DNA of 32,000 nucleotides from Candidatus Paracaedimonas acanthamoebae (GTDB lineage: Bacteria > Pseudomonadota > Alphaproteobacteria > Caedimonadales > Caedimonadaceae): the NCBI GenBank assembly GCA_000743035.1, contig CP008936.1:1-32000 (forward strand), in the 5' to 3' direction. This document shows, in pieces, positions 1 to 32,000 of this stretch (the stretch's first letter is position 1; every line of letters begins with the position of its first letter). Below the pieces are notes generated by a model. It was not told the DNA's origin and did not search any database. It was given only the letters and a program-made list of their open reading frames with translations. A program made the translations under genes and the position numbers.

Positions 1-1353
1 ATGGAAGATCTTTGGAAACAAATTCAACCACGTTGCTTGGAGGCATTTGGTGAAAGCACCTATCAAAATTGGATTGTACCTCTTCGTATTAAAGATTTTC
101 TAACAGGTCGCCTTGTCATCGCTGCACCTTCACGATTTGTTCGTGATTGGGTTCAAAAAAACTGTATGCAAAAACTTTTAAGTTTTTTGCAACAACATGA
201 TAAAGCCATCTTAGCGCTGGACTTTATCGTTGAGGCTCCCTCTCTTACTCCTGAAAAGAAAAATGTTTCACGTGAAACAATTTCTGAAGACCCCAACCTT
301 GTCTTTGAAGAGGGATTAGAAGATGTCTCTTCGCGTCTTGAGCCACGATATACGTTTGAGGCTTTTGTTGTTGGTAAACCTAATGAACTTGCTCATGCGG
401 CTGCACGTCGAGTAGCAGAAGAAGAAAGTGTCACTTTTAATCCTCTTTTTCTTTACGGAGGCGTAGGATTAGGAAAAACTCATTTAATGCATTCAATTGC
501 ATGGCATATTCGTAAAAATCATCCGCAACGCAAAGTTATTTATCTATCCGCCGAAAAGTTCATGTACCTGTTTATTCGGGCTTTAAGGTTCAAAAATATG
601 ATGGCTTTTAAAGAACAATTTCGCTCAGTTGATGTTTTGATGATTGATGATTTTCAATTTATTAGTGGAAAAGACTCAACCCAAGAAGAATTCTTTCATA
701 CTTTCAATGCTTTAGTTGATCAAAATCGTCAAATTATTATCTCAGCAGATAAGTCGCCCTCTGATCTTGAAGGGCTTGAAGAAAGAATGAGGTCTCGTTT
801 AGGGTGGGGGCTCGTTGCGGATATTCATCCAACAACATATGAACTTCGTTTAGGGATTTTACAATCTAAGGCAGAACAGCTTGAAAAGCCGATTCCCAGC
901 CGTGTACTCGAATTTTTGGCGCATAAAATTACCTCCAATGTTCGTGAGCTTGAAGGCGCTCTGAACCGTATTATTGCCCATTCAATGTTGGTTGGACGCG
1001 AGATAAGTCTTGAATCGACAACGGAAGTATTACGCGATGTCTTGCGCGCCAATGATCGGCGAGTGACGGTTGAGGATATTCAAAAAAGAGTTTCAGAGCA
1101 TTTCAATGTTCGTCTGACAGATATGCATTCGCCTAAGCGTCTTCGTTCAGTGGCACGACCACGCCAGATTGCCATGTATTTGGCCAAACAATTGACCTCC
1201 TATTCGTTGCCCGATATTGGTCGAAAATTTGGAGGGCGCGATCATACGACAGTCATGCATGCGGTAAAAAAAATTGAAGAACTTCAACAAAGTGATACGA
1301 GCTTGGCTGAAGATCTAGATCTTTTAAAGCGCATGTTGCAACAGGGAAGTTGA
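1..1353 (+). CDS. dnaA: Chromosomal replication initiator protein DnaA
   Basis: 450-aa ORF starting at window position 1. It has an AAA+ Walker A (GGVGLGKTHL), Walker B (LMIDDFQF) and sensor motifs. The C-terminal DnaA-box-binding helix-turn-helix is present (IGRKFGGRDHTTVMHA). It is followed by dnaN-recF-gyrB. Confidence 0.97.
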   Translation: MEDLWKQIQPRCLEAFGESTYQNWIVPLRIKDFLTGRLVIAAPSRFVRDWVQKNCMQKLLSFLQQHDKAILALDFIVEAPSLTPEKKNVSRETISEDPNLVFEEGLEDVSSRLEPRYTFEAFVVGKPNELAHAAARRVAEEESVTFNPLFLYGGVGLGKTHLMHSIAWHIRKNHPQRKVIYLSAEKFMYLFIRALRFKNMMAFKEQFRSVDVLMIDDFQFISGKDSTQEEFFHTFNALVDQNRQIIISADKSPSDLEGLEERMRSRLGWGLVADIHPTTYELRLGILQSKAEQLEKPIPSRVLEFLAHKITSNVRELEGALNRIIAHSMLVGREISLESTTEVLRDVLRANDRRVTVEDIQKRVSEHFNVRLTDMHSPKRLRSVARPRQIAMYLAKQLTSYSLPDIGRKFGGRDHTTVMHAVKKIEELQQSDTSLAEDLDLLKRMLQQGS

Positions 1354-1461
1354 AAGCTTATGACCTTGTGCCGGCAGCTGATATCCTCTATAGGCGTCGG
1401 CAAATTTTTATGGTAGGTATGATCTTACCCCTGAAGAAACTAGCAAAGTGGAATTTAGAAC

Positions 1462-2570
1462 ATGCAACTGACCCTCGAACGTAATCAATTTTTAAAGGCT
1501 TTAAGTCATGCTCAAAGTGTTGTTGAAAAACGCACGACAGTTCCTATTTTAGCCCACGTTCTTTTAGAGGCGGAAAGTGGTCAATTGCGTTTGACCTCAA
1601 CTGACCTTGAATTAGCTATTGTTGAAACCGTTCCTGCCAAAATTCAAAAAGCAGGAGGAACAACGGTTTCTGCACAACTTCTGCATGATATCGTGCGGAA
1701 ATTAAAAGATGGCTCTGATATTCAACTTTCGCTTGAAAATGAGGGATCTCATTTACAAATTATTTCAGGCCGTTCTGAGTTTAAACTTGCGTGTTTGCCG
1801 CCTGAAGATTTTCCTGCCATTAATACGACTGATTTGCCCTACCGATTTAAGGTGAATGGGAAAAATTTCTTGAATCTTCTTGAGAAGGCACGTTTTGCCA
1901 TGTCTACAGAAGAAACTCGTTATTATTTAAATGGGATTTATTTACACCCTGTCGCATCTCGTGAGATTCGTGCCGTTGCAACAGATGGGCATCGTTTAGC
2001 ACGTTTATCTCTTGCAATGCCTCAAGACCTTCCTGATTTTCCAGGTATTATTCTTTCACGAAAGACAGTCAATGAGGCGATGAAAATTTTAGGTGAGACA
2101 GAAGATGACATTGAAGTTTCACTCTCCGAGACACAAGTTAGCTTTAAATTTAATCATGTTTATTTAACATCTCGTTTAATTGATGGTTCTTTCCCGGATT
2201 ATGAAGCCATTATTCCGGCTCATAATGAAAAAACATTAAAAATGTCAATGACAGCGTTTTCAGAAGCTGTGGATCGTGTTGCCACCGTATCAACAGAAAA
2301 ATCTCGCAGTGTTAAGCTGTCAATCAATACGAACAAGATTATTTTGACCGCAAGTAATTCGGAGTTTGGAAGTGCTGTGGAAGAGCTCGAAGTTGAGTAT
2401 GCAGCGTCTCCGCTCGAACTTGGATTTAATGCGCGTTATTTGTTAGATCTCTCTCACCAATTAAGCAATACTGAAACCGAGTTTGCAATGTCAGATTCCG
2501 CAACACCTGTGGTTGTGCGTGAGGTAGATAATAATGACGCTTTTTATCTGTTAATGCCTATGCGAGTATA

Positions 2571-2571
<1 letters not shown>
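1462..2571 (+). CDS. dnaN: DNA polymerase III beta sliding clamp
   Basis: 369 aa with a typical N-terminus (MQLTLERNQFLKAL...VVEKRTTVPIL) and a typical C-terminus (YLLMPMRV). Positioned between dnaA and recF. Confidence 0.97.
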
Positions 2572-6190
<3,619 letters not shown>

Positions 6191-6539
6191 AATAGTATGA
6201 AAGAATTGAAAGTTAAATAATGAGCTCTTATTTTCTTTTAGGTTTTGTTCTGTGTATGCGTTAGATAAACCTAAAAAAATAGATCTAACGTATACTTATA
6301 AAAAACAGCCCAATTTTAAAAAGAATGATACGGTAACTTTCAAAAGATCTCATCTTGATTTAAATCCACATAAGAATGATTCTAAAAAGATAACGTACAT
6401 CGGGATCCATTCTCCTTTCATTCAGATCCAGTCCATACTAAAAGGGGAGAAAGAACTGTGGGAGAGTATTGGGAAAAGAATGCCAATATGATATCACTCA
6501 AAAAGAAAAAGAAGGGTCATTAACAGTAAGGTTAAGTAA

Positions 6540-6833
6540 ATGAAAAATTTTAATCTTTTTTATTTTGTTTTTCTTCTGCTGGGGGGATGTAGCTGTGATC
6601 ATGACGGCTGCAGAATTGATGGGACTTTTTTTCAAGGAGAAGGCAGGGAAGAAGAAAATGACTTAAAACCATGGGAAAAACCTTGCGAAACGGTGAGTGG
6701 CGTAAAAAAAGAAGAAGTTCGCTTTAAGCATAATTTTCTAACTTTAGATACTCAGACACTCTCAAGCAAAGAGATTATCTTGAAGAAAAAAAGAGAAGAA
6801 GAAAAAAAATCTATTTCTTCGAACACGCCTTAA
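6540..6833 (+). CDS. Small hypothetical lipoprotein (97 aa)
   Basis: The N-terminal signal has a lipobox-like LLGGC. The rest is Lys/Glu-rich with no recognisable domain. It lies directly upstream of the exported GH3 gene. Confidence 0.45.
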   Translation: MKNFNLFYFVFLLLGGCSCDHDGCRIDGTFFQGEGREEENDLKPWEKPCETVSGVKKEEVRFKHNFLTLDTQTLSSKEIILKKKREEEKKSISSNTP

Positions 6834-6848
6834 GTCATTGATGCATCA

Positions 6849-8012
6849 ATGTTAAAAACTTTTTCATTAATTTGTTGTTTTTTGATTGTGGCTTGTCATC
6901 AAGAAAGGTCTCACATGGTCCTAGACCAAAATTTTAATACTACTTGGCATGATATTAATGAATCTCAGCTTTCTCGCGAGATAGGCCAAATGATTATGGT
7001 TGGGTTTCATGGAACGAAATTAACGGATCCTGGCGTTCAAGAAACACTGCATTTGGCACGTGAAGGTAAAATAGGAGGAGTTATTTTCTTTGGTTATAAT
7101 ATCCTCAACCCACGCCAAGTAAAGAAATTAACTTCTGCCTTTCAGCAAGCACAACCAGGCCTTTTAATTGGAATCGATCAAGAAGGGGGTAGAGTCAAAC
7201 GACTTTCCACACGTAATGGATTTGAAGACTTCCCCTCAGCTAAAGAAGTTGCCGATACGCAGTCACCGCTACAAGCCTATCAAACGTATTTAAAAATGGC
7301 CCAAATGATTAAGTCTGCTGGCTTTAATCTGAATTTTGCTCCTGTTGTGGACCTTCATGCAGATTCTGTGGGGCATGAGTGTTCCGTGATTGGTAAAATA
7401 GAAAGAGGTTATTCAGCCGATATTCATAAGGTTGTTGATTATGCTTCGGTATTTATTAGTGCCCATCGTAAAATTGGGATTTTAACGAGCTTAAAACACT
7501 TCCCAGGACATGGTTATGCCCGCAAAGATAGTCATAAAGGAATGGTTGATATTACGGAAACTTCTTGTCTACAAGAACAAGATGTGTTTTATCGGCTTAT
7601 TGAGGCAGGAAAGGTGGATACTGTGATGTCTGGTCACCTTATTCATCGAAAATGGGATGCTCAGTATCCCACAACGTTATCTTCCCATGTTCTTAAAAAT
7701 TATTTAAGAGAGCGGATAAAATATGATGGTGTCATCATTACAGATGATTTGCATATGGGAGCGATAGGCCAACATTATAGTTTAGAAGAAGCGACAATAC
7801 AAGCCATCCGTGCTGGAAATGATATTTTGCTTTTTTCAAATAACAAAGCAGCTGCACAAGGTGTAAAGAAATTTAAAGCTTCAGCTTCTTTGGCGCAGAG
7901 GCTTCATAGTTTGATTAAAAACGCAATTAAAGAAAATAAGCTTTCTGTCTCGCAACTTCACGAAGCATTTTTAAGGATTGATATTTTAAAAAGACAGCTC
8001 TTTTACAATTGA
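6849..8012 (+). CDS. Glycoside hydrolase family 3, beta-N-acetylhexosaminidase (NagZ-like), predicted exported lipoprotein
   Basis: GH3 N-terminal-domain motifs are present: GIDQEGGRVKRL, KHFPGHG and VIITDDLHMGA. The N-terminus LICCFLIVAC resembles a lipoprotein signal, unlike canonical cytoplasmic NagZ. Confidence 0.85.
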   Translation: MLKTFSLICCFLIVACHQERSHMVLDQNFNTTWHDINESQLSREIGQMIMVGFHGTKLTDPGVQETLHLAREGKIGGVIFFGYNILNPRQVKKLTSAFQQAQPGLLIGIDQEGGRVKRLSTRNGFEDFPSAKEVADTQSPLQAYQTYLKMAQMIKSAGFNLNFAPVVDLHADSVGHECSVIGKIERGYSADIHKVVDYASVFISAHRKIGILTSLKHFPGHGYARKDSHKGMVDITETSCLQEQDVFYRLIEAGKVDTVMSGHLIHRKWDAQYPTTLSSHVLKNYLRERIKYDGVIITDDLHMGAIGQHYSLEEATIQAIRAGNDILLFSNNKAAAQGVKKFKASASLAQRLHSLIKNAIKENKLSVSQLHEAFLRIDILKRQLFYN

Positions 8013-8097
8013 AAATACTTTCTTTATCAAAAAAATTTACAATAACGTTAAAGTAGCTTAGATTTACGAGTTAAACAAATAGTTGAAAGGATAATGA

Positions 8098-8784
8098 ATG
8101 AGACCCCCATTTTTGGCCCCTGTTCATCGTGAAGGATGGATCTTTGTAGGCTTATTTTTTATATGTTCTTTGCTTCTTAATCAATTATCAAGTTTTTTGG
8201 GTGTCATCGGTTTCATCTTGACTGGTTGGTGCCTTTACTTTTTCAGAGATCCCCAACGGGTTACACCTACTCGTGAAGGGTTAGTTATTAGTCCGGCGGA
8301 CGGACTTATTGTTGCAATCACTAAAGTAAGTCCACCCTCAGAGCTTGGATTAAAAGAAGAAAAATGGCAACGTATCAGTATTTTCTTAAATGTTTTTGAT
8401 GTTCATATTAATCGTATTCCTATGGATGGTCGTATTAAAAAGAGTATTTATTATCCAGGAAAATTTTTTAATGCTTCGCTTGATAAAGCTTCAGAATTCA
8501 ATGAACGTCAATCTCTTGTTTTGGAAGCAAAAAAGGGACGGGAAATTGCCTTTGTTCAAATTGCAGGGCTTATTGCAAGGCGAATACGGTGTGATGTTCA
8601 AGAAAATCAACAAGTGCAAGCAGGTGAAAGATATGGCCTTATTCGTTTCGGAAGTCGCGTAGATCTTTACCTACCTGAAGAAACACCAATATCCGTTGTT
8701 GAGGGTCAGAAAGTTATAGGCGGAGAATCTATCATTGCTGATTTCGATTCCGCTGAGTCTTCTCGATCTGGTGTTGTGCGTTAA
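8098..8784 (+). CDS. psd: Phosphatidylserine decarboxylase proenzyme (short alphaproteobacterial type)
   Basis: 228 aa with an N-terminal membrane segment and the FGSRVD self-cleavage (pyruvoyl-forming G-S) site near the C-terminus. It lies 5 nt upstream of pssA. Confidence 0.93.
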   Translation: MRPPFLAPVHREGWIFVGLFFICSLLLNQLSSFLGVIGFILTGWCLYFFRDPQRVTPTREGLVISPADGLIVAITKVSPPSELGLKEEKWQRISIFLNVFDVHINRIPMDGRIKKSIYYPGKFFNASLDKASEFNERQSLVLEAKKGREIAFVQIAGLIARRIRCDVQENQQVQAGERYGLIRFGSRVDLYLPEETPISVVEGQKVIGGESIIADFDSAESSRSGVVR

Positions 8785-8789
8785 TTATC

Positions 8790-9617
8790 ATGGTCAAAAA
8801 AGTGAGTAAATTTGAGCGTTCAAAAGAAAGACTTCAAAAGCTTTCGTTTGCGCACCTTCTACCCAATATGGCGACGGTAATTGCCCTTTGCATAGGGTTA
8901 TCCTCTATTCGATTTGCTCTTCTGGAGAGGTATGATTATGCTGTTATTGCAATTATTATTGCGGCTTTCTTTGATGCCATGGATGGCCGTCTTGCGAGGT
9001 TGCTTGGTGCAGCAAGTGATTTTGGCGCAGAATTAGATTCGCTTTCAGATTTTATTAGTTTTGGGGTCGCACCAGCTGTTGTTTTATATATTTTATCAAT
9101 GAAGGCTTGGGCTGGACTAGGATGGACAATAATTTTATTTTTTGTTGTTTGTTGTGGTTTACGGCTTGCACGTTTTAATACTACCCTTCGAACATCAAGC
9201 CATGTCGAAGATCCTGTGTGGACTAAAAAATTTTTTATTGGTGTGCCTGCACCTGCAGGGGCCATGATTGCTTTACTTCCTTTAACGCTTTATCAGGCAA
9301 CAGAATACGAATTCTTCCTAGCTCCTTTCATCGTAATGTGTTTTCTTATTTCAGCTGGGGCCCTTTTTATTAGTAGAATTCCAACGTATTCATTTAAAAC
9401 TTATCAAATTCCTCCTAAATGTGTTCCTTTAATGCTTCTTTTAGTAGGATTACTCGTTGCATCCCTTGTCAGCGCTCCTTGGGCAACACTCTCAGTTTTA
9501 ATTGTAATTTATCTTGTGAGTCTTCCTTTTAGCTATAAAAATTATCAAAATTTAGTTGAAACAAGCTCATTAAAAGTTAAAGCTAAAAACAGCACTTCGT
9601 CAGACAACGTACAATAA
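8790..9617 (+). CDS. pssA: CDP-diacylglycerol--serine O-phosphatidyltransferase
   Basis: Carries the CDP-alcohol phosphatidyltransferase motif DAMDGRLARLLGAASDFGAELDSLSD. It is polytopic and hydrophobic, and forms an operon-like pair with psd. Confidence 0.93.
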   Translation: MVKKVSKFERSKERLQKLSFAHLLPNMATVIALCIGLSSIRFALLERYDYAVIAIIIAAFFDAMDGRLARLLGAASDFGAELDSLSDFISFGVAPAVVLYILSMKAWAGLGWTIILFFVVCCGLRLARFNTTLRTSSHVEDPVWTKKFFIGVPAPAGAMIALLPLTLYQATEYEFFLAPFIVMCFLISAGALFISRIPTYSFKTYQIPPKCVPLMLLLVGLLVASLVSAPWATLSVLIVIYLVSLPFSYKNYQNLVETSSLKVKAKNSTSSDNVQ

Positions 9618-9718
9618 TTGTATAGCTCATTAACGACTTTTTAAAAACTTCTGTTTATTAATTAAGATAAATCTCCTGCAAATTAACGGGGGAGAAGAAG
9701 TTTCTTAAAGGGTCAATT

Positions 9719-11530
9719 ATGAGTAAGGTTGTAACTGAAAATGTGATGAAAGGTAAAAATGGTATCAATTCAAAGGACATCTTACCTTTAGGCGAACATC
9801 AATCAGATCAAATCCTTAAAAACTATGATCGTCTTTTAGCCTCATTAGTGGGACAAATGACACAAGGTATTTCTCCTGCAGCTCTTTTATATGCTTTTAC
9901 TGATTGGTTGCTTCATCTCTCTCTTTCCCCGGGGAAGCAACTCCATCTTTATCATAAAGCACATAAAAAATATGTGTGTTTAATGAATTTTATCAAAGGG
10001 TTTTCTTTAGAGAATTCGAAATCTCCCTGTATTGAGCCGCTGCCTCAAGATAAGCGGTTTGACCATAAATCATGGAACTATTGGCCTTTCAATGTCTTTT
10101 ATCAGTCTTTTTTATTGGCCCAACAATGGTGGTGGAATGCGACAACAGATGTGAGTGGTGTTTCTCAACATCATACTGAAATTGTGACCTTTGTTGTTCG
10201 ACAAATTTTGGATATGGTTTCGCCTTCAAATTTTATTATGACAAATCCAGAAGTGCTGACGAAAATTTATGAAACACAAGGAAAAAATTTATTTCAAGGT
10301 TTTCTTAATTATCTTGAGGATATCAAACGAGAAGCACACCATCAATTGCCACAAGGGGTTGAAAATTATCTTCCAGGGAAAAATGTGGCAATAACAGCTG
10401 GAAAAGTTGTTTTCCAAAATAACTTAATTGAACTTATTCAGTATGCTCCTTTAACCTCAAAAGTTTATAAAGAACCTATTCTAATTGTGCCGGCTTGGAT
10501 CATGAAATATTACATCCTTGATCTTTCTCCTCATAACTCACTAGTAAAACATTTAGTTCAAGAGGGTCATACAGTTTTTATTATTTCATGGAAAAATCCA
10601 TCTCAAGAAGATGCGCATTTGGGGCTAAACGATTATATGAAATTAGGAGCCCTTGAAGCAATAAAGGCAATTGAAATAATTACGAAGCAGAAACAAATGC
10701 ATGGTGTTGGCTATTGTTTAGGAGGAACAATTTTAGCAATAACAAAAGCTTACCTAGCACGACATAAAGACACAAGATTAAAAACTTTAACATTGTTAGC
10801 AACCCAAACTGATTTTTTGGAACCAGGTGAACTAGGTTTGTTTATTGATGAAAGTCAAATAACTTTTCTTGAAAATTATATGTGGTCTAAAGGGTATTTA
10901 GATGCCGATAATTTATCGGGAGCCTTTCAACTTTTAAATTCAAAAGATCTTGTATTTTCAAGAATTGTTCAAACTTATCTCTTAGGAGAGCGGCAAGCTA
11001 TGAATGATTTAATGGCATGGAATGCAGATAAAACGCGGTTACCTTATCGTATGCATAGTGAATACTTAAGAAAGCTTTATTTGCACAATGAGCTTGCTTT
11101 GAGGAAATATGAGATTGAGGGAGAAAATATTACGCTTTATGACATAACGACACCAATTTTCTCTGTTGCAACCTCAAGAGATCATGTGGCGCCTTGGCGT
11201 TCTGTTTACAAAATTCATTTATTGACGAAATCTGAAATAACTTTTGTGCTCACAAATGGGGGCCATAATGCAGGAATTATAAGTGAGCCAGGTCATCTCC
11301 ATCGTCACTACAGAACAACGACAAGAGCACATCATGAAAATTATATAGATCCTAATCTTTGGGAACAACAAACGCCTATTAATGAGGGATCGTGGTGGCT
11401 TTTATGGTTTAGCTGGCTCAAAAAGAATTCTACTCAAGAATTGCAAATACCTCCTCCTTTGGGGGCTTCAAAAGGGACCTATCAAGCTAAAATGGATGCA
11501 CCCGGCCAATATGTACATATGAAGGCTTAA
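9719..11530 (+). CDS. phaC: Class I poly(3-hydroxyalkanoate) synthase
   Basis: 603 aa with the lipase-box-like catalytic motif GYCLGGT. It also has the conserved PhaC N-terminal region (FTDWLLHLSLSPGKQ) and a C-terminal GGHNAGI motif with the catalytic-His context. Confidence 0.9.
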   Translation: MSKVVTENVMKGKNGINSKDILPLGEHQSDQILKNYDRLLASLVGQMTQGISPAALLYAFTDWLLHLSLSPGKQLHLYHKAHKKYVCLMNFIKGFSLENSKSPCIEPLPQDKRFDHKSWNYWPFNVFYQSFLLAQQWWWNATTDVSGVSQHHTEIVTFVVRQILDMVSPSNFIMTNPEVLTKIYETQGKNLFQGFLNYLEDIKREAHHQLPQGVENYLPGKNVAITAGKVVFQNNLIELIQYAPLTSKVYKEPILIVPAWIMKYYILDLSPHNSLVKHLVQEGHTVFIISWKNPSQEDAHLGLNDYMKLGALEAIKAIEIITKQKQMHGVGYCLGGTILAITKAYLARHKDTRLKTLTLLATQTDFLEPGELGLFIDESQITFLENYMWSKGYLDADNLSGAFQLLNSKDLVFSRIVQTYLLGERQAMNDLMAWNADKTRLPYRMHSEYLRKLYLHNELALRKYEIEGENITLYDITTPIFSVATSRDHVAPWRSVYKIHLLTKSEITFVLTNGGHNAGIISEPGHLHRHYRTTTRAHHENYIDPNLWEQQTPINEGSWWLLWFSWLKKNSTQELQIPPPLGASKGTYQAKMDAPGQYVHMKA

Positions 11531-11598
11531 TGATGTTGCGCTTTTTAAAAAAGCATGATATTTTTCATTGTTTTTTATTTAACAAGGAGTTTTAATTT

Positions 11599-11826
11599 AT
11601 GAAATTTAATCTTATTTCAGTATTGGTAATGTCTTTTGCTCTAAGCTTAGCAGCATGTGAGAAAAAAGCAGAAGAAAAATCACAAGAGGAAGCGGCAAAA
11701 ACTGAAGAAACTCAAGCTCCTGCAGCACCTGCTGAACAAACACCTGCAACTCCAGAAGCTCCAGCAGAACAACCTCCTGCAGCACCTGAGGCTCCAGCTG
11801 AGACGAAGACAGAAGAGACAAAGTAA
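11599..11826 (+). CDS. Small lipoprotein with a Pro/Ala/Glu-rich repeat tail (75 aa)
   Basis: AAGGAG ribosome-binding site about 10 nt upstream. Signal peptide with a canonical lipobox (LSLAAC). The mature part is low-complexity (APAAPAEQTPATPEAPAEQPPAAPEAPAE). An intrinsic terminator follows. Confidence 0.6.
   Translation: MKFNLISVLVMSFALSLAACEKKAEEKSQEEAAKTEETQAPAAPAEQTPATPEAPAEQPPAAPEAPAETKTEETK
11716..11802 (+). repeat. Imperfect in-frame tandem repeat encoding the (A/T)PxAPAEQ-type motif
   Basis: Recurring units (gctcctgcagcacctgctgaacaa, ccagaagctccagcagaacaa, cctcctgcagcacctgaggctccagctgag) lie inside the lipoprotein gene. They explain the long stop-free ORFs in the two other frames. 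Confidence 0.55.
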
Positions 11827-11856
11827 TTTCTTTATCTTAAATGACTTTCTTAAAAA

Positions 11857-11887
11857 ACCCAGCAGGAAATCTTGCTGGGTTTTTTTA
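11857..11887 (+). terminator. Rho-independent terminator
   Basis: The stem acccagcagg/cttgctgggt has 10 bp with one G-T wobble and an aaat loop. It is followed by TTTTTT. An upstream A-tract could allow bidirectional function. Confidence 0.8.
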
Positions 11888-11902
11888 TGTTAAATTTAAA
11901 AT

Positions 11903-14014
11903 ATGCCGAGTTCTTTTGTTTATCCAGAATTTGATTCTTTAAGGTCGTTATTTTCTTCTGTAGCGACGATAAATGGCGTTGGTCCCACAACAGCTCATCT
12001 TCTTCAAAAACTTGGTTGTACAATAATACGGGACCTTTTATGGCATTTGCCTCAGGAAGTCCAAATCAGAAGATTTTCACCAGCAATAAAGTTTGCTTGC
12101 CCTAATGAATTAATAACGTTGCAGGTAAGAGTTATCAACCATTCTGTTCTGCGCAAACAAAAAGGTCGCTTGACCTCTTATCGTGTCATTTGTTCGGATT
12201 CTGAAGATTCAATTGAGCTCGTGTTTTTTAACCCAAACCTTAGTTATCTTAAAAATGCTCTTGTTGTCGGTAGTGAAGTGATCATAAGTGGACGCTTTGA
12301 GATTTATAAAGGTCGTTTCCAAATGACCCACCCTGACCATATAGGTCCTTTAACCTCTAGAGCTTTTTGGGAGGGGGCGGAGCCTATATATCCCCTTACA
12401 CAAGGGCTTCCTCAAAAAATGCTACAGAAAATAATAAAAGCTTCCCTTATAAAATGCCCACAGTTGCCAGAATGGTTATCTAGCCATATTCTTAAAAAAT
12501 ACCATTGGCCTTCTTGGCAGACAGCACTACAAAAGCTGCACTCTCCTTCTCACGAGAACGACCTTCATCTTGGACATACTTGTCGCCGTCGTTTGGCTTA
12601 TGACGAAATTTTATCAAACCAATTGTCTCTTATTTTAACGCGGTGCCAAGCTGAAGTTGCTCAAGGGCATGCTCTAACAGGGGATGGCCACCTTCAACAA
12701 AAAGTCCTTGAAACACTTCCTTTTAATTTAACGCAAGATCAAGTTAAAGCACTTGCGGAAATACAACAGGACATGGCCTCTTCTTCTCGTATGGTACGCT
12801 TACTTCAAGGCGATGTGGGGAGTGGAAAAACAATCGTTGCTTTTTTATGTATGGTTAAGGCCGTAGAAGCTGGATATCAAGTAGCGTTACTAGCTCCTAC
12901 AGAAATTTTGGCGCGTCAGCATTATAAAACGATGGAAGATTGGGCTCGAACGGCGGGTGTTAGTCTTGAGCTATTAATAGGTAAAGATACTACAAAACGC
13001 CGGCAAAAAATATATCAGTCTTTAGCAGAAGGCGACGTTAATATTGTGATAGGAACTCACGCACTTATTCAGCCCGAAGTCCAATTTAAAAATTTGGGAT
13101 TTATTGTCATTGATGAGCAGCATAGATTCGGTGTCGAACAGCGGCTTAATTTATCAGAAAAAGGAATAAATATTGATATATTATCTATGACCGCAACACC
13201 TATTCCTCGTACGCTTATGCTTACAGTATTTGGAGATCTCTCAAGCTCTTATTTGCGACAGAAACCTTCCAATCGCAAAGATATTATTACGACAACCATT
13301 CCTTTAGCTCGTTTAAATGAGATTGTGATGAGCCTCAAGCGCGCATTACATAAGGGGGATAAGGTATATTGGGTTTGCCCTTTAATTGAAGAATCCGAAA
13401 GCCTGGATTTAGCTGCCGCTGAAGAAAGATTTGCAATGTTACAGACGCTTTTTCCAGAGAAGGTTGGCTTGATTCATGGGCGGCTTAGAAGTCATGAAAA
13501 AGAAGTAACGATGCAGGCTTTCATTGAAGGATCAATTAAAATTCTTGTGGCAACGACTGTTATTGAAGTAGGTGTTCATGTTGAAGATGCATCTGTCATA
13601 ATTATTGAGCATGCTGAACGTTTTGGATTGGCACAACTTCATCAATTACGAGGACGTATAGGAAGAGGATCTCAAGAATCTTATTGTTTGCTCCTTTATG
13701 GTGAATCACTCAATCCGACAGCAAGGGCACGCTTAAACGTGATGCGTTCTACAACGGATGGTTTTAAGATAGCAGAAGAAGATTTAAAACTTAGAGGTGG
13801 TGGGGAAGCTTTTGGTGTTAAGCAAAGTGGGATGCCATCTTTTAAGTTTTTTGATCCTATTGCTCATCAAGATTTACTTTTACAAGCCCATGACAATGCG
13901 CGGGCTATCTTATCCAAAGATCCTCATTTGTTGGGCCCTCAAGGGCAAGCCTTACGTATTCTTTTGCGTTTATTTGAAAAAGAGCAAACTTTTAAGTATC
14001 TTAAGGCCGCTTAA
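11903..14014 (+). CDS. recG: ATP-dependent DNA helicase RecG
   Basis: 703 aa with an N-terminal wedge/OB region. Helicase motif I is GDVGSGKT and motif II is VIDEQHRFG. The motif VI region is QLRGRIGRG. Confidence 0.95.
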   Translation: MPSSFVYPEFDSLRSLFSSVATINGVGPTTAHLLQKLGCTIIRDLLWHLPQEVQIRRFSPAIKFACPNELITLQVRVINHSVLRKQKGRLTSYRVICSDSEDSIELVFFNPNLSYLKNALVVGSEVIISGRFEIYKGRFQMTHPDHIGPLTSRAFWEGAEPIYPLTQGLPQKMLQKIIKASLIKCPQLPEWLSSHILKKYHWPSWQTALQKLHSPSHENDLHLGHTCRRRLAYDEILSNQLSLILTRCQAEVAQGHALTGDGHLQQKVLETLPFNLTQDQVKALAEIQQDMASSSRMVRLLQGDVGSGKTIVAFLCMVKAVEAGYQVALLAPTEILARQHYKTMEDWARTAGVSLELLIGKDTTKRRQKIYQSLAEGDVNIVIGTHALIQPEVQFKNLGFIVIDEQHRFGVEQRLNLSEKGINIDILSMTATPIPRTLMLTVFGDLSSSYLRQKPSNRKDIITTTIPLARLNEIVMSLKRALHKGDKVYWVCPLIEESESLDLAAAEERFAMLQTLFPEKVGLIHGRLRSHEKEVTMQAFIEGSIKILVATTVIEVGVHVEDASVIIIEHAERFGLAQLHQLRGRIGRGSQESYCLLLYGESLNPTARARLNVMRSTTDGFKIAEEDLKLRGGGEAFGVKQSGMPSFKFFDPIAHQDLLLQAHDNARAILSKDPHLLGPQGQALRILLRLFEKEQTFKYLKAA

Positions 14015-14038
14015 TATGATGTATAAAAATATTTATAT

Positions 14039-14067
14039 TTCAATAGCTTAATTATTTTACGTATAAT
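14039..14067 (+). promoter_or_regulatory. Candidate sigma70-type promoter for the OPT transporter gene
   Basis: TTCAAT-N17-TATAAT, with a perfect -10, lies about 120 nt upstream of the ATG at 14189. The AT-rich context makes chance matches likely. Confidence 0.35.
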
Positions 14068-14188
14068 TTCTGAAGTTTTTTTAAGCAAGAATTCAGCAAT
14101 TTATTAAATCTTTTACTTGACCCTAAACAAGATTCTCCGCACCATAGGCACTTGTCATTAAATAAGAAAAGAATAAAGGAGCATTGAA

Positions 14189-16288
14189 ATGAGTCCCTTA
14201 GGAAGAAAAGCGAAGCAGATGAAAACTTTATTGCAGTCTTCAGAAAGCCGCGTTCAACCTTATGTTCCTGCAGAAAAAAATCTTCCTGAAATTACATGGA
14301 AAGCTACCCTGTTAAGCATTTTTTTAGCGGTTATTATGGCAGGTTCAAATGCTTACTTAGGACTAAAGATAGGTTTAACAGTTTCTGCGACTATCCCGGC
14401 TGCGGTCATTTCAATGACAGTCCTTCGTTTTTTTCGGAATTCTAATATCTTAGAAAATAATATTGTGCAGACAGCAACATCTGCAGGTGAAGTTATTGCC
14501 GCTGCGGTTGTTTTTACTCTCCCTGCTCTTCTTTTGATGGGCTATTGGAAAGAATTTCCATTTGGAATTACGACAGCCATTATTATTGTGGGAGGATTGT
14601 TAGGTGTATTATTTTCAATCCCTTTGCGTCGCGCTTATATTGTCGAAAATGAGGAGCTTAAATTTCCGGAAGGGATTGCAACTGGAGAAGTATTAAAAGT
14701 CGGAGATAGCGAAGCTCGTGAAGGAACAAGAGATTTGTTGATGGGGGGACTGTTTGCTGGTTTAGTTAAATTTGCCCAATCTGGTTTAATGATCATGAGC
14801 GAAAGCGCTCATTATTGGTTTCAAACAACACGCACTGTTTTTGGATTTGGATCAGGATTTTCTTTAGTTCTTGTGGGTGCAGGCTATATCGTGGGCGTTC
14901 AAGTGGGTGTAAGTATGTTGATTGGTGCTATTGTTGCATGGATGATAGCTGTTCCTCTTCATGGTTTTCTTTTTGGTCTTCCTGAGGCGGGAAGTGCTTA
15001 TGAAATTGCCGTTACTATTTGGAATAAGAATATTAGAATGATTGGTGTTGGAACAATGGTTGTGGGAGGTGTTTGGACTTTAGTTTATCTTATAAAGCCT
15101 ATTGCCGAAGCAATTCGATCATCGCTTGCAACATTAAAAAAGGCAAAATTGGGAACACAAGGTTCTTTATTAAGAACAGAATATGATATTCCTATAAACT
15201 ATGTTTTAATAGGTGTTGCTGTATTAACAATTCCATTGGCATTTATTTTTCATTACATTTTAAGTCAAGCAGATATGCAAATCCCTATGACAGTTCATTT
15301 CGTAACTGTCCTTGTGGTTACGCTATTTGCAATTATTGCTGGCTTTTTATGTGCGGCCATTGCTGGTTATATGACAGGGTTAGTAGGTTCTTCTAATAAT
15401 CCTCTTTCGGGCGTTACTATCATGGCAATTCTTTTCATTTCCATGATTTTGCTTGTTATGTTAGGGACGCATATTGATTTTGGAACAAAGGGGGCTAATT
15501 CATTAGCAGCGGCAGCTATTGCGATTATCATTGGGGCAGTTATGGCTACAGCTGCTGCAATTAGTGGAGATAATTTGCAAGATCTTAAGTCAGGCCAAAT
15601 TGTCGGTGCAACTCCTTGGAAACAACAAGTTATGTTAATGCTTGGTGTTGTGGCTGGTTCACTTGTTATGGCCCCTATCCTCGAAGTTTTATACCAAGCT
15701 TATGGAATTGGCGATAGTTTACCACGTGAAGGAATGGACCCGACGCAAGCATTAGGCGCTCCTAAAGCAGCAATCATGGCGGCTATTGCGGAAGGAGTAT
15801 TCACGCACTCATTAGATTGGACAATGTTTAGCATTGGTGCGGCACTTGCAATAATTTTTATCCTTGTTGATAATTTCTTAAAAGGAAGTAACTCTACGTG
15901 GCGTTTGCCGGTTCTAGCTGTTGCCTTAGGAATTTATATGCCTTTAGATGTTACTATCCCATTACTTGTAGGGGGAATTATTGCCTTTTTGTGTCAATTT
16001 AAAATGAAAAAAGAGCAATCAAAGTTTAGTGAAAAAGATTATACTCATAAGCAAGAATATGCTAACCGCAGAGGAATGCTTTTCTGTTCAGGTTTAATTG
16101 CTGGAGAGTCTATCATTGGTATTTTATTGGCTATTCCTTTTGCGGCCTATCAAAGCACCGATGTGTTTAAAATGGCTCCTGCTGATTTTGAACATATGGG
16201 GGTACTTCTGGGGATTTTAGCTTTTATGGGGGTATGTTATTACCTTTATAAAATCGCTTCCCAGTTCCAAGAAAGTGCCAAAAAATGA
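14189..16288 (+). CDS. OPT-family oligopeptide transporter
   Basis: 699 aa and highly polytopic, with more than 14 hydrophobic segments. The N-terminus is typical of bacterial OPT proteins (PEITWKATLLSIFLAVIMAGSNAYLGLKIGLTVSATIPAAV). An AAAGGAG ribosome-binding site precedes the ATG. Confidence 0.88.
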   Translation: MSPLGRKAKQMKTLLQSSESRVQPYVPAEKNLPEITWKATLLSIFLAVIMAGSNAYLGLKIGLTVSATIPAAVISMTVLRFFRNSNILENNIVQTATSAGEVIAAAVVFTLPALLLMGYWKEFPFGITTAIIIVGGLLGVLFSIPLRRAYIVENEELKFPEGIATGEVLKVGDSEAREGTRDLLMGGLFAGLVKFAQSGLMIMSESAHYWFQTTRTVFGFGSGFSLVLVGAGYIVGVQVGVSMLIGAIVAWMIAVPLHGFLFGLPEAGSAYEIAVTIWNKNIRMIGVGTMVVGGVWTLVYLIKPIAEAIRSSLATLKKAKLGTQGSLLRTEYDIPINYVLIGVAVLTIPLAFIFHYILSQADMQIPMTVHFVTVLVVTLFAIIAGFLCAAIAGYMTGLVGSSNNPLSGVTIMAILFISMILLVMLGTHIDFGTKGANSLAAAAIAIIIGAVMATAAAISGDNLQDLKSGQIVGATPWKQQVMLMLGVVAGSLVMAPILEVLYQAYGIGDSLPREGMDPTQALGAPKAAIMAAIAEGVFTHSLDWTMFSIGAALAIIFILVDNFLKGSNSTWRLPVLAVALGIYMPLDVTIPLLVGGIIAFLCQFKMKKEQSKFSEKDYTHKQEYANRRGMLFCSGLIAGESIIGILLAIPFAAYQSTDVFKMAPADFEHMGVLLGILAFMGVCYYLYKIASQFQESAKK

Positions 16289-16369
16289 AGATTAAAACAC
16301 ATAAAGCGGTGTTTTCGGAATATTAATCATCATTTTTCTGATTTTTAGAACATAAAGAAGCTATTTTGT

Positions 16370-16446
16370 GCGCCCGTAGCTCAGCTGGATAGAGCGTTGC
16401 CCTCCGGAGGCAAAGGTCAGGGGTTCGAATCCCTTCGGGCGCGCCA
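16370..16446 (+). tRNA. tRNA-Arg (anticodon CCG)
   Basis: Hand-folded cloverleaf. The acceptor stem is GCGCCCG/CGGGCGC and the D arm is GCTC-AGCTGGATA-GAGC. The anticodon stem TTGCC/GGCAA carries loop CT-CCG-GA. The T arm is AGGGG-TTCGAAT-CCCTT, with discriminator G and an encoded CCA. Confidence 0.95.
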
Positions 16447-16473
16447 AGTCATTATTTAAATCCCTTAGAATGA

Positions 16474-16502
16474 TTGACAATCGTAAAGCTTTCCTATATT
16501 AA
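16474..16502 (+). promoter_or_regulatory. Candidate sigma70-type promoter for the polysaccharide operon
   Basis: TTGACA-N17-TATTAA sits between the tRNA and the first gene of the sugar-nucleotide operon, about 35 nt upstream of the ATG at 16538. Confidence 0.45.
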
Positions 16503-16537
16503 ACACCACTATTGTTTTAAAAGATTGGTTGCATAGA

Positions 16538-17893
16538 ATGACATCAATAAACGCTAATAACGTACTGAATCTAAAACAACTTAAAGAAGATATACATTCT
16601 AAAAAAGCAAAAATTGGTATCATTGGGTTAGGGTATGTGGGACTTCCTTTAGCCCATGCCTTTGTAAATAACTCCTTTTCAGTACTAGGGTTTGATATTG
16701 ATGAATCGAAAGTTAATAAATTAAAAAATTCTCAATCTTATATTAAATATATACCAGCAAGCCAAATAGCTGAGATGAACAATACCGGGCGATTTCAGGC
16801 GACAGTAGATCATGCACAATTAAGAGAAGTGGACATTATCATTATTTGTGTACCAACGCCGCTTACAAAGCATCGCGAACCTGATATGAGTTATGTCGTA
16901 AGCACAACTGAAGCCATTAAGCCTCATTTGAAAAGTGGACATCTTGTTATATTGGAGTCCACAACTTATCCAGGTACAACAGAAGAAGTTTTAAAGACTA
17001 TTTTAGAAAAATCTGGCCTTATTTGTGGGCAAGATTTCTTTTTAGGATATTCGCCTGAGCGAGAAGACCCAGGAAATATTAATTATAAGATTAATACAAT
17101 TCCCAAAGTTGTTGGAGGGGATGATCCTGATACTTTAGAAATGTGCGTTGCACTTTATGGAGCTATTGCAGCTGGAGTTGTGCCTGTTGCCTCTATTAAA
17201 ACAGCTGAAGCAGTAAAGTTAACAGAAAATATTTTTCGCAGTGTTAATATAGCACTTGTTAATGAGTTAAAGATTGTTTTTGAGAAGATGGGAATCGATG
17301 TTTGGGAGGTTATTGAAGCTGCAAAAAGTAAACCTTTCGGTTATATGCCTTTTTATCCTGGGCCGGGATTAGGAGGACACTGTATTCCTATAGATCCCTT
17401 TTACTTGACGTGGAAAGCGCACGAGTATGGAATTTCAACGCGATTTATTGAACTTGCCGGACAAATTAATACAAGTATGCCATTAAGAATAGTGCAACGA
17501 CTTGCCGAAGCCCTAGATGAACGGTTTTCCCGCGGATTAAGAGGGGCAAAACTTTTGATTTTGGGAATAGCGTATAAGAAAAATGTTGATGATATGCGTG
17601 AAAGCCCTGCTCTTGAAATTATGGAAATTTTAAGAGAACGAGGTGCAGAAGTATTTTATTATGATCCTTTTATTCCTGAAATTGAAAAAACAAGAGAACA
17701 CATGGAACTTGCTGGCATGAAGAGCATTGGGTGCACCGCAGAAGAACTTAAAAAAATTGATGCAGTCATTATTTGCGCAGATCATGACAGTGTTGATTAT
17801 AATTTTATAGTTGAGAATAGTTCTCTTGTTATTGATACGCGCAATGCGACAAAAGCAGTTAACCATCATAGAGAGCGCATTTTTAAGGCTTAA
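16538..17893 (+). CDS. wbpA: Nucleotide-sugar 6-dehydrogenase, likely UDP-N-acetyl-D-glucosamine 6-dehydrogenase (WbpA-like)
   Basis: N-terminal Rossmann motif [14 protein letters not shown] and the catalytic-Cys region [13 protein letters not shown]. The context with WbpB/D/E-like genes supports the call. The ORF track starts at TTG 16529; ATG 16538 is preferred but uncertain. Confidence 0.88.
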
Positions 17894-17906
17894 GGAGAGC
17901 TATACA

Positions 17907-19469
17907 GTGTCACTTAAAATTTCAGTTTTAGGATGCGGATATTGGGGGAAAAATCATGTTCGCAACTTTGCTGAGCTTGGCTTTTTACATTCTGTTTGTG
18001 ATCCTGATAAACAAATTTCAGAAAAATATTCTCAGGAATATGGCGTCCCTGCTTTTTCGTTTGAAGATGTGTTAAAAGATCCTTCCTGTACGGGTGTCGT
18101 TATAGCAACACCAGCGATTTTACATGCTTTACTTGCTCAGAGAGCCCTTGAAGCTGGTAAGCACGTTTTTGTCGAAAAACCACTAACACTTGATATTGCT
18201 GAAGCTCAAGCTCTTTGTCTGCTTGCGCGCAAGCAACAACGAATATTGATGGTTGGTCATATCTTGCAATATCATAAAGCTTATTTAAAGCTTAAAGAAA
18301 TGGTGCGCAAAGGAGAATTAGGTAAGCTACAGTATATCTATTCAAACCGCCTTAACCTTGGGAAAATTCGTACAGAAGAAAATATTTGGTGGAATGTTGC
18401 TCCTCATGATGTTTCTATGATTTTAGGGTTAGCCAATGAGCTGCCCACAAAAGTATATGCAACAGGAGCAACTTTCTTAAGTTCTCAAATTCATGATATT
18501 GCAACTGCTCATTTAAGCTTCCAAAATGGGATAGAAGCCCATATTCATGTTTCATGGTTGCACCCTTTTAAACAACAGATGTTAGTTGTGATCGGAGATA
18601 AGGGAATGGCAGTCTTTGATGATTGTTTACCATGGGACCAAAAATTATCTTTTTATAAGAGTCATGTTGCCTCCAAAGAAGGCTTGTTAGAGGCAATTAA
18701 AGGAGAGCAGGAACTTATTCCTTTAGAGGCAGACGAGCCTTTAAAAAGAGAATGCCTATCTTTTATTGAAGCAATTAAAACAGGGACACCTCCGGTGACT
18801 GATGGAGAAGAAGGGTTAAAAGTTTTACAAGTATTAACCGCAGCTCAAGAATCAATGGATCAGCAAAAACTTATCGAAATTAAAAAATCTCAGCCTCAAG
18901 ATTATTTTGTGCATGAATCTGCTTATGTTGATGAAGGGGCGCGCGTCGGGAAAGGAACTAAAATTTGGCATTTTAGCCATATTTTAAAAGATACTGTCAT
19001 CGGTGAACAAGTCATTATTGGGCAAAATGTTATGATTGGCCCTGATGTTAAAGTTGGGAATCGCTGCAAGATTCAAAATAATGTGAGCCTTTATAAGGGA
19101 ACTATCCTCGAAGATGGGGTTTTTTGTGGCCCTTCTTGTGTTTTTACAAATGTTAATACACCTCGAGCTGAAATTGAGAGGAAGGATGAATTTTTACAAA
19201 CGATTGTCAAACAAGGGGCAACAATAGGGGCAAATGCGACAATTGTTTGTGGAAATCCGATAGGTGCTTATAGTTTTATTGCGGCTGGTGCAGTTGTTAC
19301 AAAAGAAGTTCCAGCACATGCGCTTATGGCAGGCGTTCCAGCGCGAAGAATAGGCTGGGTAAGTCATGCTGGTGAAGTGCTAGGGCCTGATTTACGTTGT
19401 CCTCGTGAAGGACGTCGTTATCGGCAAGTAGATACAGATACTCTTGAGGAGATTATAAATGAGTCATAG
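17907..19469 (+). CDS. Fusion protein: Gfo/Idh/MocA oxidoreductase (WbpB/WlbA-like) plus left-handed beta-helix N-acetyltransferase (WbpD/WlbB-like)
   Basis: GTG start at 17907, preceded by AAGGAGAG at a 7-nt spacing. The track start at 17811 would overlap the upstream gene. The N-terminal half has [11 protein letters not shown] and the FVEKPL motif. The C-terminal half has hexapeptide repeats and KIQNNVSLY...[23 protein letters not shown]...[15 protein letters not shown], typical of WlbB/WbpD. Confidence 0.85.
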
Positions 19470-20619
19470 TGCCCTGTCCCCTAGCTCTCAAATTCATTTT
19501 ATTGATCTTGAAGCTCAGCAAGCTAAAATACGCTCCCAAGTCGACAAAGCTATTAAGCAGGTTCTTGATCATGGAATTTACATTATGGGGCCTGAAGTAG
19601 CTGAATTTGAAAAGAACTTAGGTGCTTTTTGTGGAGCAAAACATAACCTCTCATGTTCGAATGGGACAGATGCTTTGGCATTTGGTTTAATGGCATTTGG
19701 GGTAGAGCCAGGTGATGCTGTTTTTGTTCCTTCATTTACTTTCGCAGCAACTGCAGAAGTTGTGACTTGGTTTGGAGCAACTCCCATCTTTATTGATGTA
19801 TTAGAAGATACATATAATATGGATCCGCACAGCCTTGAAAAGGGTATTGCTCTTGCAAAAAAACTTTCTCTGAACCCCAAAGGTATTATACCTGTTGATC
19901 TTTTCGGGTTACCTGCAGATTATGATGCTATTGAATCCATTGCAAAAGCCCATTCTCTATGGATTATGGCAGATGCAGCTCAGAGCTTTGGTGCGTCCTA
20001 TAAAGGGCGTCAAGTTGGGACTTTAGGCGAAATTACGACAACAAGCTTTTTCCCTGCAAAACCTTTAGGATGCTATGGAGATGGTGGTGCAGTTTTTACG
20101 AATAATGATGAATATGCTGCAGTAATGCGCTCAATTCGTGTTCACGGCCAAGGAAGCGATAAATATGATAATGTAAGAGTGGGTATGAATGGTCGCTTAG
20201 ATACATTACAAGCGGCAATCCTCTTGCAGAAGCTTGCTATTTTTCCTGAAGAAATTAAAGCACGAAATTTAGTGGCGCAACGTTATCAAAAGGGGCTACA
20301 AGATATTGTTAAAACTCCCTCTGTGCCTCAAGGGTTAACCTCAGTTTGGGCGCAATATACAGTGCAATTGCCAGAAAATATTGATCGCAAAGAACTTATG
20401 TCTAAGCTTCAAGAGGCTAAAATTCCCTCGGTTATCTATTATGTAAAAACCCTTCACCTACAAACTGCCTATAAACATCATCCTTGTGTTGATGGGCATT
20501 TGCCAATTGCTGAAAAATTGTCACAGTGTGTTTTAAGCTTGCCGATGCATCCTTATTTGCAAGAAAATACACAAGACTACATAATAGAAGTTTTTCGCGA
20601 TTTAGTATCTAAGGCTTAA
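19459..20619 (+). CDS. wbpE: DegT/DnrJ/EryC1/StrS-family PLP-dependent aminotransferase (WbpE/WlbC-like)
   Basis: 386 aa of the fold-type I sugar aminotransferase pattern ([46 protein letters not shown]). It overlaps the upstream gene by 11 nt. Confidence 0.9.
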
Positions 20620-20620
20620 G

Positions 20621-22543
20621 GTGTGCGGTTTAAACGCAATCTTAACTGGAAAAAATTTAAGCGTGCCTTTTCTCATGATAGAGAAGATGCATGCGCAGAT
20701 TCCCCATCGTGGTCCAGATGGAGAAGGTTTTTTATCTTGGAGCCCCAATAGATCAATTGAGATGAGTCACCAGTCTGCTCAGCTTGCATCAGGAAAGTTA
20801 CTCTTTTCACATCGTCGTCTTGCAGTTCAAGATACGTTATCTCGCTCAACGCAGCCGATGGCTAATGCAGATAAGTCCCTATTTATTATTTTAAATGGTG
20901 AGATATATAATTTTATTGAGCTACGGGAATCTTTAGAAAAGTTAGGTTGTTCTTTTAATACAAATTCTGATACGGAAGTTTTATTAAAGGCATATGAAGT
21001 GTGGGGGAAAGAAATCTTTTCTCGACTAGTTGGTATGTTTACTTTTCTTATTTTAGATTTAAGAAAATCCTGTTTGTTTGTGGCGCGTGATTTTTTTGGC
21101 ATTAAACCACTTTTCTACAGTTATAAAAATGAAAGTTATTTTTTTGCATCAGAACTTAACTCTTTAATTTGTTTAGATGTAATATCTCGTAAAGTTCATC
21201 CTAAAGCATTATATGATTATTTGAGATTTGGATTAACAAATCATTCTCAAGACACCTTATTTGCGGATATAAAGCAGTTCCCTGCGGCTCATTATGCAGA
21301 AATAGATCTAAAAGCACCAAGATTAGAGCCAATTAAATACTGGTCTCCTCATCTTTCTCAAGTAAATTATACGCGGGCTGAAGCTGTGGAAAAACTGCGT
21401 ACCTTATTTCTGAGAAATATAGGATTACATTTGAGAAGCGATGTACCAGTGGGAGCAGCACTTTCTGGGGGTGTTGATTCTTCTTCAATTGTTATGGGGA
21501 TGAAAGCTGTTGGTGGAAAGTCTCTTAACATTAAAACATTTAGTTATTGTGCTCGAGGCTCAAATTATAATGAAGAGATCTGGATAGATCGGATAGCTCA
21601 AGCTTCTCAAGTAGAAAACTATAAAACGTTTCTTACACCGGAAGTTTTTAAGGCAGATCTTGACTCACTCATAAAAATTCAAGGGGAACCTTTTGGAAGT
21701 ACAAGTATCTATGCTCAATATAAAGTTTTTGAACTAGCTAAGAACCATAACATTAAAGTAATGTTAGATGGGCAGGGGGCTGATGAACTTTTAGCAGGAT
21801 ATCGTCCTTATTTAGCCAAAAGATTAGGGAACCTCTTAAAAGAAGGACAACTTCATAAAGCTGCTCAATTTATAATGTCAGCGCTGCAGCTCCCAGATTT
21901 AAGTGCAAAAAAGTTCTTATTACAAGTTGGTGCTCATTTTGTTCCAAGTGCCCTCGAAGGTTTCGCAAGGAAAATTAGTGGTGAATCTCTTACACCTTCT
22001 TGGATAAAAAAGAAGTGGTTTATTGACCAAGGTCTTTCTTTAAATATTCCAGTTAACTCTGAGAAAAACCTTAAATCCTCTCTTATTGAAAGCCTTACGA
22101 GTACTGTGTTGCCTGCTTTACTTAGATATGACGATCATAATTCTATGAATTTCTCTATAGAGAGTAGGGTTCCATTCTTGACGCCTGAGTTTGCAGACTT
22201 TGTTTACTCTTTAGATGATAGTTTTTTAATATCAGATACAGCTGAAACAAAATCTATTTTTCGTCAAGCCATGCAGGGGATTGTACCTGAAGAAGTTTTG
22301 AATCGTCGAGATAAGATAGGTTTTAAAACACCAGAACAAAGTTTGATCAAAGAATGTAGAGACTGGATTGGTAAAGGTTCTAATCAAGAAGTACTACATC
22401 AAATTCCAAGTTTAAACCATAAAGTGATTTTAGAGCAATTACAGCAAGCAATGACAAACAGTACAGAATTAGATTTTAAATATTGGCGATGGATTAATCT
22501 TATAAAATGGTCAGAGATATATAATGTCGAATTTGGCCAATAA
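20621..22543 (+). CDS. Asparagine synthase (glutamine-hydrolysing)-family amidotransferase
   Basis: GTG start gives Met-Cys-Gly, the Ntn glutaminase nucleophile Cys2. The PP-loop SGGVDSS is present, at 640 aa. It starts 1 nt after the aminotransferase stop, inside the polysaccharide operon. Confidence 0.9.
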   Translation: MCGLNAILTGKNLSVPFLMIEKMHAQIPHRGPDGEGFLSWSPNRSIEMSHQSAQLASGKLLFSHRRLAVQDTLSRSTQPMANADKSLFIILNGEIYNFIELRESLEKLGCSFNTNSDTEVLLKAYEVWGKEIFSRLVGMFTFLILDLRKSCLFVARDFFGIKPLFYSYKNESYFFASELNSLICLDVISRKVHPKALYDYLRFGLTNHSQDTLFADIKQFPAAHYAEIDLKAPRLEPIKYWSPHLSQVNYTRAEAVEKLRTLFLRNIGLHLRSDVPVGAALSGGVDSSSIVMGMKAVGGKSLNIKTFSYCARGSNYNEEIWIDRIAQASQVENYKTFLTPEVFKADLDSLIKIQGEPFGSTSIYAQYKVFELAKNHNIKVMLDGQGADELLAGYRPYLAKRLGNLLKEGQLHKAAQFIMSALQLPDLSAKKFLLQVGAHFVPSALEGFARKISGESLTPSWIKKKWFIDQGLSLNIPVNSEKNLKSSLIESLTSTVLPALLRYDDHNSMNFSIESRVPFLTPEFADFVYSLDDSFLISDTAETKSIFRQAMQGIVPEEVLNRRDKIGFKTPEQSLIKECRDWIGKGSNQEVLHQIPSLNHKVILEQLQQAMTNSTELDFKYWRWINLIKWSEIYNVEFGQ

Positions 22544-23618
22544 AGGAGAAATTTTTTATTTATGTTTAGAACCTGTACGTGAAGGGCATGCATCATATAC
22601 TCACGTAATCGAAATAATTCAGGCACTTGAGAAATTAGGATGGAAACTTAAACTCTTTAATCCAGTTTATCATGACAGGAAATTACCTTCTTTATATGAA
22701 CGCATTTTAAGAATGTTAAAGACTCAATTGCAACTTATCCAAGTAAACACACATCCAGATTTAATCTATATTCGTTGTCATCCATTCAGTTTTATTACAG
22801 CGTTATGGGCTAAATGGAAAGGGCTTAAAGTTTTTCAAGAAGTAAATGGACCTTATGAAGATCTTTTTATTGCTTGGCCTTGGGCAAAGTATTTTCGTTC
22901 TTTTTTTCAGATGCTTTATCGCAAACAATTTGAGTGGGCAGATCATATTATTGTTGTAACGGCTGGATTAAAAGAATTTATTAAGAAAGAAGCAAAACAT
23001 GAGCGCATAACGGTTATTTCCAATGGTGTTAATACGACACTTTTTAATCGAGATGCTAAAACAAACTGTATTCTTCCGGATCAATTTGTCATTTTTTTTG
23101 GCACTTTTTCACGATGGCATGGAATTTCTCTATTGTTAAATGCAATAGATGATCCTGCATGGCCTGAAAGGGTGAAGTTAGTATTTATCGGGGATGGAGT
23201 TGAAAGACTTTCTATTGAGAATAAAACTAAAAGTTCAGATAGACTAATATATTTAGGACGAAAACCTTACAAAGAGGTAGGTGGTATTGTTGCAAAAGCA
23301 ATTGCTGGGCTTGTTCCTATTCAAAATGTGGAAGGTCGAGCTTTAACTGGACTTGCACCACTTAAACTTTTTGAAACCATTGCATGTAGTGTTCCAGTAA
23401 TAGTGAGCGATCTACCTGAACAAGCAAATTTTGTAAAAGAGAATAAATGTGGATGGGTTGTAAAAGAGCAAACTTCTGAAGCATGGGCTAAGGCTGTGAG
23501 AGAGGCTACTAATAATACCTTTCGTTCACTTAAAATTTCTAAAGATCTTATAGAGTCTATTTCTTGGTCAAAAAAAGCAGAAATTTTAGATAAAATTATA
23601 GAAAAAAATGTTTCTTAG
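22524..23618 (+). CDS. Glycosyltransferase family 4 (GT-B fold, GT1-type)
   Basis: The C-terminal half has the GT4-type nucleotide-sugar-binding region (FIGDG...YLGRKPY...GLAPLKLFETIACSVPVIVSDLPEQ...GWVV). It overlaps the amidotransferase gene by 20 nt. Confidence 0.8.
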   Translation: MSNLANKGEIFYLCLEPVREGHASYTHVIEIIQALEKLGWKLKLFNPVYHDRKLPSLYERILRMLKTQLQLIQVNTHPDLIYIRCHPFSFITALWAKWKGLKVFQEVNGPYEDLFIAWPWAKYFRSFFQMLYRKQFEWADHIIVVTAGLKEFIKKEAKHERITVISNGVNTTLFNRDAKTNCILPDQFVIFFGTFSRWHGISLLLNAIDDPAWPERVKLVFIGDGVERLSIENKTKSSDRLIYLGRKPYKEVGGIVAKAIAGLVPIQNVEGRALTGLAPLKLFETIACSVPVIVSDLPEQANFVKENKCGWVVKEQTSEAWAKAVREATNNTFRSLKISKDLIESISWSKKAEILDKIIEKNVS

Positions 23619-23734
23619 AATTGAGAATCTATATAATCTCCTATCTACTGTATTTTAAAAATATACTTTTCTTATTAGTCATAAAAATATATGGTAATTT
23701 TTAAATATTTTTGGATTTTAAGGTGCGGGTTTTT

Positions 23735-26700
23735 ATGTCTAAAAGAAAAAATACAAAAAATGAGAAAATTAGCAAAGTTTTCACCGCAGGGCTTCTGCTG
23801 GCGGTTCTTTATTCTAAGCCGTCTTTTTCTATTATAGACTCTATAAGATCTTTAGAAACTTCAAGCGAAAATTATACCTTTTTGGCACAAACTTTATCGT
23901 CAGATACTTTTACATCTTTAATTAAAATTTTGTCACATTTTTTTCCTTCATTCCATGGCATCCTTGAAGAATTATTACCTAAGCATATTAAGAAGAATCA
24001 GCAGCCTTTAAATTTTATTGGCGTAGGAAAGAAATCTTTAACATCTTTATCTTCATCTAGAGGAAAATATAGAAATCTTCAAACTTCAGCGCAGGCTCTC
24101 ATACCTGTCTTAAGAGTTTCAAGCCCATCAATTTTAGAGAAATCCGGCTTTATGCATTCTTCATTTAAGCTAAATTCTGAAATGGAGAATAAGGGGGGAC
24201 AGCAAGGTGGAAAATCTTTCCATATATCAGGGGATCTTTATTCTTTAGAGGAGAAAACGTTTCTCTCATCTTTGTATAAACGACAACATATAGGTCTTGT
24301 TTCCGAAGTTTTTCGGGAAGTCAAAATTAACCTTGCTGCACAAAATCAAGAAGAGATGAGGCATCTGATGCCCTCGTATTCTCATGTAAATTTTTTTACG
24401 AAAACTCAAATCCCATCTATTCACTTGGATGAAGGGGTAGATGAAATTCACCAAGAAATAATTAAATCCTTTGAAAGTGAAGAATCTAAGAAAGTAGAAA
24501 ATTTAAATATCAATGATGTCTCTCAAGTTCCACTAAGAGGAATAAGCGAAGAAGGTGTTGAAGAACCTAAGAATGTATTATCAGCGTCGGATTTTTTGAG
24601 TGTTTTGTCTGAGACGAATAAACCTCTACTTACACCACTTAAGACATATACCCCTAAAAAACCGGTTTCTAAGCATGTTCGATCTAAGCCGACTATTCTG
24701 GATACTTTAGCCACAGAAGACACATTTGAGTCATTATCTGATCAGGATGGGACTATTCCACAAATTGCTTCAATCCCACCAAAATTGCCTCAATCTCAAT
24801 TCAGAAGCGATAAATTACCACAAAACCATAAAGAAGCGATAACAGCGGCCCTGCAAAAGAACAAGATAAACTTATCTGAAAAATCGACAGTCATTGTCGC
24901 ACTCCAAAGAATTGTTAAAGATTCAAAATTAAAAATAATAGAGATTCCTGAATTAATTGAAAAATTATCCCAAGGCATCGATGAACTTATTAAAAAAACA
25001 TATAAAATCGCCCCTGAAAAGTTTAAAAATCTTATATTACAACTAATCCAACCTCGTTATCATATTGTAACAGATGTCGATTTTAATCAAAGATTTGAAG
25101 AACTTTCTCAAGCTGTTTTTGAATTATGGCGTGCGAAGTTGTTAACAGATTATATTGAAAAGGGAAGCGAAGAAGTTCTAGAAAAGCCTCTTCCGACTTC
25201 CAGTGATATGAGTCCTTTTGTAAATAAAGTTATCGACGATCGCTTTAATCATGAAGTTGATTCTAAACTTGGTCCGCAAATGAAGCAAAATGCAAGGATT
25301 ACAATTGATGCTACTGTTAAAAACGGCTCACTTTATAGTAGTGAAAGCCAATTCTCCACAGAAGACAAGAGAGCAATCTTATCTCAGGTTTTTAAGCTGC
25401 TTGTTTTAGATCCCTCATTTAAGCTCCCTACTTTAGTAAATTCGCGGAATAATCAGGATATTGATCAAGATAAATTGAGAGAAATGATCAAACCATATAT
25501 TACTCTTGCTGTTGAGCAACTTTATGGTTTAGAGCGTGTTAAATCTTTAAATGTAGAGGCTGAGCCAGAAAACAATTCAATGCCTTTGAAAGCAAGCATA
25601 CCTGCAAAAAAAATACTTTCTGTTGAAGAAATAATCAAAAAAGCAGAACCTTGGTTAATTACTAGATTATTTGAGCTTTTACCAGGAAACACCAAAGAAG
25701 AAAAAATTGATTTTTTAATTAATATAACTTCTCAAGATGAGATCCTTACAAAAATTAGAACTGAAATAGTAAGTTGCTCTGAAGAAGACAAGCTTATACA
25801 GTTGAAAAGGCGAGAAGAAGAGGTAAGTAAAAGGACTTATGGAAGGATAATGGAAACTATTATGGAAGAACTGGGTTCTCAAGATTTTACCGGTTCTCCG
25901 CTTAAATTAGCGATTGCTTTTTATAGAGATGCAAAGCTTCTTATCGAAGATTATTTAAATACAAGTTCTGGATTCGTTGCAGCAATTGAACAAACGTTAA
26001 AACAACCTCTTAAAGAAACACAGACATCTTCTGAAATATATACATTAGTAAAAAATATTATGTATAAGGGAAAATATAAAATTCAAACGCGTATTGATGG
26101 TAAACGATACGTAGAAACTCCGCCTTTAGAAGCTCCAAAATTTGTCTTCTTATTTTCTCTTCCGTATTGGTTAGTATTAAAAGAGCGTTTGATAAAGAGA
26201 GAAGAGCGCAATAAGCAGTTAATAGAACAAGCTCAACTTAAGAGAAAAGTGCTTTCAGAAAAGCTTAATGAATTCTTTTTTGGGGGAAAAATCTTTGATC
26301 TTACTCAGCGATTAGAGGATGTATTTCAAGGAGAAGAAAAATCTTTCTCAAAAGGACAAGTGCAAGATTCTATTTCTATTCCCTTAAAAATAGACGTCTC
26401 TAGTTCAATAATTGGAGCTCCTCCACCTCCCCCACCACCATCTATTTCTTCTGCTCATCAAGAATTAAAGTCTATCAATAATGCCATTGTCGAGATTAGG
26501 AAAGGGATCCAAAAATCTTTAAAAAGTTCAGGGTTAGCTGTTAAAGAAACAAGCTTAATTTTGGAACTTCTCCTTCGCTATAAGTTGCAAAATGAGCATA
26601 TGCAGACTTCTGATATTGTGAATAAATTTTATGAGAAATTTATCGCTATTTTTTATAGAACATTAAATATTGATAATAAGGAGAACGCTCATAAAAAGTT

Positions 26701-27883
26701 TGCGTCTCAATTAGGGATAAAAAATTCGGGGCAACTAGTTCGTAAGTTAACACAAAGTCTTGATGAAGAACTACAGAGCTATTTTTTGGCATCCTTGACG
26801 GTAGAAAATATGGATTCAATTTCAGCTTTTGGCGTTCAAACTCAAGATTCATTAAAAAAATTTAATGCTAAAGCTACTGAAATAACGACAACATTTTTGA
26901 AAACCCATTTTCAAGCGGCATTAAAACAATTTAAGATTGAACCAGAGTCTTCAGGAAAAAATTTGGAGACTTTAGAAGTTTTCCTTAAGGAAGAGTTGTC
27001 AAAACTGCATCTTAAGTATACTGGTGAAGAAAAGCTTGAATTGGTGCTTGGGACATTTGTTCATATGTTAAATACAATTGACCAAAATCCAAGCTTTGTT
27101 CTTCCCATAAAAGTATCTGAAAAAGATAATAGCCAATTCATCTTAAATATTGAAGCATTTAAACCTGCTTTTGTGGGATTTTTAAATGAAGTTATCACTA
27201 AAAAATTTAAGGGAAATCGCCCGCATATTAAGATTCCAGAATATAATGAAGACATAAAAATTGAACCTTCTAAGGTCCTTCCTTATTTAGGAAAGCTTTT
27301 CTTGGAAAAAGCATTCGACATTTTACCTGGAGAGAATCAAGAATTAAAAATAAATAATTTAATTAAGGCCGACTCAAAACAACTTAGTTCTTTAATAGAT
27401 GATACTTTAAATTTATTATGTTTAACGAGCTATCATTATAAAACATCTGCAAGCACAGAGGCTACGATTGTTTTTACCGAACATACGCTTAAAATATTTA
27501 AGGAGGTAATCACAGAACGTTATATAGCGCTTTCTGCGTCTTTAGATAGCAGTTGCCGAAATATCATAAAAAGTAGCAAAGATCCTTTAAGTTTATTTTC
27601 TAGTCTTTTGACAACACAGTTAGGAATAAATGGTAGTACTCCTAAAAAACATAGAATCAGTATGTCAAGCCCTCATGATAGAAAGAAGAAAATTGAAACT
27701 GAAGAGACAATAAACGCTTTTGATATTCTTCTGTCTTTACCGAGCTTATGGCAACGCAAAAATAAACTTGAAATTAAAAAGAAATTTGAAGCAGAAGAGC
27801 AGGAGAGAAAAGAGCGTGAAATGACACATCGTATACAGTTTCTTCGGCAATTTATTAGCTCCGAGATAGAAATACTCAGCTAA
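23735..27883 (+). CDS. Giant hypothetical protein (1382 aa): signal-like N-terminus, duplicated ~490-aa module, polyproline plus WH2/beta-thymosin-like motif
   Basis: An uninterrupted 4.1-kb ORF in roughly 34% GC DNA is very unlikely by chance. ATG 23735 has an AAGGTG ribosome-binding site about 9 nt upstream; the track start at TTG 23711 is less likely. The N-terminus is MSKRKNTKNEK followed by the hydrophobic VFTAGLLLAVLY. I recognise no known catalytic or family motif. Confidence 0.8.
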   Translation: MSKRKNTKNEKISKVFTAGLLLAVLYSKPSFSIIDSIRSLETSSENYTFLAQTLSSDTFTSLIKILSHFFPSFHGILEELLPKHIKKNQQPLNFIGVGKKSLTSLSSSRGKYRNLQTSAQALIPVLRVSSPSILEKSGFMHSSFKLNSEMENKGGQQGGKSFHISGDLYSLEEKTFLSSLYKRQHIGLVSEVFREVKINLAAQNQEEMRHLMPSYSHVNFFTKTQIPSIHLDEGVDEIHQEIIKSFESEESKKVENLNINDVSQVPLRGISEEGVEEPKNVLSASDFLSVLSETNKPLLTPLKTYTPKKPVSKHVRSKPTILDTLATEDTFESLSDQDGTIPQIASIPPKLPQSQFRSDKLPQNHKEAITAALQKNKINLSEKSTVIVALQRIVKDSKLKIIEIPELIEKLSQGIDELIKKTYKIAPEKFKNLILQLIQPRYHIVTDVDFNQRFEELSQAVFELWRAKLLTDYIEKGSEEVLEKPLPTSSDMSPFVNKVIDDRFNHEVDSKLGPQMKQNARITIDATVKNGSLYSSESQFSTEDKRAILSQVFKLLVLDPSFKLPTLVNSRNNQDIDQDKLREMIKPYITLAVEQLYGLERVKSLNVEAEPENNSMPLKASIPAKKILSVEEIIKKAEPWLITRLFELLPGNTKEEKIDFLINITSQDEILTKIRTEIVSCSEEDKLIQLKRREEEVSKRTYGRIMETIMEELGSQDFTGSPLKLAIAFYRDAKLLIEDYLNTSSGFVAAIEQTLKQPLKETQTSSEIYTLVKNIMYKGKYKIQTRIDGKRYVETPPLEAPKFVFLFSLPYWLVLKERLIKREERNKQLIEQAQLKRKVLSEKLNEFFFGGKIFDLTQRLEDVFQGEEKSFSKGQVQDSISIPLKIDVSSSIIGAPPPPPPPSISSAHQELKSINNAIVEIRKGIQKSLKSSGLAVKETSLILELLLRYKLQNEHMQTSDIVNKFYEKFIAIFYRTLNIDNKENAHKKFASQLGIKNSGQLVRKLTQSLDEELQSYFLASLTVENMDSISAFGVQTQDSLKKFNAKATEITTTFLKTHFQAALKQFKIEPESSGKNLETLEVFLKEELSKLHLKYTGEEKLELVLGTFVHMLNTIDQNPSFVLPIKVSEKDNSQFILNIEAFKPAFVGFLNEVITKKFKGNRPHIKIPEYNEDIKIEPSKVLPYLGKLFLEKAFDILPGENQELKINNLIKADSKQLSSLIDDTLNLLCLTSYHYKTSASTEATIVFTEHTLKIFKEVITERYIALSASLDSSCRNIIKSSKDPLSLFSSLLTTQLGINGSTPKKHRISMSSPHDRKKKIETEETINAFDILLSLPSLWQRKNKLEIKKKFEAEEQERKEREMTHRIQFLRQFISSEIEILS
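24773..26280 (+). repeat. Internal module A of the giant ORF (diverged protein-level duplication)
   Basis: Colinear anchors are shared with module B: DPSFKLP/NPSFVLP, LFELLPGNTKEEKIDFLI/AFDILPGENQELKINNLI and LFSLPYW/LLSLPSLW. Each module ends in a Lys/Glu/Arg-rich helix. Spacings between anchors are comparable. Confidence 0.55.
26417..27880 (+). repeat. Internal module B of the giant ORF (diverged protein-level duplication)
   Basis: Same anchors as module A, in the same order. The module begins with the polyproline tract and the WH2-like motif. Confidence 0.55.
26420..26530 (+). other. Polyproline tract (7 Pro) followed by a WH2/beta-thymosin-like motif
   Basis: The translation reads APPPPPPPSISSAHQELKSINNAIVEIRKGIQKSLKSS. 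IRKGIQ...LKSS resembles N-WASP/WASP WH2 (LLDQIRQGIQLKSV / IRQGIQLNKT). The spacing from I to LK matches thymosin-beta4 (IEKFDKSKLKKT). Confidence 0.45.
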
Positions 27884-27981
27884 TTTTCTAATATCGGAAG
27901 TAGGAAATTTAAAGGTGAGATTCTTCTTGTCATTATTGAATAGCAACGCTACCTTTAAGTAAAAATAAATAGGGGTTTTTT

Positions 27982-28290
27982 ATGGATGTTTTGATCATTC
28001 CAATGCTTGAGCTTTTACGGACTATTCTTCAACTTTATATTTGGGTGTTTATCGCAAGCGTTGTCTTAAGTTGGCTCATTTCATTTCAAATTGTTAATAC
28101 GCATAATCGAGTTGTTGTTGTTATAGGGGAAGCCCTGTATAGACTTACAGAGCCTATGCTAGCTCCACTCCGTCGCATTATTCCAGGGGTGAGTGGTTTT
28201 GATTTTAGCCCCATGGTTGCCATTTTTATTCTTGTTTTTATGCAAAATGTTGTCTCAAGGCTTATTTTAAAATTTATGGGAGTCGCTTAA
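27982..28290 (+). CDS. yggT: YggT-family membrane protein
   Basis: 102 aa with two hydrophobic halves and the typical YggT pattern (LQLYIWVFIASVVLSWL...TEPMLAPLRRIIP...FDFSPMVAIFIL). Confidence 0.85.
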   Translation: MDVLIIPMLELLRTILQLYIWVFIASVVLSWLISFQIVNTHNRVVVVIGEALYRLTEPMLAPLRRIIPGVSGFDFSPMVAIFILVFMQNVVSRLILKFMGVA

Positions 28291-28308
28291 GCAGACTTTT
28301 ACACTTAC

Positions 28309-29181
28309 ATGACACCTATCTTACTGGATAGTCGTTCTTTGGCAAACGAGCTTAAGAACAACCTTAAAGCGCGCATTATAGGATTACAAAAGACAAAAAA
28401 TATCACGCCTGGATTGGCCGTCATCCGTATAGGAGATGATCTTGCGAGTAAGAGTTATGTGGCTTCAAAATGTCGGCAATGCCAAGAGGTAGGAATCAAT
28501 TCCAAAGAATATTATTTTCCTTCCATAACCTCAATGGAATCGATTCTGAAGCTTATTTATCAATTGAATACAACCTATATCGTGCATGGAATCCTCTTGC
28601 AACTCCCCTTACCTATGCATTTGGATGCTTTCAAGCTTATTCAAGCAATTGATCCTCTTAAAGATGTTGATGGTCTTCATCCTCAGAATTTGGGCACTCT
28701 AAGTCTTGGGCAGCCAACGGTTATTCCCTGTACACCTAAAGGATGCTTAGCACTCCTTAAAAGTCATAAAGAAAATATTAAAGGGTTACACGTCGTTATT
28801 GTGGGGCGTTCTATCTTAGTTGGGCGGCCTCTTGCAATGTTATTGTTGAAAGAAGATTGTAGCGTGACAGTTCTTCATTCAAAAAGCCAAAATGTCCCTG
28901 CAATTACAAAAACTGCAGATATTCTTATCGCAGCTGTTGGCCAACCTAAATTTATTCAAAAAGAATGGGTTCAACCAGGCGCTATAGTTTTAGATGTTGG
29001 CATTAATCATATCCAAGGTCGGGACGGGCAGATAAAAATAGTTGGGGATGTGGATTTCGAAAATGTCTCTCAAGTTGCAAGTGCGATTACGCCTGTCCCA
29101 GGGGGGATTGGCCCAATGACAGTGGTTTCACTGCTTGAAAATACAGTGGAAGCAGCTGTAAAGCAAATTTCGTTAAAATAA
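28309..29181 (+). CDS. folD: Bifunctional methylenetetrahydrofolate dehydrogenase/methenyltetrahydrofolate cyclohydrolase
   Basis: 290 aa with FolD motifs: GDDLASKSYVASK, GILLQLPLP, VVIVGRSILVGRPLAMLL and PVPGGIGPMT. Confidence 0.95.
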   Translation: MTPILLDSRSLANELKNNLKARIIGLQKTKNITPGLAVIRIGDDLASKSYVASKCRQCQEVGINSKEYYFPSITSMESILKLIYQLNTTYIVHGILLQLPLPMHLDAFKLIQAIDPLKDVDGLHPQNLGTLSLGQPTVIPCTPKGCLALLKSHKENIKGLHVVIVGRSILVGRPLAMLLLKEDCSVTVLHSKSQNVPAITKTADILIAAVGQPKFIQKEWVQPGAIVLDVGINHIQGRDGQIKIVGDVDFENVSQVASAITPVPGGIGPMTVVSLLENTVEAAVKQISLK

Positions 29182-29358
29182 ATTTTTTATAAAATTTCAA
29201 ATTGCTTCCTTGAAATATATTTTTTACCTCCCATATCTAAAGTGTAAGGTTTCTAACGAGTCGTATGATTAAAGAGGTTGGTCTTGTTATTTTTAAATAG
29301 GTTACAACCTTTGTTGTTCAAGCTTTACAGCTGTAACTAAGTAAAGTTTCCCCGTGTA

Positions 29359-29389
29359 AGTCCTCTGGATCATCAGAGGACTCTTTTTT
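29359..29389 (+). terminator. Rho-independent terminator, 178 nt downstream of folD
   Basis: Perfect 9-bp stem agtcctctg/cagaggact with a 6-nt loop (gatcat), followed by cTTTTTT. There is no T-run on the opposite strand, so it acts on the plus strand only. Confidence 0.8.
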
Positions 29390-29536
29390 AATGTCTTACT
29401 TCAACTTTCAACTTGAAAAGATTGTTTAAGCTTAAGCAATAAAAATATGTGAAGAAAAGAGACTGCAAAGAGCCATTCCATATAATAATCATTAAAGCTT
29501 AGCGCTTTTTAAAAGATAAGTATTTACATTATAAAC

Positions 29537-31345
29537 TTACTTGTTTGATGATGCTAAAAGCATATGAGCAATAGAGAGCTCAATCAAATACATGCATTTG
29601 TCCTTATTAATTTGATTAAGATAATTTTTAGCTGCCGTACGCATCTTGTTGATATCTTGATTTGCTAAAATTAGCTCTTTATAAAAATTTTTTCCTTTTT
29701 TACTTTCAAATGATTTCTGAAGTCTTTCAGCAAAGTTAGTTTTCTTATACAGATGTTTAGCCATTGCATCTAAGGGATTCCACCCCTTTTGAACAGCTTC
29801 GATAAAAGGAGTGATCTTTTTCATGGCTTCTTGAGTGAGATATTTGAAAGTGACTCTATCTCCCCGACTAGAGACTAGTTCTTTACCATATATCCAGAAA
29901 TCAACCCCAACTCTCACAGGACATAAAATCCCTTTATAAAGCACAAGCCAATCGGGCATTTGGGGAGAACCAATAATTGTAAAATGGAAATCATTTTCAG
30001 TATAATTAGCGCCAATTGTCCAGTAATAATAACAATCATCAAGTAAGCAATAAGAATTTAAGATAATATTCTTGCTGTTTTTTTTCTTTTTTCCAAAATG
30101 TATACTACTGTAGTTTCCGCGCCAAGGTTGGGGTAGCTCTAAGAGAGGAAAATAAAGAAAAAACTGATTATTTTGACTTGTGTACTCTTTATAAGATTTC
30201 TCAGCCCCTAAAGCAGTGTAACCTTGAATCCAGGTATTAGGGGTATTCAATAAAGGAGAAATCGATGGAGAAGTTGTTGTATGTTTTTGATTACTTGAAG
30301 GTAATTGACTTATTTCAGTTTTTAACTTTCCTACAAAATTTTGAATAATTGTAGCTTGAGAAGGATTAATTTTTACAATTCTACCTTTAAATGTATCGCT
30401 TACATACATTAAGCCTTCTGGGGTATATTCAATCCCATAAGGCATATTAAATAAATCTATTCCAAGCCCATTACCACCTATACTTTTTTGAGGTTCTAAA
30501 TCATGAGATAGAATTGTAATCTTTCCTGTATGAGCATCAGTGATCGCAACCTTATCTTTATAAATACTAATAGAAGTTGGCCATAAGTAGCCATTTTTTC
30601 TCCATTCTATTTTTCCCGTTTCTTTTAAAAGCTTACCTTGAAGATTGAACATAAAAATTTTTCTTTCTTGAAGGCTTGTAACATAGATTGATTTTTCATT
30701 TTTAGAAAAAGAGACACCATGCGCATTTTTAATAGGGAGAGACCACGCCTTTTTACCTCTATCAAAAAGTACAAGTTTGCTCGCATCATAATCAGCAATC
30801 GCACAGATCTTTCCATCTAGCGTTACATCAATATTTTCTGGCCCAAGTAAATCGATGTCTTCATAACGGTCTTTAAGAATTAAGTTAAAAAATTTATCAA
30901 ATTCTAATAGTAAAATATCTTTACCTGTATAATTTGCCACATATAAGGTTTTAGTTGTCTTATTGTATTTGATGCCCGTAGGATTCCAGACTTTGATTTT
31001 TTTAGGAGGTAAAAGTATTCTTGCCTTACCATTTTCTATATTTAATAAAAAAATATTCTGATAATTACAAAATACCAAATGCTTTTCATCAATTTGTGTT
31101 AAAGAGCAAATTACGCTTGGGTCTATCATTTTTCCTTGCTCATCAACCATTGGAATTGATTCTAAATGAGGTGAAATATTTAAGTTTTGGGGGTCGAACT
31201 TTTTATCTTCGAAATAGCAATAAGTATAAGAAATAAAGGTTGCTAGAAAAGCTAGTAAACTTACCTTAAGTAGATTTTTATTTTTTAATAATTTTATTAT
31301 TAAATGTAGTTTGCTTAAAATTGACTGCTTAATTAGAAGTATCAT
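29537..31345 (-). CDS. Membrane-anchored NHL-like beta-propeller protein with an uncharacterised C-terminal domain (602 aa)
   Basis: N-terminal hydrophobic anchor (VSLLAFLATFISYTYCYF). Five to six blade-like repeats follow the P/G-x-G-[IV]...[LI]YV[AST][DN/S]...G-K-I pattern: NPTGIKY..LYVANYTGKDILLL, GPENIDV..CAIADYDASKLVLF, AHGVSF..IYVTSLQERKIFMF, WPTSIS..VAITDAHTGKITIL and MPYGIEY..MYVSDTFKGRIVKI. I see no recognisable motifs in the last ~270 aa. Confidence 0.72.
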   Translation of the reverse strand: MILLIKQSILSKLHLIIKLLKNKNLLKVSLLAFLATFISYTYCYFEDKKFDPQNLNISPHLESIPMVDEQGKMIDPSVICSLTQIDEKHLVFCNYQNIFLLNIENGKARILLPPKKIKVWNPTGIKYNKTTKTLYVANYTGKDILLLEFDKFFNLILKDRYEDIDLLGPENIDVTLDGKICAIADYDASKLVLFDRGKKAWSLPIKNAHGVSFSKNEKSIYVTSLQERKIFMFNLQGKLLKETGKIEWRKNGYLWPTSISIYKDKVAITDAHTGKITILSHDLEPQKSIGGNGLGIDLFNMPYGIEYTPEGLMYVSDTFKGRIVKINPSQATIIQNFVGKLKTEISQLPSSNQKHTTTSPSISPLLNTPNTWIQGYTALGAEKSYKEYTSQNNQFFLYFPLLELPQPWRGNYSSIHFGKKKKNSKNIILNSYCLLDDCYYYWTIGANYTENDFHFTIIGSPQMPDWLVLYKGILCPVRVGVDFWIYGKELVSSRGDRVTFKYLTQEAMKKITPFIEAVQKGWNPLDAMAKHLYKKTNFAERLQKSFESKKGKNFYKELILANQDINKMRTAAKNYLNQINKDKCMYLIELSIAHMLLASSNK

Positions 31346-31375
31346 TGCGAAGAAAATTCTCTATTTTTTCAAGAA

Positions 31376-32000
31376 CTATAAAGCCCGCTCTACCATCTCC
31401 ATAATCTTTAATTTTTTTTGTGGTGAAGTATAGTCAGAAGTATTCCAGAGGCGGTTCCAACCATTTTCAATTGTTTCAACCCATTCTGTCTCGGAACGTA
31501 AAGTAATACATGGTTTTTGATGAAAATAGGCTTCTTTTTGTAAGCCTCCTGAATCTGTATAGACAACCGCAGAAAAGTAAAGAAGACTGTGCATATCTTG
31601 ATAGTTTAAAGGATCAATAACTCTAATATGATTGAGGATATCATTTTCAATAAAGTTCTTAGTCCTAGGATGAATAGGCCATACTATTTGTAAATTATTT
31701 ATTTTACTGTGTTCTATGACATAATTTAACATCGTTTTAAGATGCTCTTTATTTGCTGTGTTTTCCTGGCGATGAAGAGTTAAGACAGCATATGCTTCTT
31801 CTTTAATCTCGAGTTTAGTAATGATGTCTTGCGAGATTTTTTCTATTGCAAACAGTGTGGCGTCATACATGACGTCACCTGCGTGGAATACATTGAAAGT
31901 AATTCCCTCATTCTTAAGATTTTCTATGGCTTTAAAAGTGGGACAGAATAAAAGAGAACTAACGTGATCGGATAATATCCGATTAATTTCTTCCGGCATA
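31376..32000 (-). CDS. UDP-N-acetylglucosamine 2-epimerase family protein (WecB/WbpI-like), partial; N-terminus lies beyond the window end
   Basis: The translation contains the conserved internal MPEEINR motif, so the first Met in the track is not the true start. It also has HRQEN, the VWPIHPRT region and YTDSGGLQKEA. The stop is at 31376-31378. Confidence 0.9.
   Translation of the reverse strand, partial: MPEEINRILSDHVSSLLFCPTFKAIENLKNEGITFNVFHAGDVMYDATLFAIEKISQDIITKLEIKEEAYAVLTLHRQENTANKEHLKTMLNYVIEHSKINNLQIVWPIHPRTKNFIENDILNHIRVIDPLNYQDMHSLLYFSAVVYTDSGGLQKEAYFHQKPCITLRSETEWVETIENGWNRLWNTSDYTSPQKKLKIMEMVERAL

Follow-up and report, generated by a model that had tools for sequence, protein, structure and literature searches.

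In Candidatus Paracaedimonas acanthamoebae, the region of the replication origin encoded a protein, IM40_00100 (1382 aa, hypothetical in the annotation, 100% identity), in which a polyproline tract was selectively maintained as an XPPPPP-type motif, alone in an otherwise unconserved linker of low model confidence. The window, meaning the whole stretch of 32,000 nucleotides that was analysed and that forms this origin region, had earlier been interpreted as carrying a WH2 or beta-thymosin motif next to this tract. The interval 26420-26530 corresponded to the linker between two helical modules and the predicted first helix of module 2, and the WH2-like EIRKGIQ was a 7-residue coincidence inside that structural helix, absent from the orthologues. 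We tentatively favoured a reading in which IM40_00100 is an orphan protein that is exported and faces the host, its polyproline linker docking a host proline-binding module. The features of the gene were as follows.

23735-27883, plus strand: IM40_00100 gene, orphan protein of 1382 aa (open reading frame and identity to the Ca. Paracaedimonas acanthamoebae protein)
23735-23830, plus strand: predicted Sec-type signal peptide, aa 1-32 (sequence and alignment)
23831-24109, plus strand: conserved N-terminal region, aa 33-125, SHFFPxxHGILEExLPK... (alignment; no family match)
24110-24787, plus strand: fast-evolving, indel-rich region, aa 126-351, 30% identity (alignment)
24752-24799, plus strand: proline-rich stretch preceding module 1, TIPQIASIPPKLPQSQ (alignment)
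24827-26338, plus strand: helical module 1, aa ~365-868, with a long terminal helix (hhalign, MAFFT landmarks, AF2)
26339-26452, plus strand: inter-module linker, aa 869-906 (poor conservation; low-confidence AF2)
26420-26440, plus strand: polyproline tract P896-P902, GAPPPPPPP, of the XPPPPP (ABM-2/FH1) type (sequence and alignment)
26453-27880, plus strand: helical module 2, aa 907-1382 (AF2 mean pLDDT 76.2; alignments)
26462-26530, plus strand: 'WH2-like' string ELKSINNAIVEIRKGIQKSLKSS, aa 910-932, inside predicted helix alpha1 of module 2

Translation probably starts at the ATG at 23735 and not at the TTG at 23711, given that MSKRK opens the orthologous proteins. As the original prediction had proposed, this was a large orphan, and it was restricted to one lineage: when 1.84 billion representatives were searched exhaustively with a HMMER profile, the 7 proteins retrieved all belonged to this one family, a scan of GTDB genomes found relatives only in two 'Caedibacter' MAGs, and no sequence or fold relative was detectable beyond the genus-level clade. 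The proposed intracellular lifestyle was also borne out by the identity of the protein, since Ca. Paracaedimonas acanthamoebae is an obligate intracellular symbiont that resides in the Acanthamoeba cytoplasm (PMC11909080). A promoter and terminator scan gave chance-level signals only.

Export was suggested by the predicted Sec-type signal peptide, which was assigned by rule. It had 6 K/R among residues 1-14, a hydrophobic core of 12 residues (VFTAGLLLAVLY) and a cleavage site with SFS at -3/-1 followed by I (SFA or SIA followed by V in the orthologues), and the alignment showed it to be kept in five orthologues. The rest of the protein contained no further hydrophobic segment (19-aa Kyte-Doolittle windows were all <=1.6) and no transmembrane segment. 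Neither Tat (twin-arginine) or lipobox signals nor an LD motif were found in the sequence by eye, Pfam gave no autotransporter match, and the C-terminal 50 residues were predicted by AF2 as a single long helix, not a beta-barrel. When the N-terminal 351 aa were used as a query, only a truncated allele of one orthologue was retrieved. The premature stop was located inside the aa 126-351 region in three assemblies of one orthologue population, and thus the protein can be dispensable. We infer that the indel-rich region and this strain-level nonsense allele are typical of symbiont host-facing proteins.

Judged by their sequences, modules 1 and 2 (~480 aa each) were tandem paralogues. They aligned in hhalign with E=0.0015 over 431 collinear columns, and their score of 35.1 compared with 16.9 +/- 2.2 for shuffles (maximum 22.1). 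This internal repeat was missed by self-BLASTP and was seen by hhalign, MAFFT and the shuffle test. For module 2, AF2 predicted a largely alpha-helical structure that included two beta-hairpins and closed with a helix of 50 residues; its conserved C-terminus read FIxSEIEILS.

The seven consecutive prolines that had been noted earlier were indeed present as P896-P902, encoded by CCT CCA CCT CCC CCA CCA CCA at 26420-26440, in the open reading frame 23735-27883. Identity was 0.95 in the tract, 0.24 before it and 0.00 after it. The number of prolines differed between five orthologues (7, 8, 9, 13 and 5+LP), which also showed synonymous codon differences. Together with the preceding residue, the five tracts were A-P7, S-P13, A-P8, G-P9 and A-P5-LP, so that A, S or G was followed by at least 5 prolines in each. 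This fits the published XPPPPP (ABM-2 / FH1 type-1) consensus, where X is G, A, L, S or I and at least 5 prolines follow (PMC555941, PMC2149354). The conserved motif was located within the low-pLDDT linker: when AF2 modelled module 2, pLDDT averaged 57 over the 10-residue block with the tract and was below 50 for residues 10-21, directly after it. Runs of at least 4 prolines occurred once in ~10,500 aa of open frames of the window and, in related loci, in the orthologues only. In the tract flanks, no SH3 class I/II or EVH1 (FPPPP) motif was conserved across orthologues by eye, nor did the alignment show a conserved SH3-type basic or EVH1-type aromatic residue. The description of the tract as profilin-type was therefore consistent with the consensus and with its retention in all orthologues, and profilin binding itself was putative. 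The peptide IIGAPPPPPPPSISS is a candidate for assaying binding of the tract to profilin.

In the reading that we favoured, IM40_00100 would be exported via Sec and would then be exposed to the host cytoplasm, on the bacterial surface or in released form. The tract would dock a host polyproline-recognition module; judged by the type of motif, profilin fits best, with SH3 or WW modules as alternatives. The two helical modules would supply scaffold or effector activity. Direct G-actin binding via WH2 would not be part of this mechanism. Host actin or profilin may be targeted via the polyproline tract alone. The second proline-rich element ahead of module 1 supported the docking reading; at this site, the orthologues had PPPPP (P0004) or GGPPPLPKMP (L001). 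On the other hand, crossing of the outer membrane was unsupported, and the protein had neither an autotransporter barrel nor a lipobox, which counts against host exposure. The premature stop in one orthologue population, the flanks free of conserved SH3-type basic or EVH1-type aromatic residues, and searches by sequence and fold that gave no actin-related domain likewise speak against the docking reading. It also counts against docking that Sec signals are not normally present on type VI substrates. A review of the Holosporales group puts forward type VI secretion as the likely effector route and names no effectors (PMC11909080).

With respect to known systems, the tract resembled the XPPPPP motifs of formin FH1, VASP, WASP/SCAR and verprolin (profilin, SH3 or WW ligands) in having a small residue and then at least 5 prolines. 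Unlike these, IM40_00100 had a single strict tract, not an array, which weakens the docking reading, since FH1, VASP and WASP regions usually hold several polyproline tracts. Moreover, no FH2, WH2 or EVH1-related domain adjoined the tract, and IM40_00100 was a bacterial protein with predicted Sec export and a putative exposure to the host cytoplasm. With ActA, RickA, Sca2, BimA, TARP and VopL/VopF it shared proline tracts in a protein of a cytoplasm-dwelling bacterium, and an N-terminal Sec signal is also found in Listeria ActA, Rickettsia Sca2 and Burkholderia BimA. However, it showed no sequence or fold similarity to these actin factors, and it had no WH2, no acidic region that would activate Arp2/3, no autotransporter barrel and no membrane anchor. 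A precedent from the same order, Holosporales, is the 89-kDa periplasmic invasion-tip protein of Holospora obtusa, which is reported to carry actin-binding motifs and becomes host-exposed (Iwatani et al. 2005, as described in PMC9866348). Homology to this protein was undetectable, since none of the proteins found by the exhaustive profile search came from Holospora. The life cycles also differ, Holospora being infectious and intranuclear and Ca. Paracaedimonas acanthamoebae cytoplasmic.

Almost nothing is known about how Holosporales manipulate their protist hosts. Profilin and its poly-L-proline binding were characterised in Acanthamoeba. Together with a conserved eukaryote-type tract in a putatively exported, clade-specific symbiont protein, this history makes the docking reading a concrete host-interaction lead that is cheap to test.

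An unlikely but weighty alternative was that IM40_00100 is a structural protein that stays in the envelope or periplasm after Sec export, with the tract acting as a rigid polyproline-II spacer or hinge and having no host ligand. The model here was provided by TonB-type envelope-spanning proteins with proline-rich spacers. Similar to the TonB/TolA type, IM40_00100 began with a sequence for export or anchoring, contained long helical regions and had a proline-rich inter-domain segment. A Sec signal together with no recognisable outer-membrane translocation feature also favoured this reading, as did the position of the tract exactly at the module boundary with a length of 5 to 13, as expected for a spacer, and the neighbours of the gene, which were surface-polysaccharide genes and yggT in every genome examined. 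However, the run was pure polyproline, not X-Pro repeats, and the protein was far larger than the TonB/TolA type, without homology to it and confined to one small clade. To our knowledge, bacterial envelope proteins very rarely contain uninterrupted stretches of 7-13 prolines. The run was also strictly conserved while its flanks were entirely free to vary, and the family was limited to a small Paracaedimonas-like clade whose sole characterised member is an intracellular symbiont.

A translational role of the tract was improbable. Here the run would stall ribosomes in an EF-P-dependent manner between the modules, serving co-translational folding of module 1 or EF-P-linked expression. The relief of polyproline stalling by EF-P is established biology, and the tract was exactly between two independently folding modules. 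However, ~3 prolines suffice for a stall, which leaves 7-13 prolines and the conserved small preceding residue unexplained, most orthologues had no strict run at the module-1 boundary, and the protein would be exported during or after translation anyway.

Two further models assigned actin assembly to the modules. In the first, which we consider very improbable, IM40_00100 would be the first representative of a new class of bacterial factors that act on the host cytoskeleton. After Sec export it would reach the Acanthamoeba cytoplasm, where the XPPPPP motif and the weaker pre-module-1 element would recruit profilin-actin. The modules, whose fold has no known relatives, would build or anchor actin filaments in the manner of a formin on a single chain, a device of independent origin in Holosporales. 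The second, a single-chain actin assembler resembling formins or Sca2, had a slimmer chance still. Each proline-rich element with its ~480-aa module would form an FH1-FH2-like unit, and the tandem modules would mimic the FH2 dimer, as do the two repeat domains, N- and C-terminal, of Rickettsia Sca2. The order of the elements (proline-rich, helical module, polyproline, paralogous helical module) and the predicted Sec signal, as in Sca2, agreed with this model. However, FH2 (PF02181) had no Pfam match, PDB sequence searches gave no match, and the autotransporter domain was missing.

Pfam and NCBIfam gave nothing relevant for the whole protein, its fragments or the orthologues, and no actin-related domain was found in IM40_00100 by sequence or fold search. 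When the two-module profile and a 62-aa segment were searched against PDB sequences, only a tautomerase (E=1.3) and polyproline-driven matches came up. The AF2 model of both modules jointly (pLDDT 53.7) was too poor to use, and Foldseek on that model was uninformative. For the module 2 model (pLDDT 76), Foldseek found no match at E<0.04 in PDB or BFVD. Its best match had E=0.13 and TM <=0.1, and actin-binding folds, including formin and Sca2, did not appear. This null result argues weakly against FH2, Sca2 and vinculin-like folds, the fold-search evidence being weak both ways because the pTM of the model was only 0.42.

The original prediction had gone further and tentatively joined the profilin-type polyproline to a functional G-actin-binding WH2/beta-thymosin motif, as in RickA, Sca2, TARP, VopL and BimA. 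Several of its observations stood: the string ELKSINNAIVEIRKGIQKSLKSS was present at 26462-26530, IRKGIQ matched IRQGIQ of N-WASP at 5 of 6 positions in BLASTP, and the I-to-L spacing of +8, read from the sequences, was equal to that of thymosin-beta4. The string, however, started 8 residues after the last proline, with 7 between, and not 10 residues past the prolines. Thus, EIRKGIQ did resemble the IR[QK]GIQ core of N-WASP and WAVE, with 6/6 identity to a WAVE1 peptide that Pfam accepts as WH2 at 37.1 bits. Some bacterial WH2 mimics are missed by profile detection, which also speaks for the motif. On the other hand, the string had LKSS instead of LKK[TV], and it was predicted to be part of a long structural helix, not a free disordered peptide.

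Profile searches did not recover the motif. PF02205 and PF01290 gave no match at E<=10 with the whole protein, its 117-, 42- and 30-aa fragments or any orthologue. In the same Pfam searches, genuine WH2 peptides of the same length reached 36-52 bits (the gathering score of PF02205 is 23.1 bits), weak real WH2s were still reported (CAP1 at 13.2 bits, thymosin-beta4 at 14.1 bits), and thymosin-beta4 scored 82 bits against its own Thymosin profile; an 'idealised' variant of the candidate reached just 13.5 bits. With filters switched off (--max), a custom WH2 HMM scored 0.5 bits over EIRKGIQ only, within the shuffle range and below a match in an AsnB-like enzyme. BLASTP against N-WASP returned a 7-residue ungapped piece of 15.8 bits, and against thymosin-beta4 no alignment at E<=100. 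With a WH2 regex relaxed enough to accept the string, there were on average 0.86 matches per shuffled IM40_00100 (56% of shuffles contained one or more), and the 8.5 kaa of housekeeping proteins in the window gave 10; the strict LKK[VTA] regex had no match in IM40_00100.

The segment was not conserved in the four orthologues either. The closest one had 5 residues of the supposed helix deleted, G924 was replaced by D in 4/4, LKSS of the window became LKNF, LRSL, LKDS or LEER, and conservation of the string was at the 14th percentile among 23-aa windows of the modules. From a shallow MSA (8 sequences), AF2 predicted a continuous 25-residue helix at aa 907-931 (26453-26527; pLDDT 75-85) that ran through the 'LK'. 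A 9-residue loop, SGLAVKETS, connected this helix alpha1 to helix alpha2, and the string aligned with helix alpha1 of module 1, QNHKEAITAALQK, which was likewise followed by a loop (NKINLSEKS) and the next helix. A WH2/beta-thymosin identity of the string was therefore rejected as extremely improbable, having no profile match, chance-level regex counts, no conservation and a place inside the predicted helix alpha1, and with it the 'polyproline + WH2' architecture of actin regulators was unsupported. The false call shows that a K/L/I-rich helical protein can yield WH2-like strings by chance.

The window opened with dnaA, dnaN, recF and gyrB and therefore represented the chromosomal replication-origin region. 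The product of the open reading frame with the polyproline tract showed 100% identity to IM40_00100, a protein annotated as hypothetical in Candidatus Paracaedimonas acanthamoebae, on a 1.72-Mb contig. In every genome examined, its gene had a surface-polysaccharide cluster on one side and yggT-folD on the other. The organism, formerly 'Ca. Caedibacter acanthamoebae', is a member of Caedimonadaceae (Holosporales) that inhabits the cytoplasm of Acanthamoeba (PMC11909080), as the original prediction had guessed in proposing an intracellular lifestyle. The protein had the following organization:

23735-27883, + strand: ORF holding the polyproline tract, 1382 aa counted from the ATG
aa 33-125: conserved N-terminal region
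aa 126-351: variable, indel-rich region, 30% identity
ahead of module 1: weak proline-rich element, IPPKLPQ (PPPPP in the orthologue P0004, GGPPPLPKMP in the closest orthologue, L001)
ahead of module 2: strict polyproline
two tandem helical modules, ~480-500 aa each

Thus, each helical module had a proline-rich element upstream. The N-terminus, MSKRKNTKNEKISK-VFTAGLLLAVLY-SKPSFS/I, resembled a Sec signal peptide in its charge, its hydrophobic core and its -3/-1 pattern, and these features were kept in five orthologues. By these rules it was likely to be a Sec signal peptide, and no second hydrophobic segment was found in the protein beyond the signal core.

The orphan status proposed earlier was borne out when 1.84 billion representatives were searched exhaustively with a HMMER profile: 7 proteins were returned, every one from the same family (full-length or fragments). 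Among GTDB genomes, only two 'Caedibacter' MAGs had a member. The protein had no match in Pfam, NCBIfam or PDB sequences, and Foldseek found no fold match in PDB and BFVD (best E 0.04-0.13, TM <=0.1). The orthologue on the 'Caedibacter sp. 38-128' MAG contig was intact (1414 aa, L001:8873-13117). Three other assemblies of that population (L003:4959-9203, L004:8001-12245 and L005:8001-10895) had TAG in place of TTG at codon 316, a nonsense change that fell within the variable region and left a 315-aa piece (signal peptide and N-terminal domain) and a 1076-aa ORF. Compared base by base with L001, the L003 and L004 DNA was 99.9% identical apart from this change; the stop may mark a polymorphic pseudogene or a difference between strains.

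The seven consecutive prolines were present as described (window 26420-26440, CCT CCA CCT CCC CCA CCA CCA, P896-P902). At the sequence level this tract was an island of conservation and the real feature of the region: its identity was 0.95, versus 0.24 for the 15 residues upstream and 0.00 for the 7 residues downstream, in a linker of variable sequence and low AF2 confidence. All five orthologues had it (A-P7, S-P13, A-P8, G-P9 and A-P5-LP) with differing synonymous codons, and therefore selection acted on the peptide rather than on the DNA. Runs of at least four prolines occurred nowhere else in the window's long open frames and, in related loci, only in the orthologues. The closest orthologue had 13 prolines in a row with a roughly 9-bp periodic CCA CCT CCT pattern (L001:11642-11680), and in-frame slippage of this pattern could be behind the range of tract lengths, 5-13. 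All five orthologue tracts matched the consensus XPPPPP, in which X is G, A, L, S or I. This ABM-2, or type-1 proline-rich, motif is used for profilin by formin FH1, VASP and WASP/SCAR, and some SH3 and WW domains also bind motifs of this type (PMC555941, PMC2149354). Since the tract flanks had no basic (SH3 class I/II) or aromatic (EVH1) residue conserved across orthologues, profilin appeared to be the best-fitting ligand by motif type.

The original prediction had also placed a WH2/beta-thymosin-like motif after the prolines. The string, ELKSINNAIVEIRKGIQKSLKSS (aa 910-932, window 26462-26530), was indeed there, starting 8 rather than 10 residues past the last proline; IRKGIQ matched N-WASP IRQGIQ at 5/6 positions, and the I-to-L spacing was that of thymosin-beta4. 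However, it was not a WH2, and this headline claim was a false positive on five independent grounds: the string had no Pfam match, scored within shuffle noise in a custom HMM, fitted a pattern common by chance, was not conserved and was predicted to lie in a structural helix. The profile search proposed earlier, Pfam WH2 (PF02205) and Thymosin (PF01290) at E<=10, gave no match in the whole protein, its 117-, 42- and 30-aa fragments or three orthologues. Genuine WH2 peptides of matching length, seven in all and each accepted by Pfam, scored 36-52 bits, and the WH2 model still reported two weak real cases, CAP1 (13.2 bits) and thymosin-beta4 (14.1 bits); an idealised candidate (KS removed, LKSS to LKSV) reached 13.5 bits versus a WH2 cut-off of 23.1. 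A custom WH2 HMM, built from the Pfam-validated peptides and run with all filters off, gave the candidate 0.5 bits for EIRKGIQ only, below the 1.5 bits of a neighbouring AsnB-like enzyme and within the range of 300 protein shuffles (maximum 3.4), and no orthologue scored at the equivalent position. Shuffled copies of this protein, which is rich in K, L, I, S and E, carried on average 0.86 matches to a relaxed WH2 regular expression that accepts the string, and the housekeeping proteins of the window carried 10. In the closest orthologue (61% identity) five residues of the supposed helix were absent, G924 was D in 4/4 orthologues, LKSS became LKNF, LRSL, LKDS or LEER, and for conservation the 23-aa segment ranked at the 14th percentile among segments of the modules.

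In the AF2 model of module 2 (mean pLDDT 76.2), aa 907-931 formed one continuous helix through the 'LK' (pLDDT 75-85); the loop after it, SGLAVKETS, had 9 residues and led into a second helix. This helix-loop-helix had a counterpart where module 1 begins, aligning there with QNHKEAITAALQK, NKINLSEKS and the helix after them (modelled at pLDDT ~85). Sequence comparison supported an ancient duplication of a ~480-aa helical module within the protein (24827-26338 and 26453-27880). The copies were 16-19% identical and self-BLASTP showed nothing; hhalign aligned them over 431 collinear columns (E=0.0015), scoring 35.1 versus 16.9 +/- 2.2 for column shuffles (maximum 22.1, n=60; z about 8). MAFFT landmarks common to both were PSFxLP, LLPGxxxExKIxxLI, and ETxxxxxFxxLxSLPxxW followed by a long helix. 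Neither module had relatives outside the family by sequence or fold.

These results directly supported a clade-restricted, exported-looking protein that has two modules, lacks a WH2 and carries a conserved XPPPPP tract within a linker of variable sequence and low model confidence. What remained was a putative eukaryote-type proline-rich ligand motif, conserved on a novel exported-looking bacterial scaffold in an amoeba symbiont. We tentatively favoured a model, itself somewhat short of an even chance, in which the exported protein would become exposed to the host cytoplasm, the tract would dock a host proline-recognition module, and the helical modules would provide some activity alongside. 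The main rival, an envelope-retained protein with the tract as a rigid polyproline-II spacer, was only a little less likely; in its favour, no outer-membrane route was recognisable and the effector route that a review considered a candidate for this group was type VI. Type VI substrates normally lack Sec signals. An EF-P-dependent translational pause at the tract was improbable, a single-chain nucleator resembling formins or Sca2 more so, and the polyproline-plus-WH2 arrangement could be set aside as the least probable. When WH2, thymosin, FH2 and autotransporter membership were tested, the protein belonged to none of the four.

If the protein acted on the host at all, its mode of action would be like that of other carriers of ABM-2/FH1-type motifs. 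The nearest biological precedent within the order was the 89-kDa periplasmic protein of Holospora obtusa, which becomes host-exposed and for which actin-binding motifs were reported (PMC9866348); the exhaustive HMMER profile search detected no homology to it. The polyproline motif made the protein a reasonable, though unproven, candidate for a host-interaction factor.

Several other features of the window were also observed. A tRNA-Arg(CCG) (16370-16446, +) lay between a gene for a highly hydrophobic, membrane-protein-like 699-aa product (14189-16288) and the UDP-sugar dehydrogenase gene, the first of the polysaccharide cluster. A TTG-started 552-aa ORF (an oxidoreductase fused to a hexapeptide acetyltransferase) shared 83 bases (17811-17893) with the end of the dehydrogenase gene before it, and its real start was probably further downstream. 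The 75-aa ORF in the phaC-recG gap (11599-11826, +) carried the lipoprotein-type signal LSLAAC, and its tail, rich in Pro, Ala and Glu, contained a 33-bp tandem repeat (11734-11798); it probably encoded a small surface lipoprotein. In the low-GC gap after gyrB, a 97-aa ORF (6540-6833, +) had a lipobox-like N-terminus (FLLLGGC). Finally, an otherwise unannotated 602-aa protein (29537-31345, -) had an N-terminal hydrophobic segment and, as its sole match, a weak local one to arylesterase over a single ~30-residue stretch; it may be one more exported protein specific to the lineage.
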